Part shown: piece after piece, positions 1 through 64,000 of the stretch
Layout: each line of letters starts with the position of its first letter
Numbering within the stretch: the stretch's first letter is position 1
NCBI GenBank assembly: GCA_963755915.1
Contig: CAVWLP010000002.1
Coordinates: 2,464,001 to 2,528,000, forward strand
Source: an uncultured Phycisphaerales bacterium
GTDB lineage: Bacteria; Planctomycetota; Phycisphaerae; Tepidisphaerales; Tepidisphaeraceae
Length of the DNA: 64,000 nucleotides
Reading direction: 5' to 3'
Made by a program: the position numbers and the translations under genes
Notes under the pieces: generated by a model
Database searches by the model: none
Told to the model about the DNA's origin: nothing
What the model saw: only the letters and a program-made list of their open reading frames with translations

Positions 1-1305
1 GACGGCGGGGGGGCTGACGCCGGGGGTTCATGTGTTTACGGCCGCGATCAGCAGCGATAATCGGCTGCCGGTCGATGATGTCAGGTATCGGGTGGTGAAT
101 GTGGTGGGGCAGGTGAAGGTTTTGATCGTTGAGGGGGAACGGGGCGTCGGGGGGCAGGGATCGAGCGGAGCGTTTCTGGATGCGGCGCTGAATCCGAGCG
201 GGTTTGGGGCGGGGAGCGATGCCAAGTCACAGGGATATGTCGCGACGGAGCGGATCAGCGATCTGGAGCTGGATAACAAGGTGCTCTCGGATTACCGGTG
301 CATCTGCCTGTGCGGGGTGGGAGATATTCAGGAGGCGGAGGCGGGGGAGCTGGAGCAGTTTGTGAGGCAGGGGGGGACGCTGATGGTTTTCATGGGGGAC
401 CCGGTGACGGCGGAGAATTACAACGCGACGTTGTACAAGCATCATCTGCTGCCGGGGCCGTTGACCAAGCGGATCATGGTTTCGGGGGACCAGACGCCGC
501 GGCGGTTTGATTTTGATCCGCATCGGCCGCTGAATCGGCTGCTGGCGGATTTTCAGAACCAGGAAGACACGGGGATGGATACGGCGGAGATTTACAGTTA
601 CTGGCAGGTGGCGCTGCCGACGAATTCGACGGCGGAGCGGGTGCTGAATTTTCTGCCGCCGGATGGGGGCGAAGGGCAGCGGCGGAGGACCCGGCGATCA
701 CGGTGCATTCGGTGGGGCTGGGGCAGGTGGTTTTTTATGCGACGAGCGCGGACCCGAACGCGGAGTGGACGACGTTCATGCCGCACCCGGCATATCCGGC
801 GCTGATGCACATGCTGCTTCTCGGCACGACGAGCAGCGACGATGGATGGATGAACATGGAGGTGAACGATCGGCTGATGATTCCACCGAGCGTGCACATG
901 ACGGGAGAGCCGGTGCTGATGGATTCGAACCAGACGCAGTATCCGATGACGATGGAGACGGTGAGCGATCCGCAGTCGATTTATTTCGGGCAGGGGGCGT
1001 ATGCGAGCAAGCCGCTGACGGAGCCGGGGATTTATTCGCTTTCGACGGGTTCGGACAATTACAAGATTGCGGTGAATGTGCCGGCGGCCGAGGAGGCGGA
1101 TGTGCGGACGATCGGCGATGCGGAGGTAAAAAAGGCGATGGGGGACATCAACATGGAGATGCTGGGTGATTCGGTTCCGGCGCCCGTCGCAGAGGAGGAG
1201 CAGGGAAAGGACCTGGGGTGGGCGGTGATGGTTGGCGGTGTTTGTGCTGCTGGCGGTGGAATGTTTGATGGCGATGCAGTTTGGGCACCATCGCGGAGGA
1301 AATGA
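1..1305 (+). CDS. BatA/VWA-type membrane-anchored protein, C-terminal part (5' truncated by window; frameshifted)
   Basis: ORFs 32-805 and 703-1305 join. 'L..FV..GG.L.VF.G' glutamine-amidotransferase-like segment, 'W..F..HP.YP.L' motif and C-terminal TM followed by a basic tail. Position at the head of the typical planctomycete VWA cluster. Confidence 0.6.
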
Positions 1306-3787
1306 TTCGGCACATATCTGGAAATCATCCTGGGATTGCCGGCTGGATTTTTGAGCCGGGAGGGGCATTTGCGCTCCAGTTCAATCCGACCTGGCCGCTG
1401 CAGGAGTATGTGGGCGGGGCGGCGGTTTGGAATTTCATGCTGGCGGGCTGGCGGTGGGGCTGGTGGTTTATATCTATCGTCGCGAAGCGCGGACGCGGGG
1501 GATGCAGATTGCTGCTGGGAGGACTTCGGCTGGGGATTCTGGGGCTGGTGCTGATTCTGCTGAATCGGCCGGTGCTGACTCTGGGGCAGGCGCGGCGCGA
1601 GCCTTCGGTGCTGGCGATTTTATGGATGACAGTTTGAGCATGAAGGTGCCGGACGCGAAGACTGCGGATGGGCAAACCGAAAGGCCGGCTGGATGCGGCG
1701 ATTGATATGCTGACGAAGGGGGATGGGGAGATGCTGCGGAGGTTGGCGGCGGTGCATGATGTGCGTATTTACGATTTCAGCCGGGGGTCGAAGGAGGTCG
1801 CGAGCATCCCGGGGCCGGGGGATATGGGGAGCGGGCCGACGACACGGAGTCGATGAGGCGGTTGATGAGGCGGTTTCGCGGCTGGGGGATTTAAAGGCGG
1901 CGGGGAATGGGACGCAGGTGGTTTCGTCGGTGACGAATCGTATTGCAGGATTTGCAGGGCCAGCGGGTGGCGGGGGTGGTGGTGCTGACGGACGGGCGGG
2001 AGACGCCGAGCGAATCGCCGCCGGAGGCGGTGGCGGCGGTGAAATCATATGGGGTGAACATTTATCCGGTGGCGGTGGGGAGCGGACCAGATGCCGCGGA
2101 ATATCGCCGTTGCAGTCGGTGACGTTTGAAGACAGCGGCGTTCGTGGATGATTTTACGAATCTGCACGTGACGCTTCAGGCATCGGGGTATGAGGCGAAT
2201 CATCCGATGACGCTTCAGCTCATGCGGCAGAGACGGAGAACGGGCAGACGACGAATGTGCCGGTGCTGGATGATTCCGGGAGACGAAATGACCAAGACGG
2301 TGGATGCGGCGGATGGACAAGCCGTTCGAGGCGGACCTGGAGTTCAAGCCGACGGCGGCGGACATGCCCGTGGCGAATCTGGTGGTCGAGGCCAAGCCGC
2401 AGCCGGGGGAACTGGATACGGCGGACAATTTTCATCCGGCGCGGCTGGATGTCCTGGACAACAATATTTCGGTGCTGTACGTCGATGGGTATCCGCGCTG
2501 GGATTACCGATATCTGAAAAATAGTCTGCTGCGCGACAAGACGGTGAAGGTGAGTTGCCTGCTGACGAGCGCCGATCCGAATTTTCGGCAGGAGGGGAGC
2601 GACGATCCGAATCGGCCGCAATATCAGAACTCGTGGCGCATCACGGCGTTTCCGGAGACGATGGATCGGCTGATGGATTACGACGTGGTGATTATCGGCG
2701 ATGTCGATCCGCGGCAGTTCACGGATGCGCAGCTTGCAGATGATCGCGGATTTCGTGAGCAAGAAGGGGGGCGGGTTTGAGATGGTGGCGGGGCCGCGGT
2801 GGTCGCCGCAGGGGTATCGCAATACGCCGATCGAATCGGTGCTGCCGGTGATCATTACGCATGCGGAGACGGATGATGAGCGGCGAGCATCACGGAAGGG
2901 TTTCGGCCGGTGCTGACCCGGGCGGCGGCGAATTATCCGATTTTCCGGTTTTTCCCGGAATGGGCGGAAAACGAAGAAGTATGTGAGGAATCATTTGCAG
3001 GAGCTGTTCTGGTATTGCCGGGGGGTCATGGTGAAGCCGGGGGTGGGGATTACGCTGGCGGAGCATCCGACTGATCTGGGGCCGGACGGGCGGAAAGCGC
3101 CGATATCTGGTCGTCGGGACGTACGGGACGGGGCGGACGATTTTTTCGGCGATCGACGATTCGTGGCGATGGCGGTTTTATACCGGAGAGTCGATTTTCA
3201 ATACCTACTGGGTGCAGCAGCTCAGATATCTGGCGCGGGGCAGGAAGATCGGGCAGCAGGATGATGACGTTCACGGCCGACCGGGATGTGTATGAGCTGG
3301 GGGGGCAGGTGAATATTGAGCTGGAGCCGCTGTCGCCGGAATTGGTGCAGCAACTTTCCTCGCCGGTGAGCCGTCGAAATTGTCGAATGATGCCACGGGG
3401 CAGGCGGTGCGGCGGGTGGATTTGCAGAAGCAGGAATCGGGGAATGGCGCGTTACATCGGGTCCTTTACGGCAGACCAGACGGGACAGTTCGACGTGAAA
3501 TTGCCGCATTTGACGGATAACGATCCGGTAGCTGACGTTTAAGGTTGCCGAGCCGGACATGGAACTGCGTGAGCCGCAGGTGGATACGTCATTTTTGGCT
3601 CGGCTGGGGACGGAGGCGCCGATGACTCTATCTGAGGCGGCGGTGAAGTTGCCGGAGATACGGTCGGCGGCGAAGATTATCCCGATCGATACTACGCAGC
3701 CGCTTTGGGATGCTCCGGCGGTTTTGGTCTTTTTGTGGGACTAATTACGCTAGAATGGATTGTCGAAAGATTGTGGGATTGCTGTAG
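1302..3787 (+). CDS. VWA / glutamine amidotransferase-like (DUF1355-type) membrane protein (multiple frameshifts)
   Basis: N-terminal TMs, 'DDSLSM' MIDAS-like motif, 'VLYVDGYPRWDYRYLKNSLLRD', 'YDVVIIGDVDP' and C-terminal 'PLWD..' TM, spread over ORFs 1281-3744. Confidence 0.6.
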
Positions 3788-3814
3788 GGCAAGAGGGTAA
3801 GAAAGTAAGAAAGT

Positions 3815-6800
3815 GTGAATGTGCCGCCGACGGCATTGATACATACTCTTGAATCGCTGCGCCGGCGGGTGAGGGTGCTGAGCGTGCTGTACGGGGTGGG
3901 AATTGTCGTCGCGATTGGGGCGGGGTTGCTGCTGGGGACGGTGGTTCTGGATTATCTGCTGAATCTGCTGCCGGTGCCGCGGATTATTGTGATGGTGGCG
4001 GCGGTGGGCGTTTCTGGTGAAATTTTCTGGGGCGGTGGGTGGTTCGTCCGGCGATGAGCCGACTGAGGCTTTCGGATATGGCGGGGAAGCTGGAGCAGGC
4101 ATTTCCGGATTTTAAGGATCGGCTGCGGAGCAGCGTGGATTTTCTGACCAAGGGGAATCCCGGGTCGGAGATGATGAAGAAGCGGGTGGTCGTCGGAGGC
4201 GGCGGAGCTGGCGGGGAGATTTGATCTGAAGTCGGCGGTGCAGACAAGGCCGGTGTGGGAATCGTTTGCCGCTGGGGGCGGGGCGATTTTGATTTTGATT
4301 CTGCTGGGGGCACTGGCGGGGCCGGATTATTTTTCGCCGGCGATTTCGCGATTGATCTGGCCGTTTGAGAACCATCCCTGGCCGAAGCGGGTGGAGATCG
4401 CGATGGTGTCGGATTTGCCGGCGCGCGTGCCGGTGGGCCGGCCGGTGGACGTGCGGATTCGGCTGACGAAGGGGGACCGGGCATCGCGCGAGGCGCGGGT
4501 TTATTACCAGTATGGGGATGGCAGCGGTCGAGACGGAGATCATGACCCGCGGGGCGGATGGGGTTTATTCGGCGAGCCTCGACGCGCGTTGATGCGCCGG
4601 GTGGCAACGGGCAAGATGACGGTCTGGATCGAGGCGGGGGATGATGCGACGGAGCATAAAGCGATTGCGATCGTGCAGCGGTTGTCGGTGTCATCGGTGC
4701 AATTGATCGTGCACGCCGCCGCCTTATGTGCATGAGCCGGCCTCGCCGATGGCGTTTGATTCGACCCCGGCGACGGTGACGTATGGCTCGACGCTGCGAT
4801 GAAGCTGACGTTTAACAAGGAGTTGGATGCGGAGCGTCCGCCGGCGATTGCGCTGGGGGAGCAGGGTGGCACGCTGCCGCCGATCGCGTGGGAATCGGCG
4901 ATGGGGAATACGGTCAGCGGGCAGTGGTTGCGCGGGACTCGACGTCTGTTTCAGGTGCGGGCGTTTGATGAGGATGGGTTCAGCCAACGATGACGGGACC
5001 GAGTACCAGGTGATCGTGCGGCCGGACCAGATGCCGTCGGTGCAGATTACGAAGCCGGCGCGGAACGAGGAGTGCACGCCGCAGGCGGTGGTGCCGCTGC
5101 GGGCGGTGGCGGAGGATGATTATGCGATTAAGTCGCTGAGGCTCGTGGTGGATAAGGTGGGGGGAGTAAGCCGGTGCGGCTGTCTAGCACGGATTTGATT
5201 GTGGACGGGAGTCCGACGAGCGCGGCCGTGGGATGGGCGCGGCTGGAGTCGGCGGGGGATCGGCGGCGGTGGCAGTTCGATTTTCCGTGGGATCTGGCGC
5301 AGATCAAGGCGAATCCGGCGCTGAAGCCGGGGGATGTGATCGAGTATCACCTTGAAGTTCAGGATAACTTTGATTTTGAGGGGAAGACGCATGAGGCGGT
5401 TTTGAGCGGAAAATATCGAATCACCCTCATGAGCCAGGAGCAGTTTTCGACGCTGATGCAGGATCTGGTCGGGCAGGTGAGGGAGAGATGAAGGATATTC
5501 GCAACAGCCAGAAGAGTTTGAAGGCGGAGACGGAGGATTTGCAGCATCAGACGCAAGGCGAGCCGCAGTTCACCCGCGCGGACAAGGAGCAGGGGCAGGG
5601 GATCGTGGCGCGGCAGGCGACGGCGGCATCGCAGGCCAAGCAGGCGGCGGGGAAGATGGACGAGCTGCTGGCGCGGATGCAGGAGAATCAAATCGACCGC
5701 GCAGGACCTGATGCAGACGGCGGCGAGCGTGCGGGATGATCTGAATCAGGTCGCGGAGCATCCGATGAAGGATGCGGCGGGGCAGATCGATGATGCACGA
5801 AATTCGGATCAGAAGCCGGATGTGCGAAACCAGGAGCTGACGGCGGCGCAGGGGAATCAGCAGGATGCGGCGGATCGGCTCGACCAGATGATCGGGAAAA
5901 TGGGGGATGCGGGGAGCTTGTCGCAGACGATTGATCAATTGAAGAAGCATTCTGGAAGCAACAGCAGCAGGTGAGCCAGAAGAGCAATGATATGGGGCTG
6001 AAGAATCTGGGCAAGACGCCGGACCAGATGGATCCGAACGATCAGAAAGCGCAGCAGCAGAATGCCGATGCGCAGGCTTCGCTGGCGGATAAGACCGACA
6101 AGACGATGGACCAGATGCAGCAGTCGTCGCAGCAGCTTTCGAAGAGCGATCCAGCGGCTTCGCAGGCAATGCAGCAGGCGGCGCAGATGGGGCAGCAGCA
6201 GAATGTGGCAGCCCAGATGCGGGCGAGCGCCGATGCGCAGCGGCAGAACCAGCAGTCGCAGGCGCAGCAGGCCCAGGCGCAGGCGGAACTGGGGTTGCAG
6301 ACGATGATCCATCAGCTTGAGGAGGCGCAGCGGCAGCAGCTTGAAGAGCTGGCGCGGCAAGCTGGCGGATATGCAGCAGCAGATCGCGAATCTGCTCCGG
6401 CAGCAGGGGGGATTGAATTATGACAACATGGCGCTGCAGGGGACGCAATTTTGAAGAAGGCGGATCAGAAGGTGTTGGATCATCTGTTGGAATTGGCGGA
6501 GCGGACGAAGGACCATCTTCCGCCAACGCCTGATCTGGATACGCAGACGCGGCTTCAGCAGCAGACGGAGCGGAATTCGCGCGGCGTGTCGAAGACAGCG
6601 GAGTCGCTGCCGGATTCGGCCGAACTCGTCGCGGATTTGGATCGGGCGGCGGACCGGATGGGGCGGGCGATCATATCGCTGCGCGATGACAACGGGACAG
6701 ATGCGCAGAACCTGGCGTCGGCGTATGATCCGCCGCAGGTGGAGGCGCTGGCGGCGCTGGAGCAGGCGAAGACGATCATCGATCAGCAGTCGGAGCAGGC

Positions 6801-8060
6801 GAACCAGAAAATGCAGGATCAGCAGCAAAGAGGCGATCAAGGCAGCGTATCAGAAGATGCTGGAGGCGCAGAAGAAGATCGATGCCGATACGGTGGCGAT
6901 CGCCAAGGCCCCGCGCGGGGATGACGGGCAGCTTGGGCATCGGGAGGAGATCCTTCTGGATCAGCTTCCGCCGCAGCAGGGCGCGCTGGCGGAAACCGCG
7001 GTGAAGCTGGAGAGACGACTGGAGAAGCTGGACAGCATCGTTTACGTGTGGGCGAATCAGGACATTGTCGATTCGATGAACGAGGTGAAGGGGGACCTTG
7101 CCAAGCCGCAGACGGATGAGGTGACGCAGGCGCAGCAGACGCGGATTGAGGATCAGATTCAGGCGATGATCGATAGTTTGTCGGTGAAGCCGAAACAGAT
7201 TCCGTTTGCGAACAAATCAAACGGTGGCGGCGGCAGCGGCGGGAAAGGCGGACAGAAGGCGCCCACGCTGCCAACGGAGGCGGAGATGCGGCTGGAGAAG
7301 GCGCTTGCAGCAGGCGGTGAACAAGGCGACTGTGACGATCAGCAACAGCCAGGGCGATCATTCGAGCGATCTGGATTCGCTGGGCAAACGGCAGGAAGAG
7401 TTGCGGGGGCTGCTGGATAAGCTGGTGCAGAAATCGAGCAATGGGCAGGTGAAGCTTGGGCCGGAGCCGGACCCGAAGGATAAATTGCCGGAGGAGGCGT
7501 CGAGCGATCAGGTTGACGATCAGGAGCTGACGCAGAATTTATTGCAGGGGGATGGGTCGCCCAATCCGGACAAGATGAAGGATGATCTGAACCTGGTGGG
7601 TCAGCGGATGGGCCGGTCGCGGGAGCGGCTGGGGATGGATCATGATCCGGGGAAGGTGACGCAGGATATTCAGAGCCGGATTCTCAAGGGGATGGATGAT
7701 CTGATTGACATGTCGCGGGAGCAGGAGGCGGAGAGTAAGACGCAGCAGCCGAGCGGGCAGGGGAACCAGGCGCAGCCGGCGGACGCGCAGGCGAACGCGA
7801 ATCCGCAGAACAGCAAACAGAGCGGACAGCAGCAGAGGGCGAATGGGACGACGCCGGCGCAGCAAAGCACGCCGGGGCATGATGTGGATACGACGGGGAC
7901 ACCGACGACGGATATCACGCAGAGTTTGAAGGAGTGGGGCAGCATTTCGCCGCGGCGGAGGGCGGCGGTGATCGAGGCGCAGAGCGAGAAGGCGGTGCAG
8001 AAGTTTAAGGAGTATATTGACGGGTATTACCAGGCGCTGGGGAATCGGCAGAGCCAGTGA
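3815..8060 (+). CDS. DUF4175-like large membrane protein with Gln-rich coiled coil (multiple frameshifts)
   Basis: N-terminal TMs, Ig-like 'D..P.V.I..P ... AEDDY.I' segment, long Q-rich helical region and C-terminal 'WG.I.PR.R ... Y...I..YY.AL'. Confidence 0.6.
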
Positions 8061-8066
8061 GAAGGT

Positions 8067-9168
8067 GTGAAAGTGCGAAAGTGTGAAAGTGTGAAGGTGC
8101 AAAGATTGAAAGGCATCTTCGCGCTCTCCCGGTTAATGATCCTGGCGATGGTGCTGGCGACGGGGAAGGGGGCTTTTGCGGATCAGGCGGCGGCGCCTTC
8201 GGATAAGCCTTCCTTGAATGAAATCACGCCGGAGCAGCAGTCGGCCGTGGCGAAGGGGCTGGAGTATCTGGCGTCGCGGCAGAATGCGGAGGGGTCGTTT
8301 GGGAATTCGGGGGCCTATGGAGCGACGGCGGCGATTACCGCGCTTTCGGGGATCGCATTTATGGCGGATGGAAATCTGCCGGGGAGGGGGAAATATGGGG
8401 ATAATGTCCGCAAAGCGGTGGAATTTCATCTGCCGAAATCAGCAGGAATCGGGGCTGTTTACGACTAGCGCGTCGCAGGGGGAGATGTATTCGCACGGGT
8501 TTGCGACGCTGTTTATCGGCGAAGTCTATGGGATGACGGGGGATGATGAGATCAAGGAGAATCTGCAGAAGGCGGTGAGGCTGATCGAGCGGTGCCAGAA
8601 TTCGGAAGGCGGCTGGCGATATCAGCCGCTGCCGGTGGATGCGGATATTTCGGTGACGATCTGCCAGATCATGGCGCTGAGGTCGGCGCGGGACGCGGGA
8701 ATCAAGACAGATGCGGGGGTGATGGATCAGGCGCTGGCGTATGTGAAGCGGTGCCAGAATTCGGACGGCGGGATTCAGCTACCAGGCGACGGGCGGCGAG
8801 AGCGGGTTTGCCCGGACGGCCGCGGGGACGGCGTCGCTCTATTACGCCGGGATGTTTCAGGACAACGCGGTGACGCGAGGGCTGGATTATCTATCGCGGT
8901 TTGTCCCCGGCAGAATGAGATGGACGAGCAGGGGCATTTTTTTTACGGGCAGTATTACGCCGTGCAGGCGATGTTTCTGGCGGGGGGGAAATACTGGCAA
9001 GACTGGTATCCGGCGATCCGCGATTTGCTCATCGCCCAGCAGAACCAAGCTTCGGGCGATTGGGAGGGGGAGGTTGATCCGGATTATTGCACGGCGATGG
9101 CGCTGATTATTTTGCAGATGCCGAACCGGTATCTGCCGGTGTTTAATGGAAAGGGGCCGGGGAGTTGA
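8067..9168 (+). CDS. Prenyltransferase/squalene-oxidase repeat protein (frameshifted)
   Basis: Repeated 'L...Q..DG.W/F' QW-like motifs, 'MYSHGFATL', 'GGWRY.P', 'FFYGQYYAVQAMF.AGG..W'. Confidence 0.8.
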
Positions 9169-10349
9169 AGGGTGGTTTGGTGGCAAAGCTTGCAGGGGCG
9201 GTTGTTTTTTCCCTTCTCCTGGTCGCGAGATGCGGGGCGGCGATCTGGAATTTGACGGATGCGGAATTTCGGTCCACCTCCGTGCAGATTGATTCGATCG
9301 ATTCCAGCGGCGTGCACTGGCGGGCGGGACGGCGCCGTGGGATGATGTGTTGGAGATCTGCGCAGCGCGGCAGCGGAGCCGGACATCAGCGGGAAATTGA
9401 ATTTGTGTTTTCGGTCGGGCGATCGGATTTCAGGGGAGGCGGTTTCGTTTGACGGGGATAACCTGCAATGGAACGCAACCGCGCTGGGGAAGGTGGGGTT
9501 TTCGGTCGATTCGGTCGCGGGGATCGTGAGGACGGGATATTCGGCGGATGATATCGATGAGCCGCGGACGGATGACGTGGTGCGGCTGGCGAATGGAGAC
9601 ACCACGCATGGGATTATGACGCAGATGAACGGGGACGGGGTGACGATCCAGACCGGGGACGCGACGCCGACGCTGCCGTGGGATTCGGTCAGTGCGGTGC
9701 TTTTCTCGACGCGCCAGGGAATACTGGCCTCGGAGACGGCGGGGGTTTCGGGTGCGGATGGCGGATGGGGAATCATTGATGCCGCAGGGTGTGCAGCTGT
9801 CAGGGGGATCAGGTGACGATTATTCTTGCTGACAAGACGCACAAGGCAGATCGATGCCTCGGCAGGTCGTGGAGATCGAGCAGCTCAATGGCCCGATCGC
9901 GTGGCTGACCTCGCGGCGGCCCATCGAGAATATTTACAAGCCGATGTTTTCGGAGAATTTTCCAGCGCGGATTGACCGGACAGTCGCGGACGGCAGGCCG
10001 AATTCCAGAAAGGTTTCCGGGATTTCGTCATGGGATCGGGTGCCATTCCTATTCAAAGCTGACATATGAGCTCGGCGGCAAATGGGCGGGGTTTCGGACG
10101 CAGTTTGCGGTCGATTCGGATTCGCCGCTGGCGGATGTGACAGTGCGGATTTACCTGGATGACAAGGTGGTCTTCGAGCAGAAGAACGTGAAGGCGGGAC
10201 GGATCTGATCGCGTGTGACGATCCCGCTTTCCGGGGCGAAGAGGATGTCGCTGGAAGTGGATTATGGGGCGAACTACGCGACGGAGGGGAGATTTGTGTG
10301 GCTGGACCCGGCGTTTGTGAAGAAACTGGCGGCGACGACTTCGCCATAA
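9165..10349 (+). CDS. NPCBM/NEW2 domain secreted protein (frameshifted)
   Basis: Signal peptide and C-terminal 'HGIGCHSYSKLTYEL.G....F......D ... L.VDYG'. Confidence 0.65.
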
Positions 10350-10364
10350 TCCTAAGAACTGACT

Positions 10365-10450
10365 CACCGCAGAGCTCGCAGAGAGCGCTGAGAAATATGT
10401 AGAGATGTTTATCTCCGCGCTCTCAGCGGTCTCTAGCGAAGCGGGCGTTA
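10365..10450. repeat. REP-like palindrome, CGCAGAG/CTCTGCG family
   Basis: caccgcagagctcgcagagagcgctgag ... ctccgcgctctcagcggtctc; similar to copies at 31971, 35383, 48388 and 54943. Confidence 0.65.
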
Positions 10451-10490
10451 AGATTCTTTATGCGCGTGGGGTGGGGACTGAGTCCTGGGG

Positions 10491-10531
10491 AAAAATAAAA
10501 AGAGGCCGGTGCTCGCCGTTACACCGGCCTC
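10491..10531 (-). terminator. Intrinsic terminator (minus strand)
   Basis: Perfect 10-bp stem gaggccggtg/caccggcctc followed on the minus strand by a U-tract (plus-strand aaaaataaaaa). Confidence 0.75.
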
Positions 10532-10578
10532 CTCAATCAGGCTGCCCGACCAATTTAAGGTCGGAGACCCACAGCCTA
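10491..10578 (-). ncRNA. Candidate ~90-nt sRNA, divergent from carA
   Basis: Two hairpins (aggctg..ccgacc/ggtcgg..cagcct, then terminator), no ORF, and a sigma28-like TGAAG-N16-ACCGATAA just upstream. Confidence 0.4.
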
Positions 10579-10704
10579 GCGTTATTATCGGTGAATTGAG
10601 TGGAAGAACTTCAATTTATGGGGATCAGGTAAAGGAAATGTGATTGCGCGGCGGCCTTGCGCTGCGGATTGGGAATCTCTATAATCCCGCGGCGATGAGA
10701 TTCA

Positions 10705-11881
10705 ATGAATCACAAATCTGTGGCCAAGCTGGCTCTGGAGGATGGAACTGTCTTTACCGGCCGGGCGTTTGGGGCCGCGGGGACCTCGCGAGGGGGAGGT
10801 GGTTTTCAATACCTCGATGACGGGGTATCAGGAGATCCTGACGGATCCCTCCTACAAGGGGCAGATCGTCACGATGACGTATCCGCTGATCGGGAACTAT
10901 GGGGTGAACCGCGCGGGACGTGGAGAGCCGGCAAGCCGCATGTGGCGGGGTTTGTTGTCAAGGAATTGTCGCCAGGTGTATTCGAATTATCGGGCGGATT
11001 TGTCGCTGGATGAATATCTGGATGAATAACGGGATCATCGGGATCGAAGGGATCGATACGCGGGCGCTGACCCGCCGGCTGCGGATCGGCGGGGCGATGC
11101 GGGGATTCTGAGCACCGAGATTCTCGACGATGCGAAACTGGTGGAGCGCGGCACGGAAATCCGCGGCGATGGAGGGGGCGGATTGGGTGCAGGCGGTGAA
11201 GCCGGAGGCACAGTACGAATGGGATGAGGACCAGGGAGACTGGGGGCTGGGGAAAGTCGAGCGCGGCGAGGGGCTGCACGTGGTGGCGCTGGACTGCGGG
11301 CGAAGGAGAATATTCTGCGGAATTTCACCGAGCGCGGGATCAAGCGTGACGGTGCTGCCGCCCGATGTGACGACGGAGGAAATTCTCAAGCATCGGCCGG
11401 ATGGGTTGTTTGTGAGCAACGGGCCTGGGGATCCGGCGGTTTTGGATTATGCGGTGAAGCCGATCGAAGGGGCGCTGGGGAAGGTGCCGATTTTCGGGAT
11501 TTGCCTGGGGCATCAATTGCTGGGGCGGGCGATCGGGGCGACGACTTATAAATTGAAGTTCGGGCATCGGGGGGGGAATCAGCCGGTGAAGAATCTGGAT
11601 ACGGGGCGGATTGAGATCACCAGCCAGAATCATGGGTTTGCGGTGGATCGGAAATCGCTGGAAGCGCACGGGGGGTGGTGACGCATGTCAATCTGAACGA
11701 TCAGACGGTGGAGGGGTTTCGGCATAAGACGCTGCCGATGTTTTGCGTGCAGTACCATCCGGAGGCGAGCCCGGGTCCGCATGATGCGGCGTATTTGTTT
11801 GATGCATTCGTCGAGATGATGCGGACGAAGAAGCCGGTGACGGGGGAGAGGCTGAGGGAATTGCAGAAGATTAGGGATTGA
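10705..11881 (+). CDS. carA: Carbamoyl-phosphate synthase small subunit (frameshifted)
   Basis: '[21 protein letters not shown]', 'SNGPGDP', 'FGICLGHQ', '[10 protein letters not shown]', '[13 protein letters not shown]'. Confidence 0.97.
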
Positions 11882-11886
11882 GGGGA

Positions 11887-11917
11887 AATTCGAAACTCGA
11901 AACTCGAAATTCGAAAT
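11887..11917. repeat. Heptamer tandem repeat (TCGAAAC/T)n
   Basis: aattcgaaactcgaaactcgaaattcgaaat between convergent genes. Confidence 0.7.
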
Positions 11918-11935
11918 ATCAGCGGGGAACACGAT

Positions 11936-12165
11936 TTATCTGACGCTGAAGCGTTGGCGGAATTCTTCCAGGCTGGCGATGCCGGCGGGGAGTTGGGCTT
12001 CTTCGGCCAATAACACCGGGATTCCGTTGCGGATGGGGTAGCGGAGGCCGCCGACTTCGGCGACTAGGCAGCCTTGCTGGAGGTGGAGCTTGCTGCGGGT
12101 GACGGGGCAGCGCAGAATGCGAGAATTTGTTCGTCGATGACTTGCGGAGTGGACGGCTCGTTCAT
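11936..12165 (-). CDS. Trm112 family protein (one frameshift; absent from ORF track)
   Basis: Manual translation gives '...ILRCPVTRSKLHLQQGCLVAEVGGLRYPIRNGIPVLLAEEA...'. Confidence 0.8.
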
Positions 12166-12196
12166 TGGGCGCTGAGTATAGGGAGCGGTCGTCAGT

Positions 12197-13150
12197 TCAC
12201 AACAGATTTTCCTGGCGCATCCAGTTTACGAAATGGGTGAGGCCCTGGCGGAAATTGGTTTTGGGCTCGTAGCCGAGGAGTTGGCGGGCCTTGGTGATGT
12301 CGGCGTAGCTGATCAGCGGCTCGGAGGGGGGAACCGGGGTTTCGATGATGCTGGCCTTGCGGCCGACGAGCTCTTCGATGATCTGCACGAACTGCAGGTT
12401 TTCGACGGGCTGGGAGCAGCCGAGGTTGATGATTTCGAAATCGAGTTTTTTGTCGAGGGCGGCGGTGAAGCCGGCGACGATGTCGTCGATGTAGGTCCAG
12501 TCGCGTTTGAGCTTGCCGGCGCCGTAGAGGGTGATGGGCTCGCCGCGGTGGATGGCGCGGGACCATTGCCAGGGCATCATGTCGGGCCGGCCGTGGGGGC
12601 CGTAGACGTTGAAGAATCGCAGCACCGTTGTGGGGAGCTTCCAGAGGTTTTGGTAGGCGTGGGCGAACATTTCCATGGCACGCTTGCTGGCGGGGTAGGG
12701 GGCGAGGGGGCGGTCGGCGCAGGCGGTTTCCTTGAAAGGGACTGGGGTGTCCTTGCCGTAAGTGGAGCCGGTGGAGGCGAGGATGCAGGTGGGCTGGCCG
12801 AACTGCCTGGCGGCGTCGAGGAGATTCACCGTGCCCTGGGCGTTGACCATCGCGTAGATGAGCGGGTGCTGGACGCTGTAACGCACGGCGGCCATGGCGG
12901 CGAGATGGGCGATGGCGTCGGGGCGATGAGCCAGGATGAGATCGCGAAGAGGCTCGGCGTCGCACAGATCGCCCCTGACGAAGGTGAAACGCTTTTGGGA
13001 GGTGAGGTCGTGAAGGTGGCGCTGTTTGTGCTCGAGGGGGTAGTAGTCGTTCAGGTTGTCGAAGCCGACAACTTCGTCGCCGCGCGCCAGTAGGGATTTG
13101 GCGAGGCGAGAGCCGATGAATCCTGCGGCGCCGGTGACGAAAACTTTCAT
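12197..13150 (-). CDS. NAD-dependent epimerase (UDP-glucuronate 4-epimerase-like)
   Basis: GAAGFIG, HLAA.A.VRYS, YxxxK (YPASK), RFFNVYGP.GRPDM. Confidence 0.9.
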   Translation of the reverse strand: MKVFVTGAAGFIGSRLAKSLLARGDEVVGFDNLNDYYPLEHKQRHLHDLTSQKRFTFVRGDLCDAEPLRDLILAHRPDAIAHLAAMAAVRYSVQHPLIYAMVNAQGTVNLLDAARQFGQPTCILASTGSTYGKDTPVPFKETACADRPLAPYPASKRAMEMFAHAYQNLWKLPTTVLRFFNVYGPHGRPDMMPWQWSRAIHRGEPITLYGAGKLKRDWTYIDDIVAGFTAALDKKLDFEIINLGCSQPVENLQFVQIIEELVGRKASIIETPVPPSEPLISYADITKARQLLGYEPKTNFRQGLTHFVNWMRQENLL

Positions 13151-13183
13151 GGGTGTTCCTCCCTCCTTAGACGTAATGAAGTA

Positions 13184-14176
13184 TTAGTCCCTTGCATATT
13201 TATGTCGCTCGAGCCATCGGGCAGCCATTGCGGGCCAGGTGCTGAGGACGGGGTCTTTGCCACCGAGGCCGAAGCCGTGGGTGCCGTGCTCGAAGAGGTG
13301 GATTTCGAAGGGGACTTTATTCTTGCGGCAGGCCATGGCGAAAAGCAGCGAGTTTTCGACGGGGACGGTGCGATCGTCGGCCGCATGGACAAGAAAGCAC
13401 GGCGGCGTTTGGGGCGTAACCTGGCGGTCGGCGGAGAGGAAGATTTCAAGATCAGAAGTAGGATTGTCACCGAGGAGATTCAAGCGGGAGCCCTGGTGAA
13501 CGTAGGGATCAAGCATGGTAATAACGGGGTAGGCGAGGATGGCCAGGTCGGGGCGCGAGCTGACGCGGTTGATGGGATCGGGGGCGTCCGGGGTTCCGGG
13601 ATCGAAATGGGTTGCGGCGGTGGCGGCGAGATGCCCGCCGGCGGAGAAGCCGATGATGCCGATGCGGCTGGGGTCGATGTGCCAGGACGGGGCGTTAAAG
13701 CGCACCAGGCGAATGGCGCGCTGGACGTCTTCCATTTCAACGGGGTGATGATATTTCGGGCCGAGCCGGTATTTGAGGACGAAGGCTTCGATGCCCAGGG
13801 AATTGAGCCAATGGGCGATGGGAGCGCCTTCGTGTGGGGCGAGGTGGCCATAGCCACCACCGGGGCAGACGACGAAAGCGGCGCCGGTGGCGTTTTCGGG
13901 GGGGATGAGGAAGGGGGTGAGCGTGGGGACGTCGATGTCGCCGTCGCCGGTCGCGCCGGGAGCGGTAGAGTTCCAGAGGCGGATGGGCGGGGTGAGTGTC
14001 ACTGTGGAAATATGGCCGGGAGGGGGGGATTCATGACAGGATGATAGAGAGATTATGAGACTGAGGACAAGAATAAATGCCGATTGCCGATTGCCAATTG
14101 CCGAATGAAAGGCGCTTTCCTTATTCGGCAGTTGGACTTTGGCGAACTCAGTCGAGCCGTAATCGGCATTGTGCAT
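13184..14176 (-). CDS. Alpha/beta hydrolase (acetyl/feruloyl-esterase-like); start uncertain
   Basis: CPGGGY, GFSAGGHLA, 'D.TVP', HGFG. The N-terminus overlaps an ATTGCCG heptamer repeat. Confidence 0.85.
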   Translation of the reverse strand: MHNADYGSTEFAKVQLPNKESAFHSAIGNRQSAFILVLSLIISLSSCHESPPPGHISTVTLTPPIRLWNSTAPGATGDGDIDVPTLTPFLIPPENATGAAFVVCPGGGYGHLAPHEGAPIAHWLNSLGIEAFVLKYRLGPKYHHPVEMEDVQRAIRLVRFNAPSWHIDPSRIGIIGFSAGGHLAATAATHFDPGTPDAPDPINRVSSRPDLAILAYPVITMLDPYVHQGSRLNLLGDNPTSDLEIFLSADRQVTPQTPPCFLVHAADDRTVPVENSLLFAMACRKNKVPFEIHLFEHGTHGFGLGGKDPVLSTWPAMAARWLERHKYARD

Positions 14177-14270
14177 AGTCTCCCGATCCTAACCGCCACA
14201 AAAAGATTGCCAACCCCGGCTCATTCGAAATAGAATGGCCGATTCCCCGCCGGGCAAAGGAGCGATTTTC

Positions 14271-14843
14271 ATGGCATCGAAGTTGTGGCAGGAATTCAAG
14301 GCTTTCGCGTTCAAGGGGAACATGATTGATCTGGCGATCGCGGTGGTAATCGGGGCGGCGTTTACGGGGGTAATCAACTCGCTGGTGCAGGACATCATCA
14401 TGCCGGCGATTACGGATGTGGTTGTCGCCGTCAAGACGGGTGCGCAGACGGCGGAGTCGGTTGCGCAAAAGACGGTGGCGGCAGTGGGTGTGACGACGCA
14501 ACCATCGACACAGCCATCGGGATCGCAGGCGACCGCCGCTCCGGCGCCGGCCCCAGCGCCACCGCCTCCACCGCCGGCATCGCCTTCGAATCTTGATGTC
14601 GTCAATTTCACGTGGACCATCAAGGGGATTCGCATCGGCAACTTCATCGGGCAGTTGATCAATTTCATGTTGGTGGCTTTCGCAGTCTTCATCATGATGG
14701 TGAAGGTGCTGGGATCTGTCGTGAAAAAAGTGGGCGGCGAACCGGCGCCATCGGAGCCGACCAACAAGGAATGCCCAAAGTGCCTTTCGGTGATCCCGAT
14801 CAAGGCAACGAAATGTGCTTTTTGCACGGCGGACTTGCAGTAA
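14271..14843 (+). CDS. mscL: Large-conductance mechanosensitive channel
   Basis: '[35 protein letters not shown]' and 'G.FI..LINF'; C-terminal CxxC-x10-CxxC. Confidence 0.92.
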
Positions 14844-15219
14844 GACGAGGGGATCCTGAACTTGGCCCAGATTGCGACAATCTGGGCAATTCGCTGTGAA
14901 GCGTCAGGCGGACCTGTACCGCCCTGGTTGGTTCTTGTTCGTTTGCTCATGCGATTTGGCTGTCCGATCGTTACAGATTCTCTAAAGTGAAGGATGACTA
15001 ACTATCTGCTTGTGTTGGTTTAACAATCATTTAGCGCAACGGTTACCCAGTGCTTACCAGGGGGGTCGATTATTAAGGAGGAAGTATAGCGCCGGAAGTT
15101 GAGGCGCTAGTGTGCCGGGAACGGATTCCTGGCCGGTTTGGTTGTACCAATTCGGCTGCCTAAGTTCGCGGGGAAGAGGGGGGGATGGCAGTCGAAAGTG
15201 CCCGAAGGGAGTGGGCCAG

Positions 15220-17162
15220 ATGTCGACGGTTTCACAGTCGAACCCCATGATTTTTTCAAAACGTGCTGATTTGCATTGCCACAGCCGCGCAAGCACCGAG
15301 GCGGATGAGGCGATGCTCGAGGCGATCAAATGCCCGGAGAGCTACAGCGATCCGGCCGACGTCTACGCGCAGGCGAAGGGGCGCGGGATGGATTTCGTGA
15401 CGATTACCGATCACGACTCCATCGCCGGCGTGGCCGAGCTCGCGGGCAGGGCCGACGTTTTCGTCGGCGAAGAGCTGACCTGCTATTTCCCGGACGACCG
15501 CTGCAAGATCCACCTGCTGCTGTGGGGAATCGGGCAGCCGGAGCACGATGCGCTTCAGAAGGTTGCCAATGATATTTATGAGGTTGCAAAATACGTCGCC
15601 AAACATCGGCTGGCGCACGCGGTGGCGCATCCGCTTTACCGGCAGAATGGCGTGCTGGACCGGCGGCATATCGAGCAGTTGATCCTGCTCTTCAATGGAT
15701 TCGAGTGCCTCAACGGCGCGCACAGCATGACGCACCGGGAGGTGTTTGAGCCGATCCTCGATGAGCTGGATGGACATGAGATTCGCCGGCTGGAGAGGGA
15801 GCACGGCATCGATGCGCTGTGGCCGCGGCCGTGGATAAAGACCCGGACGGCGGGGAGCGACGATCATGGGCTGTTTAACATCGGGCGGACTTGGACCGAA
15901 TTTCCGGAGAGCGTCGAGACCCCGACGGAAATTCTCGAATGTCTGCGCGAGGGGCGCTGCCGGCCGGGCGGGGAGGCGGGGTCGAGCATCAAGCTGGCGC
16001 ACAATTTCTTCGGCGTGGGAATGCGGTATTACACCCGCGAGGTGGCGCAGTCCAAGAACAGCATTACTTCCCGAAGCATTCGCAGGATTCTTGGCGAGTC
16101 GCCCCGGCCCGGCCGGCTGACCGCGATGGGCAGCGCGTGCGGGCTTTACGCGCTGGGGATTTCGCGGAAGGTGAAGCGCATGCTCGGGATCGGCAAGCGG
16201 GCACGCGGAACCAAACTTCTGGGAGAGCTGGTTGCCTCTTCGGCGCTCAATCGCATGCGCGGGGCGGATGTGCTGAAGAAATCGCTAAGGGACGGGCGCT
16301 CGCCGCTGGCGGAGCATCAGTCGATGTTTGACCTGATCTGCGGGGTCGATCGGGACGTGACCCGCGGGATTGTCAACGCGGTGACGCGGGCCGTTTCGCG
16401 CAGGGAGCTTGGCGCGATTATCGACGCGGCTTCGGCGGTCATTGCGCAACAGGCGCTGCTGCTGCCGTATATCTTCGCGCTGTTTCACCAGAATCAGGAG
16501 CGAGACCTGCTGAGCAAGCTCTCGACGCGCTGGAAGGAAGGGGCGGAGGAATTTCCCCGGATCGGGCTCTTTACGGACACGGCCGATGAAACGGAAGAGG
16601 CCGGGAAATTTGTGGCAGAGTTTGGGAAGTATTGCGAGGCGCACGGCGTGCCGGCGTCCGTGCAGTTTGCTTCGAACAATGCCGTCGATGCGGGGAATTG
16701 GAAGATTTTGAGCCGGTGATTAATCAGAAATTTGCCTTTGTGGGCAAGGCCGTGCGCATTCCGCCGGTGCTGGAGGTGCTGGAATGGAGCGACCGGAAGC
16801 AGTTTGACGTGGTGCTGGTGAACACGGTGGGGCCGATGGGCTTGTGCGGCTGGCTGGCGTCGCGAATGCTGCGGGTGCCGATGGTCGTCGTCTGTCATGA
16901 CGATCTGCCCCGCCGGGTGCGCGAATTTACGCGCGGAGATTTCCGGGTTTCGGAAGCGGCGGATGGATATATCGCCTGGCTGCTACGCAGCGCGGCCAAG
17001 GTGCTGACAACCGGGCAGGGAGCGGCGAAATTTTCGGGGATTCGGCAGCGCAGACTGCCGGCGATCGATCCGCTGGACTGCGTCTGGGACGCATGTTTCC
17101 AGGCAGCGCGAGGAATCGGCAGCGAGGATGAGAATCCCGCGCGGGAGGCGATACACGCATGA
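15220..17162 (+). CDS. PHP-domain phosphoesterase fused to a partial GT4-like glycosyltransferase domain (frameshift ~16700)
   Basis: DLHCHS, TITDHD, GEELT, AHP and GSDDH PHP motifs, then 'FTDT..E', 'T.GPMGLCG' GT4 N-terminal features. Confidence 0.75.
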
Positions 17163-18343
17163 TGCCCATCAACTACGAAGATCATTCGGTTGAGGAACGG
17201 CCCAGGCCGCGGATTGTGATTCTCTCGGCCTCGGTCGGCTCGGGACACCTGCGGGCGGCGCAGGCGATTGAATCGGCGCTGGGGACGCTTTTGCCCGATG
17301 CGACGATTGCGCACGTCGATGCCCTGGACCTCACCAACCGTCCATTTCGGCGGGCCTATGGAGCGGGATATTTCCGCGTGGTCGAGCGTGCGCCGCGGCT
17401 CGTCGGATGGATGTACGATTTTCTTGACCATCCCTCAGACCAGGGCGCGGCGACGCGAACGCGACAGTTTTTTGAGCGCCTGAATTTCACACGATTAAGC
17501 AAATTGCTGACGGAAGAGCCCTGGGACCTGGCCGTCTGCACGCATTTTCTCCCGGCGGCGCTGATCGCCCGGCTGCGCAAACGGGAGCTGGTCAATTTTC
17601 CACAGGCGGTGGTGGTAACCGATTTTGACGTGCATGGGATGTGGATCAGCCGGCCCTGCGAGCGGTTCTTCGTCGCGACGGAAGAGGCCAAGGCGAACCT
17701 CCAATCGCAGGAAATCGACGGGCGCGATATCCAGGTGACGGGGATTCCGATCGATCCGCACTTTTCCGAGCGACTGGATCGTTCGGAGGCAATCCGGCGC
17801 TGCGGGCTGTCCGAAGACCGAATGATCGTCCTTCAACTGGCGGGTGGTTTTGGGGTGGGATCGATCGAGCGCATTCACCGCTCGATCTGCGACATTCAGC
17901 GCCCGCTGCAAATCGTCGTCGTCACCGGGCGGAACGAGAGCGCGGCGGGGCGCTGGCGGCGATCGAACATGATTCGCGGCATCGGCGCAAGATTTTGGGA
18001 TACACCAACCAGATGCACGAGCTTCTTCGGGCCGCGGACGTGGTCGTGACCAAGCCGGGCGGGTTGACGACCGCCGAGTCGCTGGCCAGCGGGTGCCCGA
18101 TGGCGATCGCCGAGCCGATTCCGGGGCAGGAGGATCGCAATGCCGATTTCCTGCTCGAGAACGGCTGCGCGATCAAGATCAATAACCTGGCTTCGCTGAC
18201 CCACAAACTGGGTTCGCTATTGGACGATTCGCCGCGGCTGGGCCGGATGCGGACATCGGCGCTGCGCCGCGCGGCCGCACGCCGCGGCAGATGTGGCGGC
18301 GAGCTGCATCCAACTCTTGCATCATCACCCAATGATCGCGTAA
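17159..18343 (+). CDS. MGDG synthase / UgtP-like GT28 glycosyltransferase (frameshifted)
   Basis: 'SVGSGH.RAA.AI', 'CTHF', 'VVTDF', 'TGIPI', 'TKPGGLT.AE', 'PIPGQE.RNA'. Confidence 0.88.
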
Positions 18344-18356
18344 AACGACGGGCGAT

Positions 18357-18827
18357 ATGCATCACCTGGTTTTGTGTGGGTTTCTCGTCGCGCTCGCTTT
18401 CGCTTTCGCGCGGGTGGAGATTGAGATCGAGGGGCCGCACGGATGGGCGGCCAATTTGCCCACCTGGCGGATTTCCAACCGCTGGACGAAGATATTTTAC
18501 GGCAATCGCCCGCTCACGGGATATCACTTCTGGCTTCAGGTGTTTGTCTTTCTGATGACGCATCTGCCATTCGCACTTTTTTTCGCACCCTGGTCCTGGG
18601 CGGGGGAATTGCAGGTGGTGGGGTTTGTGATCGTGTTCTTTATCGTCGAAGATTTTTTGTGGTTCGTGCTGAATCCGGCGTATGGGATTCGGCGCTTCCG
18701 CAAGCAGCATATCTGGTGGCACAGCCCGACCTGGTGGTGGATCATGCCGCGCGATTACTGGGTTTTTCTGCTGGTAGGTTGCGGTTCGTACGCGGCGGGT
18801 GTTTGGCTGATGCTCCCGATTCGGTGA
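18357..18827 (+). CDS. Trp-rich integral membrane protein
   Basis: Four hydrophobic segments; 'EIEIEG..GWA..LPTW' and 'EDFLWF..NP'. Confidence 0.7.
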   Translation: MHHLVLCGFLVALAFAFARVEIEIEGPHGWAANLPTWRISNRWTKIFYGNRPLTGYHFWLQVFVFLMTHLPFALFFAPWSWAGELQVVGFVIVFFIVEDFLWFVLNPAYGIRRFRKQHIWWHSPTWWWIMPRDYWVFLLVGCGSYAAGVWLMLPIR

Positions 18828-18834
18828 GCCATCC

Positions 18835-19753
18835 CTATTGGATTTCAGACGGAACGGTCGGTTCGAGATCGGATGAGGTCTGGACCCGGTTTCGCCCATA
18901 GCGTTTTGCGAGGGCGAGGGCGCGCTGGGCGGCGGAGATGATGTCGTGCGGGCCGTTGTTGTGGAGGTCGGAAACGCCGAAACTGGCCGTGACCGGCATT
19001 CGATTTCCAACGGCGGTCGCGAGGCCGGGGGCTTCAATCGCCTCCCGAAGCCGCTCGGCAAGCATCGAGGCGCCGCACAGCGAGGTCTGCGGAAGCAGCA
19101 GAATGAACTTCTCGCTGCTGAATCGGCAGACGAGGTCTTCGGTACGCGTGTTGGACCGGAAGATGAAACCGCAGAGGCGAAGCACTTCGTCACCCATGGC
19201 GGGACCATACTTCTCGTTGAATTCTTTGAATCCGTCGAGGTCGGCGACGATGCAACCGAGGGACTGCGCGGCGGGTCGCCAGCGCAATCTCCCCGGGGAA
19301 GCGCTCGTCGAAGTATCGACGGTTGTGAAGACCGGTCAGGCCGTCGATCAGCGCCTGCTCGGAGACGAGCTTCATCAGGTTCTGACGTTGCAGTGCGGCG
19401 CGGAAGCGCGCCTGGAATTCCGTTGGGTGGCAGCCGTGGGGAATAAAATCCGCGGCGCCAAGTTCGAGGGCGCGGATTTGCTGCTGTGTGTCGGTCGGCG
19501 CGGCCAGGGCGAGAATGGCAATCGCCCGGGTGGATTCATCCCCCTTAAGGGCGCGGCAGGCTTCGACGCCGACCTCGCCGGGGGTTTGCATGTCGATCAG
19601 GGCAAGGTCGGGATTGATTTGCCGGGCGATTTCCAGGGTCTGCGTCGCGGTCGCAGCGAAATGAAGCTCGGCAGCGTCGGGCGGCAAATAGACGCCGGCC
19701 AGCTTGCGCATGGCGCCGGTTTCCCCCGTGATGATGACTTTGAATGCGGGCAT
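18835..19753 (-). CDS. Receiver + GGDEF (PleD-like) protein with degenerate active site (frameshift ~19280)
   Basis: REC 'PDLALID', 'DGLTGLHNRRYF', 'D.D.FK..N..YG...GD', RTED I-site, and SSEKF in place of GGEEF. Confidence 0.85.
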
Positions 19754-19870
19754 AGCGATTCGCCGGCGTCTGACAGCTTTAAAATCGGCGAAAGCGGAGC
19801 GCGGCATAACCGGGGCGGGCGCGGAATTCAGTCGCGAGAGGATGTGCCGACGTTCCGATAACCAACGACG

Positions 19871-21619
19871 TCAGGCGATTGTCTTTTCGACTTCGTCGAT
19901 TCCCGCTGCCCCTTCGGCGATAAGGCGGTAGCCGCTCTCCTGGAGCGAGATGTATCCCTCGGGGGTCAGCGCCTTCTGGCAGGCTTCGATCGTGGGGCTC
20001 TTCAGGATAGTGTCGCGGAGCTTGGGCGTGGCGACGAGGATTTCAAATATGCCCCGGCGGCCGAAGTGACCCGTGCCGAAACATCTCTTGCACCCCTTGG
20101 GGTAGTAAATCTGCTTCACATTGGCGACGCCGGCCGCGGCGAATTTCTTCTGCTGATCGGGCGTGACCGGCTTGGCGACCTTGCAGTGAGGGCAAAGCTG
20201 GCGGACCAGTCGCTGGGCGACGCAGACGTGAAGGCCGGAGGCGACGACGTATGGTTCGACGCCCAGGTCGAGCAGCCGGAACATGCCGCTGATCGCCTCG
20301 CGCGAGTGGACGGTGCTGAAGACCAGGTGCCCGGTCATGCCGGCCTGCACGGCAACGCGCGCGGTTTCGGCGTCGCGGATCTCGCCGACGAGAATGACAT
20401 CGGGGTCTTGCCGCAAAACGCTGCGGAGGAGCGCGGAGAAGGAATTGCCCTGGGCATCGTTCACGGGAATCTGGGTTACGCCCTCAAGCTGGATTTCGAC
20501 GGGGTCTTCGATGGTAACGACGTTTCGCTGGCTGATGTCGATGTCGCGGAGAATAGCGTAGAGCGTGGTGGTTTTGCCTGAGCCGGTGGGGCCGCAGACG
20601 AGGATCATGCCCGCGTCCTGCTCGGCCGTGCGGCGCAGAATTTCCCGCGCCTTGGCGGGGAGCTGAAGGTCATCGATGTGCAGTGGAGCGTTGGCGGTAT
20701 CGAGAACGCGGACGACCAGCTTCTGCCCGTGCATTGCGGGGGCGAAACTGACGCGATAATCGACCCGGCGATCGACAAGGCCCTGTGCCGTTTTCGTGGG
20801 GACTTTGGCGCTGAAGTGGCCCTCCTGAACGATGTTCCGCTGGGCGATATCGATGTCGGACACGACCTTGACGGCGGACAGGACCTTGACGCCGAGCTCT
20901 TTGTTGAGATGGGCCGCATCGACCATGAATCCATCGACGCGGATGCGGACGTGAACATCGTCCATCTTCGGCTCGACGTGAATGTCGGTGGCCCGGCTGC
21001 GGAAGCAGACCAGCAGGATGAGGCGCAGGATGTTGATCGCTTCGCCGACGTCTTTCTTGGGGTCGGCGGGATAGGCGAGCTTGCCGCGGGCGTTGATGAG
21101 GGCGATCTGCCGATCGGTGAAGGTGCGGTCGGCAAGCGCATCGGCGCGTTCGCGGAGCTGGCGTTCGTATTCGTTGGCCGGTTCGGAAGCTGGGGCAGAG
21201 GCTTTCTTTTCTTCGTCCTCGGATTCCTCACCATCGACGACGAGGTCGGCCAGTTCGGACATTGCAGTGTCGGCGGCCTGCTTGCTGGGGGCATTGCCCG
21301 TCACGCGGGCGACGGGGACGATGAGCTTCATCTCCGTGCCGCCGATTTTGATGACATCGCCGGCCGCCATGGCGGCCTCGCCGCGCAGGGATTTGCCGTT
21401 CAGGAGCGTTCCGTTGCGCGATTCCAGATCGCGAATGCGCACGCCCTCGGCGTCTTTTTCGATGACGCAGTGGAACCGGCTGGCCAGCGGTTCCTCGATG
21501 ACCAGCAGGTTGGTGAAGTTTCTACCGATGGTCAGCGCGCCGGCTTCAAGCGGAACCTGGCGTGTTCCCTTCGAATCCTTGATTTCGAGGTACGAGCTTG
21601 GAACGGCGTTTTGGGGCAT
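19871..21619 (-). CDS. FHA domain + GspE/PilB-family secretion ATPase
   Basis: FHA 'IGR..SR.H..D..S.NGT', Walker A GPTGSGKTT, TIEDPVE, LRQDPD, GEIRD, TGHLVFSTVH, tetracysteine motif. Confidence 0.9.
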   Translation of the reverse strand: MPQNAVPSSYLEIKDSKGTRQVPLEAGALTIGRNFTNLLVIEEPLASRFHCVIEKDAEGVRIRDLESRNGTLLNGKSLRGEAAMAAGDVIKIGGTEMKLIVPVARVTGNAPSKQAADTAMSELADLVVDGEESEDEEKKASAPASEPANEYERQLRERADALADRTFTDRQIALINARGKLAYPADPKKDVGEAINILRLILLVCFRSRATDIHVEPKMDDVHVRIRVDGFMVDAAHLNKELGVKVLSAVKVVSDIDIAQRNIVQEGHFSAKVPTKTAQGLVDRRVDYRVSFAPAMHGQKLVVRVLDTANAPLHIDDLQLPAKAREILRRTAEQDAGMILVCGPTGSGKTTTLYAILRDIDISQRNVVTIEDPVEIQLEGVTQIPVNDAQGNSFSALLRSVLRQDPDVILVGEIRDAETARVAVQAGMTGHLVFSTVHSREAISGMFRLLDLGVEPYVVASGLHVCVAQRLVRQLCPHCKVAKPVTPDQQKKFAAAGVANVKQIYYPKGCKRCFGTGHFGRRGIFEILVATPKLRDTILKSPTIEACQKALTPEGYISLQESGYRLIAEGAAGIDEVEKTIA

Positions 21620-21656
21620 GGGGTCTGGTCGTTACATATTATAGGAAAGAGAAGAA

Positions 21657-21739
21657 ATTGCCGAATGCCGATTGCCAATTGCCGAATGGGGGAAGGGCCG
21701 CTCCTTCATTCGGCAATTGGCAATCGGCATTCGGCAATA
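21657..21739. repeat. Inverted pair of ATTGCCG heptamer arrays
   Basis: attgccgaatgccgattgccaattgccgaatg ... cattcggcaattggcaatcggcattcggcaat; single arms also at ~14077 and ~42610. Confidence 0.8.
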
Positions 21740-21742
21740 TCC

Positions 21743-22552
21743 CTAATCGCCGCTCAGCTTCCATTTCGGACATTGGCCGAAGAATCGGCACGGATTCTTG
21801 TAAAAGATCTCACCGGCTTCCTTCTCGCCGTGTCCCCGACGGCGGTATTCCAGGAGGGTGTCGATCAGCATGTGGGGGTGGGAGTCACCCCAATCGCTGG
21901 CGCTGTTAACGCATATTTGCTGGGGGCCGTATTGCTCGAGGATATCGACGCCGCGCTGGGGAGTGACCTTGCTGACGGGGTAGATGGTCAGGCCGCACCA
22001 GAAGCCGGCGTCGCGGGCCATCTGGATGGTGTGCTCTTCACAATGGTCGATCAGGACGCGATTGGGTTGGATTCGCCGGTCGTTCTTAAGGATGTCGCAG
22101 ATGATGGCGGTGCCTTTGTGCTTGTCCTGAAGGTGGGGGGTGTGAATGAGAATGAGCTGGTTGGTCCGCGCGGCGAGGTCGACCTGCTCTTCGAAAATGG
22201 CAATTTCGTTCAGCGTATTTTTATGAAGGCCGATCTCGCCGATGCCCAGGACGCGGGGGTGATCGAGCAGCGGGGGGATCAGGCGGATCACCTTGCGGGC
22301 CAGCGAGACGTTTTCCGCTTCCTTGGCGTTGATGCAGATCCAGGAGTAGTGGTCGATCCCGAAGCGGGCAGCGCGGCGCGGTTCAATGTCGGTAAGATGG
22401 TGAAAATAATCCGAAAAACTCGACGCGGAAGAACGGTCAAACCCGGCCCAGAAAGCCGGCTCGGAAACGGCCACCACGCCGCTGCGGGCCATGAAGAGGT
22501 AGTCATCCGTCGTGCGGCTGACGCAGTGAATGTGCGGATCGATCAGCTTCAT
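21743..22552 (-). CDS. TatD-family metal hydrolase (EboB-like)
   Basis: DPHIH, EPAFW, GEIG, IHTPH, DH, NSASDWG. Confidence 0.85.
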   Translation of the reverse strand: MKLIDPHIHCVSRTTDDYLFMARSGVVAVSEPAFWAGFDRSSASSFSDYFHHLTDIEPRRAARFGIDHYSWICINAKEAENVSLARKVIRLIPPLLDHPRVLGIGEIGLHKNTLNEIAIFEEQVDLAARTNQLILIHTPHLQDKHKGTAIICDILKNDRRIQPNRVLIDHCEEHTIQMARDAGFWCGLTIYPVSKVTPQRGVDILEQYGPQQICVNSASDWGDSHPHMLIDTLLEYRRRGHGEKEAGEIFYKNPCRFFGQCPKWKLSGD

Positions 22553-22794
22553 TTCGCCTGGGACCTGCGGTAGGGCGGCGGGGGAGTCTGGTCGGAGAAG
22601 ATCATCTGGACGCGACGGGCGCGATCGGGAACCGCATCAAGTAAGACGGAGATCGCCTCTCGAAGTTGCAGGAGGCGCGGGTCGGTGGCGGCGGATTGGG
22701 CCCGGTCGAGACGGTCCAGGTCGGCGGCGAGGGAAAGACACCGCCAGCGCATTTCCAGAAGTACTTCGTCGGAAGCCATTTTTTCTCTCGGCAT
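22549..22794 (-). CDS. Small conserved hypothetical protein
   Basis: 'EMRWRCLSLAADLDRLDRA ... RARRVQMIFS'; stop overlaps the TatD start (ATGA coupling). Confidence 0.65.
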   Translation of the reverse strand: MPREKMASDEVLLEMRWRCLSLAADLDRLDRAQSAATDPRLLQLREAISVLLDAVPDRARRVQMIFSDQTPPPPYRRSQAK

Positions 22795-22892
22795 CGCATA
22801 ATTGTACGGCTGCTGACTGGAATTCGCATTTTTGGGCGTTAAAATAGTCCGGTCGCATCGGGGATCTTTGCGATTTCCGAGGCGGCGGCGCG

Positions 22893-23193
22893 AAGCCGAG
22901 TACTCCCGGATTTGCGCAACGGCGCCCGGAAAGGCGTTTCCGGGATTGGGAGCCCGGCGGCGAGCGAAAGCTCGCGACGGCTTGGCAAAACCTGTGATGG
23001 ATGCCGCCGGATTTGGTGTGCGTCCTGACGAAGAAACTGGAGGTGATCCGTGACCTATTCTGACTGTACGTGTGGGCTGCTGTAAGCAGCTTTCGCGGGT
23101 GAGACTCCCGCGATCCACGCAGCTGCTTCATGCAGCTCACAGCAGCTAAAGACTGCGAGAAGCCCGGCTCAAAAGGCCGGGCTTTTCTTTTTC
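22893..23193 (+). ncRNA. Candidate structured RNA with extended SD and an 11-codon ORF
   Basis: Multiway junction 22893-22983, GGAGGTGATCC at 23039-23049, ORF 23050-23085, nested stem with a UGAGA T-loop-like hairpin, and a terminator. Confidence 0.5.
23160..23193 (+). terminator. Intrinsic terminator
   Basis: aagcccggc/gccgggctt stem followed by ttctttttc. Confidence 0.85.
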
Positions 23194-23241
23194 GTTGCCT
23201 CATACGATATAAACAGGGCGATCGCGTACTGAGTCGACCCG

Positions 23242-23507
23242 ATGAGAAAATCAAAAAGGAAAACGAGACCGCTCACGGCGAAAGAATTTGACGCCATGCA
23301 CGATGCCGGCGTGGATTTGGCGGAAATGTTGACTGGTCCAGGGGCCGGCCCGTTAACCAGCAGATTCGCCGGGTAAACTTGGATTTTCCGCAATGGATGA
23401 TCAACCAGATGGACCGGGAGGCAAAGCGCCTGGGGGTAACGAGGCAATCGATCATCAAGGTCTGGATCGCGGAACGATTGGAATCGCTGCCAAAAAAGAT
23501 TGCCTGA
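23242..23507 (+). CDS. CopG/BrnA-type antitoxin (frameshift; absent from ORF track)
   Basis: 'AKEFDAMHDAG.D ... RRVNLDFPQWMINQMDREAKRLGVTRQSIIKVWIAERL'. Confidence 0.8.
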
Positions 23508-23510
23508 CGA

Positions 23511-24702
23511 TCATTTCAAGTCGATCTTTCCCCACGCCCGCCACATATATCGCTGTGCGAATTCCCAGATGACGACCTTTTTGGCGGTGAGGATAGCGGG
23601 ATTGCTCGCGAGCATTTGCCTCGGCGCGTCGATGGGGCCGGCGTATACGCCGATGACCTGGACTTTTACACCCAGGCGCGACATCAGATCGTCAACGAAG
23701 CCGCAGCCCTGCTCGGAAAAGTAGAGCGAGAAGCTGTCGCCCACAAGCAGGATGGGCGCGTCATTGCCGGCGATGAGGGGTTTGCCGTCTCTTTGCAGGA
23801 CCTGGGGACTCTGGAAGTGGTTTCGCGGATACTTTGTGTTTCCCCAGCCCATTGAAAGATTCTGGGCCAGATCCCCGGCAAAATCGAGCGTGTACTGAGA
23901 ACGGAAAAACTCGGCCTTCGGCATGTCCGGGGTCAGCGGTCGAATATGATCGGAAACAATATCGGCGACGAGCAGGCGGCCGGGGAGGGACCAATGCGTG
24001 TCGGTGGGTAGATAAATGGGCTGTTGGGCGCTGAGGCGCGCCTGCCAGAGCGCCGGGGCGAGATCGATCACATCGATGCCGGCGCTACGCGCGTGGTTGA
24101 GCCAGTCGGAAAATCCGGGGGGAACCGCCGGGCCGAGCGAAAGGCGGTAGTCGGTGGCAAGCTTGTCGGGATAGATTTCGAGCTTGTCGGGGATGGGGAG
24201 AAGAACCAGGCGGATGTTGCGCGTCGAGCTGTTGTTTGAGGCTCAAAATCGCGGGCATGATGGTTGAAGCGGGGGAGGGGGCGGGGTCGTTGAGCGAGAA
24301 AGAGTTGTAGGGCCGAAGTTCTTCGTCGCTGAAGAGCCAGCCGTCGCGGGCGAGTTGCACGCCGCGCGGGGGGATGATCCCGCCGGTCATTGCGTGCCAA
24401 AACGTGTGCCGCACCCAGCGGTCGAAACGCGATTGCTGGGTGAGATTGCTTTCGAACTGCTTGAGTGAATCCGCGGTGGGAAATCGCGCCAGCAGGTCCT
24501 GAAACTCTGATCGCCCGAGGACCGTCTCGTCGTACCAGGTTTGATAGATGCCGGGAATGCAGATGCCCAGTAAGAAAAGAATGGCAACGGCAAGGGCAGT
24601 GGTACGCCCGATCTGGCCGGCCCCGGCGTGTGGAACCTTGATCGCCGGTACGTCGGTCGGCACATTTGGGCGAGGGAACGGAGATGGGTGATGGCTCGAC
24701 AT
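23511..24702 (-). CDS. AlgJ/AlgX-like SGNH O-acetyltransferase (frameshifted)
   Basis: 'DGWLF', 'P.P.K..IYP', 'TDTHW', 'GDSFS', 'VIWEFAQRY'; adjacent to an MBOAT gene. Confidence 0.8.
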
Positions 24703-24709
24703 TTTCGCT

Positions 24710-26237
24710 CTAGAACCTGAAATAGAGGAAAGGCGTGTAAGATCTTACGCTGAGGGTCAGGATCGCCGCCAGGAATACAACCAGGGAGAACGCGGCGACC
24801 GCCGGGGTGACGCGCTTGGCCAGGTCCCACGTCTGGATTCCAAAAAATGCGATTGCCGCGGCGGCGAAAAGCTCGAGGAGATGGGGATACGTCCAAAGCC
24901 CGAAATGGGCAATTCTGTCAACCGGGGTGGCAGCCACGCCGAAGCGGAACATGGTGGATAGATAATTACCCGCATCGCGCAGATCAGAGGATCGGAAAAA
25001 GACCCAGGCGATGCAGACGATGAGAAACGTGAGGCCGACACGGACGAAGTGGGGGTGCGCGCCAGTAGAGATTTTTCTTGCCGAGCATTCGCTCGAAGGC
25101 CAGCCAGCCGCCGTGAATTCCGCCCCAGACGACGAAGGTCCAGGACGCTCCGTGCCAGAGGCCGCCGAGGAGCATGACGATCATGAGATTGCAGTAGGTT
25201 CGAGCGGTCCCCTTGCGGTTTCCGCCGAGGGTGATGTAGAGGTAATCGCGCAACCAGGTCGAGAGCGAAATATGCCAGCGGCGCCAGAATTCGGTGATGC
25301 TGGAGGATTTATAGGGCGCATCGAAATTTTTGATGAACTCGAAACCGAACATGAGGCCCAGCCCGATCGCCATGTCGGAATATCCCGAGAAGTCGAAGTA
25401 AATCTGAAAGGCGTAGCCCAGGGCGCCAAGCCATGCGTCCGACCAGACAGCGGGATGTCCGTTGAACGCGAAATCGGCGATTTCGCCCATGCTGTCGGCG
25501 ATGAGGATTTTTTTGGCGAAGCCGAGGCAGAGGAAAATGATCCCGCGGCTGAATTTTTCCAGCGTGTGGTGCCGCCGATACATCTGCGGCTCCAGGTCCT
25601 GGAAGCGAATGATGGGACCGGCGACGAGATGGGGGAATTGCGAAATAAAGCAGGCGAAGGTGAGCAGGCCATGAAGCTCGACGTCGAGCGAAGTTTCGCC
25701 GGGCTTGAAATGGCGGCCCGCGGCTTCGGCGGCGCGCTTGGCGGCGACGCTCGATGAGCGGGCCTTGCCGCGATAAATATCCACCAAATAGCTAATGGAT
25801 TCGAAAGTGTAGAACGAAATCCCCACGGGAAGAATCACCTGCAAAATCCTGTAAGGCTCCAACCCAAAAGTCCGGCGGATGGTGTTGAGATTGTCCTCGG
25901 CAAACCCGAAATATTTAAACGCGAAAAGAATCCCCAGGCTGTTGCATAGCGAGATCACCAGAAAGAGCTTCTTTTGCCAGTGCGGAGGCCTGGGATCTCC
26001 CTGCGCGTCGGCGTGCCAGCCGAAGGGATGCCAGTGTCCGTCGATGAGATTTCCACAGCAGAAATCAACGAGGGTCGACCAGGCCAGGAGCAGCACAAAC
26101 CACGGATTGGCCCAGCCGTAAAAGAAATAGCTGAGCAGCGTCAGTACGCCAAGGCGCCAGGGAGCGCGGGCGGCGTAGTAAATGACAATCGCCAGCGGGA
26201 GAAAATAAAATATGAAAATGTGGGAGCTGAATACCAC
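24710..26237 (-). CDS. MBOAT O-acyltransferase (AlgI/DltB family; frameshift ~25050)
   Basis: 'LPVGISFYTF', 'LVAGPI', 'FQIYFDFSGYSDMAIG', 'EFWRRWHISLSTWLRDYLY', 'GLWHGA', C-terminal 'PFLYFRF'. Confidence 0.93.
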
Positions 26238-26269
26238 TGCGCCGGCTTCAATCGTACTCGATTTTCACC

Positions 26270-26737
26270 TCAAACGGACAGGTTCAGCCGCATCTCCGTA
26301 TCGATCGAGCGGAAGCCGACCTTTTCGTAAATCGCCCGCCCCAGGGGCATCGCGTGAAGCGATATCTTGGCGCAATTTTCCTGCCGGCAGTGATCGATCA
26401 ACATTTGCAAAAGGCGGCTGGCGATGCCGCGCTCGCGCCACTCTGCCAATGTGTACATATTCATGATGTACGCCTCGCGGCCGGTGGGGTTGCGGTTAGA
26501 GGGAGCGTGGACGTGAAAAATCAGGCCACAGGTGGCGATGATTTTTCCGTCGGCGACGGCCACGAAAACGATGATCTCCTCCACGGGAATGGCGTGGGCG
26601 AAATAATACTGGATGGTTTTTTGCAGTGCCGCGTCTTCGCCGGCGCCGGAAACCTCGACGAGGAAAGCCATGCGTAGAGCCGCGAGCGCTTCGGCATCTT
26701 GGTCGGTTGCTCGGCGGTAATAGACGATGGCGTCCAT
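26270..26737 (-). CDS. GNAT acetyltransferase
   Basis: 'YIMNMYT..EWR.RGIA' and 'GRAIYEKVGF'. Confidence 0.88.
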   Translation of the reverse strand: MDAIVYYRRATDQDAEALAALRMAFLVEVSGAGEDAALQKTIQYYFAHAIPVEEIIVFVAVADGKIIATCGLIFHVHAPSNRNPTGREAYIMNMYTLAEWRERGIASRLLQMLIDHCRQENCAKISLHAMPLGRAIYEKVGFRSIDTEMRLNLSV

Positions 26738-26747
26738 CGGACGCGGC

Positions 26748-27767
26748 CTATGCCTTCGGCGGCTCTTTCGCCTTTAGCCAGGGCATCATTTTTCGCAGTC
26801 GCCGGCCGGTGACTTCGACGGGGTGGCTGTTGTCCTGCTCGTAAAGCCTCTTGAAGTTTTTCATGCCGGCTTCGTATTCGGCGCGCCATTCCTTCGCGAA
26901 CTGGCCGGTGGTGATTTCACTGAGGATTTTTTTCATCTCGGCTTTTACGGCCGGGTTGATGACGCGGGGGCCGCGCGTCAGGTCGCCGTACTCGGCGGTG
27001 TTACTGATGGAATATCGCATGTAATCCAGGCCGCCCTGGTAGATCAGATCGACGATGAGCTTCACCTCGTGAACGCATTCGAAGTAGGCCATCTCCGGCG
27101 GATAGCCGGCTTCGGTGAGGGTTTCGAAACCGGCTTTGATGAGGGCGGAGAGTCCGCCGCAGAGGACGGCCTGCTCGCCGAAGAGATCGGTTTCGCATTC
27201 GTCCTTGAAGGTGGTTTCGATGACGCCGGAGCGTGCCCCGCCGATGCCGCGCGCCCAGGCGAGGCCCAGGTCGCGTGCTTTTCCCGAGGGGTTCTGATGG
27301 ACGGCGAGGAGGCAGGGCACACCGCCGCCGCGCTCGAATTCGCTGCGAACGAGGTGACCCGGGCCCTTGGGGGCGACCATGAGCACATCCACGTCTTTGG
27401 GTGGGACGATCGTTTTGAAATGGATGTTGAACCCGTGGGTGGCGCCGAGCGCTTTGCCGGCCTTGAGATTCGGGGCGATGCTCTTGGCATAAACGCCGGG
27501 CTGCACTTCGTCGGGAAGCGTGGCGATGATGAGATCGGCGGCCTTGACGGCGTCTTCGACGCTCATCGGGTCGAAGCCGTGCTGGATGGCAAGCTTGCCA
27601 TTGGGGCTGTCCTTGCGATTGGCGACGATGACCTTGATGCCGCTGTCGCGGAGGTTCAGGCCGTGGGCATGCCCCTGGGAGCCGAAGCCGAGGATGGCGA
27701 CGGTTTTTCCCTGCAGGGCGTCGAGGGGGGCATCTTTTTCGTAGACCATTTTCAGTGGCTCAGGCAT
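26748..27767 (-). CDS. ilvC: Ketol-acid reductoisomerase
   Basis: [47 protein letters not shown]. Confidence 0.98.
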
Positions 27768-27980
27768 CGAAAACTCTCCTAAAAATGCGAGTCCGAGATG
27801 GTAGTAGCAGCCCTCGCAGGTGTCAAAGCGTCAAAAGCCGAGCCGTTCTTGCCCATGGCCAGGGCGCGGGTTATATTTCGCGGCCGTTTGTGAGGAGCCG
27901 AAAAAGCGGCTGCAACAGGGCCGCGGCGCCGGTGGTAGAAATATTCGTGCGCCATCATTTCTGTTCCCCAGGAGGGCCGT

Positions 27981-29047
27981 TTGGCGATTCGGGTTCACTT
28001 CCCGCTGGAAGCCGGCAAGGCGCCGGAGATCGGTCTAGCCAAGGCGATGCGCGTTGGCGGCAGCGCCGGCGTGGTTGCGCCGGCGGGTCCGGAATACAGC
28101 AAATATGACAGGCTCAACGCCGCCGCGCCGCACTTCTTCGAGTCGGTGGATATCGACCAGGCTGATGTCATCGTCTACCCGTATTTCGCGCATACGGGAG
28201 AAAAGACCGAAGCCATCGCCAACGAAGCGCGCAAGCGCGGCATCGACTGCGTCTTCATGTCCTGGGGCGATGAAGACGTTCCCGTGCATGTTCCCCACGG
28301 CACGGTCTATCGCCATTCCCTTTATTCCGATCATCGGGTGGCGCACGAATTCGCGATGCCTGCGGAAGTGAGCGATCCGGAAATTGAGACCGGCTCGGGC
28401 GTCTGGCCGCGCGAATGGCAGGAGGTGCCCACGATTGGCTTCTGCGGGTTCGTGAGCAATCCATTCATGCGCGCGGTCTACCGCCTGAGCGGGCGCGTTC
28501 GAAAAGTTGCCGGTTTGAGCATGCGGGCGCGGGTCCTGCGTTCATTGCGGCGCAGCAAAGGGATCAAACCGAACTTAATTACGCGCCAGCTCTACTGGGC
28601 CGGAACCGAGGGGCGCTATCATCACCATGTCGCAAGAAAATTCGGTCCCGCGCGGCTTTCTGGAGCAATATATTCAACTCCGATTACACGCTGTGCATCC
28701 GAGGCGGAGGAAATTTTTCATATCGGTTCTACGAGGTGCTGGCGGCAGGACGGATTCCGCTGTTCGTCAACACGCGCTGCGTGCTTCCGTTCGACAACGA
28801 AATCGATTGGCGCCGGCATTGCGTCTGGGTCGAGGAGCAGGAGATGGACCGTATCGGCGAAATCGTGCGGGAATTCCATTCGCGGATTTCGCGCGAGGAA
28901 TTCCACGCCCTGCAGATGGCCAACCGCCGGTTGTGGGAAACCCGGCTTGAGCCGCTGAGCTTTTACGTTCGCGCCTTGACGCGCGGCATTTCACTCCCGC
29001 CGGAAACGGCAACGCCGCCCGGCACGGATTTGCACGCGGCGATCTAA
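27981..29047 (+). CDS. Exostosin-like (GT47) glycosyltransferase (frameshift ~28650)
   Basis: 'GFCG', then 'SDYTLCIRGGGNFSYRFYEVLAAGRIP.F......LPF...IDW'. Confidence 0.75.
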
Positions 29048-29475
29048 TCAGCAATGCGCGGCAAAGGGGCCAAATCCGGCTCGACAAACTGCGTCTTGGC
29101 CCCCGGATCCATTCGCCGCCGGGGGGAGTAGAAAAATCGCAGGATGTGCTTTGACATCAATTCCGGATGAGCGTCGCAAAACTGGTCGGCCGATTCAACC
29201 GGACAGATCTCGGCGTAGGCCCGCATGACGGCGGCGATAATGTGAAGCAGGGCATGGGTGGTCGTCTGGTTATATCCGCTGGTCTGGGATTCGGGGACCT
29301 TGTTGGCCGCGTTATATCGCTGGATGGCGGGGCCGAGCTGGGCGATGGCTTCGGGGAAAGGGAACTGGCTCAGATACAGATACGCGATTTTGACGTGGGC
29401 GCGGTGCGTCCACTGGTCGAAGGGGAGCTGGCACGTCTGGAAGAGACGGAGAAATTCGGCATCGTCGGGAGTCAT
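29044..29475 (-). CDS. Conserved hypothetical protein
   Basis: 'W.H.AHVKIAYLYL ... GYNQTTT ... YS ... FVEPDL' pattern. Confidence 0.75.
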   Translation of the reverse strand: MTPDDAEFLRLFQTCQLPFDQWTHRAHVKIAYLYLSQFPFPEAIAQLGPAIQRYNAANKVPESQTSGYNQTTTHALLHIIAAVMRAYAEICPVESADQFCDAHPELMSKHILRFFYSPRRRMDPGAKTQFVEPDLAPLPRIAD

Positions 29476-29536
29476 ACGAACCTCGGCAATGTACCAAAAG
29501 ATAAAGTGCCGCCAGTGCCCTCACTGACGGAGTTCT

Positions 29537-29980
29537 TCATTGGGTAATTTCCGGCTCGACAAGACGGGCCAGATTTCGCAGGGATTCCTGCCAGCCGAGG
29601 TAGCATTGTTCGACGGGGATAGCGTCGGGGATTCCGGACTGGACGATGTTCAGTTCCGTGCCGACGGGGACTTTTTTGATGGTCACGGTTACTTCGAGCT
29701 TGCCGGGGAGGTTGGGGTCGTCGAATTTGTCGGTGTAGCGGAGTTTTTCGTTGGGGATGAGCTCGAGGTATTCTCCGCCGAAGGAGTGGCTTTGGCTGGT
29801 GGTGAAGTTGCGGAAAGAGACTTTGAAGGTTCCGCCGACTTTGGGCTCGAGGTGATGGATGGTACAAACGAAGCCGTTGGGGGGGAGCCATTTGGCCATG
29901 GCGTCGGGTTCGAGGAAGGCGCGGTAAATCTTTTCGGGTTTGGCGGTAAGGACGCGATGGAGGCGGACGGTGCCGGGCAT
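29537..29980 (-). CDS. SRPBCC/AHSA1-like protein
   Basis: 'AKWLPP.GF', 'GGEYLEL.PNE.LRYTD.FDD', 'CYLGWQESL'; SD aggag upstream. Confidence 0.9.
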   Translation of the reverse strand: MPGTVRLHRVLTAKPEKIYRAFLEPDAMAKWLPPNGFVCTIHHLEPKVGGTFKVSFRNFTTSQSHSFGGEYLELIPNEKLRYTDKFDDPNLPGKLEVTVTIKKVPVGTELNIVQSGIPDAIPVEQCYLGWQESLRNLARLVEPEITQ

Positions 29981-30125
29981 GGGGTTCTCCTGAAAAGGGG
30001 ATTTTTGTTTAAATGCGTGCTTTTTCGAACAACGCGGCGGACTATGTTTCCCAAATCACGACCATACATATAGCCAGATGGAATTCAAATGAAGTTAGTG
30101 GGGGCAAACACGTGATCCCGCGCCG

Positions 30126-31648
30126 CAATATTGTCCGGGACTTCCGCGTCTTAGAGCTGGGATTTTTCGGGTTTTCACTCGAAAGGCTGCGTTGCCTCGA
30201 TGGGCAACGGCGTGGAAGGTTCAGCGCTGCTCCTGCAGCGCATGCCGCGGCGTTCACCGGCGGCCGGACAACAAAAACCCCCGGTGACTTACTTGACGAT
30301 TTTTTCAGCCTTCTTCCGTGCCACACGCTGACGCTGCAGCTCGCATTCCCGTTCTCGGCGCTGCAGGATGGGAATAATCTCTTGCAACGTGGCCCCTCCC
30401 GCGGCGACCAGGCTCAGCATCGCGTAGGCATATTTGCTCACCGGACGCTGCGTGTGCAGATAGATCAACAGCACCCCGATGACCGCGATGTAGAACCCGG
30501 TGGTGACGCCGTTTTTGCTGTGGCTGGTGAGATGGCGGAAGTGGGCGTGCACTTTCAGCCAGCGGAAAAACAGCTCGATCTTCTATCGCCAGCGGTAGAG
30601 CAGACCGATGACATGGGCGGGAATGTTAAGAAGATTGGTCAGCAGCCGCAGGGGCCTGTCGGGTTTGTCCGGGTCGAAGATCGTCACTTCCCGAAGCCAT
30701 TTTCCCGCCGGAGGAGCAAAGCGTGGCCCTTCTGAGCCCAGGTATCCGATCCGGTCGCTGAGAATGCCGGCAGCGCGGTCTTCATCGCTCAGCGGCAGGG
30801 ACTTGGGGGTCAAGTCATTGTTTTCGATGGGAATGAAATAGTTGTTTGACTTGAGCCGGAGCACAAAATCGCTGCAGGCATGTACGATCCGCTCCAGCAG
30901 CTCGAAACAGACGTAGCCGCGGTCCATGACGTAAATCTGTCCCGGCTCCAGGGACTGCATCAGCGCCTGCGCCTCGGAGCATCCCGCGCCGCTGATCGTC
31001 ACTCCCTCGGGAACCCCCACGCCCGCCGCCCATTGAAGATTCAGGCGAATCGTGTCCATGGGCTTTCCGTTGGGTCGACTTTGATGCAGCGCCCAGGCCA
31101 CGTCGGCGGCAACGGTGAACAGCGACCCATCCACCACCCGTACCCGCTCGGTCAACTCCGCCAGCTTCGGATCGCCGTGACGCAGGTGCGGCAGCCGCGC
31201 CCGCAACTCCTCGATGATCGGCTCCAGCAGCGTCGGATCGAACAGGGCGTTGGCATCGGAAAGCGTGGAACGCGGCAGGCGATCGACCGAAAGCTGCTCC
31301 TGCATCTGCTCGGTCTGGCTGAAATCCTCCATCGTCCGCAGGCTGCGAATCGCCGGCGTGAAAAACGCCAGCAGATAGGCAAGGGTCACATCGTCATAAA
31401 AAAGCGTGCGATTGGGGTGGGGATGCGCCGCCCGCAGGCGGGCCAGATGATCCTGCAAAATACCGACGTACTTGCCGCCGAACAAATCCTCCCCCCGCAC
31501 CGCCGGCCGCGGCTTTCGTCCCGGCTTGGCGGGCAATCCAGAAGCTGGGCAAAGGTCCGCGTGCACGTGGCGGCAGTGAACCACAAAACGCTGCTTCGCG
31601 CAAGCGCAAGATTGTGTCATTGGTGAGCCTGCGTTCCGGACACTATTG
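30126..31648 (-). mobile_element. IS4-family insertion sequence, 1523 bp
   Basis: TIRs CAATATTGTCCGGGAC / CAATAGTGTCCGGAAC (14/16) and 9-bp TSD CCCGCGCCG at 30117-30125 and 31649-31657. Confidence 0.92.
30289..31566 (-). CDS. IS4-family DDE transposase (frameshift ~30580)
   Basis: 'VVDGS', 'MDRGY', 'Y..RW.IE..FRWLK' (YREK motif). Confidence 0.9.
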
Positions 31649-31970
31649 CCCGCGCCGTGGCGGGGGGTTTCGTTACCGTTGACAGAATTGAAAAAATCGA
31701 AACGCCCCGCGGGGGGGTGTACGCGTTTTTTCGCGGATGGCGACAGGGGGTGAGAGTGGGTGGTTTTGAGCTTCATCATGGGAAAATGCACGCCTCTATA
31801 TACAGGTCCAAAGGGTGTACGTTTTGGACCTATTTTGCGTGGGCGAAGCAAATTTGTTTGGGGTTGAATAGATCGAATTTTTAGCGGGCGGGGCATGTGG
31901 GGGATTTTCGGCGGGATTGAGATCTCATCGTCGGCTTCGCTGGAGGCCGCGGAGGAGAATCGGGAGGGGT

Positions 31971-32055
31971 GCGCGCAGAGCGCTGAGCGCGGGAGAGAAG
32001 AGAGGGGATTTTGATCATGCCTCTTTCTGCGTCTCAGCACCTTTGCGCGAAACCG
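31971..32055. repeat. CGCAGAG-family palindrome (empty intron-target-like copy)
   Basis: cgcgcagagcgctgag ... ctcagcacctttg|cgcgaaacc. Confidence 0.75.
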
Positions 32056-32500
32056 GCTTTTTAGCGTTTAAGCTCGGGCAGGGTTGTCGCAAATGCGGAA
32101 GTATTTGTCGGTAAATGCGATATTGCTTGATTCTCCGGGCATTGGGTTCACAGCTCGGTTTGGACTGATTTCTTTCTCGTGATTATGAACGATGGGACCT
32201 TATTTTGATGCGAATTCAGTTGTGTCCGCCTGGTGGATTGTTAGACTATTTTGTGTCGTTAAGGGAAAAGGGCCGATCCAGGCGTGATCCAATCGGATTT
32301 TTCAACGGCCTGACGATCTCGATGTACCCATTGTCAGTCCGCGTTTCGCAGCCCGCTTGGGTCGAAGTGGAAGGAATGATTCAACGAATTTATTAGCGAT
32401 TGATTTGGAATTCGTGAGCGCGGCGCTGGGATGAGGCTTTCAAATCGGTGTCCTCAGCGGCGCGATGCGCGTCTGAAGGCGCTAAAAAAAGGAGAAGAGA

Positions 32501-33407
32501 ATGAAGCGCGGTTCGATCGGCAGTTTTGCGTTTCTGGTGGCGGCGGGTTTTGCGATTTTGGGCTTTACGGGAGAGGTAAGGGCAACGACCAGCTTTGTTT
32601 TGCAATCCGACGTTCAGGCGTATTTCGGGTCGCAAACCAACGTGTATGAGGCGTCGAATCCGGTTGTCTTGCCCTGGCCGGCTCCTCCTGCCGGGTCGTA
32701 TGCGCCGCACTGCGCCTTTGGTGGGCGTTCCGACGCCACCGGTTTCGCCGGTGTGGCCGGGTTCTGTATCCGGCAATCCGTTTTCGCCGGTTTATTCATC
32801 GAGCTTCACCGACGGATTGACACCGCCTACCTCGGCGACATTTGCGATCCTCGCACACAACAACCCGTCCCCGACGCTTGTTTCCGATGACCATATCAAT
32901 TTGCCGGTGATGACCCTGGTGCAGAACCTGGGGGCGCCCGGTAATGCGTATGAGCAACTAGACTTTGATGCTGATTACGGCGTTGTTGGCGGCATTTTAG
33001 GGGCATCGACACCCAACTATCCGCTGCATGTTTTCGGGACGGTGGGCGCGGCGAGCACCGACTACGCGCAATTCGACGCGGAAATCAATTACTACTGGCT
33101 GCCGACCACCAGCACCTCTTTCAGCCCGGTGGGAACGCCGGTCTATCTGGGGACGCTGGAATATTCGGCGCTGCAAGTGGGGGGCGGCTCGTTCAATGGG
33201 TTCATCCACCCGACCGGTTCACTGATCGCATCGCCAACCAATTGGGGCGTTTTGGAGATCACCGGCTACATGTACGTCGCGGGCGATCCTTCGAGCATCA
33301 CGGTCTCCGGAGTGCCAGTTCCCGAGCCGACATCGCTTGGCCTGCTGGGCTTCGGTTTGGCAGCGCTGTGCCGGCGGTCGCGGAATCGGCGTGTTTCCGC
33401 TAGCTAA
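32501..33407 (+). CDS. PEP-CTERM protein, paralog 1 (frameshift ~32705)
   Basis: SD aaggag, signal peptide and C-terminal VPEPTSLGLL...RR. Confidence 0.85.
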
Positions 33408-33470
33408 AAAGTGGTCGACGTGTGCCTTAGGGCAGTGCGGTATGCATGCCGCGAGGCGAAGGAGCAACAG

Positions 33471-34358
33471 ATGAAATGCAATTGGCGGGCGAGCGCCTTG
33501 GCGCTGTCGGCGGCGGTTGGATTTACGATTTTTACTTTTAGCGGTCGGGCATCGGCGCAATCGATGACACTGCTGGACTCGGGCGTGCAGGCGTATTTTG
33601 GATCGCAGGGTTCGGTGTACGAAGCGTCTGATCCGGCGGCCTTGCCGTGGACGGCGCCGGGAACCGGCCCTTACACACCGGGATTGCCGTTGCCGAATGT
33701 TCCGGGGGCGCCGACGCCGCTGGTGTATCCGACGCCGTCGGGCAATGCGTTTGGCGGGGCAGGGTATACCTCGAATTTCAATGACGGGTTCAGTCAGCCG
33801 ACCACCGCGAGCTCGACCATCCAGGCCAACTACAACCCAAGCCCGGCGGTGACTTCGGATGCGAACATTCAGATTCCCTCGTGGACTTTGGCGCAGTCGC
33901 CGGGGGCGCCGAGTTATGCCTACGAGCAACTGGATTTCGCCGCGGATTACATGGTGAACGGCGGGGTGCTGGGGGGATCGACGCCGAATTTTCCGTTATA
34001 CATTTCGGGAAACACTTCGATTGCCACGGGCGTTCCCAGTTACGCTCAGCTTGACGGAGTCGTCACGTATACGTGGGCGACGTACAACCTGATCACAGGG
34101 GTGTTGGGCACGCCGCAGCCATTGGGGCAATTGGATTATTCGTTCCTTCAGCCAAGCAATGTTGGACCGTTTTCGGGGACGGCGATCAGCAGCGGCAGCT
34201 TGCTGGCAACTCCCGCGAGCCAGGGCTTGCTGGAAATCACCGGGGAAATGTGGGTCGCGGGCGATCCGTACAGCATCAGCGTGACATCGGTTCCCGAACC
34301 TTCATCAATCGGATTGTTGGCGATCGGGATTGGAATGATGGGCCGGCGGAAGAGGTAA
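33471..34358 (+). CDS. PEP-CTERM protein, paralog 2
   Basis: SD aaggag, signal peptide and VPEPSSIGLL...RRKR. Confidence 0.88.
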   Translation: MKCNWRASALALSAAVGFTIFTFSGRASAQSMTLLDSGVQAYFGSQGSVYEASDPAALPWTAPGTGPYTPGLPLPNVPGAPTPLVYPTPSGNAFGGAGYTSNFNDGFSQPTTASSTIQANYNPSPAVTSDANIQIPSWTLAQSPGAPSYAYEQLDFAADYMVNGGVLGGSTPNFPLYISGNTSIATGVPSYAQLDGVVTYTWATYNLITGVLGTPQPLGQLDYSFLQPSNVGPFSGTAISSGSLLATPASQGLLEITGEMWVAGDPYSISVTSVPEPSSIGLLAIGIGMMGRRKR

Positions 34359-34418
34359 TTCTGAGGCAATTTCGCAATCAGGAAATTCACTGGAAACTCA
34401 ACATTGGGAGGAACGCAT

Positions 34419-35349
34419 ATGAACAGCGGAACTCGATGCGGCTTAGTCGCAGTTGGCGCGGGTCTTTTACTGGCCTTATGCGCCCGGCGTTACAGGGGCA
34501 GATCACCGGGATCGTCAGTTCGGATGTGCAGGGGTTCTTCGGGTCGGCGAATGATTCTTACCAGCAGTCCGAATTTCCCGGCCCTGGGAGCTGGGCTCCC
34601 ATTGGCTTCCCGCTTCCGAACGGTCCGACGCCGCTTCCCGGCGTTCCGAAATTGTACGTCGGTTATCCGAACGCGGTTGCTCCTGTCGTCTCGAACATCG
34701 GCTTCCAGCGCCGGCCGGGCATGCGCCGGGCGCTCCGTTCAGTGATAGCATCACCACTGCCGACTATCACATCTACGGCGGCGACTTCGGTCCATTGACG
34801 AAGACGGGCAATGCCTACGTCCGGCTGGGAAATAACAGCGCAACACTCATGTATTTGGACCAGCCTACGGGGGCCGTGGGTTACGCCTACGAGGAAGAGC
34901 AGTTCGTGATCGATTACAGCGTAGGGCCCAGTGGGCTGCTTCCCAGCCCCACGCCGGGGCCGCGGCCGTATCTGATCTTCGGAAATTTCAACCCCGGCGG
35001 GTCGGCGGAGTTTGGGGCGCAGGTTAACTACTGGTTCCAGCCGACACTTCCGGGAACAACGCTGGCCAATGGGCCGGCTACATTTCTTGGAAATCTGAAT
35101 TACGACGACTACATGAACACCGTAACCGGTCCGTTCTTTACATCCGTATCAGATACGACGGCAGGTCTTTTGGGTGTGCCGGCGGGTTCGATCGGGGTTC
35201 TGGAGTTGACCGGGGATATGTATGTGATGGGTGATCCGGTGGATATCTCGGTGGAGGCGGTGGTTCCTGAGCCGGCGAGCCTGGGGTTAATTGCCACGGC
35301 GGGCTTGCTGCTGTGCCGGCGGCCGAAACTTCACCGCCCGCTGCGCTAG
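34419..35349 (+). CDS. PEP-CTERM protein, paralog 3 (frameshifts)
   Basis: SD ggagga, 'VQGFFGS', 'LELTGDMYVMGDP' and VPEPASLGL...RR. Confidence 0.8.
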
Positions 35350-35454
35350 AGCAGGCAGAGATTGCGGAGAGAATTCAAGAGGGTCGCGCAGAGCGCTGAG
35401 CGCGGAGAGGGGCAGGATTCGAGTTTCTTCTCTCTCTGCGCCTCAGCGCCTCTG

Positions 35455-37427
35455 GTGCGTCAGTGAAACCGGTTTTGTCTTGTGAACTGAAAGGAGTTCA
35501 CCATGGAATGACCCGTTAGCCGTGTAGCCGCCCGGGCGTGACGACGGAGCAATCGGTCGCGCGAAGCCCCGGAAGGCGAAGGCGCGAGCCGTAGCGTTAA
35601 GCGAACCCAAACCAGCCTCGTTACGCCAATGGGAGTGGCCAACCCGTCAGAGAGGGCCAAGCCGGCGCGGACGATGAAGCAGCGGGTGCGAGCAATCGTC
35701 CGGCTCCTCGGGGTCGATGGGGACGGCGCGTGCCGACAGACAAGATCGGGAACTGAGAGACCCCACGCATCGTTGTGCGGCTCGTTGAAAAGACATAACC
35801 AAGGGACGGGAAGCGTGGGGAGTCGGATGGGCTCATAGTAGCTGAGAAGCGGGGTAATGCCCGTGAGCGGAGGCGAAGCCTGCCGCGAGCCAAGGAGCCC
35901 TGACGGTATCGAGCGGAAGTAAGAAGAAGAGAGGCCCGCTTGCAGGGACAACCTGACAGTACGGATGATCCGACAGACTTGCCGGAGCACCTGAGGGTGA
36001 ACTCCAGGGGTCTGCCGGGGAAAGTCTTTCTTCTGAGACAGAAGCTATACCTCAAAGCCAAGCGGGAACCGGGGTTTCGGTTTTACACCTTGTACGACCG
36101 GATCTGCCGGCGCGATGTTCTGGAAGCGGCGTGGGACCGGGTGTCCGCCAACGGCGGGGCGCCCGGCTTGGACGGGGTGAGCATCGAGAAGGTGCAAAAC
36201 TCCGAGCACGGCGTCAGTGGATTCCTGAGCGAGATCGAAGAATCGCTCAAGACCCGCACCTACCGCCCGCAGCCGGTGAAGCGCGTGTACATTCCCAAAG
36301 CCAACGGCAAGCGGCGTCCATTGGGCATCCCCACGATCCGAGATCGCGTGGTGCAGATGGCGGTGCTGCTGCTCATCGAGCCGATCTTCGAGGCGGATTT
36401 CCTGGACTGTTCGTATGGATTCCGTCCCGGTCGCTCGGCTCACGATGCGCTGGAGGCGATCAAGCAAAACCTCCAGCAGGGCCGAAGGGAAGTGTATGAC
36501 GCGGATTTGCAGTCGTACTTCGACACGATTCCCCATGAGAAACTGATGGCGTGTGTCCAGAAGCGGATCACGGACGGAAGCGTGCTGAAGCTGATCCGGA
36601 TGTGGCTGAAGGCGGTGATCGTCGAAGAAGGCGAGAAGCCCGGCGATCCACCGAAAGTCACCCGGAGCAAACAGGGAACGCCGCAGGGCGGAGTGATCTC
36701 GCCGCTGCTGGCCAACCTATATCTGCACTGGTTTGATAAATTGTTCCACCGATCCGATGGCCCGCATCGCTGGGCGAACGCCCGGCTGATCCGGTACGCC
36801 GACGACTTTGTCATCATGGCAAGGTATATAGGCCCTCAGATCAAGCAGTTCGTGGAACGCACGCTGCAAGGCCGGTTTGATCTGACGATCAACACCGACA
36901 AGACCCGCACGGTGAAGTTGAAAGAGCCGGGCGAAAGTCTGAACTTTCTCGGGTACAGGTTCCGGTACGACCGGAGCCTGCAAGGCGGGCCGGGGCGTTA
37001 TCTGAACCTCTGTCCTTCGAGCAAGTCGATGCAGCGTGAGCGGGACAAATTGCGGGAGATGACCGGACCCGAAGCAGGCTTTGTGCCCATCCCGGCGTTG
37101 ATCGTACAGATCAACGAGCACCTGAGAGGATGGGCCAACTACTTCGGCAAAGGCTATCCGCGCAAGGCGTTCCGTCAGATCAACCGATTTGTGCAGGAGC
37201 GACTGGAACGACACCTTAAACGTCGCAGCCAGCGTCCGTTCCGTGTGCGCGGAGCGAGGAGCTGGTACGAACAGTTGCAGCGTCTGGGCCTCATCAGCCT
37301 GCGACCTGTTCCGACCGTGAATGCTTGAGAAGAACAATACCGTGAGAGCCGGATGCGGGAAACCCGCTCGTCCGGTTCGAAGAGGGAGAGCTGAGCGGCA
37401 ATCGGGTCGTTCAGTTCTCTACTCTAC
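35455..37427 (+). mobile_element. Group II intron, complete (~1973 nt)
   Basis: 5' GTGCG; domain V GAGCCGGATGCGGGAAACCCGCTCGTCCGGTTC (AGC triad); domain VI ending ...CTCTAC; the exons rejoin to a REP arm. Confidence 0.93.
35940..37328 (+). CDS. ltrA: Group II intron reverse transcriptase/maturase, no obvious endonuclease domain
   Basis: 'APGLDG', '[11 protein letters not shown]', '[17 protein letters not shown]', RYADD, X domain 'GWANYF'. Confidence 0.96.
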
Positions 37428-37512
37428 CGCGAAACCCGCATTTTATTTTTATAGCTTGGGCGGGGAAGTAGATTGCCAAAAAACCGATCCGGTGCGGGCT
37501 CTCTTTGCTCTT

Positions 37513-37580
37513 CCTGGCGCCCTTGGCGTCTTGGCGGTTATAAAGATTTTTAACCGCCAAGACGCCAAGAGCGCCAAGAA
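37513..37580. repeat. CGCCAAG-family 9-mer inverted repeat (empty IS110 target)
   Basis: cctggcgcccttggcgtcttggcggtt ... aaccgccaagacgccaagagcgccaagaa. Confidence 0.8.
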
Positions 37581-37702
37581 ATGCAAGAACGGAAATAACA
37601 GGAATTGCGCCCTGTGCGGGAGGCGCAGGACATCGCGGAGACAAGTTTATCCCCGTGCTACTGGCGGTTAGAAAAACTGATTAATTGCGTAATAAGAATT
37701 GA

Positions 37703-37780
37703 TAACCACGGATTACACGGATTGCCCGGATGGGAAAGAGGCCCGATTCCCTGTCGGTGACATCCGCGTAATCCCCGGCG
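37703..37780. repeat. CACGGAT 9-mer-type imperfect inverted repeat
   Basis: aaccacggattacacggattgcccggat ... atccgcgtaatcccc. Confidence 0.55.
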
Positions 37781-37809
37781 GAAAATTCATTTCCCAGAAG
37801 CGAAAATTA

Positions 37810-38413
37810 TCATCCCGGCTTGGTGATTTTCTCTTCGCTCGCGGGTGAAAGCGTCTCCACGATCCGCGCCACAATCTCTGCCGGCTCGGTCATCCGGCCA
37901 AGTCCAACATTGCGGCAGGCGAGCCAGCCCGGCTCGGGGCCGATGAAGCGGTAGCCGAGGCCGCTGAGCTTTGTGACGTTCTGCTGGTTGATTGGGTTCT
38001 CCCACATGCGGTTGTTCATCGCGGGGGCGAAGATGACCGGGCAGGCGGCGGCGCTGGTCATCAGGCTGATCAGATCATCCGTCAGGCCGGTGGCGATTTT
38101 GGCGAGGATGTTGGCCGTCGCGGGGGCGACGAGCATCAGATCTGCTCGCTCGGTCAGGGCGATGTGCTGGGGGTCGGAACTGTCGGGGAGATCGAAGATG
38201 CCGGTGTGGACGGGGCGTGCCGGAGAGGGCCTGGAAGGTGAGCGGGGCGACGAATTTCTGGGCGTCGGGGGTCATGGCGACTGTTACGCCGGCACCCAAC
38301 TGCACCAGCTTGCTGACTACGTCCGCGACTTTGTACGCGGCGATGCCGCCGCAGACGCCGACGATGATCTCGCGACCCTTTAGCGTGTCGGGATTGGGAG
38401 GGGGTGGGGGCAT
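37810..38413 (-). CDS. coaC: Phosphopantothenoylcysteine decarboxylase (CoaC flavoprotein only; frameshift)
   Basis: 'GVCGGIAAYK', 'VAPATAN..AK.A.G..DD', 'APAMN..MW', 'G.LAC..VG.GRM.EP'. Confidence 0.88.
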
Positions 38414-38445
38414 CTGGTTTTCTTGCGGCGAGCCGTTCGGCAGGC

Positions 38446-38708
38446 TCACGGCGAGCAAGCTCGCCGGCTACACGAATGGCGCGATTCGACTTCTTCGGGG
38501 GCGATCAGGCCGCTGGCTTCGTAATCAATCGCGATTTTGTCCTGCAGGACTTCCTGGATGGCGACTTCCAGGTCGGTCATGTTGTGGCGCTCGACCAGGG
38601 GGCGGCGCCGTCCATGAGTTCGAGGACGCGTTTCTGGATGAGGGCGGTGAGCTTAAAACGGCCGCCGACTTTGGCCACGATTTGATCGCTCTTCAGTGCT
38701 TCAATCAT
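38446..38708 (-). CDS. rpoZ: RNA polymerase omega subunit (frameshift; 3' end uncertain)
   Basis: 'MIEALKSDQIVAKVGGRFKLTALIQKR..EL..G ... LEVAIQE..QDKI'; lies between gmk and coaC. Confidence 0.8.
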
Positions 38709-38711
38709 AGA

Positions 38712-39306
38712 TTAGAGGCCTCCACTGCGTTTGTGTTTGATGATCTTGACGATTTCCTCGACCGCGCGGTTGAGATCGTCGTTAATAACCATGTAATCGA
38801 AGGCGCGGCTTCCTTTGGCCATGTGAATTTCGCGTTTTGCGGCCCGGAAGCGTTTGGCGATTTCTTCTGAGCTGTCCCGGCCACGGGCCTGGAGACGATG
38901 CAGAAGTGTAGGCTCGTCGGGCGGTAGAATGAAGATAGTCAAAGCCTGGGGATATTGAAAGCGCACCTGAAGTGCCCCCTGGACGTCAATTTCGAGCAAA
39001 ATGTCCTTTCCGGGGGCCAAAAGATCGAGGGCGGGGTGCTTGGGGGTGCCGTAATAATCGTCGTAAACCTGGGCATATTCGAGGAATTCGTCGCCGTCGA
39101 GGCGGTGGAAGAACTCTTCGCGGGAGACGTGGTCGTATTTTTTGCCCTGGTCTTCCTCGCCGGGGCGATGGGGGCGGGTGGTGGCGCTGACGATGTAGGT
39201 GACGTTGAAGTTGTGCTCGATCTGGCGGGAGATGGTGCTCTTACCGACGCCGGAGGGGCCGCAGAGGACGATCAGCAGGCCGGGATGTTTCGTGGGGTGC
39301 GGGCAT
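38712..39306 (-). CDS. gmk: Guanylate kinase (frameshifted)
   Basis: 'GPSGVGKST', 'SATTR..RPGE', 'YYGTP', 'LEIDVQGA'. Confidence 0.93.
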
Positions 39307-39312
39307 TGAAAT

Positions 39313-40193
39313 TTATTCCACGTTCTGGACCTGTTCCTTGAGCCGGTCGATGTCGCCCTTGATTTCGACGATGTGGGCGGCGATCTGGGCGTCGTTGGCT
39401 TTCGAGGCGATGGTGTTGGCCTCGCGAAGCATTTCCTGGGCGATGAAGTCGAGCTTGCGGCCGGCGTGCTCGCCGGTCTTGCAGGCGTGCTCGAAGGCTT
39501 CGAGATGGCTGGTGAGGCGCTGGATTTCCTCGCTGATGTCGGCGCGTTCGGCGAAGACGGCGACTTCCTTGAGAAGATCGGGCTGGCTGACTTGAAGCTC
39601 GGCCTTGCTGAGGAGCAGGTTCACGCGCTGGGTCAGGCGCTTGTGATAGTCTTCGATGACGGTGGGGCGCGTTTCTGGATTTCGGCCAGATCGGAGGAGA
39701 TCGGCTGGAGTGCTTGAGCAGATCGGTCATGAGCGACTGTCCCTCGCGGGTGCGCATGGCGATGAGCTTGCCGATGGCGGTGTTGGTGAGGTCGCGGATG
39801 ACGTTGCCGTGGTGGGCGATTTCATCGGTTTCGTCGCGTGGTTCCTGGCAGACGCCGGGGAGCTGGACGAGGCTGGCGAGGTCGATCTGGACGATCTTGT
39901 CGAGGCCGCTGCACCTGCTGGAGCTGTTCGAGATAGGCGGTGAGGGCGTGGGTGTTGAGGTGGTAGGCGGCCTCGGCGCTGTCGGTGCGCATCTTGAGGA
40001 TATAGGTGATGGAGCCGCGGCCGAGGCGTTCGCGGAGAATGGTTTCGAGCTCGGGTTCCAGTCCGCTGACGTTGTCGGGGAGTTTGATGACGGATTTGAA
40101 GAATCGGTTGTTGAGGGAGCGGATTTCGACGGAGTAGTGGGTTCCGTCGCGTTCGTCGGAGGCGTCGCCAAATCCGGTCATGCTGACGATCAT
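39313..40193 (-). CDS. yicC: YicC/YloC-family endoribonuclease (frameshifted)
   Basis: 'SMTGFG', 'EIRSLNNRF', 'DISEE..RL.SH', 'GRKLDF..QEM.REANTI.SK', 'EQVQNVE'. Confidence 0.92.
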
Positions 40194-40221
40194 GCGGGGT
40201 GTTTCCGTGAAGTTTGGGGGG

Positions 40222-40535
40222 CTAGTGGCCGGTTGGGGGCGTCTGGGTTGGGACTTGCTGGGTTTGCCCGCCGAAGTGGGCGTGCGCTGGGACGCGTCGA
40301 ATTTTTCGGCGACGAGGTTCAGGACCATTGCCAGGATGATGAAGACAGCGAAGACGATGCTGGTAGCCCAGGTGAGGACGTCGCCGGTTTTGGCGCCGAA
40401 GGCGGTGTTTCCGCCCGCGCCACCGAAGGCGCTGGAGAGGCCTCCGCCGCGGCCTTTCTGGATCAGGACGAGGAGGATCAGGATGCCGGACATGAAGAGG
40501 AAGAGGAGGAGGAAGGTCCAGTAGAGATAGAACAT
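40222..40535 (-). CDS. secG: Preprotein translocase SecG (3' end uncertain)
   Basis: 'LVLIQKGRGGGLSSAFGG.GG..AFG.K'; lies downstream of tpiA. Confidence 0.9.
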
Positions 40536-40592
40536 TGTTGGCTCCGTTAGATCATGGGCAGATACGTCGCGGCCCTTTTGGGAGATCGAAGA

Positions 40593-40622
40593 GCGCCCTG
40601 CAAACAGGGCGGCTACACGGGG
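40593..40622 (-). repeat. GTAG-type REP (copies at 40593 and 44495; relatives at 38450, 41439, 44854)
   Basis: Minus strand reads GTAG + ccgccctg-N4-cagggcg palindrome; near-identical copy at 44495-44524. Confidence 0.7.
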
Positions 40623-40658
40623 AGAAGAGGGAAAATCGGTCGCGATCTCTTGGTTTCA

Positions 40659-41406
40659 TTATAGCGCCGCATTTGCGATGGCTAAAAAGGTTTCGGGTTT
40701 GAGGGCTGCGCCACCGATCAGGCCGCCGTCGACATCCGGCTGGGAGAGAAGGCCCTTGGCGTTTTCGGGCTTCATGCTGCCGCCGTATTGAATGCGGACA
40801 TGGTCGGCGAAATCGTTATTCCAGATTTTGGCAATGTGCTGGCGGATAAAGGCGTGGACTTCCTGGGCCTGGGCGTCGGTGGCGTTCGGCCGGTGCCGAT
40901 GGCCCAGACGGGCTCGTAGGCGATGACGAGGCGGGTGGGGTCCTGGATAGAGTGTGGAGAGTTCGTCGAGCTGGCGGCTGCAGATTTCGTTAAGGTCTCG
41001 CCGGCATCGCGCTGCTCGAGTTTTTCGCCGACGCAGTGGATGAGCGTCAGTCCGCCATCGTAGATGGCTTGGGCTTTGCGGGAGACGATTTCGTGAGGTT
41101 TCGCCGAGGACATGGCGGCGTTCGCTGTGGCCGGCGAGGACGAATTTCACGCCGAAGTCTTTGAGCATTTCGACGGAAATTTCGCCGGTGAAGGCGCCGT
41201 TTTTTTCGAAATAGACATCCTGGCGCCCAGCAGGACGGAGGAGCCGGCGATGGCCTGGGAGACGGCATCGAGATAGACAAAGGGCGGGGCGATGCCGACC
41301 TGGACGCCGGCGGGCGCACCTTTGGCGACGGCTTTGGCCAGGTCGATGGCGGCGGCCTTGACGTGTTCATTTTCCAGTTACCGGCGACGAATTTGGTTCG
41401 GGACAT
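40659..41406 (-). CDS. tpiA: Triosephosphate isomerase (frameshifted)
   Basis: AGNWKMN, GAFTGE, GHSERR, AYEPVWAIGTG, YGGS, DGGLIGGA. Confidence 0.96.
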
Positions 41407-41453
41407 TATTACTCCATTGAACAAACATGGACGCGTTTCCCTTCGGGGCGCGG

Positions 41454-42517
41454 CTAAACGGAGGCGCGTGCGGGTTCGGAGCTTTCAGCGAATTCCTTGT
41501 TGAAGATCGCGGCGATTTTTCGGAGTTGGATCATCAGTTCGCGGAACGTTTCGGGCAGCAGCGCCTGGGGACCGTCGCATTGGGCTTCGCTGGGGCAGTA
41601 GTGGACCTCGACGATGATGCCATGGGCGCCGGCGGCCATTCCGGCGGCGGCGATGCTGGGGACGTAATCGCGTTTGCCGGCGGCGTGGCTGGGATCGACG
41701 ATGATCGGCAGGTGCGTCCAGCCCTGGGCGACGGGGATGCTGGTGACGTCCAGGGTGTAGCGAATGGAGTCTTCAAAGGTCTTGATGCCGCGCTCGCAGA
41801 GGATGACGCCGCGATTTCCCTGGCTGAGGACGTATTCGGCGGAGAGGAGCCAGTCCTTGACGGTGGCGGCGAGGCCGCGCTTGAGGAGGACAGGCTTTCG
41901 GGTTTTGCCGACCTCGCGGAGGAGGTCGAAATTCTGCATGTTGCGGGCGCCGATCTGGAAGCAGTCGACGAATTTTTCCATCTGCTCGACCTGGCGGGTG
42001 TCCATGACTTCGACGCAGATGGGCAGGCCGAGCTCGTCGCCGACATTCGCGCATCCACTGGAGGGCGGAGGTTCCGAGGCCCTGGAAGGAGTAGGGGCTG
42101 GTGCGGGGCTTGTAGACCCCGCCGCGGAGAATGGTGGCGCCGCCTTCGCGGACTTCGCGGGCGATGCGTTCGAGCATGGGGCGGTTTTCGACGGCGCAGG
42201 GCCCGGCGATGCAGGCGGCGTGGGGACCGCCGATTTTCACCTTGGGGACGTTTCCCCCGCCGATTTCGACGATGCTGTCATCCTCCTGGAACTCGCGGCT
42301 GGCGAGCTTGTAGGGCTTCATGATGGGGACGACTTTTTCTACGCCGTCGAGGGAGGCGAGGTGGTTCTGGTCGATGAGGCCTTCTTCGCCGACGGCGCCG
42401 ATGACGGTGCGGAAGCGTCCCGGTGCTGAGGTGGGGCTGGCAGCCCATGCGCTGGATTTCGGAGACGACGCGGTCGATAGCCGCCTGGGGGGCGTGTGAA
42501 GCCATTACGACGATCAA
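41454..42517 (-). CDS. aroF: DAHP synthase, type I-beta with N-terminal regulatory domain (frameshifted)
   Basis: IAGPCAVE, KPRTSPYSFQG, QIGARNMQNF, LKRG, CERGI, DPSH. Confidence 0.95.
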
Positions 42518-42684
42518 GCGAATTCTCCAGTGAAAAGACGGTTTCTGTGCCCTACGAGGGGGTAAGGGGTTATTTTACGGGGTGGGAAGGGGAGAAACAA
42601 TATGGGTCAATTGCCGATTGCCGATTGCTCCCGGCGCGCCGGGACCGAATGGAAATGCGGGAAATGCGTGCTCTGCGGTGAGAT

Positions 42685-43959
42685 TTATGCGTGTTCGGGG
42701 ACGGGGTGGGGAAGGATTTCGATTTTGACGCGTTTGATGCGTTGGGGTTCGGCTTCGAGGACGGTGTAGCGGGTTTTGTCGTGTTCGTAGACGGCGCCTT
42801 TTTCGGGGATGCGGGCGAGGCTGGTGGTGAGGAAACCGGCGAGGGTTTCGTAGCCGGCGTCTTCGGGGAGGTTCAGGCCGGCTTGGCGGTTTAGGTCCTC
42901 GATTCTTATGCGGGCGTCGGCGTCTACGGTTTTGTCGTCGATTTTTTTGAGCATTGCGGGTTCGTCGGCGTCGTGCTCGTCGGCCATCTCGCCGACGAGT
43001 TCTTCCAAAACATCTTCCAGCGTGACGATGCCCGCCGTCGAGCCGTATTCGTCGAGGACGACGGCGAAGTGGACCTTCTGGTGTCGGAAGTCGCTGAGTA
43101 GGTCGCCGAGGGCTTTGGTTTCGGGGACGTAGATGGCGGGGCGCACGATCTGGCGGATCTGGAATTGGGGATTAGGGTTGCCGAGGAGCTTGATGAGGTC
43201 GCGGGCGTGGAGGATGCCGACGACGTGGTCGAGATTTTTTTCGAAGACGGGGATGCGCGAATGGCGGGATTCCTCGATGGTGCGCTTGACCTGGTCGAGC
43301 GAGGCATCGGTGGGAAGGGCGATGACGTCGGGGCGGGTGGTCATGATGTGGCCGGCGGTGGTGTTGCGGAATTCGATGACCGATTCGATCATCTCGCGTT
43401 CCTGCTCGTCGACGACGCCTTCTTTTTCGCCCTCCTCGACGGCGGATAGGATTTCATCCTCGATGTTCTCCTCGCTCTGATGTTCCTGGGCGCCCAGCGC
43501 GCGGCGGACGACGTCGTCGGTGCGGTGCATGAGCTTGGGGATGGGGAAAAAGATCAGGCGGAGATAGTGAAGGACGGGGGCGAAGAAGCCGACGATTTCC
43601 GAGCCGGCGTATTTTGCGGCAGCGTGGGGAATGGTGACGGCGAAGAAGATGGCGATCGCGCCGGCGACGATGACGGTGAGCGCATAACGAACCCATCGTC
43701 CGTATTCGGTCTGCTCGAAGCAGGCGAAGACCAGCACGAAGATGAGCATGTTGGAGACCTGGCGGAGGATGGCGGTGAGGAAGGTGAGGTCGGAGGTGTT
43801 TTCGATGATGGTTTCATACCAGCGGTCGGCGTCGCGCTTGCCGAGGAATTCAGCGAAGCGGGTGCGGGAGAATTCGCGCAGGCAGTAGGTGAGGGTGGAG
43901 AAGAAGAAGGAGAGGAGGGATGCGAGAACCACGCCGGCGATGGTGAGGGAAAGGGACAT
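42685..43959 (-). CDS. Hemolysin-family CNNM/CBS/CorC_HlyC protein
   Basis: N-terminal TMs, 'HSRIPV', 'VLDEYGSTAGIVTLEDVLEELVGE' and CorC-like C-terminus. Confidence 0.92.
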   Translation of the reverse strand: MSLSLTIAGVVLASLLSFFFSTLTYCLREFSRTRFAEFLGKRDADRWYETIIENTSDLTFLTAILRQVSNMLIFVLVFACFEQTEYGRWVRYALTVIVAGAIAIFFAVTIPHAAAKYAGSEIVGFFAPVLHYLRLIFFPIPKLMHRTDDVVRRALGAQEHQSEENIEDEILSAVEEGEKEGVVDEQEREMIESVIEFRNTTAGHIMTTRPDVIALPTDASLDQVKRTIEESRHSRIPVFEKNLDHVVGILHARDLIKLLGNPNPQFQIRQIVRPAIYVPETKALGDLLSDFRHQKVHFAVVLDEYGSTAGIVTLEDVLEELVGEMADEHDADEPAMLKKIDDKTVDADARIRIEDLNRQAGLNLPEDAGYETLAGFLTTSLARIPEKGAVYEHDKTRYTVLEAEPQRIKRVKIEILPHPVPEHA

Positions 43960-44432
43960 TAGCGTGCGCCGCGGCTGCGTGAAAAGACGGGTCCGATTCC
44001 CAGACTGGTGAGAATCTGATCTTCCTTAGCGTGCATTGCCGCAAAACCCCTCGCGGTTCTATCGTCGAAGTCGGAGAGATGCAACAAGCCGTGGATGGCG
44101 TAGAGGAGGAGCTCGTGGCAAATGGGGTGGCCGAGGGATTTTGCGCGGGAGCGGGCGATGGTGGAGCAGAGGACGATTTCGCCGGAGAGGGGTTTGCCGG
44201 CGGGGGACTGGTCGAGTTCGAAGGTGAGGACGTCGGTGGGGGTGGGGTCATTTAGATACTGTTTGTGGAGGCGGGAGATTTGGGAGGCGGGGATGACGGC
44301 GATGGAGAGCTCGCGGAGGGGGGAGCGGAGGAGCTTGTGGGCGGCGAGGATTCCGCAGCGGAGTGTGGGGATGCAGTTTTGCGCGGCTTTGGCGCTGATG
44401 TTCAGGTGAAGCGATGATTTCTTTGTGGTCAT
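43959..44432 (-). CDS. ybeY: rRNA maturation endoribonuclease YbeY
   Basis: 'PTDVLTF' and 'HGLLHL..FDD'. Confidence 0.92.
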   Translation of the reverse strand: MTTKKSSLHLNISAKAAQNCIPTLRCGILAAHKLLRSPLRELSIAVIPASQISRLHKQYLNDPTPTDVLTFELDQSPAGKPLSGEIVLCSTIARSRAKSLGHPICHELLLYAIHGLLHLSDFDDRTARGFAAMHAKEDQILTSLGIGPVFSRSRGAR

Positions 44433-44514
44433 GGTGGAAAGGTTACGATCATATCAAAGCAAACGAGGAGGCAGCGATTTGTGTATTCGAGGAAGCGCCC
44501 TGCAAGCAGGGCGG

Positions 44515-44799
44515 CTACACGGGGTGGAATTTATCCAATCGCGGAACCGGAGGAGGGGGGGTTGGCGATGGGCGCCGGCGCGGGCGCCCGTTGGCGTGGG
44601 GTTTAATGCTCGTTACCAGCAGGAGATCGACGATTTCGATTGTGCCGTCGGGCATGCCAACGCCGACGGTTTGGCCGGGGGCTGCGATTGCGAGGCATTC
44701 GGGATTGGGCACTTCGAGCGTGCGGCCGTCGGCGAGGTGCATTTCGAAGGGGTGAAATGGCTGGGCTCTGTGGGCTCTTCTGATCTGCTCAATGGTCAT
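44515..44799 (-). CDS. Small hypothetical protein
   Basis: 'AQPFHPFEMHLADGRTLEVPNPE'; own promoter-like TATAAT upstream; flanked by REPs. Confidence 0.7.
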   Translation of the reverse strand: MTIEQIRRAHRAQPFHPFEMHLADGRTLEVPNPECLAIAAPGQTVGVGMPDGTIEIVDLLLVTSIKPHANGRPRRRPSPTPPPPVPRLDKFHPV

Positions 44800-44912
44800 G
44801 CGTGGGATTATATCAGACTAAATATGGATGACACGATTCTGGGGCGACCCGAAACGCGCACCCCTTCGGGGTTGCGGCTAAACGGGGATGTGTTGTGATT
44901 GCGGTAGGGATT

Positions 44913-47301
44913 TCAGGCCGTTGCCGTGGTTCCTGTCGGCGGGGCACCGGCCGGTTGCGCCGGGATAATCGTGGTGGGCTCTTCCGCGCTGGGGTAGACG
45001 ATTCTTCCGTGATAGATGCTCAGCAGCGTTTTGTTGATCGCCTGCTCGATGAGGTGCAACTCGCGAAGGGTGAGATCGCATTCCTCGAATTGTCCGTCTT
45101 CCAGGCGCATCTTGGCAAGCTCGCGGACCTTGTTCTCAATCCGGCTGGCGTTGGGTTCGGCCAGCGAACGGCAGGCGCTTTCGACGATGTCGCACATCAT
45201 GACGATGGCGGCTTCCTTGCTGCGCGGCTTGGGGCCGGGGTAGCGGAATTCGACGTCGCTGATCGGGGCGGGAGCGTCGGGCTGCTGGTCGCCCTGGCGG
45301 ACGGCTTTGCTGTAAAAATATTCGACCAAGGTGGTGCCGTGATGTTGTTCGATGATGGGGAGGATGCTGGTGGGGAGGTTGTATTCCTTGGCAAGCTCGA
45401 CGCCGTCTTTTACGTGGGACTGGATGATGCGAAGGGAGAGGGTTGGGCTGAGGTTGAGGTGACGGTTTTCGCCGCCCATCTGGTTCTCGACGAAATAGTC
45501 GGGTTTGTGGATTTTGCCGACGTCGTGGTAGTAGCTGGCGACGCGGCAGAGGAGCGAGTTGGCCTTGATCGATTCGGCGGCGGCTTCGGCCAGGGTGGCG
45601 ACGCTGAGGCTGTGGGCGTAGGTGCCGGGGGCTTCGAGGGCGAGCCGGCGCAGAAGCGGCTGGCTGACATCGGCCAGCTCGAGCAGGGTCATGCCGGTGG
45701 TGATGCGGAACGCTTTTTCGATGAAGGGGAGAATTCCCAGGACGACGAAGCCCGCGGAGAAACCGGCAAGGGCGACGTAGAGACAGTTGACGGCGATAAA
45801 CTGCGGTGGCTCCATCTGCACCGCGCCGACGGCGGCGGCAGCAACAACCATGGCCAGCGCGGAGAAGCCACCGACTTCGATCAGCTTGATGCGGGTGCGG
45901 ATGTCATCGAGCAGATAGCAGGCCGTCAGCACGCCGACCCAGAGAATCAGGAATGAGCCGAGGCCCTGGTTCAGCGCGGAGGTGACGATAATCGTGTGAA
46001 TGGTGGCGATCCCCATCGCGAAGCGCTGGTCGTAGGCGATGGTGAGGATCATGGCGGCGATGATGGTGGGTGCGATGGCGAAGATCAGCAGCGATTTTTC
46101 ACCGATGCCGGCAAGCTGGGTGAGCAGAAGCATGGCGAGGAGAAGCCCGGCCATGGCCAGTGCCCTGGCGTGATTGCGCACGCAGCGGCGCTGATATCTG
46201 GCGACGTAGGCCGCAAGGATGAAGGTGATGATGCCGGCGACGAGGAAAAGGCCGAGGCGGTTTTGCCAAGTGTGGATGAAATCGCTGGAGAGCCACTGCT
46301 CGTAGGCGGTGTTCTCGCGCGGAGGAGCATGAAATCGCGTTCGCTGAGGGTGGTTCCGCCGGTCACCACGACGGCGTCGCGCACATAGGATTCAACGGCA
46401 TCGAGGGGGGAGATAGTGCTTTCAGCCTGGTTCTGTTCTTCGTGGGTGGACTGATCGTCGTAGAGATAGTTGGGCGTGGAGGCGAGTTCGGCGAGAGTGA
46501 TGCGGGAGATTTTCGGACCCAGCTCCAGGCCGAAGACGCGAGCGGCTTCGTCGAGGCGCGGGCCGAAGGAATCGGGGAGATCGGCGCCGAAGACGTCGCC
46601 GATGTCGATGAACCGCGCGGGCTCGCCCGCGGTGGTCTGCGGGTTTTGCGGATCGGGAAGGGGGGAAGCAATTTGATCTGACGGGGCTCGCCGGGATATC
46701 GGGCGGCGAGGCGGGTTTCCTCGTCGCGGGCGTCCTGGGGAACGATTACCAGCGGCTCATCGTCATCGAGAAGGTGCTTTCGGGAATAGGCGATGAACTG
46801 GCGGACATTGGATTCATATTGCTCGCGATCGAGGCCGACACGTTCTTGTTCCAGCTCCGTGATCGCGCCGCTGTCGAGGAGATCGCGCAGGGGCGGATCG
46901 AGCTCCTGCTGCGATCGCCCGTGAATGGTCTCGGGAAGGGCGAGGAGGAAATCCTGGATCTTGTCCCAGGGGTCGCCCTCGACGCGGCGATAGTCGCGGA
47001 AGACGCTGTCGCGCTTGTATTGGATGAGCTGGTCGTTTCGAGCCTGGTCGAAGAATCTGAAATCGACGCGGGCGACGATGTCGTGGGGGACGTATTCGCC
47101 GGGACGATAGGGGACGACCTGCTTGCGAAGCAGGAACATTGCGGTGATGGCGACGCAGAAGATGCCGGCGATGGCAAGGGAGGGAACGATGTCGTGGCGG
47201 GGGATTTCGGCGCCGGCGCTGCGGGCGGCATATCCCTGGCGCCCTTCGCGGGCCGCCCAGCGGCGGGGACTGCTTCGAGATCGATTGCCAAATCCGAACA
47301 T
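44913..47301 (-). CDS. 7TM-HD (HDIG) phosphohydrolase, PgpH-like (frameshifts 46200-46700)
   Basis: TM bundle, 'APGTYAHS', 'YYHDVGK', 'HHGTT', 'FRYPGPKP'; phoH-HD-ybeY synteny. Confidence 0.9.
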
Positions 47302-47302
47302 C

Positions 47303-48277
47303 TTACTGCGGATCCTTACTGGCTCTCGGCTTCGATTCCGGCTCTTCCCCGTTGTGCTCGTAGGCTTCGACGATGTTCTGCACCAGTCGATGACGCACGA
47401 TGTCGGCGCGGTGGAGTTCGATCATGGCGATTCCAGGAATCCCAGCAAGTTTTCCCATCGCATCAATCAGGCCGCTGGGAACATTGTCGGGTAGGTCGAT
47501 CTGAGTGACGTCGCCGGTGACGATCATCTTGGATTCATTTCCGAGCCTGGTGAGGAACATCAACATCTGGGCGGCGGTGGTGTTCTGGGCTTCATCGAGA
47601 ATGATAACGCAATCATTGAGGGTTCTGCCACGCATGAAAGCAAGGGGAATCACTTCAATCACGTCATTGACCATAAACCGCTTGACTTGCTCGACATCCA
47701 TCATGTCATGCAGTGCGTCGAAAAGCGGGCGGAGATAAGGGTTTACCTTCGCCTGGAGGTCGCCGGGCAAAAATCCGAGCCTTTCGCCGGCCTCGACGGC
47801 GGGGCGTGCAAGAATTATGCGCTTGGCATGGGCATGTTTGAGCATGCTGGCCGCCGCGGCGACCGCGAGGTAAGTCTTGCCGGTGCCGGCCGGGCCGGTG
47901 CAGAACGTCAGGTCGTGATGGAGGATCGCTTCGACGTAGTTGCGCTGGCCGGGTGTGCGCGGCTTAATGGCTCGCCCGCGGGCGTAGACGTCGATCTCAT
48001 CGGCACTGCGCTGATGAAAGTCATCCGCGGCCCGGCCGATGGCCTGGCTGACGTCTTCGATGCTGAGCCAGTCCTGCCGGCGCAGGGCCCGCTGGAGCTG
48101 CTCGAGCACGGCAGCGGCCTTGCTGACCTGCTCGCGCTCGCCGGAGAGGCGGATTTCATCGCCGCGGCCGGTGATCTGGACCTCAAACGTGTCGCGGATC
48201 ATGCGCAGATAGCGATCTGCCGACCCAAAGAGGGCCAGCTTCTTGTCCGGGTTTTCAAGGGCGATGTTTAACTGCAC
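47303..48277 (-). CDS. phoH: PhoH-family ATPase
   Basis: GPAGTGKTYLA, RPAVEAGE.LGFLPGD, MRGRT, DEAQN, GDVTQIDL; probable GTG start at 48277. Confidence 0.95.
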   Translation of the reverse strand: MQLNIALENPDKKLALFGSADRYLRMIRDTFEVQITGRGDEIRLSGEREQVSKAAAVLEQLQRALRRQDWLSIEDVSQAIGRAADDFHQRSADEIDVYARGRAIKPRTPGQRNYVEAILHHDLTFCTGPAGTGKTYLAVAAAASMLKHAHAKRIILARPAVEAGERLGFLPGDLQAKVNPYLRPLFDALHDMMDVEQVKRFMVNDVIEVIPLAFMRGRTLNDCVIILDEAQNTTAAQMLMFLTRLGNESKMIVTGDVTQIDLPDNVPSGLIDAMGKLAGIPGIAMIELHRADIVRHRLVQNIVEAYEHNGEEPESKPRASKDPQ

Positions 48278-48387
48278 GGGGTTTCGATGCGGAAAAGAAC
48301 TATACGCCCGCCAATCCAAAAAGATCGACGGGCCGGGAACGAGCGGGATTCTCTCAGGATCGAAATAAAAAGCGAGGGAGGGGAGAT

Positions 48388-48495
48388 TCACCGCGGAGCA
48401 CGCAGAGAGCGCTGAGGAAAAGCAGGAGGGAAGGCGATTTTTGATATAACTCTTTGTATTTCCTGACTCTGCGCTCTCTGCGATCTCGGCGGTGA
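48388..48495. repeat. CGCAGAG-family palindrome
   Basis: tcaccgcggagcacgcagagagcgctgag ... ctctgcgctctctgcgatctcggcggtga. Confidence 0.75.
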
Positions 48496-48544
48496 GAAAT
48501 TTCCCCGGCTTTTCTTAAGTCCTTTATTTTTCAACAGCTAGCGA

Positions 48545-49465
48545 TCAGAAGAGGCTGAAGAGGAGGTAAGCTGCGGGGGCGGCGAGGAGGGGGCTGTCGA
48601 TAACGTCGAGGAGGCCGCCGAAGCCGGGGATGATGTTGCCGCTGTCTTTGACCTGGGCGTCGCGCTTCATCAGGCTTTCCAGCAGATCGCCCGCCTGGCC
48701 GACGCCGCCGATGACGATGCCGAAGAGGAGGGCCTTGGGCCAGGTAATGGTCGAGAGGGCGATGGGCCAGATGAGGCAGCAGCCAAGGCCCACAAGGGCG
48801 GCCGTCGCCAGGCCGCAGAAAAGGCCCTCCCACGTTTTGCCGGGGCTGAGCCAGGGAATGAGCTTGTGGCGGCCGAGGTATCTCCCGCCGAAATAAGCGC
48901 CGATGTCGGTCGATTTTACGACCAGAAGGATCATCACGACGGCTTGGGTGGAGCCCTGGAACCCGTGGATGGGATCGGAGGAATGCTTGACGCGGATGGC
49001 AATGATGAACCAGGAGAGCCCGCCGAGGTAAAGCATGGCCAAGACGGTGCCGGCCATGTGGGTGATGGCTTCTTCGGTGTGTCGTCCGCTGGCGCGGCGG
49101 ATGGCGGAGAGGATCATCGTAAACACGATGATGAACGCCAGCGTGGAAGTCGCGATGTGCTGAAACCAGGGGAACTGGGTGAGGAAGGCGTGGATGGCGA
49201 GAAGGCCGGAGCCGAGGCCGGCGAGGAAGCGGTAGGGCTTGATGTTCTCGGCGACGAAGAGGCGGCCGACTTCCGCCGTCGCGAGGGGGACGAGGAAGAT
49301 GAGCAGAAGGAGAAGGCCGACGCCGGCGAGGCCGTATTGGTGGTTGGGGGTTTTGATCCATCCTTGGGTGTTCTGCTCGATCCAGTAGTCGAGATAGAGC
49401 AGGCCGAGGAGGGCGGCCATCATCAGGGTGCCGTAAGTGAGTCTCTGGCGGAGGGATTGCTGCAT
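48545..49465 (-). CDS. cdsA: Phosphatidate cytidylyltransferase
   Basis: 'DIGAYF.G...G.HKL...LSPGKTWEG' and 'GDL.ES.MKR....KDSG..IPG.GG.LD..DS'. Confidence 0.95.
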   Translation of the reverse strand: MQQSLRQRLTYGTLMMAALLGLLYLDYWIEQNTQGWIKTPNHQYGLAGVGLLLLLIFLVPLATAEVGRLFVAENIKPYRFLAGLGSGLLAIHAFLTQFPWFQHIATSTLAFIIVFTMILSAIRRASGRHTEEAITHMAGTVLAMLYLGGLSWFIIAIRVKHSSDPIHGFQGSTQAVVMILLVVKSTDIGAYFGGRYLGRHKLIPWLSPGKTWEGLFCGLATAALVGLGCCLIWPIALSTITWPKALLFGIVIGGVGQAGDLLESLMKRDAQVKDSGNIIPGFGGLLDVIDSPLLAAPAAYLLFSLF

Positions 49466-49595
49466 GGGCAGAGGTATCGGGGGGAATGATGCGGATTTTG
49501 GGGGGTTTGGCAACGTCGCGGGAATGGGGATTCTTAAGGATGGATCGCAGGGCAGGCGCATGTTCGCGTTTCTGTCAATCTCTCGGTACGCCGGG

Positions 49596-49830
49596 CTGAC
49601 GGCCGGACACTTTTCTTGGGTTCGGAGACTAAGCGGCCGGCTTTTTGAAGACAAAGGCAAATGCAAATGCAATGCGGTGGAGGCGGGAGACAACCCATAA
49701 GGCCCCAAGGTTTTTCTCCCGCCTCCCCCGCACCCCCTCCACCCTCTTTCCCTTCCCCTAAACGTCCAGCCCTGAAGGCAAAATGCGGAGGCGTTTCGCC
49801 AGTGATCTGCGCACCTGATCCACGTGTGCA
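49596..49830 (+). mobile_element. Solo end of the IS50-like MITE family (matches the 58517 end)
   Basis: Starts CTGACGGCCGGACACTTTT, aligns over ~230 bp with the reverse complement of the MITE right half, and is flanked by the half-REP gtacgccggg. Confidence 0.75.
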
Positions 49831-49955
49831 CCGAGCGACAGCGTTGTCCGACGTTTCCCAACGGATGAAATAACCGCAAGAAGCGAGTAAAATTGAGAGC
49901 TCTCCTCATTCATCGATCGGCTTCGAAATCTCGGCGATTTTCCAGGGAGGCAAGC

Positions 49956-51062
49956 ATGTCCATTCACTCGGCGCTGCGATCTGCGAGTTGCGTTTGCGTT
50001 TTGGCCGGGATGGGGCTGATTAATTCCGCCTCACTGCGGGCAGATGCGCGGGAGGATACGCCGCCACCTCCTTCCGGGCTGGTGGCGCTGCGGAATGTGC
50101 AAAGTTCGCCGGTGATGGATCAGGAATTTCTGCCGCAGGCGCTTACCAATCCAAATATCAGCGGGGTGGCGTATCAGATTGGGTGGGACCAAATCGAGCC
50201 GGCCGAGGGGCAGTTTGACTGGTCGAAGCTGGATGCGCTCTTCGCGGCCGCTGAACAGTCGAAGAAATGGGTGCATCTGCTGATCTTTCCGGGGTTTCAT
50301 TCGCCGGCATGGGCGCTGGAGGGGATCAAAACGGAATCGTTTGCGGTTCAATATGGTCCGGGGCACGGGGATGTTGAGTCGCTGCCGATGCCGTGGGATA
50401 AGGTTTATCTCGGGCGGTGGTTTGAATTTCTCCAGAAGGTGGGGGATCGGTTTGGGAAGTCGCCGGCGTTTACGATGATTGCCGCGGATGGGCCGACATC
50501 GGTTTCGGCTGAGATGACGCTGCCGGAGTCGCCGGCGGATTTGACGATATGGCGAAATGACGGATATACGGCGAAAAAGTATATCGCGGCTTACCGGGCG
50601 GTTTTTGAAAAATACGCTGAAATTTTTCCCAATCAGTTCGTTTCGCTGTCCCTTGGCGATGCGCTGAGGATCAATGATTTGGGAAGGATCGAATTTGGTG
50701 CGGCGAGACGCACCCGGCAGATGATCATCGATGAGGGCGTGGCCGTTTTTGGACGCCGATTCGTGCTTCAAAACAGCGACCTGCATGCCGGGCCGGATCA
50801 GCATCCGGCGACGGGGTTTGTGATCGGATATAGCGGGAAAATCATCACCGGCCTGGAAGAGCGCTGCTCGGCTGAAAAAGGGAGCGCGGCGATGGGAGCG
50901 GATGGGGATCCTCCACTGGCTTTGCGGAAATCGATCGATCTGGGCATGACGCCCAACGATTCGGGGCAGCATGTGAATTATCTTGAGATTTATGAGCCGG
51001 ATGTGATCGCGGAGGAGATGCAGCCGGTGCTAAGGTATGGGGCAGGGCTGTTTGGAAGGTAG
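49956..51062 (+). CDS. Secreted glycoside-hydrolase-like (TIM barrel, beta-galactosidase-like) protein
   Basis: Signal peptide, 'W..IEP.EGQFDWS.LD', 'P.W', 'P.PWD..Y', 'YLEIY'; SD ggagg. Confidence 0.7.
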   Translation: MSIHSALRSASCVCVLAGMGLINSASLRADAREDTPPPPSGLVALRNVQSSPVMDQEFLPQALTNPNISGVAYQIGWDQIEPAEGQFDWSKLDALFAAAEQSKKWVHLLIFPGFHSPAWALEGIKTESFAVQYGPGHGDVESLPMPWDKVYLGRWFEFLQKVGDRFGKSPAFTMIAADGPTSVSAEMTLPESPADLTIWRNDGYTAKKYIAAYRAVFEKYAEIFPNQFVSLSLGDALRINDLGRIEFGAARRTRQMIIDEGVAVFGRRFVLQNSDLHAGPDQHPATGFVIGYSGKIITGLEERCSAEKGSAAMGADGDPPLALRKSIDLGMTPNDSGQHVNYLEIYEPDVIAEEMQPVLRYGAGLFGR

Positions 51063-51123
51063 GGCGATAGTTCCGCCCGACACTTATTAAATACCGCCGA
51101 AAATCCGCTCTTCCCGCCATTTT

Positions 51124-51163
51124 CCCCCTCCCTTGGTACTCCGGGGGAGGGTTGGGGTGGGGG
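51124..51163. repeat. CCCGGAGTAC-type REP (intact copy of the MITE target)
   Basis: Reverse complement cccccaccccaaccctcccccggagtaccaagggagggg closely matches the rejoined MITE flanks. Confidence 0.8.
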
Positions 51164-51441
51164 TCTTCGGAATTTTTCCCCGTCCGAAAAGGGATTGCCC
51201 TGGCGAGACGGAGAATCCAGCGATCGTGGACATGCTGGCGCGATTCGAAACTCAAAGGCGTTTCGGTTTTGCCGACTCCGACGAAGTCCGCGACAGACCG
51301 TGTCAAGATGCGTTCTTTGGTGGACTGACGAAACCCGGGCTCCTGAAAAGTTATTTAGCGTATTGTAATCTGAAATCCAGCGCTGATATTCAGGCTCGTA
51401 GCTGTAAGGGACGTTATTATCGCTTTTGATCCGTGTCGAGA

Positions 51442-52121
51442 CTACGGCAAAGGGTGGTTGCTGAGGAAATTACTTAGGTCACGAAGTAGCCGTTTTACGT
51501 CCTCCTTCTTCAGGCTCGCCTCGTTGTGGGCGGCCGCATTTCCGACCCCGGCCAAACTAGTGACGAGGTGCATCTCGAGCTTATTTATATTGCCCGCCCT
51601 ATATAGTTCTCCGGTGAAATCGGCTAGCGTAGAACGACGACCACTTGGACAGGCTGCGCGCAGCCAGAGCGCTCACACCATTTTCTGAGATGCTCTTCCA
51701 ATACCGCTCGGCCTAAGACCCCGGCCGCGACGAAATAGTTGTTCTCAAGAAGATAGTTGGACTGCGCCAGCAGGTCAGCGAACGCGTCAGCAATAATAAG
51801 GTTCTCGACGTCGACGAGGAGATCCTTTTCTACCGCGGCCCGGATGCCCTCTAGCGTCCCGAGACGGCATTGGGCCTCCACCAAGCTATTTTCATTGCTG
51901 TCGAAATTGCCGGCCCAAATTTGCCCCTTTTTTCCTAGCATCCTTAAAAGATTTCGGCTGCAGGCAAGCCATCGCGAATGGCGCTGGAGATCGACGTACG
52001 TGGTCGGATTCATAATCTGCAGGTGAGGTCCGCCATGGTTCGTGAATTGAGTCGCAAGCAGCGCTTCGCCCTCAGCAATCAAAGAATCGAGCTCCGCAAT
52101 TAACCGCGACTTGGTTGGCAT
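51442..52121 (-). CDS. DUF4145/HEPN-like protein (frameshift ~51650)
   Basis: 'AAGVLGRAVLEEHLR' and C-terminal 'GNAAAH'; lower GC than the host genes. Confidence 0.65.
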
Positions 52122-52220
52122 GCTGGGATTTTCCACCCACGGTGGCCACAGAGCAAGTTCACGCTCGGCCGGCTTGATTTGGCGCTGGATATTGATTATT
52201 CGTCGACGGCCGTGTCAAAA

Positions 52221-52784
52221 ATGGAGTTTACAATCGAGTTAGTCAGGGCTACCGCATGGCCAGTGACCATTCTCATAGCGATAGCGGCATTTAGGACGCA
52301 ATTGTCGCGGCTTCTCGATCGTGTCAGTTCGCTTGAATACAAGGGTACAAAGGTCAAGTTCGCGAGGCGACTGTTGAAAAAGGCTGTTCGCATCGCGGAC
52401 TCCATATCGGCGCACCCGGCCGGGGAATTAAGGGCCGGCCTAAAGGAAAAGCGACCCCCGTTGGCTAAGGCCTTGAGTCCACTAATCGAGGAGTTTCCGG
52501 CTGCGGCAATAACTCAAGCGTGGGTCTCGATCGAAACTGCGTCGCTCCAGGCGCTGGGCAGGAAGGACATCGTTGTCGGCTTTCCGAAATCCGCCGGACG
52601 TATTGCCCAGGCGCTGCTGTCGGCCGAAATACTGTCGGCCAAGGAGTTCCAGCTATACAACTATCTTCGAGAAGTTAGGAATCTCGCTGCGCACTCAGGA
52701 AACGTCTTGGTGTCGCCAAAAATGGCTCGCGAGTATTTGGAATCCGCCGATAAACTAATAGATGTCATTGGGCAAAAGGTGTGA
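52221..52784 (+). CDS. N-terminal TM + HEPN-like protein
   Basis: 'AWPVTILI...FR..L..LL' TM, 'P.AAI..AW..IE', RNLAAH (Rx4H). Confidence 0.65.
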   Translation: MEFTIELVRATAWPVTILIAIAAFRTQLSRLLDRVSSLEYKGTKVKFARRLLKKAVRIADSISAHPAGELRAGLKEKRPPLAKALSPLIEEFPAAAITQAWVSIETASLQALGRKDIVVGFPKSAGRIAQALLSAEILSAKEFQLYNYLREVRNLAAHSGNVLVSPKMAREYLESADKLIDVIGQKV

Positions 52785-52821
52785 GATTCGAGATGGGGGG
52801 TACATTCACGCTCTAATTTAT

Positions 52822-53735
52822 TTAGGCGCTAATCCCTGCACTCTGCATCGCCCCTTGGAGTCGCAATAGAACAAATTGAGTGAACGTCAGCGCGAGATGC
52901 CGCATCAGCCTTGCCTGCTCTTTGGCGGCAATGTATGGATGCCCTCCGGTATTGCTTAATAGTCCATAGACCTCGGCTAAGGCGTTTTTTTCTTTTTTTC
53001 CAGTAGCTTTTCTTGTTCCAAATAATCCCGCACTTCCACGGGGCGCTGCAGCACTTTCTGCTGCAAAGGGTTGGACTGTACCTTTGTGCTAAAAACCTGC
53101 GCAGATTGCGAAAGGACGGACTCAAGTACCTTCCGCGCATTAGCAATGCAGTCGTCCCACCTGCCTTCGGTATAGTGCATAGAAGACTGTTCGAGGTGGT
53201 GCATTATGACTGCCTTATCGGGTAGCTTAAGTTCGCCTATCAGCTGTTGTAAAACCCCTTCTTCCTCCTGTTCGTCCACAACTGACGCCTCAGAGTAGAG
53301 CAAGCGGCCATTTTTGTACGCGTACCCGTCTAGCTCCAAATCGCTTATTAGCTTCAATCGCGGGGCCCGATCATGGGACTCGCCTCCACCGTAACCCTTT
53401 ATTGGCTCAAGCGTAAGTATGTCAGCGGCGAGATCCTGAAGGAGGCGGTTACCCAGGCTTCGTCTTCGATCCCAACTCCAATCTTTGGTGGCTGAGACAA
53501 TTGTCTCCCCCGTATGAAGCTTCATTATGAATTCCTTGATTGGGCGGTCGTCATTTCCCCGCACGGTCTGTTTTACGATATTCATTAGGTATGCTTCATA
53601 CTCGTGTTCATAAAGGAAGTCGTAGAGTTTTTCCGTGTCGCAGGAATACCACATACCTTGACCCAAGTAATGACGCCCCAGAAAATGGCAGGCAAATAAT
53701 TTGCCAAGCGAATAAGCGGTCCGTCGCGAAATCAT
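52822..53735 (-). CDS. Abortive-infection (Abi_C-like) protein (homopolymer frameshift ~52990)
   Basis: 'A..HHL......Y....W..CI.NARKVLE' and 'YGLLSNTGGHPY'; lower GC. Confidence 0.55.
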
Positions 53736-54018
53736 TTTGGCACTCCGATTCGGTACACCCGAATTTACCCGACTATTGGGCGATTTTATACGTGTGCGCT
53801 AGCCGGGACAACCTGGGTTTAATCGTCGCGAGCTGGGCAATACAAACCGAAATCGCTTCGAATTCCATCGAATCAGTCGCGGGAACAGCTTTAGAAGTTG
53901 TCTCGGAGCAACACCGCAGTCACCCGCTCCAAGTCCCGCTGCGGTGGGCATAGACCGATGGGCTCGTTGGTGCGTGACGGAAAAAGGCGAAGAGCCAAAC
54001 CTGCCTAGAAACCCACGC

Positions 54019-54744
54019 TCACCGCCCCCAACCCCGCCGCCATTTCATCGCGTAAATTCCCGCCAATCCTATCAGCATCATCAAGCTCGACACGGCGGCG
54101 GAGGGCAGCGGCACGACGGAGCCGGCACCCGCGACCGGATTCTGATTGAATTCAATCACATACCCCAGCGGCAGCGAAAAGCCGGCGGTTCCATTCTGTG
54201 GCGTATCGCCCCAGGTCGAGCCGATGCTGGCGAAATCGTAATAGGTGATTGCCTGGGCGGGGATCTCGCCGGGATATCCGTCCGGCTGATTCGGGCCCCA
54301 GGGTGCGAAGGAAAAGGGTGCGCCATTCACCCAGACCCAGGTGGCGTCTGAGCCGTCCAGGTCATTTGAAGACGAGGCTCCTAGCCACGGGCCCAGGAAA
54401 TCTGAATTGACGCTCAGCGGCGTCCAATAGGCGGAATTGTTGATGAGCGAAAAGACAAAGGCGTTCTGAGAAGCATCGGTTGGACAGGCCAGATATCCGC
54501 CCGCGGCGACGGCCGCCGACTCGGCGTTGCCCCAGGTGATGCCGTCCGGCGTGAGCACCGGCTCGTACCACTGGCCATCGGCGGAGTCGAAACTGATCTG
54601 GCCGGCGTGGGCGGTGCTGAACTGGCCCAGGGCCAGGGTGCAGGCGATGAACCCAAACGCGGCTATGCCGCGATAGAGCAGCGTTTTCCTGGTTAGCGAA
54701 GAAGCACTCACTCCAAGACCGAGCGCGCGCGTTGCAGATTTCAT
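54019..54744 (-). CDS. C-type-lectin-like protein with VPLP (PEP-CTERM variant) sorting signal
   Basis: 'TW..AE..A...GGYLA', 'PWLG', 'W.WV.G.PFSFAPW...QPD', 'WGD', C-terminal VPLPSA + TM + KWRR. Confidence 0.8.
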   Translation of the reverse strand: MKSATRALGLGVSASSLTRKTLLYRGIAAFGFIACTLALGQFSTAHAGQISFDSADGQWYEPVLTPDGITWGNAESAAVAAGGYLACPTDASQNAFVFSLINNSAYWTPLSVNSDFLGPWLGASSSNDLDGSDATWVWVNGAPFSFAPWGPNQPDGYPGEIPAQAITYYDFASIGSTWGDTPQNGTAGFSLPLGYVIEFNQNPVAGAGSVVPLPSAAVSSLMMLIGLAGIYAMKWRRGWGR

Positions 54745-54942
54745 ACGGCCTCCCTTTGACATGCACAAATCAGCTAACCCGTTAACATATCATTGCTCGC
54801 GCGGAAAATGCAAAAAAAAACCCCTGGCGCGTCCGCCGCGAACGGGACCGACAATAAAACCGAACAAAACCAGAACGGAGGCGGGTTTCTCGCACAGGCC
54901 ATGCGCTGGAACAGACTGGGATCGCACAGAAAATTCAAAAGA

Positions 54943-55017
54943 GGTTCGCGCAGAGGCGCGGAGAGAGGCAGGATTGAAACTGGTTCTCTCAACGCCTCAG
55001 CGCTTCTGCGCGAAACG
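54943..55017. repeat. CGCAGAG-family palindrome (empty intron target TCTG|CGCGAAAC)
   Basis: gttcgcgcagaggcgcggag ... cctcagcgcttctgcgcgaaac. Confidence 0.75.
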
Positions 55018-55611
55018 AGCATTTTGGAGCCGGGCATTTTAGAAGCGGGACGGGAGCGGGTTTGTCGGATTGGCTGTTGAACCAGGGCACGTGGCTTGAA
55101 AGAATGTCGAAGACCCCCACCCCGGCCCTCCCCCGGAGTACCTGACGGCCCGACACTTTTCTAACGCGCTGGCCAAGGGGCGCTCGTCTAAAGACGAAAT
55201 GCAAATGCAATGCGGGAGGGGCGAGGGGGAACCGATATAGGGCCCCAAAAGTTTCCCCCTCGCCCCTCCCGCACCCTCCCCACTCCCCTTCCTTTTCCCC
55301 TCAACGCTCCCCCTAAAATGCGTGCACGACAGCATCCATGCAATCGCGTGCCCCAACGCCATCGCGGACCAGGTGCGCGAACCATTAGCGAAACGCCTCC
55401 GCATTTTGTCTTTCGGCTTGGACGGTTAGGGGAAGCCGGAAAGTGGTGGTGGGGGTGCGGGGGAGGCGGCGAAAACCGCTTGGGGCCTTATGGGTGTCAT
55501 GGGGCGCGCAAAACCGGCCAATTGAGGGCGCACCAAAACCGGCCATTTTGAGGCACAGGAGATTGGGTTATCGACCTTGGCTTTCGGCGGTTGCCGCAAG
55601 CCAATGGTGGG

Positions 55612-57411
55612 ATGGCCAATCAACTCAAGATGGCGGAAGTACAAGCAATTTTGGCACTTGCGCAGCGGCTGGTCCAATCGGAACATCGCCCGCCAACTCG
55701 GCGTTCACCGGGAGACCGTTGGACGCCACATCCGGTTGTCGGGCGGCGATCCTGCGGCGCCCGGATCGGATTCAAAACCGGCCAGCGCCCCTCGGCTCGA
55801 CGGTGCTCGCCGCAGGCGGCTCGACGGTGCTCGCCGCAGGCGGCTCGACGGTGCTCGCCGCAGGCGGCTCGACGGTGCTCGCCGCAGGCGGCTCGACGGT
55901 GCTCGCCGCAGGCGGCTCGACGGTGCTCGCCGCAGGCGGCTCGACGGTGCTCGCCGCAGGCGGCTCGACGGTGCTCGCCGCAGGCGGCTCGGAGAGCGCG
56001 CCCACCGGGTTATCCGGCGCGCCCATCGGGTCGGTCAGTACGGCATCGCCCTGGCGTGAGGTCATTGTTCAGAAGTTGGAAGCCGGGCTGACGGCCCAGC
56101 GGATTTATCAAGACATCTCCAGCGATCACGGCTATGCCGGCAGCTATTACAGCGTGCGCCGGTTCATCAAGAAGCTCTCGGCTGCCGCGCCGGCGCCCTT
56201 TCGCCGGATGGAATGCGAGCCGGGAGCCGAGGCGCAGGTGGACTTCGGCCGGGGTGCGCCCTGGTCGGTCCTGACGGCAAACGCAAAGCAACCTGGGTCT
56301 TCCGCATTGTGCTGAGCCACAGCCGCAAGGGGTACGCCGAGGCGGTGGAGCGGCAGACGACCGATGATTTTCTGCGTTGTCTGGAAAATGCCTTTACGCA
56401 CTTCGGCGGGATGCCGTCAGCGCTGGTGATCGACAATCTTCGCGCGGCGGTGACGCGGGCGGACTGGTTCGAGGCGGAGTTGTGTCCCAAGGTCCGGTCG
56501 TTCGCCGAACATTATGGAATCGCCATTCTGCCCACCAAGCCGTACACGCCGCGGCACAAGGGGAAGATCGAGCGGGGCATCGGCTATGTGAAGAGCAATG
56601 CTCTCAAAGGCCGGCAATTCGCCTCGCTCTCGGATCAGAACGCGCATCTGCTGACGTGGGAGAAGAGCGTGGCCGACACGCGCATCCACGGCACGACGCG
56701 GCGGCAGGTGAAGGAAGTCTTCGAGCAGGTAGAGAAGCCGGCACTGTTGGCTCTGCCGCCGGTGCGATTCGATCTTTTCACCGAGGCGTTGCGCAGTGTT
56801 CACCGCGACGGGCACGTGGAGATCAAGGGGGCGTACTATTCGGTCCCGCCGGAGTTTTTGGGCCAGCGGGTCTGGGCGCGGTGGGACGGCGCACGGTCCG
56901 GCTGTTCGATCAGAAGATGCGTGCGATCGCTCTGCACGCGCAGCGTCCGCCGGGCAGGTTCTCGACGCAAGACGCCCATATCCTGCCGGAGAAGATCAGC
57001 GGCATCGAGCGTGGAACGACCTGGCTTCTCCAGCGGATCGAATGCATCGGGCCGCACGCCACGCAGTGGGCGCAGTCAATGCTTCAGCATCGCGGCATCG
57101 AAGGCGTGCGCGTGTTGATGGGGCTGCTGTCGCTGGCCAATCAGCAGCCGCGACCGGCCGTGGAACGAGCCTGCGAGATTGCTCTGGGGCATGGCGCGTA
57201 TCACCTGCGCTCCCTGCGGCAGCTCATCGAACACCAAAACGGCGCGCCGGTTCAACAACACTTCGAGTTTGTTCAGGAACATCCAATCATCCGCGGACTG
57301 GCCGATTACGGACAGTTCGTACGCGACGCAATCACCCAAGCGGAGGCTTTGCCTGCCGCACAACCTTTACAGGCCTGCCCTGAGCAGAGCCGAAGGGAGT
57401 CCACCCCATGA
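55612..57411 (+). CDS. istA: IS21 transposase (frameshifted)
   Basis: HTH 'WSNR.IARQLGVHRETV', 'PG.EAQVDFG', 'DN..AAV', 'KGKIER', 'YSVP'. Confidence 0.92.
55793..55991 (+). repeat. Perfect 24-bp tandem repeat x8 (+7 bp) inside istA
   Basis: (CGGCTCGACGGTGCTCGCCGCAGG)8, encoding GSTVLAAG x8. Confidence 0.95.
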
Positions 57412-58298
57412 GACCTTCGTTGATGCAGACGCTCAAGCAACTTCGGCTTTCAGGTCTGGCGAGCAGCCTTGAAGTTCGCCTGAGCGAGGCGGCCGGCAAT
57501 CGGCTCGACCACAGTGAGTTTTTGGAACTGATCCTTCAGGATGAACTGAACGTCCGATCCAGCCGGCAGATCGGCCGGCGCGTCAAGGCGGCGATGTTCC
57601 GCGACACCAAAAACCTCGACGAGTTCGACTTCTCCTTCAACACCTCCATCAAACGCAAACAGATTCACGATCTGGCCGCCGGCCAGTTCATTCGTGACAA
57701 ACGTGACGTGCTCTTGCTGGGTCCGCCCGGCGTGGGCAAATCGTTTTTGGCCCAGGCCATCGGACACCAGGCGATCAAGAGCGGCTTGGTGGTCCTGTAC
57801 CGATCCATCTTCGACCTGGCCCGCGACTTTTTAGGCGACGAGGATCTGGGAGCCCAGGACAAGACGCTGGCCCGGTATCTCAAGCCTGATCTGCTTATCA
57901 TCGACGACATGGGAATGAAGCAGCTTCCGCGGCGCAGCGGCGAATGCCTGCTGGAGATCGTCATGCGCCGGCACGAGAACCGCTCGACGATGATGACCAG
58001 CAACCGTCCACTGGAGGACTGGGCCAAGCTGATCGGCGACGTGCCGGCGGCCACGGCCATTCTGGATCGGTTCCTGCAGCACGCCACGATCATCAACATC
58101 ACCGGCAAGAGCTACCGCCTTCGGCATGGGGGCCATTCGACTTCGCTCACGGCAGGCCAATCCGGGACACCGGAAAAGACAAATCCAAAAGGACGGCGGA
58201 GTACCGCCGGCGATGAAGGGTGCTCCCCCCCGGAAGACACCGTGACAGAGCCGCCGTTGTCTTCTGATGTGGGGGTATCCGCCGGCCAGACGGCGTGA
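57408..58298 (+). CDS. istB: IS21 helper ATPase
   Basis: 'FDFSF', GPPGVGKS, 'LLIIDD', 'TSNRP..DW', 'AILDR', 'G.SYR'. Confidence 0.96.
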   Translation: MRPSLMQTLKQLRLSGLASSLEVRLSEAAGNRLDHSEFLELILQDELNVRSSRQIGRRVKAAMFRDTKNLDEFDFSFNTSIKRKQIHDLAAGQFIRDKRDVLLLGPPGVGKSFLAQAIGHQAIKSGLVVLYRSIFDLARDFLGDEDLGAQDKTLARYLKPDLLIIDDMGMKQLPRRSGECLLEIVMRRHENRSTMMTSNRPLEDWAKLIGDVPAATAILDRFLQHATIINITGKSYRLRHGGHSTSLTAGQSGTPEKTNPKGRRSTAGDEGCSPPEDTVTEPPLSSDVGVSAGQTA

Positions 58299-58619
58299 AC
58301 GGGGACCAATAACTCAAGGAACAGTTGCGTCGGATAGAACGGATGCGGTATAGAATACGTCAGCACATTGGCCGGTTTTGAAGCGCCCCGCCCTGGCTGG
58401 TTTTGGGCGCCCCGTGACAATGGGGTTGTCGCCGCCTCCCCTGCATTGCATTTGCATTTGTCTTTAATAGAGCTGGCCACTTGGTCTCCGAACTCGAACA
58501 AAGTGTCGGGCGGTCAGCCCGGAGTACCAGGGGAGGGGGAAAAGGGGGACATGCGATTGGCCTGGCCGTTGAACTCCTCTGAAACTTGAAAGCTGGCGGG
58601 AAACAGTTCTATTTAAGCC

Positions 58620-59672
58620 ATGCCAATTCTGCCGGCCCTTCGGAAACGGCGCCCGCCGAGGTGGAGGGATTATTATACGCTCCTGTTTCTTTTCCTGTGC
58701 GCCGTGCTCCTTGGGCCGTGGTTTACGTTTTATGGGCTTTATGCCGATCACCGGGACCGCCCCAGCCTGCAGTGGCCCAAAGTTTCCGGCATGCTCGTTC
58801 AGGAACGGAAACGGTATAGCGTGGGTCGTACCTCCGACGAGATGGTCAATGTCAGCTACACGTATGCCGTCAATGGTCATCATTATGTGGGCCACCACAT
58901 TCCGGCCTGGAGCACACAATGGGACGCCTACGAAGACGACCGATCCATGGCGTTTGCAAACGCGCATCCGGTCGGCTCGGTGGTGGCAGTCTATTACGAC
59001 CCGGAACAACCGGACAATGCCGCGCTGCTGCCCGGACCGGACGTGGCGGGCAACCGCTTCTTCATGATTGGCGGCTGCGCCATTTTGGTTTGCGGGCTGT
59101 TTCTGGTAACGATGAACTTCAACAAGCTCGCTGCGATGAAGTCAGCGATTCAGGCAAGGGAGGCGAGGCATCGGACGGTCGGCCCGCACAAACACGGCGC
59201 TTTGCGGCACGGTTTTGCCAGCTATGAGCCCGCGTGCAAACGAAAGCTGAATATTTTCCCGGACCAGCAATGCCTGGATGAAGTCCTCGGTCATCGGGGC
59301 AAGCCGCTGCAGGACTGGAAGGCGGAAGACCGGATGATTGATGTCGCGGGGTGTGAATACCGGATTGTCAAAGAGCCCGGCAAAAAAGCCTATGACCTCA
59401 GTCCGACAGGCGAGAAGTGGACGTATGAACAATTGCTCGGCGTTGCCGAGGAGGATGAACGGGCGGCGAAGAAAAAACCCGAGGCGCTGCGTCAATTGCT
59501 GGATGAAGTTGGGGAGAAGGACCGGATGGGGGTGCTGATGAAGGCATTGGACGCGAAATCGGAGATGCCGCAGTGGTTCGAGGCGGCGTTTGTGGCTTTT
59601 CTGGTATTGTTTGCCCTTGGTTGTGCCGCCGTCGGCGTTGCCATTTTTGAATTGGTGACGAAATATTTTTAA
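58620..59672 (+). CDS. DUF3592-domain membrane protein
   Basis: 'WPKV.G', 'V.Y.Y.V.G..Y.G', 'G..V.VYYDP..P..A.L'; three TMs. Confidence 0.75.
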   Translation: MPILPALRKRRPPRWRDYYTLLFLFLCAVLLGPWFTFYGLYADHRDRPSLQWPKVSGMLVQERKRYSVGRTSDEMVNVSYTYAVNGHHYVGHHIPAWSTQWDAYEDDRSMAFANAHPVGSVVAVYYDPEQPDNAALLPGPDVAGNRFFMIGGCAILVCGLFLVTMNFNKLAAMKSAIQAREARHRTVGPHKHGALRHGFASYEPACKRKLNIFPDQQCLDEVLGHRGKPLQDWKAEDRMIDVAGCEYRIVKEPGKKAYDLSPTGEKWTYEQLLGVAEEDERAAKKKPEALRQLLDEVGEKDRMGVLMKALDAKSEMPQWFEAAFVAFLVLFALGCAAVGVAIFELVTKYF

Positions 59673-59792
59673 CCGCCAAGAAACTATGAAGCCGAGCCTT
59701 TCTCGGGACGTGAACGGGGTCAAAATGCCCCAAGTATGAACGAGCGTACCGCGTAGGTCGCTCAAACGTCTTTTTTGAGAAAGGACTCGGCA

Positions 59793-60836
59793 ATGCGAAT
59801 TCTCGCTTTGGACCTGGGAAAGAACAAGAGCGTTTTTGTGGATTATGTCACCGGCGGTGGAGAAAGAACGTTCGGCAAGATCGGCACCAATGCCCACGAG
59901 GTGCAAAAACTACTCGAGCGGGTGCGTCCGGATCGACTGGTCATCGAGGCCGGTCCGGCGGCAGGATGGGTTTGTGATCTGGCGGAGCGGAACAATGTTC
60001 CCGTCCAGGTGGCCAATGGCAACGATGAACGCTGGCGCTGGAAGACGGTGAAGGAGAAGAGTGATCGTAAAGACGCGCTGAAGATGGCGGCGATGTCGGA
60101 GATGGATTCGCTGCCGACGGTGCACGTGCCCAAGGCATCGGTTCGGCAGTGGCGTTCATTGATTGAATACAGACACGGCCTGGTGGATCGCCGCACGGCG
60201 CTCAAGAACTCGATCCGATCAATCTACGAGCGGCAGGGTTTGTATTTGCCCTCGGCGACCAAGGCGTGGACGAAAGCGCGACTGGAGGAAATGAGGAAGG
60301 AAGCAGCGGCCGCATCGGCGGAAGATCTGTGGCTGTTTCAGATCGGTTGTGAGGTGGCGCAACTGGAGCACCTGGAGAAGCAGATCGAAACTGTCGAAAG
60401 CAAGCTTCAGGAGTTGGGCCAGGCCAACAAAGCGGTGAAACGATTGCAGGAGGTGCCCGGCGTTGGTCCGCGGCTGAGCGAGGCGGTGGCGGTGATCATT
60501 GATGATCCCAGGCGATTCAAGAATGCACGTCAGGTGGGATGTTACGTGGGTCTGACGCCGCGGCGCTGGCAGAGCGGCGACAGCGATCGCCAGGGGCGGA
60601 TCAGCAAGGCAGGCAACGCGCTGCTGCGGGAGTTGCTGGTGGAGGTGGCGTGGCTGGGGGTTCATCGCAATACGTGGATGAAGGACGTGTACGAGAGGGT
60701 TCTACGTGACAGCGAGAAGCGCAAGAAGATCGCGATTGTTGCGGTAGCCAGGAGATTACTGGTGAAGCTGTGGGCGATGCTGCGGGACGGAACCCGATGG
60801 AGAGAACCCCAGCGATCGCTGACGGCGGCCACTTGA
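59793..60836 (+). CDS. IS110-family DEDD recombinase/transposase
   Basis: 'ALDLG', 'IEAG', 'KSDRKDA', 'VPGVG', 'YVGLTP...QSG', 'ISKAGN', 'A.VAVARRL'. Confidence 0.96.
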   Translation: MRILALDLGKNKSVFVDYVTGGGERTFGKIGTNAHEVQKLLERVRPDRLVIEAGPAAGWVCDLAERNNVPVQVANGNDERWRWKTVKEKSDRKDALKMAAMSEMDSLPTVHVPKASVRQWRSLIEYRHGLVDRRTALKNSIRSIYERQGLYLPSATKAWTKARLEEMRKEAAAASAEDLWLFQIGCEVAQLEHLEKQIETVESKLQELGQANKAVKRLQEVPGVGPRLSEAVAVIIDDPRRFKNARQVGCYVGLTPRRWQSGDSDRQGRISKAGNALLRELLVEVAWLGVHRNTWMKDVYERVLRDSEKRKKIAIVAVARRLLVKLWAMLRDGTRWREPQRSLTAAT

Positions 60837-60959
60837 AAATCGAAAAGGCGATGACTGTCCCGACAAGTCGGTACAGGCGATGGAGTATCTCCCCTCCGGA
60901 AGACACCGTGTCAGAAAGCCGTTGTCTTCTGTGCAGGGGATTGAGTAGAGTTGAAGTGA

Positions 60960-61140
60960 AGTGGAATTGACGCGTTCGTGCAGGTTGAATGAGCAAGGCC
61001 AGACCCCGGTTGGCGTCTTAAGCTTCAAAGCTTGCCGCTAAGAATAGGGCTGGCCATTTGTACAGTTGAATAGGCCCGCCGCCAGGCGAGAGCACTGAAT
61101 AGAAGGCTCACCCAATCGACCGCATGAGCGATCAACGCCC
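60960..61140 (+). ncRNA. Putative bridge/seek RNA of the IS1111-type element (boundaries approximate)
   Basis: Stem-internal loop-stem at 60997-61055 carrying TTGGCGTCTT and CCGCTAAG, which match both halves of the insertion target. Confidence 0.75.
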
Positions 61141-61315
61141 CTTGACAAGGCTCGGCTCATAGAAGACGCCAAGAGACTTCGATGAGCTCTCTTCGAGCCT
61201 GAGCCTCAGAGCCGAAGGCAGTCGAGCCGCGCCAAGAAATACAAATTGCTTATGGGTGAGGTTCCCCATTCGAATTTTTTCCCCCTGTGGCAGGCAATTT
61301 CAGGCGTCGGACAGA

Positions 61316-62095
61316 TCACCGCGATTCGGCGGGGAGAGTGTTGGTATGATCCAGGGCACCGAAGCGCCGATTGCGGGACGCAAACTCGGCGAGGGTCTTG
61401 TGGAATTCCTCGATATTGAAATCCGGCCAGAGGACGGGGCTCACGACAAGCTCGGCATAGCTGATCTGCCAGAGGAGGTAGTTGCTGACGCGCATTTCGC
61501 CCGCGGTGCGGATGAGCAAATCCGGATCGGGCATGCCGGCGGTGTAGAGATGGTCGCTGATGGTTTGCTCGCGGATGTCGCGCGGATCGATTTTCCGACC
61601 GCGGCTTTGGCGGCGATGGCACGGACGGCATCCGTGATCTCCGCGCGAGCCATAGTTGAGGGCGAGATTGAGTTGAAGGCCGTCATTATTGGCGGTTTCC
61701 GCCAAGGTCTGGTTCACCTGGTCGTTGACGAGATCGGGCAGATTCTCCAGACGGCCGATCTGCTTGAAGCGGATGTTGTTCTCCATCATCGTCGGCTGCT
61801 CCTGGCGGAGATAATCGACGTACATCTGCATGAGATAAGTGACTTCCGAGGCGGGGCGTTTCCAGTTTTCCAGGCTGAAGGAATAAAGCGTGAGGAAATC
61901 GGGAGCCCCATATTCCCGGCGGAGGCGGGAGCATTCGGTGACGAGGCCGCGGACGACCTTTGCCCCCTGTTGATGACCCTCGACGCGAGGCAGCCCGCGG
62001 GCGACGGCCCAGCGGCCGTTGCCGTCCATGATAATGGCAATGTGGCGCGGAATGCGCTGGAAGGGAAGATCGTCGAGCAGGGTCATTTGGGCCAT
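61316..62095 (-). CDS. uppS: Undecaprenyl diphosphate synthase (compensating frameshifts ~61590-61640)
   Basis: HIAIIMDGNGRWA, 'FSLENWKRP', 'ALNYG', 'DPDLLIRTAGEMRVSNYLLWQISYAE'. Confidence 0.96.
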   Translation of the reverse strand: MAQMTLLDDLPFQRIPRHIAIIMDGNGRWAVARGLPRVEGHQQGAKVVRGLVTECSRLRREYGAPDFLTLYSFSLENWKRPASEVTYLMQMYVDYLRQEQPTMMENNIRFKQIGRLENLPDLVNDQVNQTLAETANNDGLQLNLALNYGSRGDHGCRPCHRRQSRGRKIDPRDIREQTISDHLYTAGMPDPDLLIRTAGEMRVSNYLLWQISYAELVVSPVLWPDFNIEEFHKTLAEFASRNRRFGALDHTNTLPAESR

Positions 62096-62137
62096 TAGTT
62101 TAAGAGGGTTTACGTTTGGATTCTATGGGCGGATGGA

Positions 62138-62380
62138 TTAAAGAATGTGGGGAGGGCGATCGCCTGGCACTGCATTGGGACTGGATTGGCGAGACCGGAG
62201 ATTACGCAGCTCGGCAAGGACCGATTCGCCGTCGAGCGGGGGGCCGGATTGTTCGCCTTCGGACAACAATTTGTCCCATTCACCAGGCTCGAAATCGCCG
62301 GCGTGTCCTTGGGTTTCCGGCGCATCACAGGCGATTATTTCGCGCTTCTCCGCAGAATTGTGTTTGCCGGAATCCATTGG
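62138..62380 (-). CDS. Small protein resembling a ParD-like antitoxin C-terminus
   Basis: 'LLSEGEQSGPPLDGESVLAELR'; start uncertain. Confidence 0.35.
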   Translation of the reverse strand, partial: PMDSGKHNSAEKREIIACDAPETQGHAGDFEPGEWDKLLSEGEQSGPPLDGESVLAELRNLRSRQSSPNAVPGDRPPHIL

Positions 62381-62546
62381 AAGCTCGTAAGCCGCAATTG
62401 TAGCAAGGTGAACGGGGACCGATAAACATAATTTGGTCAATAATTGGGTGCGCAATCTTGATCTATCCAAATATCTTTTCAATCCGGGATGTTTTTCATT
62501 GTGATTCCGTCCAGAGCGTGGGATATTGTTGTGTTGTCAGCACCGA

Positions 62547-63481
62547 TGTCGCAGGAGATGGACATCTCGTGGCAGGTGCTCGGCCGAATTGTGCGGGAGT
62601 GGGGCGGCAGTTCGGCCGAGATAGCGGAGATTACTCCGCTGGACGGGGGATGTATCAGCACGACGGTAGCGATAGTTCTGGGGGATGGTCGGAAAGTCGT
62701 CTGCAAAATCTCGCCGCATCGGGTGGATCGAAGTTATATCAACGAAGCTCATCAATTGAAGTGCATGCGTGGGCTGGGAGTGCCGACGCCGGAGGTTTAT
62801 TCGGCGAAGGTGGGGTCGCTGGAGGATCCGTTTAGTTACATCCTTATGGAATTTGTGGAGGGGGTGAATCTGCACCGGGCGCGGCAGCAGTGCTCGCCGG
62901 AGCAGTTTGATGGGCTTCAGGCGCGGCTGGCGGAGATGATTTTGATGCTGCACGAGCGGACGGCGCCGGCGTATGGGCGGCTGGAGATCGAGCCGCCGGC
63001 GTCGCAGTTTGAATCGTGGCCGGCGTTTTATCGCACGGTGTTCGATCCGATTTATCGGGATGTGATGAAGACGGAGTCGTTGCCGGTCAAGACGCGGCGG
63101 CATATTGGGAAGATTCACGAGAGGCTGGACAAGCTGCTTCAGCATGATGAGGTGCCGCGGCTGGTGCACTGGGATGTGTGGGCGACGAATATTCTGGTGA
63201 AGCCGGACGAGGCGGGGGAGTGGAAAGTCGCGGCGATCCTGGATCCGAACTGCAAATTCGCGCACTTCGAGGCGGAGATCGCGTATATGACGCTCTTTCA
63301 TACGTCGACGCCGGCGTTTTTGAAGGCGTATCAGCATGTGCGAAAACTCAGCGATGAATATCACCGGGTGCGGAAGCTGGTTTATCAGCTTTATTTTCTC
63401 CTGAACCATGTGGTGCTGTTTGGGGGGGAGTATGTGAAACAGGCGGTGATGGCGGTGGATCGGCTGGGGGCGGTGGCGTAA
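62547..63481 (+). CDS. Fructosamine kinase / APH-family phosphotransferase
   Basis: 'GGCIS', 'V.K', 'VPTPEV', 'ILMEFVEG', 'LVHWDVWATNIL', 'LDP'. Confidence 0.85.
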
Positions 63482-63518
63482 TGTTTTGGGGTCTGGCATC
63501 AGCGACTTGAGGCTTGGT

Positions 63519-63779
63519 TCAGCTTTTGATCAATCGCTCATATTCTTCGTGGCGGCCGATCCAATGCCAATAAATCGCGCTGGCCCTCAGGACTCCGATC
63601 GCGCGATAATTCAATGTTATTCGTACGCTCCAGATATCCGCGCGGATCGGTTTAAAATGCAACGAGGGGTGACGGGGATCTGAGAGCCAAAGACGATAGG
63701 CCTTTCGAGCGGCCTCCTGAGTTTCGGGAGAAAGCGCTTCGAACAACAGCTTAAATTTGGCGGTCCTAAATGATTTCAC
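63519..63779 (-). CDS. RelE/ParE-like toxin
   Basis: 'HPSLHFK', 'WSVRI...YRA.G', 'WHWIG.H.EY'. Confidence 0.85.
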   Translation of the reverse strand: MKSFRTAKFKLLFEALSPETQEAARKAYRLWLSDPRHPSLHFKPIRADIWSVRITLNYRAIGVLRASAIYWHWIGRHEEYERLIKS

Positions 63780-64000
63780 AATTCGTCTGGATCGAGTTCC
63801 GTAACTTGCTCGGTGCGAATCGCTTCATCGACTTCGGCGGCGAAGTTGTCCAGCGTTGATTGAGAGCTGGAAAAAATCTGCTCCCACCGAGCCTCGTCCA
63901 GTACGTCGTCAAAATGAGCGGAAAGATATTTAGCCAACACTTCCTGCTCATGGGTTGGAAGGGAATCGATCTTTTGGATAATGTCTGCGGCTTGCCTCAC
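63776..64000 (-). CDS. Cognate antitoxin (may be 5' truncated)
   Basis: Acidic 'DEARWE..F..S...LD..A.E' motif; stop overlaps the toxin start. Confidence 0.75.
   Translation of the reverse strand: MRQAADIIQKIDSLPTHEQEVLAKYLSAHFDDVLDEARWEQIFSSSQSTLDNFAAEVDEAIRTEQVTELDPDEL

Follow-up and report, generated by a model that had tools for sequence, protein, structure and literature searches.

Positions 22852 to 23193 of the window, by which we mean the whole 64,000-nucleotide stretch of DNA that was analysed, encode a conserved, independent, expressed and structured RNA that Rfam 15 lacks and that cannot be placed in any family described so far. The first-pass annotation had proposed a structured RNA of a class that it could not name, to be checked by searches for known families and for homologues, by covariation and by RNA sequencing. 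Homologues, compensatory base changes and expression were all found, and neither the locus nor its counterparts in 10 relatives match a known family. In the reading that we prefer, to which we give a probability of about 0.5, a ribosome docks on this RNA, translates a few codons and terminates in a region of four pairing segments, and this sets how the segments pair, with the peptide as a by-product.

Anatomy of the locus

The RNA gene and its parts, all on the plus strand, are as follows.

22817-22845, plus strand: putative promoter, with −35 box CTGGAA (22817-22822), a 17-nt spacer and −10 box TAAAAT (22840-22845)
22852-23193, plus strand: whole RNA gene, about 340 nt, its 5′ end predicted from the −10 box and its 3′ end being that of the terminator
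22925-22944, plus strand: P1 hairpin, CCCGGAAA / UUUCCGGG, with an invariant GGCG tetraloop (22933-22936)
22952-22986, plus strand: P2/P3 arm, GCC.GGC.GCGAGC-GAAA-GCUCGC..GCU.GGC, with a GAAA tip (22966-22969)
22999-23025, plus strand: P4 hairpin just upstream of the ribosome site, predicted from the minimum-energy fold
23039-23049, plus strand: anti-16S element GGAGGUGAUCC, an 11-nt perfect complement of the 16S 3′ tail
23050-23085, plus strand: micro-ORF of 11 codons, with a GUG start (23050-23052) and a UAA stop (23083-23085)
23064-23145, plus strand: putative 3′ switch domain with four repeated segments, in which CUGU (23064-23067) may close with GCAG (23142-23145)
23076-23080, 23086-23090, 23122-23126 and 23132-23136, plus strand: the segments a1 (GCUGC), b1 (GCAGC), c1 (GCUGC) and d1 (GCAGC), respectively
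23093-23113, plus strand: T-loop-like hairpin, with a 7-bp stem and the 7-nt loop UGAGACU
23116-23120, plus strand: conserved unpaired CACGC between b1 and c1, of which ACG is kept in distant relatives
23157-23193, plus strand: intrinsic terminator, a 13-pair stem (23157-23187) plus a T run

The putative promoter at 22817-22845 was deduced from conservation. In alignments of relatives the blocks TTGAAA/CTGGAA and GATAAAATA are conserved at a spacing of 17 nt, one relative has TTGACC and TATACT about 18 nt apart, and in distant families TTGAC(C) precedes the ribosome site by about 300 nt. A simple scan for consensus promoters made no call at 22817-22845. At the other end the terminator described by the first-pass annotation was found, about 110 nt past the micro-ORF, and a GC-rich hairpin with a T run closes all of the 44 complete 3′ domains that were aligned. 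Folding of the 316-nt region gave a better result than each of 100 shuffled sequences (z = −4.38).

The statement that no long ORF lies under the transcript needs qualification. A mechanical list of ORFs contains two on the minus strand, of 189 and 205 amino acids, and one on the plus strand, of 73 amino acids, that overlap the locus, but none of the three has a match in Pfam. The homologues are separated by large insertions and deletions, many of which are not multiples of three and which respect the frame of no overlapping long ORF, and the ORFs are therefore read as shadows of the GC-rich sequence.

Known RNA families

A search of the whole window with Rfam 15 at the gathering thresholds returned only a group II intron, 12 kb away. 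When the region 22700-23300 was searched with E values up to 10, the only matches were weak ones carried by the terminator, and these sub-threshold matches were to leader families (for example Thr_leader, with 21.9 bits against a threshold of 55). No family was matched at the loci of 10 relatives with E values up to 0.05. ARAGORN found no tRNA or tmRNA genes in the window, and the tmRNA model RF00023, which is among the Rfam models scanned, had no match there. Literature searches on noncoding, structured or small RNAs, anti-Shine-Dalgarno sequences and hibernation, in part with Tepidisphaera or Phycisphaerae, turned up no such RNA, supplements aside.

The housekeeping RNAs could each be ruled out. 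The tmRNA of this genome lies at C2:2332877-2333262 (137.8 bits), and the type of ORF also speaks against tmRNA, there being in the window an 11-nt Shine-Dalgarno sequence with a GUG 6 nt past GGAGG, a start that is kept in the homologues. RNase P RNA and SRP RNA have above-threshold copies elsewhere in the genome. For 6S RNA the model RF00013 has no match in the window and nothing was found with it in the rest of this genome; 6S RNA lies at other loci in 14 of the genomes that carry the new RNA (G135, G156, G028, G044 and G095 are among those with both). A riboswitch was rejected on the grounds that no Rfam aptamer was matched in the window or in the 10 relatives and that no downstream gene is conserved. 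The mRNA of a type I toxin encodes a hydrophobic peptide of about 19-60 residues and has an antisense RNA as its partner; this candidate was set aside, the peptide encoded here being of 9-12 residues, mostly polar and variable.

Distribution and genomic neighbourhood

The RNA gene is present as a single copy in its own genome. BLAST located it in 26 of the 36 Tepidisphaeraceae genomes, the family being taken from the record titles and the count including one unpublished genome (G014), and in 12 of the 12 genomes of the same genus. An exact-pattern scan with one genome per species found the element on 43 public contigs, 42 of which are titled Tepidisphaeraceae, Tepidisphaerales, Phycisphaerales, Phycisphaerae or Planctomycetota. 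The one other contig is a 2.5-kb contig of a metagenome-assembled genome labelled Bacillota.

A covariance model of the 3′ domain gave one match per genome in 13 of 20 sampled genomes of the family. It also matched once in each of 18 genomes out of 130 from eight further families of the Phycisphaerae (f4 1/8, f5 1/20, f7 1/7, f9 2/2, f12 2/7, f14 3/4, f15 3/4 and f18 5/6). There was no match in about 144 sampled genomes of other planctomycete classes, absence here meaning not found with that model and its filters.

The upstream neighbour of the RNA gene is TatD-like and divergently oriented at 40 of 63 loci. The downstream neighbour varies, with a convergent ilvC at about 21 loci, a same-strand EF-G gene at 10 and other genes elsewhere. 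No neighbouring gene is common to the distant families, and a relative that is 97% identical (L002) diverges immediately past the terminator. As judged from this synteny, the RNA gene is independent of its neighbours.

Expression

Parts of the stretch are contained in 12 RNA-library runs, and contigs from four RNA-library studies match within 22868-23159. Three of these are exact, at 22895-23159 (265 nt), 22868-23061 (194 nt) and 22870-23064 (195 nt), and the fourth, at 22868-23084 (217 nt), is exact but for one difference. In these runs, which had been chosen because they contain the stretch, neither 22650-22857 nor 23170-23400 was covered by an RNA contig. The uncovered flanks, together with the shared starts at 22868, 22868 and 22870 in three studies, give a weak hint of the limits of the transcript and of its 5′ end, the contigs themselves being unable to reveal strand or ends. 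The exact 265-nt contig was assembled from a library of only 22.6 million letters, which suggests that the RNA is abundant. Depth reaches about 3400 on the conserved core, a figure that sums many organisms and ranks nothing.

The 5′ domain

Compensatory changes were found in the helices P1 and P2/P3 of the 5′ domain and in the T-loop-like hairpin of the 3′ domain. Among 44 sequences, pair 12:21 of P1 occurs as AU in 24, CG in 10, GC in 6 and GU in 4, and pair 11:22 as GC in 38 and CG in 5. For the P2/P3 arm in the same number of sequences, pair 45:284 is GC in 35 and AU in 7, and pair 46:283 is GC in 31, GU in 6 and AU in 3. Most genera have a conserved sub-domain of about 100 nt in place of the GAAA tip, and the helix that closes this insertion also covaries (pairs 55-58 with 259-262). 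At the position of the predicted P4 hairpin the relatives have a self-complementary stretch of differing sequence.

A stretch that could mask the ribosome site was sought upstream of P1, where the duplex energies were no better than those of shuffled sequences (z mostly between −1.4 and +1.5 for 32 of 33 sequences, with one outlier at −4.3). The sequence UGCGGAUCUGG, which recurs upstream of P1, is itself a small hairpin.

The anti-16S element

As the first-pass annotation had stated, GGAGGTGATCC is located at 23039-23049. It is the exact complement of the 3′ end of the genome's own 16S rRNA, which reads ...GGATCACCTCCTTTCT (the 16S gene ends in ...GCGGCTGGATCACCTCCTTTCT). The 11-mer has 7 copies in the 6.6-Mb genome, where about 4.6 would be expected from base composition; one of the 7 is antisense to the 16S gene, and the remainder fall mostly within coding sequence. 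On these sequence counts the 11-mer is by itself within chance, but its conservation in every homologue exceeds chance, the 43 loci derived from the pattern having been picked by the element itself and the covariance model also containing it.

The contiguous complement among 63 distinct sequences is of 11 nt in 42, 12 nt in nine, 13 nt in three, 14 nt in four, 15 nt in two, 17 nt in two and 10 nt in one. The sequence GGAGGUGAUC is present in 19 of the 22 distant or divergent homologues found by the covariance model, and some families carry GAAAGGAGGUGAUCCAG, a 17-nt match to the rRNA tail. The predicted duplex energy is −21.7 kcal/mol for the 11-mer and −32.4 kcal/mol for the 17-mer, compared with −8.7 kcal/mol for GGAGG alone. 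Genome-wide counts drop about fourfold with each base added as versions of the 11-mer are lengthened, and extended Shine-Dalgarno sequences are therefore not in general use here. The anti-16S stretch is the best-kept feature across the whole class, lengthened to 15-17 nt in some families.

The micro-ORF

The micro-ORF is present as claimed, GTG ACC TAT TCT GAC TGT ACG TGT GGG CTG CTG TAA, encoding MTYSDCTCGLL, and its GUG is positioned 6 nt past GGAGG. Over the 63 distinct sequences a start codon lies 6-7 nt past GGAGG, as GUG in 60, UUG in two and AUG in one, the regular expression having allowed G, A or T as the first letter, which leaves CUG variants uncountable. The frame from this start ends at a stop within the loop of a1:b1 in 53 of the 63, a proportion that overstates the evidence for the frame, the sequences being related and not independent. 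The stops in the loop are UAA in 28, UAG in 19 and UGA in six, and the ORFs that end there have 9, 10, 11, 18, 23 or 25 codons. Insertions of hairpins within the ORF are of 21, 42 and 36 nt, all multiples of three.

Eight of the 10 exceptions are shifted by one frame and two have the stop at the edge of the loop. In seven of the eight frame-shifted variants the T-hairpin loop supplies a UGA as the stop, and the shift swaps the whole C-terminal half of the peptide. At loci L029 and L084 the frame reads on further. Six more distinct loci escaped the regular expressions, a number that leaves out L037, a duplicate of L019, and L055, which the end of its contig truncates. On visual inspection the stop is in the loop for L019 and L119 and in the T-loop for L080, L104 reads on, and the outcome for L106 and L115 is ambiguous. 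Chance alone fairly often leaves a frame of about 10 codons open. The frame kept from the start codon to the loop-borne stop argues for real translation by ribosomes.

The peptides of the Tepidisphaeraceae are rather uniform, following M-T-[NYH]-x-D-C-x-x-G-L-L. Those of different families bear no relation to one another (MESTKRRLL, MVGTIGELL, MDIGNRRWLP and MTIGEQTRSLR are examples), the only shared residue being the leucine encoded by the helix segment a1. Outside the Tepidisphaeraceae, D-C and G-L reappear in some families, as in MSDCIKGLHS and MTNSDCTRGLRV, and these recurring residues coincide with RNA helices, GGGCUGC being segment a1 and GACUGU the proposed closing helix. The codons ACC, GAC and UGU and the third position of NAU show zero synonymous changes within the family and neighbouring positions alter the amino acid; the constraint at these codons is therefore on the RNA sequence. 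A peptide whose sequence changes from family to family speaks against a micropeptide product, and the peptide itself is probably not what the RNA is for. The first-pass annotation had offered a ribosome-binding or -sequestering RNA or a micropeptide system, and both stay among the readings weighed below.

The 3′ domain

The paired stretches gtgggctgc/gcagctcac and aagcagct/agctgctt, which had been seen in the sequence as one long stem, are present. They correspond to a nested fold, a1:d1 with b1:c1, in which 96.3% of cells are paired over 45 sequences. The same four segments may also pair as two hairpins, a1:b1 and c1:d1, with 98.9% of cells paired over the same 45 sequences. There is one fold-specific covarying pair for each (144:164, with AU 24, GU 11 and GC 7, for the two hairpins; 102:150, with AU 26 and GC 9, for the nested fold), and for each of the two folds the observed covariation score was matched by none of 500 shuffles. 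Both folds are thus supported, if thinly, and would together make a switch of four segments. No U run follows c1:d1, the terminator being formed by another hairpin 20-90 nt beyond it.

The T-loop-like hairpin tcgcggg-TGAGACT-cccgcga was confirmed at 23093-23113, and within the Tepidisphaeraceae its stem covaries, pair 111:134 being CG in 23 and UA in 20 sequences and pair 116:129 being GC in 23, AU in 14 and CG in two. Positions U1, G2, A5 and U7 of the loop are invariant in 45 sequences. However, the hairpin is missing from relatives in other families, in most of which it is unaligned, with stretches that do not align there. On this alignment it is not a defining part of the RNA. Between b1 and c1, A91, C92, G93 and C94 of the unpaired CACGC are invariant in the alignment of the 3′ domain, and ACG is retained in the distant homologues.

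Mechanism and alternative explanations

We infer 30S binding, actual translation and switching between the two folds from the features described above. In the preferred reading the folded 5′ domain, from P1 to P4, would sit before an exposed super Shine-Dalgarno sequence that would pair with 11 nt of the 16S 3′ tail, or with up to 17 nt in other families. A 30S subunit would dock at this exposed site and the ribosome would translate the frame of 9-12 codons opened by GUG. Termination would then fall inside the four segments GCUGC, GCAGC, GCUGC and GCAGC, which may form either a pair of adjacent hairpins or a single long nested stem, such that occupancy by the ribosome would decide the fold of the 3′ domain. 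The signal would be the act of translation rather than the peptide, and the RNA may read out or buffer the supply of initiation-competent ribosomes. Candidate surfaces for the read-out are the unpaired CACGC, the T hairpin and the ACAGCAGUAAGCACACUG tail. It is possible, although we put this forward only tentatively, that the RNA goes further and is a parking, hibernation or capacity-sensing factor of soil Phycisphaerae, clamping the 16S tail through a duplex of 10-17 bp and holding the ribosome on a throw-away frame of 9-12 codons; cycles of initiation and termination on the RNA itself would then set the fold of the 3′ domain.

A clamp on the 16S tail that is not translated, whether a sponge, a hibernation or protection factor or a self-stabiliser of the STAB-SD kind, would make the short ORF incidental. 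It would agree well with an anti-16S stretch that is conserved better than any other feature and extends to 15-17 nt in certain families, with predicted duplexes of −21.7 to −32.4 kcal/mol that lie far above ordinary Shine-Dalgarno pairing, with "codons" that are constrained within the family as nucleotides rather than as amino acids, and with the abundance that the exact 265-nt contig from the 22.6-million-letter library would suggest. We nevertheless regard such a clamp as rather unlikely, since it needs neither a start codon at the canonical spacing of 6-7 nt whose variants are all start codons (CUG being uncountable), nor a frame into a loop-borne stop that survives whole-codon changes of length and in-frame insertions, nor a stop that varies among all three stop codons. 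The canonical form of the ribosome site, the start codon and the conserved frame would also be expected of an mRNA whose product is the peptide of 9-12 residues and whose 5′ domain is a regulatory leader, possibly a riboswitch, and the fairly constant M-T-[NYH]-x-D-C-x-x-G-L-L of the Tepidisphaeraceae and the D-C and G-L of some other families would fit with it. The peptides are, however, unrelated across families, their recurring residues fall on RNA helices, frame-shifted variants have a different C-terminal half altogether, no gene for maturation or export is conserved nearby, and synonymous changes are absent where a constraint on the peptide would permit them. A micropeptide mRNA seems to us less probable still than the untranslated clamp.

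The remaining two explanations carry far less weight. An ORF resembling that of a leader peptide, four segments with alternative pairings and a terminator, along with the weak sub-threshold Rfam matches to leader families, bring to mind a leader or attenuator acting in cis on a downstream gene. Those matches rest on the terminator only, though, the downstream gene is unconserved and often convergent, the close relative L002 diverges right past the terminator, c1:d1 lacks a following U run and there is no shared regulatory codon, all of which leaves this explanation close to refuted. An unrecognised housekeeping RNA of a known kind (tmRNA, 6S, RNase P or SRP RNA) can scarcely be entertained. 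It is true that a short ORF with a loop-borne stop and a hairpin like a T-arm recall tmRNA and that the 6S model finds nothing in this genome, but tmRNA, RNase P RNA and SRP RNA are found elsewhere in it, 6S RNA lies at other loci in relatives, and both ARAGORN and Rfam are negative at the locus.

Comparison with known systems

With tmRNA (RF00023) the RNA shares only its size of about 350 nt, a short ORF (about 10 codons) that stops in a hairpin loop and, within the family, the T-arm-like hairpin. A tmRNA has neither a Shine-Dalgarno sequence nor a start codon, both of which are present here; its entry into the ribosome is by a tRNA-like domain with a CCA end, and it has pseudoknots. Dual-function small RNAs such as RNAIII and SgrS likewise join a structured RNA and a small ORF in an independent transcript, and the RNA described here has a putative promoter and a terminator of its own and RNA contigs within 22868-23159. 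Peptides of the RNAIII and SgrS type have 26-43 residues or more and are conserved as proteins, whereas that of the micro-ORF has 9-12 residues and is unconserved across families. Short, terminated transcripts that carry a very short ORF behind a strong ribosome site are known from the mccA minigene of microcin C and from the bar minigenes of phage lambda; mccA precedes its maturation operon and the bar minigenes act by drop-off of peptidyl-tRNA from ORFs of 2-3 codons. They share with the micro-ORF RNA a very short ORF on a terminated transcript where the binding of the ribosome itself matters. Unlike it, they have neither a large conserved folded domain nor an anti-16S stretch of 10-17 nt.

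The arrangement of the 3′ domain resembles that of ribosome-dependent attenuators, including rnTrpL of Sinorhizobium meliloti, in which, as that account describes it, a short leader ORF ends in the first of several segments with alternative pairings (1:2, 2:3 and 3:4) and a terminator follows (PMC6614838). The liberated attenuator RNA is described there as surviving as a trans-acting small RNA (PMC6614838). The micro-ORF resembles such a leader ORF in having its own ribosome site and in having its stop in the a1:b1 loop in 53 of the 63 distinct sequences. In attenuators 3:4 is the terminator, an operon follows and there are diagnostic regulatory codons, whereas here c1:d1 is not the terminator, no conserved gene comes after it and regulatory codons of this kind are absent. 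The micro-ORF RNA differs further from attenuators and rnTrpL in its Shine-Dalgarno complement of 10-17 nt and in the covarying structured 5′ domain of about 190 nt that precedes the ORF.

The STAB-SD, a 5′ stabiliser of the cry3A mRNA of Bacillus thuringiensis and a complement of the 16S 3′ end that is described as holding a 30S subunit rather than serving ordinary gene expression (PMC4113751), shares with the micro-ORF RNA its complementarity to the 16S 3′ end, which is of 10-17 nt in the latter. The STAB-SD is located in the 5′ UTR of a long mRNA and in that description does not initiate (PMC4113751), while the micro-ORF RNA has a start codon and a kept frame and no downstream gene.

Implications

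Placed conservatively, this would be a translation-coupled, ORF-bearing regulatory RNA, and even so it is a new class-wide family missing from Rfam 15. It would add a large structured RNA, in which four or more helices covary, to a phylum whose RNAs have hardly been studied. Tepidisphaera has cultured members and the element is short, and the proposals made here are therefore directly testable. If ribosomes do dock on the RNA and translate it, this would be an abundant bacterial RNA built on the ribosome's own docking sequence, and a natural case of a meaningless mini-frame whose translation is the signal. It would then also provide a handle on how slow-growing soil planctomycetes gauge or store their capacity for translation. 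Parking or sensing of ribosomes by a clamp on the 16S tail, if true, would be categorically new.

Genes and elements surrounding the RNA

The RNA is preceded by a divergent operon and followed by an antitoxin-like gene and by AlgX-like and MBOAT genes on the opposite strand, and the window also carries a group II intron.

19871-22781, minus strand: divergent operon upstream of the RNA
23242-23507, plus strand: CopG/BrnA-like antitoxin gene (N-terminal ORF and weak CopG_antitoxin match)
23511-26237, minus strand: AlgX-like SGNH hydrolase and MBOAT acyltransferase genes
35493-37427, plus strand: group II intron RNA (two Rfam matches)

The upstream operon comprises a 59-aa ORF, for which no Pfam match was found, together with genes for a TatD-like hydrolase and a T2SSE/PilB-type ATPase that carries an FHA domain. 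The TatD-like gene lies at the same position in 40 of the 63 loci of the family (Tepidisphaeraceae).

On the other side of the RNA, the CopG/BrnA-like antitoxin gene appears to be broken by a frameshift. Its N-terminal ORF has 44 codons (23242-23376) and is followed, in a different frame, by the C-terminal part, which matches CopG_antitoxin weakly (E = 5e-4, 21.2 bits, under the cut-off of 28). No partner toxin gene was seen from the RNA terminator to the antitoxin gene. The AlgX-like SGNH hydrolase and MBOAT acyltransferase genes that lie beyond it are a combination likewise carried by polysaccharide O-acetylation systems. For the intron, the Rfam scan of the window matched RF02005 (domains D1-D4) at 35493-35723 with 51.2 bits and RF00029 (the catalytic 3' domain) at 37344-37427 with 53.6 bits.

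The anti-16S 11-mer elsewhere and variation among homologues

Outside the window, the sole other copy of the anti-16S complement GGAGGTGATCC positioned like a ribosome site is on contig C2 of the source genome (C2:1642256, plus strand), directly 3' of a terminator-like hairpin and 4 nt upstream of an ORF that starts with ATG and is at least 132 aa long.

In five homologous loci (L004, L009, L012, L015 and L017) the micro-ORF contains a small hairpin about 21 nt long, GCGGAGGGC-NNN-GCCCUCCGC, in which a GGAGGG arm pairs with an anti-SD-like CCCUCC arm. It is present as one copy or as two in tandem, with the frame preserved in every case. Loci L014 and L049, from other species, have a similar hairpin elsewhere, 3' of segment d1 (the last of the four repeated segments of the 3' switch domain).

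One complete copy of the RNA (L032) was found on a 2.5-kb contig, JBLNDH010000285.1, of a MAG labelled Bacillota. Since all remaining matches to the RNA are from Phycisphaerae, this label is probably a binning error.

Follow-up and report, generated by a model that had tools for sequence, protein, structure and literature searches.

An endonuclease-less group II intron occupies one fixed position within a dispersed palindromic repeat of a planctomycete genome

Three target specificities are recognised among bacterial group II introns, namely homing sites, terminators and attC sites, and in the available sections of the review that sets them out every lineage outside class C is a plain homing intron (Zimmerly & Semper 2015, PMC4424553). 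Several described systems bear on the intron analysed here. Firstly, bacterial class F (group IIF) introns are characterised, in the accessible part of their description, by an En-less RT-X protein and a IIB-like RNA of 450–700 nt without the ORF that uses both EBS1 and EBS2; the same part lists three idiosyncrasies of IIE and IIF RNAs (a terminal-loop position of α′ in Id3, a domain V loop of 5 nt and an extra DId3 bulge loop) and describes the 5′ exon of Ge.ur.I1 as containing three IBS1-like motifs 9–10 nt apart, with UG after each (Nagy et al. 2013, PMC3753933). Secondly, class C introns at terminators and IIC-attC introns at integron attC sites are, in the available text of two surveys, En-less and found at imperfect palindromes at gene ends, with many sites per genome (Zimmerly & Semper 2015, PMC4424553; Waldern et al. 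2020, PMC7306698). Thirdly, RmInt1, a class D intron of Sinorhizobium meliloti, is reported in the accessible portion of its account to be En-less, to use EBS1, EBS2 and EBS3, to home into ISRm2011-2 and to prefer one template strand of the fork (PMC8632793). Lastly, a group II intron of Pseudomonas putida KT2440 has been tabled as REP-associated in 2/9 copies (Tobes & Pareja 2006, PMC1525189). Apart from this KT2440 entry and the repeated IBS motifs of Ge.ur.I1 (PMC3753933), the literature searched holds, in its available portions, no account of homing to palindromic repeats by a non-IIC lineage. The words palindrome and repeat are absent from the accessible text of the class D/E/F neighbourhood survey (Waldern et al. 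2020, PMC7306698), and the available parts of three class F papers (PMC3753933, PMC3552965, PMC4244168) contain no statement of residence in palindromic repeats.

We analysed a 64,000-nucleotide stretch (the window) of a contig from an uncultured Phycisphaerales bacterium (CAVWLP010000002.1, positions 2,464,001 to 2,528,000). The window contains an intact group II intron of 1973 nt at 35455–37427 on the plus strand, which starts with GTGCG and ends with CTCTAC. Two Rfam families match it, RF02005 at 35493–35723 (51.2 bits) and RF00029 at 37344–37427 (53.6 bits), the end of the latter match coinciding with the 3′ end of the intron at 37427. The element has the features of a mobile, ORF-containing group II intron: the GUGYG start, the domain V triad, domain VI, a 3′ AY and an RT/maturase ORF in domain IV. 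The encoded protein matches NCBIfam TIGR04416 with 389.9 bits (cut-off 300) and has only the RVT_1 and GIIM domains in Pfam, without D/En domains, which bears out the lack of an En domain in the original prediction. Without the ORF, the ribozyme measures about 584 nt. The parts of the intron and of its insertion site are as follows, all on the plus strand.

35383–35418: 5′ arm of the REP-like palindrome, made of tandem GCGCAGAG-type octamers; pairs with 35426–35454 and 37428–37432 in the fold of the rejoined site
35426–35454: part of the palindrome 3′ arm that precedes the insertion point and forms the 5′ exon; IBS2 is GCG at 35446–35448 and IBS1 is CTCTG at 35450–35454
35511–35516: α, in the loop of stem Ib; 6 bp with 35682–35687
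35624–35626: EBS2, CGC, in an internal loop of subdomain Id; placed by covariation with the exon
35648–35652: EBS1, CAGAG, in the loop of a CCC/GGG hairpin at 35643–35656; placed by covariation with the exon
35682–35687: α′, in the terminal loop of a stem-loop in subdomain Id3; placed by the consensus structure and the α pairing
35716: EBS3, G, partner of the first base of the 3′ exon; placed by covariation with the exon
35940–37328: intron-encoded RT/maturase, 462 aa, with an intact translation and a TTG start kept in relatives
37344–37427: domains V and VI, with the AGC triad and a 5-nt GAAAC loop in domain V; placed by the Rfam alignment and a comparison of 22 lineage members
37428–37434: outer end of the palindrome 3′ arm, CGCGAAA, which is the start of the 3′ exon; IBS3 is C37428

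We examined the insertion site by removing the intron in silico, which restored ..ctcagcgcctctg|cgcgaaacc, the 3′ arm of the palindrome, as had been proposed. Together with the upstream arm beginning gtcgcgcagagcgctgag.., the rejoined site folds into a long hairpin (MFE −67.4 kcal/mol, z −6.5) whose stem is interrupted by the insertion junction 5 paired bases inward from its base. In single-stranded DNA or RNA, IBS1 and IBS2 would both be buried in this very stable stem, which is awkward for a model of pure base pairing. The repeat lies directly downstream of a gene end. Two uninterrupted copies named in the original prediction were found with the matching junction, at 32045|32046 and 55008|55009, and an exact unoccupied target is present at 54946–54959 on the minus strand. 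Over the whole genome we counted 24 two-arm copies of the repeat under a strict definition and 64 exact target sites. The 11-mer GCGCCTCTGCG is found in its exact form, unoccupied, 51 times, against 9.4 expected, so that the pattern is more than chance would give. The repeat had been described as a REP family. A dispersed palindrome is indeed the target, and it serves as such in the manner of a REP, as in KT2440, where a dispersed intergenic palindrome is likewise a landing site for mobile DNA. Membership of the REP/REPIN class was rejected, given the modest copy number and the lack of a link to a RAYT (Y1) transposase: neither of the two Y1-transposase loci of the genome has a repeat unit within 1.5 kb, one of them being flanked by a different hairpin repeat. 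The window repeat further differs from REPs in its tandem octamers, and we therefore call it REP-like only.

The guide sequences were mapped by covariation over 28 lineage members, and a consensus structure was built on 18 sequences. EBS1–IBS1 pairing anchored at position −1 has a mean length of 5.57 bp over the 28 relatives, against 3.45 ± 0.22 bp (maximum 4.07) in 500 permutations. For EBS2, 25/28 relatives have 3 bp or more between the aligned triplet and exon positions −7 to −10, against 13 of 28 on average and 20 at most with permuted exons (1000 permutations); only the fixed alignment register is informative here, an unconstrained search for EBS2 pairing giving no signal (4.75 bp against 4.80 bp permuted). 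The EBS3 column, the best in the alignment, is Watson–Crick with exon position +1 in 25/25 relatives, as G:C, A:T or T:A. The target as paired by these guides in the window reads GCG-n-CTCTG|C. Recognition thus involves 5 bp of EBS1, 3 bp of EBS2 and 1 bp of EBS3, and not the short IBS1 plus stem-loop of IIC style that had been envisaged. The candidate EBS1 first put forward, CAGA at 35737–35740 (plus strand) in a hairpin loop, was also abandoned: these bases lie in the basal helix of domain I, on its 3′ side, where they pair within 35471–35482, and they are conserved whatever the exon, in a helix with compensatory pairs.

The consensus structure shows compensatory changes in 94/118 pairs. The α–α′ pairing is complete (6/6 bp) in 16/18 aligned relatives, again with compensatory changes, and α′ lies in a terminal loop. 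In domain V the AGC triad, predicted from the sequence and seen in both the Rfam alignment and the lineage comparison, is present in the window intron and in 19/22 listed relatives, CGC being found in relatives L026 and L070. The tip of domain V in the window intron is GCGG-GAAAC-CCGC, and a 5-nt GAAAN loop is kept by most of the 22 listed members of the lineage. The window intron therefore has two of the IIE/IIF traits, a terminal-loop α′ and a domain V loop of 5 nt replacing the tetraloop; as for the third, the extra DId3 bulge, the consensus structure has internal loops in Id. The RNA is IIB-like, of the IIE/IIF type and not IIC.

This bears directly on whether the intron is an ordinary class C (IIC) intron placed after a terminator-like hairpin. 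Class C introns share with it the lack of En, the association with palindromes at gene ends and the many dispersed sites, as far as the accessible parts of the class C surveys go. The repeat does lie just downstream of a gene end, and in a sublineage of relatives (L048) 5/7 copies sit 10 nt past a G+C-rich hairpin. Among proteins of solved structure, the best similarity of the RT is to the GsI-IIC RT (223 bits) and an E. rectale-type RT (186 bits), both of which we take to be class C, ahead of IIB and IIA enzymes (152 and 148 bits). Class C introns, however, have no EBS2–IBS2 pairing and a shortened EBS1 of 3–4 bp, and they insert a few bases past a terminator or attC stem-loop. Their ribozymes are small (about 400 nt) and carry a CGC triad in domain V, unlike the ribozyme of about 584 nt and the AGC triad found here, and neither a covarying EBS2, an EBS1 of 5–6 bp, a terminal-loop α′ nor a 5-nt domain V loop fits that class. 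The intron is inserted at a sequence-defined site within the 3′ arm, where the stem continues for another 5 paired bases past the junction, rather than after a hairpin, and a need for structure is no more than a candidate. Moreover, the RT is 42% identical over 409 aa to that of a Nitrobacter hamburgensis plasmid intron (Ni.ha; class F, g3), the sole class F RT compared, and shares with it an N-terminal extension that lies outside the GsI-IIC alignment. We take the Nitrobacter intron to be Ni.ha.I1/I2 of the published papers; its RNA matches Rfam D1D4-4 and not D1D4-6. A class C identity is thus highly improbable.

The nearest described relatives are probably class F introns. Within these, the closest match is probably the class F/IIF g5 cluster (Ge.ur.I1, So.us.I2, Pe.th.I2 and c-Ku.st.I1), which, going by the available descriptions, shares with the window intron the En-less protein, a IIB-like RNA of 450–700 nt, a terminal-loop α′, the 5-nt domain V loop and the presence of both EBS1 and EBS2; the repeated IBS1 motifs of Ge.ur.I1, so described, have the same architecture as the window target. 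The hosts of class F introns named in the accessible parts of two studies (Acidobacteria, Geobacter and planctomycetes; Toro & Martinez-Abarca 2013, PMC3552965; Toro & Nisa-Martinez 2014, PMC4244168) are similar to those of our lineage, which include Planctomycetota, Acidobacteriota, Gemmatimonadota, Nitrospirota, Desulfobacterota and one Bathyarchaeota MAG.

We then considered all copies in the genome. There are 12 full copies, which have the same ends and a rounded identity of 100%, one internally deleted copy and two fragments. The same nine bases, GCGCCTCTG, precede the intron in 14/14 copies that have a 5′ junction, and CG directly follows it in 14/14 that have a 3′ junction. No copy with both junctions sits in unrelated sequence, all 13/13 being inside the palindromic repeat family at one fixed base. 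The KT2440 association with REPs is partial by comparison; the KT2440 intron is presumably a terminator-type class C intron. In the genome freed of introns, 133 sites match GCGNCTCTG|C, of which 64 are exact GCGCCTCTG|CG. All 13 occupied sites are among these 64, so that about a fifth of the exact targets are filled, and 0/69 sites compatible with EBS1, EBS2 and EBS3 pairing outside the exact motif are occupied. Hence, extra determinants must exist, be they the C at −6, the G at +2, protein contacts or the repeat context. The constant company of intron and target at one base could also be read as passive spread, in which the repeat or larger segments multiplied with the intron aboard and the intron chose no site. 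Against this, occupied loci have unrelated flanks outside the repeat and carry different loops and arm variants within it, although their introns are identical; in addition, 51 exact sites hold no intron, and the EBS–IBS covariation across relatives shows that the RNA selects the site. Such passive spread is scarcely credible.

In soil-metagenome contigs, the depth over the intron is about 12 times that of its flanks (52.3 against 4.3, run X1); the sequencing runs concerned may represent the source sample. The contigs break at 35455 and at 37429–37436, and their loose ends match the 3′ exons of other intron copies; no empty-site allele (joint 35454|37428) was found in these contigs. As part of the overall explanation that we favour, the intron is likely to be active or to have been so very recently.

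The survey yielded 316 relatives of the intron. Relatives in other hosts retain the architecture. Their EBS sequences differ and match host-specific repeats at their insertion sites, so that, judged from aligned sequences, EBS1, EBS2 and EBS3 have changed to fit the repeats of each host. The target unit is dispersed in these hosts too, with 145 hits in the L041 host and 57 in the L036 host (a control pattern gave 0 in both), while just one further copy was found in the alphaproteobacterial host of L084. An MFE-based palindrome test gave 13/23 sites against 174/866 controls, and because of this high background we used an ungapped inverted-repeat test instead. A reverse-complement copy of positions −12 to +2 was thereby found upstream at 7/23 non-redundant lineage sites, against 9/2591 control positions. 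In the window and in L020, L036, L037, L038, L041, L055, L066, L070 and L084, the junction lies inside the 3′ arm, 2–5 paired bases from the base of the stem. Non-palindromic insertion sites include those of L019, L021, L025, L044, L057, L065 and L079, and 2/7 copies in the L048 genome. The proposal of a non-IIC, En-less lineage homing to a dispersed palindromic repeat is upheld by the 13/13 copies in the family, the EBS2, EBS3, AGC and IIE/IIF traits of the RNA, and the matching EBS changes in relatives.

The recurrence of such sites raises the question of structure-assisted targeting, in which the RNP would depend not just on the short pairings but also on folding of the palindrome into a hairpin or cruciform, extruded from single-stranded or supercoiled DNA, much as class C introns depend on terminator or attC stem-loops. 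Junctions inside the 3′ arm occur in unrelated repeat families of different phyla, and the palindrome enrichment at lineage sites and the empty pairing-compatible sites speak for this model. So do the absence from the genome of any repeat with introns in both arms and the occupancy by context, 13/~57 exact sites with a partner arm being filled and 0/~7 without, a difference that is underpowered and not significant. The fold would, however, hide IBS1 and IBS2 within the stem, some lineage members reside in non-palindromic sites, and the clear EBS2 and the EBS1 of 5–6 bp are unlike the reduced pairing of class C; the counts in this genome, moreover, cannot separate structure from the conserved −6 and +2 bases. 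We regard a requirement for the fold as unlikely. In its wider form, the model would make of the whole class F-like lineage, from Planctomycetota to Bathyarchaeota, an En-less group specialised on palindromic arrays of short phased units, which needs the palindrome itself and inserts at a constant short distance inward from the base of the 3′ arm; the palindrome might, for instance, extrude as a hairpin or stall the fork and so lay open the lagging-strand template. This wider form is equally doubtful.

We favour instead base-pair-guided retrohoming of an En-less intron for which the repeat unit is a multicopy homing site, an explanation that we consider likely. The spliced intron RNA with its RT/maturase would reverse-splice into DNA matching three short guides, with predicted pairings of EBS1 CAGAG to CTCTG (−5 to −1), EBS2 CGC to GCG (−9 to −7) and EBS3 G to C (+1). 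Since the 9-base target is the unit of an intergenic palindrome dispersed through the genome, dozens of equivalent homing sites are on offer, and since the element is a palindrome, each locus presents the target on both strands. The filled orientation is nevertheless uniform over megabase-scale regions. Along contig C2 one minus-strand copy is followed by eight on the plus strand and then by two on the minus strand, and both copies on contig C3 are on the minus strand. Between 1.29 and 4.26 Mb of C2, 8/20 exact plus-strand sites are filled and 0/20 minus-strand sites. Taking all contigs with at least two copies in the genome and its relatives, the orientation switches in 6/30 neighbouring pairs, against 15 expected. 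A single filled orientation is what insertion and priming from one template strand of the replication fork would produce, a mode shown for other En-less introns, RmInt1 among them, and there is probably a replication-strand bias of insertion. Attempts to place the origin and terminus by GC skew (patchy), strand bias of long ORFs and orientation of tRNA genes (weakly biased) gave no clear result. The genome has two dnaA homologues, at 1.09 and 2.25 Mb of C2, and a dnaA search in relatives yielded no usable origin, two genomes having two homologues each and one having none. On the closed chromosome OW818690, dnaA taken as the origin would place its 4 copies on the leading-strand template. We infer that the intron reverse-splices into single-stranded DNA at forks, on the lagging-strand template. 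The association with repeats would stem from selection for multicopy intergenic targets, and the repeat may be interpreted, as it was originally, as a multicopy 'safe harbour'. The likeness to RmInt1, as far as the available account of that intron goes, extends to the lack of En, the three EBS, the colonisation of a multicopy mobile or repeated element and the one-strand preference; the RmInt1 target is in contrast a protein-coding insertion sequence and its RT is of another class, whereas the window repeat is a small non-coding palindrome that offers both orientations.

A non-C lineage that repeatedly retunes its guides to a palindrome unit of its host suggests how En-less introns can build up many copies at little cost to the host. 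The palindrome amounts to a natural experiment, as the orientation of each copy reports directly on the strand preference of insertion, and the mapped guide set (5 + 3 + 1 bp) together with 12 near-identical full copies makes this intron a candidate model for En-less retrohoming. Repeated target units may also explain the 'alternative 5′ splice sites' of Ge.ur.I1 in vitro. Should the palindrome itself be required, homing sites, terminators and attC would be joined by a fourth natural type of target, and the palindrome would ensure that each locus supplies a site in the right orientation, irrespective of replication direction.

The window holds a complete group II intron. Its parts and guide sequences (EBS, which pair with the exon partners IBS) are as follows.

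35455-37427, plus strand: complete group II intron, starting GTGCG and ending ..CTCTAC
35493-35723: match to the domain I-IV model RF02005 (group-II-D1D4-6; Rfam, 51.2 bits)
35624-35626: EBS2, CGC, a triplet in the internal loop just 5' of the EBS1 hairpin
35648-35652: EBS1, CAGAG, in a small hairpin loop (window sequence CCCGUCAGAGAGGG)
35716: EBS3, G, a single alignment column
35940-37328: intact RT/maturase ORF of 462 codons, inside domain IV
37344-37427: match to the domain V/VI model RF00029 (Rfam, 53.6 bits), ending exactly at 37427

By Pfam, the intron ORF contains RVT_1 and GIIM only, with no DNA-binding or endonuclease domain, and it scores 389.9 bits against NCBIfam TIGR04416 (group II intron RT/maturase). 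The RNA is not of class IIC, because it has an EBS2, a 5-bp EBS1, an AGC triad and a ribozyme of ∼584 nt. The original prediction had described a non-IIC intron with an AGC domain V and no En domain, and all three points are borne out. In addition, alpha' (35682-87) lies in the terminal loop of the Id3 stem-loop and pairs with alpha (35511-16), at 6 of 6 bp in 16 of 18 relatives, and the domain V loop has 5 nt (GAAAC); both idiosyncrasies are common to this intron and to groups IIE/IIF, as described in the accessible part of Nagy et al. 2013 (PMC3753933). Two relatives (loci L026 and L070) have CGC instead of AGC, so the triad varies inside this non-IIC lineage. The protein evidence on class is less clear than that of the RNA. 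Over 409 residues, N-terminal extension included, the RT shares 42% identity with that of a Nitrobacter hamburgensis plasmid intron, which we take to be one of Ni.ha.I1/I2. The available text of Toro & Martinez-Abarca 2013 (PMC3552965) places Ni.ha.I1/I2 in class F, subgroup g3. Among solved structures the top match is the GsI-IIC RT (223 bits), with an alignment that begins at residue 51. The RT comparison covered one class F enzyme; by its RNA, the intron is an endonuclease-less group II intron of the IIE/IIF type, its nearest described relatives probably being class F introns.

As predicted, the intron interrupts the 3' arm of a palindrome. The 5' arm upstream reads gtcgcgcagagcgctgagcgcggagagg.. 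and is made of octamers resembling GCGCAGAG; the 5' exon ends in ..ctctgcgcctcagcgcctctg and the 3' exon begins cgcgaaacc. Rejoined without the intron, the exons form a single long, imperfect hairpin (-67.4 kcal/mol, z -6.5), with the junction in the 3' arm, 5 paired bases in from the stem base. The two uninterrupted palindrome copies claimed for the window are both real (31970-32055 and 54945-55015), and an additional exact target, empty, lies at 54946-54959 on the minus strand. The gene at 34795-35349, ending 34 nt 5' of the palindrome, carries a putative PEP-CTERM-like C-terminal sorting signal (..PEPASLGLIATAGLLLCRR..), read from the DNA.

The genome (3 contigs, 6.63 Mb; the window lies on contig C2) contains 12 full-length copies of the intron (100% identity after rounding), one internally deleted copy, one 5' fragment and one 3' fragment. 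The same nine bases, GCGCCTCTG, precede all 14 copies that have a 5' junction, and CG directly follows all 14 that have a 3' junction. In 12 of the latter, among them the 3' fragment at C2:332521 (with CGCGA), the 3' exon opens with the palindrome's outer end, CGYGA; in the other 2 it opens with an inner repeat unit, CGCCTCGG. Comparing the flanks of all copies, a check proposed with the original prediction, showed unrelated sequence outside the repeat, whose loops and arm variants vary by locus. After removal of the 13 copies with both junctions, we counted 64 exact sites (GCGCCTCTG followed by CG), 13 occupied and 51 empty, against 9.4 expected for this 11-mer from base composition. Three occupied sites that fail the strict palindrome filter proved on inspection to be imperfect palindromes. 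In soil-metagenome contigs (four runs, two studies), intron depth is ∼12x that of its flanks (52.3 versus 4.3 in one run, X1), and the contigs break at the intron ends, their loose ends matching 3' exons found at other copies; as the source sample may be among these runs, they give no independent support. The intron is recently proliferated and intact. Another group II intron, present once and belonging to the same Rfam type, starts at C2:3596531 (GTGCGCCGGG), outside the repeat, with an RF02005 score of 111 bits, far above that of the 13-copy intron.

The original prediction had named the target a REP-like palindrome family. A dispersed palindrome it is, but we do not class it as a REP: strict two-arm copies number 24 and neither of the two Y1-transposase (RAYT-type) genes of the genome adjoins it, and we therefore keep the term REP-like. 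One of these genes (C3:1124980-1125820; L099:1354-2191) is bordered by AACGGGGACGCAGCTAGTT hairpin repeats, with which it may form a true RAYT/REP pair, distinct from the intron's target family. A far commoner repeat of ∼40 nt (overlapping 12-mers such as CCGCCTGCGGCG and GAGCACCGTCGA, ∼175-190 copies each) is unrelated to the intron target. The genome also holds ∼30 identical 304-aa and 9 identical 334-aa ORFs with weak DnaA ATPase domain matches, one copy of this type being in the window (57705-58013, C2:2521705-2522013), which look like ATPase helper genes of high-copy insertion sequences, and an array of ∼26 tRNA genes on one strand within 3 kb (C2:3699000-3702000).

We mapped the guide sequences on a domain I alignment of 28 non-redundant lineage members. 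The EBS1 loop covaries with the final 5-8 exon bases, and its pairing, anchored at -1, averages 5.57 bp versus 3.45 +/- 0.22 (maximum 4.07) in 500 exon permutations. EBS2 pairs with exon positions -7 to -10 by at least 3 bp in 25 of the 28 members (permutation mean 13, maximum 20), and the EBS3 column is Watson-Crick complementary to the opening base of the 3' exon in 25/25. The RNA therefore reads GCG-n-CTCTG before the junction and C after it. The CAGA at 35737-35740, originally proposed as EBS1, shows no exon covariation; the RNAalifold consensus (18 sequences, compensatory changes in 94 of 118 pairs) puts it in the basal helix of domain I, on the 3' strand. All 69 other sites in the genome that fit EBS1, EBS2 and EBS3 are empty; base pairing is therefore insufficient, and -6 C, +2 G, contacts with the protein or the setting within the repeat must add specificity.

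Its palindromic nature means that the repeat presents an exact target on both strands at most loci. Along C2 the copies are oriented minus, eight times plus, minus, minus, and on C3 both are minus; between 1.29 and 4.26 Mb of C2, a region picked after seeing the data, 8/20 exact sites are filled on the plus strand versus 0/20 on the minus. Regional orientation is likewise uniform in relatives, and by our tally, across every contig that carries two or more copies, it switches in 6 of 30 neighbouring pairs. One reading, not established, is that all 13 copies lie on the lagging-strand template, which RmInt1 prefers according to the accessible part of PMC8632793. For this, replication would have to start close to the dnaA homologue at C2 1.09 Mb and end half a genome off, at ∼4.36 Mb. 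However, there is a second dnaA homologue (2.25 Mb), GC skew is patchy, tRNA orientation is only weakly biased, C2 and C3 are unjoined with their relative orientation unfixed, and an origin set by dnaA in the closed chromosome OW818690 would put its 4 copies on the opposite strand. Ordinary EBS/IBS-guided retrohoming with a replication-strand bias is the mechanism that we consider probable. Targeting that depends on the hairpin itself seems unlikely to us. The target bases are buried in a very stable stem, which speaks against their being simply accessible in single-stranded DNA and would allow for recognition that depends on structure; exact targets outside palindromes (∼7 in the genome) are too few to gauge a hairpin requirement.

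We collected 80 loci encoding RT relatives (43-82% identity) from MAGs of Planctomycetota, Acidobacteriota, Gemmatimonadota, Nitrospirota, Desulfobacterota, Bacteroidota and others, and from one Bathyarchaeota MAG; multicopy genomes and conserved end motifs served to set the intron ends. Examination of homologue flanks, also proposed originally, showed that relatives occupy repeats of their own hosts, with EBS changed to match, and that not all lie in palindromes. Examples are as follows (/, junction).

L036/L037 (Acidobacteriota): TTTTTCTG/TCTG; 57 uninterrupted copies of the motif, mainly as inverted pairs spaced by 44-58 nt (none of the control pattern)
L041 (Bathyarchaeota): CATCTGTGTTTATCTG/TG; 145 copies (control pattern 0)
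L038/L039 (Gemmatimonadales): AATCTG/CG
L055 (Nitrospira): CTTTCG/TG
L066-L069 (Rubripirellula): TTTCG/TG and TTTTG/TG
L070 (Blastopirellula): CCTCTG/TG
L020 (Tepidisphaeraceae; RT 82% identical): CGTCTTGG/CGTCTTGGCGG, unit of a second palindrome family

Among 23 non-redundant sites, 7 have the reverse complement of -12 to +2 (at most 2 mismatches) within 170 nt upstream, versus 9/2591 control positions in the same loci (p ∼1.6e-11); the window's own site is outside the 7 because its arm has a bulge. Elsewhere, a direct-repeat unit (TTGGGTTYG..TTT/), not palindromic, hosts 13 copies in one Planctomycetota genome, and in one Desulfobacterota genome 5 of 7 copies lie 10 nt after a G+C-rich hairpin, the other 2 being in unrelated sequence with only the last 10 bases in common. 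The target unit of L084 has one further copy in its alphaproteobacterial host, and several single-copy relatives have no repeat at the insertion site. At L045:820-930 a relative follows a further copy of the same intron, 6 bases beyond its 3' end, a tandem that resembles a twintron.

A second, unrelated palindrome lies directly downstream of the window's intron (37506-37577, ..CTTGGCGTCTTGGCGGTT ataaagattttt AACCGCCAAGACGCCAAG..); the genome has 21-38 occurrences of its unit, which is the one targeted by L020 in another Tepidisphaeraceae MAG. This suggests that the lineage switches among co-resident repeat families.

In the available parts of earlier work, Zimmerly & Semper 2015 (PMC4424553) distinguish three target specificities and call every non-C lineage homing, a term search of Waldern et al. 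2020 (PMC7306698) returns neither palindrome nor repeat, and Tobes & Pareja 2006 (PMC1525189) report a P. putida intron associated with REPs in 2 of 9 copies. The 5' exon of Ge.ur.I1, as presented in the accessible text of Nagy et al. 2013 (PMC3753933), has three IBS1-like motifs at 9-10 nt spacing with UG after each, and looks like the same phased-unit type of target. In the literature covered, with supplementary files, Simon et al. 2008 and Toro et al. 2002 outside its scope, we found no account of a class E/F-type lineage specialised on palindromic repeats. The lineage repeatedly adopts dispersed palindromic repeats, and the homing site here is the unit of such a repeat.

Follow-up and report, generated by a model that had tools for sequence, protein, structure and literature searches.

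We identified in an uncultured Phycisphaerales bacterium an insertion sequence (IS) that is very probably an active or recently active member of the IS1111 group of the IS110 family, guided by RNA as the original prediction had proposed. The window is a stretch of 64,000 nucleotides; the IS within it spans 1485 bp (59681-61165) and carries a gene for a 347-aa DEDD transposase, and all features given below lie on the + strand. The element is intact and represents a clear, fresh example of the known RNA-guided IS110/IS1111 kind; the mechanism itself is not new. What carries this reading is the anatomy of the element, its site specificity and the observed covariation of its stems, of guides with targets, and of a donor segment (J2) with the right end.

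The transposase gene (59793-60836) encodes a DEDD RuvC-like domain followed by a Transposase_20 domain. The protein matched the Pfam models PF01548 (E 2.9e-10, 40.6 bits against a cut-off of 29) and PF02371 (E 2e-24, 86.2 bits against a cut-off of 21.3), as well as the NCBIfam model NF033542, "IS110 family RNA-guided transposase" (216.6 bits, the cut-off being 140). Its C-terminal half is similar to ISCro4 (9t56) and IS621 (8wt6; E 1.3e-16), the PDB proteins available for this comparison being of the IS110 group only. The translation contains GLTPRRWQSG, an instance of the C-terminal motif G(L)-P----S/T-G described for the IS110 family (PMC11187229). Residues E52, D91, D94, S261 and G262 are unchanged among four relatives, and the putative catalytic residues of the transposase are assigned by analogy. 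According to the same description, the IS1111 group is marked by subterminal inverted repeats of about 11-13 bp, by asymmetric extensions of 7 bp on the left and 3 bp on the right when the AG is given to the left end, by a longer non-coding region 3' of the transposase gene, and by a transposase of 330-350 aa. In the window element, the repeats ATGAAGCCGAGCC (59686-59698) and GGCTCGGCTCAT (61149-61160) match at 12 positions, the left one having one extra A; the extensions, counted in the same way, are AG+AAACT (7 bp) and AGA (3 bp); and the non-coding regions measure 329 nt downstream and 112 nt upstream of the gene. Protein domains, repeats, extensions and non-coding layout thus all fit the predicted membership of the IS1111 group.

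The left copy of the AG core (59679-59680) closes the left half of the target. It is followed by the left end (59681-59698), which starts AAACTATG and comprises the extension AAACT (59681-59685) and the left inverted repeat; this end is identical in all copies in the genome and in the relatives from genomes G001 and G011. The right end (61149-61165) is made up of the right inverted repeat, AGA (61161-61163) and the AG core (61164-61165), and finishes with CATAGAAG.

The genome contains nine near-identical full copies of the element, each with the whole 1485 bp, no more than one difference and an intact reading frame; seven of the encoded proteins are identical and two have one changed residue. 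A tblastn search of the same genome with the transposase returned, besides these nine, only six matches of 35% identity, confined to the C-terminal part. The window copy is flanked by TTAACCGCCAAG on the left and ACGCCAAGAG on the right, and all nine copies lie in a single orientation between TAACCGCCAAG and ACGCCAAGA. In every case, the flanks rejoin to an uninterrupted repeat with a single AG, with no target duplication beyond the shared core. The uninterrupted sequence AACCGCCAAGACGCCAAGAG is present in the window at 37552-37571, where it forms the right arm of a REP-like palindrome with three 9-mers, and the 15-mer CCGCCAAGACGCCAA occurs in 22 such empty copies genome-wide. Direct reading confirmed the rejoined flanks and the empty repeat that had been predicted, and the predicted 9-mer-periodic, REP-like character of the target also held: the target is a palindrome built of 9-mers, and the IS sits within one of its arms. 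We considered whether the element might be an immobile relic with a fossil RNA module, its nine copies having been spread by recombination or duplication. The contigs of four sequencing runs contained neither the circle junction nor the empty-site joint, which agrees with such a relic, although contigs cannot show rare forms. Against it, the copies are full-length and nearly free of differences, they occupy an identical position in the repeat in different genomic contexts, and the sister elements of G001 and G011 show a like pattern at their own sites. We consider a relic very unlikely.

The putative target-binding module was located in the right non-coding end, at 60997-61055, and is ordered as stem P1, 5' guide T, hairpin P2 and 3' guide B, followed by a conserved AAT. 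Stem P1 pairs 60997-61002 and 61004-61006 with 61047-61055, including GGCCAG (60997-61002) with CTGGCC (61050-61055), and hairpin P2 pairs AAGCT (61020-61024) with AGCTT (61029-61033). The two loop sides, TTGGCGTCTT at 61010-61019 and CCGCTAAG at 61035-61042, were read directly, and they and both stems lie where the original prediction had placed them. The 5' side complements the core and the right flank, and the 3' side repeats the left flank and the core. Specifically, guide T (61010-61018, TTGGCGTCT) is complementary to the core AG plus ACGCCAA, and guide B (61036-61042, CGCTAAG) reproduces CGCCA of the left flank and then AG, apart from a single U.G wobble. The summed exact match of T and B to the element's own target was 13, a value reached by 1 of 2000 mononucleotide shuffles over 130 nt of the non-coding end. 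An Rfam scan of 59000-62000 with E up to 10 gave chance-level matches only, none of them on the module. In the contigs of the four runs, the only RNA-library trace was one 205-nt contig over 60796-61000, which ends before the guides and could be DNA carry-over.

Since the target is a tandem 9-mer within a palindrome, the loop sides can pair with one another, as both guides in fact do (TTGGCG with CGCTAA) in the minimum-energy fold of the window element. The window copy alone therefore cannot tell guides from a hairpin, but its relatives can. This pairing and the periodic target leave room for the view that the supposed guides are a captured REP-like fragment or a terminator-like hairpin, that the protein alone reads the target, and that the match follows from the self-complementarity of the repeat. 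In relatives with non-repetitive targets, however, the loop sides still fit the flanks of their own element yet show no complementarity across the loop, as in the GWF2 relative (TTGCGAG and TTTGCAG) and in the MFD04463 copy L075 (GCTACAG and GGACGAC).

To follow guides and targets together, relatives were taken from Phycisphaerae genomes and metagenomes, giving 29 distinct targets. Over these, the exact match of guides to their own target averaged 13.3, as against 8.2 over 772 foreign pairings, and none of 20000 permuted target assignments reached the observed match sum; L125 and L128, whose flanks are too short, were left out of this comparison. The loops hence track the targets in the alignment of homologues, as expected of the target-binding loop that the original prediction had seen in this internal loop. 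Position by position, the guide columns fit their own target in 18-27 of 32 sequences for T (core plus 7 nt) and in 23-31 of the 32 for B (5 nt plus core), counts that are slightly lowered by the inclusion of L132 and L142, whose left flanks were wrongly parsed. Set against the targets of other elements, the variable guide positions match at a fraction of about 0.3-0.46. The covarying span comprises the core plus 7 on one side and 5 plus the core on the other, 14 bp in total, and the signal is at background one position beyond it. Because the relatives are kin, there were fewer independent events than these counts suggest. Some T guides are weak or mismatched (4 exact positions in U14994; poor matches in L138 and L146), and the flank of L069 fits its own guide poorly. 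Two loci of 45% identity, L073 and L158, carry the module and were left out of the target counts; L073 is truncated at its 5' end, and its loops disagree with its flank. Some 24 loci of greater distance, unmatched by the end or module patterns, lie outside the analysis (L141, L145, L149, L151, L154-L157, L159-L172 and L174). The "long guides" that had been singled out as special turned out to be ordinary for the group: they measure 9 nt and 7 nt and address a target of 14 bp, and published IS1111 targets are listed at 13-20 bp (Table 1 of PMC13604230).

Two close relatives share the ends of the window element but have other targets, and their loops fit those targets. In 4 of 4 copies, the G001 element (90% aa identity) is found one 9-mer beyond the window element's position in the repeat, and its 5' guide is TTGGCGCTCT; the retargeting between the window genome (G000) and G001 moves the site by a single repeat unit and involves only the 5' guide. 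The G011 element (73% aa identity) lies at CAGGCC-AG-CCA in 15 of 15 flanks, with the guides GTTGGCT and AGGCCAG. Each of the three genomes contains the sites of the other elements, unoccupied: site 1 was counted 22, 47 and 45 times in G000, G001 and G011, site 2 19, 30 and 0 times, and the G011-type site 2, 3 and 29 times, respectively.

Minimum-energy folds of single non-coding ends from seven relatives gave inconsistent structures in which the guides were often paired, and alignment-based folding was preferred for this reason. RNAalifold on 40 sequences recovered P1, P2 and a third hairpin, P3 (61077-61088), unaided, with compensatory changes in 13 of 16 pairs. The stem cells were paired at 94.9%, a level reached by 0 of 500 shuffles, and slid controls gave 28-51%. 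The helix of P3 (columns 108-110/139-141) had 99.1% of its cells paired and compensatory changes in two of its three pairs. The guide columns, on the other hand, were left unpaired by RNAalifold, which together with position-wise covariation that ends sharply at defined columns speaks against a captured fragment or hairpin. The covariation has largely refuted that explanation already, and we regard it as extremely improbable; the two loop sides are better read as guides.

Hairpin P3 lies between two donor-side segments. The downstream one, J2 (61099-61105), reads ATAGAAG, in which ATAGA repeats the final 5 nt of the right end and AG is the core. The original prediction had recognised this donor segment, whose identity stood, while its position, given as 61098-61104, was off by one. 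In 51 of 51 parsed loci, J2 is identical to the terminal 7 nt of the right end, in three variants (ATAGAAG in 43, ATAGGAG in 5 and ATAGGAT in 3). The upstream segment, J1 (61062-61074), is a candidate guide for the left end and consists of ACAGTT (61062-61067) followed by a conserved GAATAGG. Its AGTT is complementary to left-end positions 2-5 (AACT) in 28 loci. In a subclade with an AT core, the corresponding pair is GGCT and AGCC, exact in one locus and with one mismatch in two, and the covariation of J1 comes from these three loci only. The J1 match covers 4-6 nt, skips the core and keeps a recurrent C.A mismatch; a core-including top-strand donor guide directly 5' of P3, looked for by eye on the analogy of the target loop, was not found.

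The core is shorter than had been supposed. Among 35 relatives with the same AAACTATG ends, the left flank always finishes with AG and the base before it varies (AAG in 17, GAG in 11, CAG in 5 and TAG in 2), and the right end finishes with GAAG in all 29 distinct-target representatives. Only AG is common to flank and end, or AT in the one subclade, where the B guide and J2 carry the altered core together with the target flank and the right end; the suggested 3-nt AAG core was accordingly dropped. The base preceding AG is copied by the 3' guide in 26 of 32 sequences and, read in this way, is a programmable target position.

The element also carries other structured parts. In a 5' leader (59691-59791), the region of the left inverted repeat is paired with the ribosome-binding sequence GAGAAAGGACTCGGC, which directly precedes the ATG; the leader's minimum free energy is -51.9 kcal/mol (z = -6.17), equal stability was found in 0 of 200 shuffles, and in the GWF2 relative changes on one side of the leader are matched on the other. 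A hairpin at the proximal non-coding end (60890-60940) also occurs in unrelated IS21-type elements of the same genome. Given this leader and hairpin, RNA-level regulation is clearly present in the element, and both features favour the proposal that the downstream RNA is mainly a regulator of the transposase, acting on stability, termination or as antisense, with its target complementarity serving a non-guiding purpose. The proposal leaves unexplained why the loop letters track the DNA flanking each relative and why J2 follows the right end, and published IS1111 seekRNAs have been shown to be required in transposition (PMC11187229). We give it next to no probability as an account of the module, for which guiding remains our reading. 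A conserved, outward-facing TTGACA (61142-61147) lies 18 nt from the element end, at an equal distance in the relatives. It may be the -35 box of a promoter arising at the junction on circularisation, and junction promoters are known for IS1111/IS110 elements (PMC12288879); inspection of the left end by eye, at a spacing of 17±1 bp, revealed nothing that convincingly resembles a -10 box.

The proposed mechanism is as follows. An RNA produced from the 329 nt of non-coding sequence that follow the gene would guide the DEDD transposase; that this RNA is made and bound by the transposase is likely by analogy with known systems. In the target-binding internal loop, enclosed by stem P1 and hairpin P2, the 5' side UUGGCGUCU would pair with the top strand at the core AG and 7 nt of the right flank, and the 3' side CGCUAAG with the bottom strand at 5 nt of the left flank and AG. 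On either side of P3, J2 (AUAGAAG) would read the right end plus AG and J1 (AGUU) left-end positions 2-5. Recombination at the AG common to target and donor would then bring the element into one arm of the REP-like palindrome with no duplication, presumably through a circular intermediate and the strand-exchange chemistry of the family. It is conceivable, though we hold it rather doubtful, that donor recognition is asymmetric, with a 7-nt right-end-plus-core segment built like the 3' guide and a short, core-skipping left-end segment that keeps a C.A mismatch, and that target choice evolves by single-guide edits stepping along the periodic repeat. If true, such asymmetric donor reading would mean a donor-loop geometry unlike that of IS621.

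Among the closest described systems are the IS1111 seekRNA elements ISEc11, ISPa11, ISKpn4 and ISPst6 (Siddiquee et al. 2024, PMC11187229). As described there, they share with our element the subterminal inverted repeats, the long non-coding region 3' of the transposase gene and insertion without duplication, and in their seekRNAs the top-strand match likewise precedes the bottom-strand match, the two overlapping at the insertion point. The natural retargeting of ISEc11 and ISXne4 through loop changes parallels that of G000, G001 and G011. Their reported hosts are proteobacterial, whereas the present one belongs to an uncultured Phycisphaerae lineage; by their description, the 9-mer-periodic palindrome target and the one-unit shift by the 5' guide also set our element apart. 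IS621 (Durrant et al. 2024, PMC11208160; Hiraizumi et al. 2024, PMC11208158) has a DEDD recombinase with a detectably similar C-terminal domain and, by these accounts, resembles our element in its two-sided target loop, its REP target and the dinucleotide core common to target and donor; it reads both donor ends around that core, as may also be the case here. In contrast, its RNA lies in the left end with a reversed guide order, its core is CT rather than AG, and its left-end guide does not stop short of the core as the candidate one does here. The donor segments of our element flank a hairpin in an apparent multiloop, as Durrant et al. say of many IS1111 orthologues (PMC11208160). ISPpu9 and ISPpu10 of Pseudomonas putida are likewise REP occupants that recombine at an invariant AG at both ends (PMC12288879). 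Unlike our element, ISPpu9 is reported as an IS110-group member without subterminal repeats and with an upstream RNA, and the same report gives it extra small RNAs and modular circles, none of which were seen here.

These results extend RNA-guided IS1111 elements to uncultured Planctomycetota (Phycisphaerae). Knowledge of the mechanism is unchanged, and the reading of guides and targets from raw sequence proved workable. The term "candidate programmable recombinase", originally applied to this element, can fairly be taken to suit the whole family and not this member alone. The relatives form a natural series of about 29 retargeted elements on one conserved scaffold, in which the programmable positions can be read as 5 nt, the AG core and 7 nt, and this series is raw material for IS1111-type recombinases with known guide rules.

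The IS1111-type element of the window spans 1485 bp (59681-61165, with the shared AG counted once), and its sole long open reading frame, on the forward strand, encodes a transposase of 347 aa (59793-60836), leaving non-coding ends of 112 nt before the gene and 329 nt after it. The protein carries both Pfam domains of IS110-family transposases (PF01548 and PF02371) and scored 216.6 bits against the NCBIfam model NF033542, 'IS110 family RNA-guided transposase' (cut-off 140), and its C-terminal half is detectably similar to the ISCro4 and IS621 transposases, whose structures have been solved. The subterminal inverted repeats lie at 59686-59698 (ATGAAGCCGAGCC) and 61149-61160 (GGCTCGGCTCAT). With AG counted with the left end, the left and right extensions outside these repeats measure 7 and 3 bp, respectively, which is the rule described for IS1111 members by Siddiquee et al., who also assign AG to the left end (PMC11187229). 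Every IS1111-group feature testable here was found in the element. No gene is interrupted by the insertion; the left neighbour is a DUF3592 gene whose stop codon lies 8 nt upstream, and the right neighbour is a convergent undecaprenyl-diphosphate synthase gene. Direct reading of the window recovered all the sequence features named in the original prediction, including a target module (60997-61055) in which the outer stem P1 and the inner hairpin P2 enclose an internal loop, whose two sides are the putative 5' and 3' target guides. We consider it very likely that the element is truly RNA-guided and of IS1111 type, and that its target loop is the one described.

Nine full copies are present in the genome, with an identical protein in seven and a single change in two. 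Insertion is strictly specific in site and orientation: all nine copies lie between the left flank TAACCGCCAAG and the right flank ACGCCAAGA, in a single orientation relative to the repeat, and the uninterrupted 15-mer spanning the insertion site occurs a further 22 times. The target is indeed REP-like and 9-mer-periodic; the insertion point is the first junction among three tandem 9-mers that form one palindrome arm. In the full palindrome (for example at 37514-37580), a short AT-rich loop separates two arms, each made of three 9-mers CGCCAAGAN; the palindrome is common to three genomes of the genus. When 130 nt of the non-coding end were shuffled 2000 times, the summed exact match of both loop sides to the target was reached only once. 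The tandem repetition of the target also makes the loop sides complementary to each other, and they are paired in the minimum-energy fold; therefore, the window's copy alone is no proof of guides.

Sister elements whose ends agree with those of the window's element occur in two genomes of the same genus, G001 and G011. The G001 element (90% aa identity, 4 copies) is located one 9-mer further in the same repeat, between ...GACGCCAAG and AGCGCCAAGA; its 5' loop side is TTGGCGCTCT, whereas that of the window is TTGGCGTCT, and the 3' side is the same in both. The G011 element (73% aa identity) lies between CAGGCCAG and CCA(A/G)C, as recovered in 15 of 15 left and 15 of 15 right flanks, and its loop reads GTTGGCT ... 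AGGCCAG, with both stems altered and their complementarity kept. Unused copies of the window's site (15-mer) number 22, 47 and 45 in the window's genome, G001 and G011, respectively; the corresponding counts are 19, 30 and 0 for the G001 site (16-mer), and 2, 3 and 29 for the G011-type site. Since the sites of other elements are present but unused in each genome, site choice is set by the loop and not by availability. The sequence AGGCCAG also occurs inside the P1 5' arm of the window (60996-61002), where it equals the 7-mer of the G011 3' guide and left target half; this may be a coincidence or a trace of guide-stem exchange.

For the wider comparison, relatives of 44-91% identity were collected from a scan of species genomes (29 loci) and a scan of metagenome contigs (75 loci), and all the titled records among them were from Phycisphaerae or Planctomycetota. 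Both flanks were recovered for 35 elements, representing 29 distinct targets. We scored each pairing by summing the longest exact matches of the 5' side to the core plus right flank and of the 3' side to the left flank plus core. The mean summed match was 13.3 for own targets versus 8.2 for foreign ones (772 pairings), and 20 of the 29 elements scored highest, or tied for highest, with their own target. The observed total of 387 was never reached in 20000 permutations (mean 245.9, sd 9.8, maximum 294), so the guide-target covariation anticipated by the original prediction is present. Position by position, in an alignment of 40 sequences, agreement of the 5' side with its own target extended over the core and the 7 positions that follow (18-27 of 32 elements), versus about 0.3 of the pairings with other elements' targets at variable positions, and the 3' side matched at the core and the 5 preceding positions in 23-31 of 32, versus 0.27-0.46 for other targets. 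One position further out, both signals were at background, giving a recognised target of 5 + 2 + 7 = 14 bp. Wobble pairing (U.G or G.T) accounts for several of the single guide mismatches, among them the C-to-U change in the window's 3' guide. Poor fits were U14994, with an exact match of only 4 on the 5' side, L138 and L146, which were weak, and L069, whose flank agreed weakly with its guide.

The stems covary as well. From 40 sequences, RNAalifold recovered unaided P1, P2 and P3, the hairpin between the donor-side segments, and left the guide columns unpaired. Compensatory changes were found in 13 of 16 pairs, 94.9% of cells were paired compared with 28-51% in slid controls, and none of 500 column shuffles reached either the pairing value or the covariation score. 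A hand-drawn structure tested on 6 sequences, the same ones from which it was derived, agrees. The relative MFD04463 (L069 and L075) has in its RNA region a small GC-rich hairpin (GGAGGGCTTGCCCTCC-like) in two additional copies, one between the target module and the donor-side segment J1 and one inside P3, and its P2 is far longer than usual, which indicates that the scaffold accepts insertions there. Its third copy of the element, L076, is cut off inside the non-coding end.

The left flank ends in AG in all 35 relatives with AAACTATG ends, and the right end terminates in GAAG in all 29 distinct-target representatives. The base before AG varies (A 17, G 11, C 5, T 2) and is copied by the 3' guide in 26 of 32 elements, so target and donor share only the dinucleotide AG as core, not the three-nucleotide AAG previously proposed, and the third core A of the window is a chance agreement of target and donor. 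The recombination point reported for ISPpu9 is likewise an AG dinucleotide (PMC12288879). In a three-locus subclade (L148, L150, L152), AT replaces AG concurrently in the target left flank, the right end, the 3' target guide and the donor-side segment J2. The window's J2, ATAGAAG, had been correctly recognised as a donor segment but placed one base off, its position being 61099-61105. Like the 3' target guide, J2 is laid out as 5 + 2, and in all 51 parsed loci it is identical to the final 7 nt of the right end (ATAGAAG 43, ATAGGAG 5, ATAGGAT 3); since both search patterns demanded the frame ATAG..A., which confines the test to two variable positions, the 51 loci count as only two or three evolutionary events. 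On the opposite side of P3, AGTT in J1 (61062-61074) complements left-end positions 2-5 (AACT) in 28 loci, and in the AT subclade GGCT faces AGCC, with full complementarity in 1 locus and a single mismatch in the other 2. Because J1 ends short of the core and a recurrent C.A mismatch adjoins it, left-end recognition by J1 is only partly supported. The placement of donor segments around P3 fits the remark of Durrant et al. that donor-binding nucleotides apparently lie in a multiloop in many IS1111 orthologues (PMC11208160).

By analogy with the family (PMC11187229, PMC11208160), the non-coding end would yield a transcript, probably one shared with the transposase gene, to which the transposase would bind, the element would be excised as a circle, and strand exchange would take place at the core. 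One metatranscriptome library contained a 205-nt contig identical to the transposase gene end and early non-coding end (60796-61000), which stops where P1 begins; as direct support for expression or an RNA end it is weak. Contigs of four runs, which cannot show rare forms, contained no circle or empty-site joints. The 5' leader (59691-59791) is predicted to form a helix between the ribosome-binding region and the left inverted repeat region (z = -6.17), and in the GWF2 relative this helix is changed to match on both strands. The predicted fold probably blocks translation of read-through transcripts, and it means that, beside the start codon, the element has the inverted-repeat motif a third time, internally. 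TTGACA at 61142-61147, 18 nt from the right end, keeps its position in essentially all relatives, including those of 44-50% identity, and may be the -35 box of a junction promoter. The left end showed no clear -10 box to go with it.

Directly past the transposase gene lies a hairpin of about 65 nt (60872-60945), CCCC..GGAAGACA..loop..TGTCTTC..GGGG with GGCGATG in front, which recurs at 58205-58280 at the istB 3' end of an IS21-type element. It had 52 BLAST matches in the genome, the 9 IS1111 copies among them, and a strict pattern found 31 instances there and 1 in the relative G020; the 39 further relatives searched had none. Its fold z is about -2.1, and no Rfam match was found in the part scanned. 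A similar hairpin follows the transposase gene of the metagenome relative L145. It is possibly a common terminator, processing or stability module. The IS21-type element (55443-58300) has an istA-like region, apparently split over two frames, that encodes rve and Mu-transposase C-terminal domains, followed by an istB frame (57408-58298; PF01695, 4.9e-66); a tandem repeat at about 55.7-56.0 kb encodes GGSTVLAA about eight times.

The window's element shares the published seekRNA layout, with the top-strand match first in 5'-to-3' order and overlapping the bottom-strand match (PMC11187229). Its 14 bp target is not long, given the 13-20 bp listed for IS1111 elements (PMC13604230, Table 1), and the description of its guides as long does not hold. 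REP targets are already known for IS621, ISPpu9 and ISPpu10, and natural retargeting of close relatives has been described for ISEc11/ISXne4 (PMC11187229). Among the papers listed by a full-text literature search on IS110 and Planctomycetes, judged by titles and abstract openings, none dealt with such elements; on this thin basis, the host group may be new for this kind of element. The mechanism holds no surprise, and the element provides a well-supported case together with a useful natural retargeting series.
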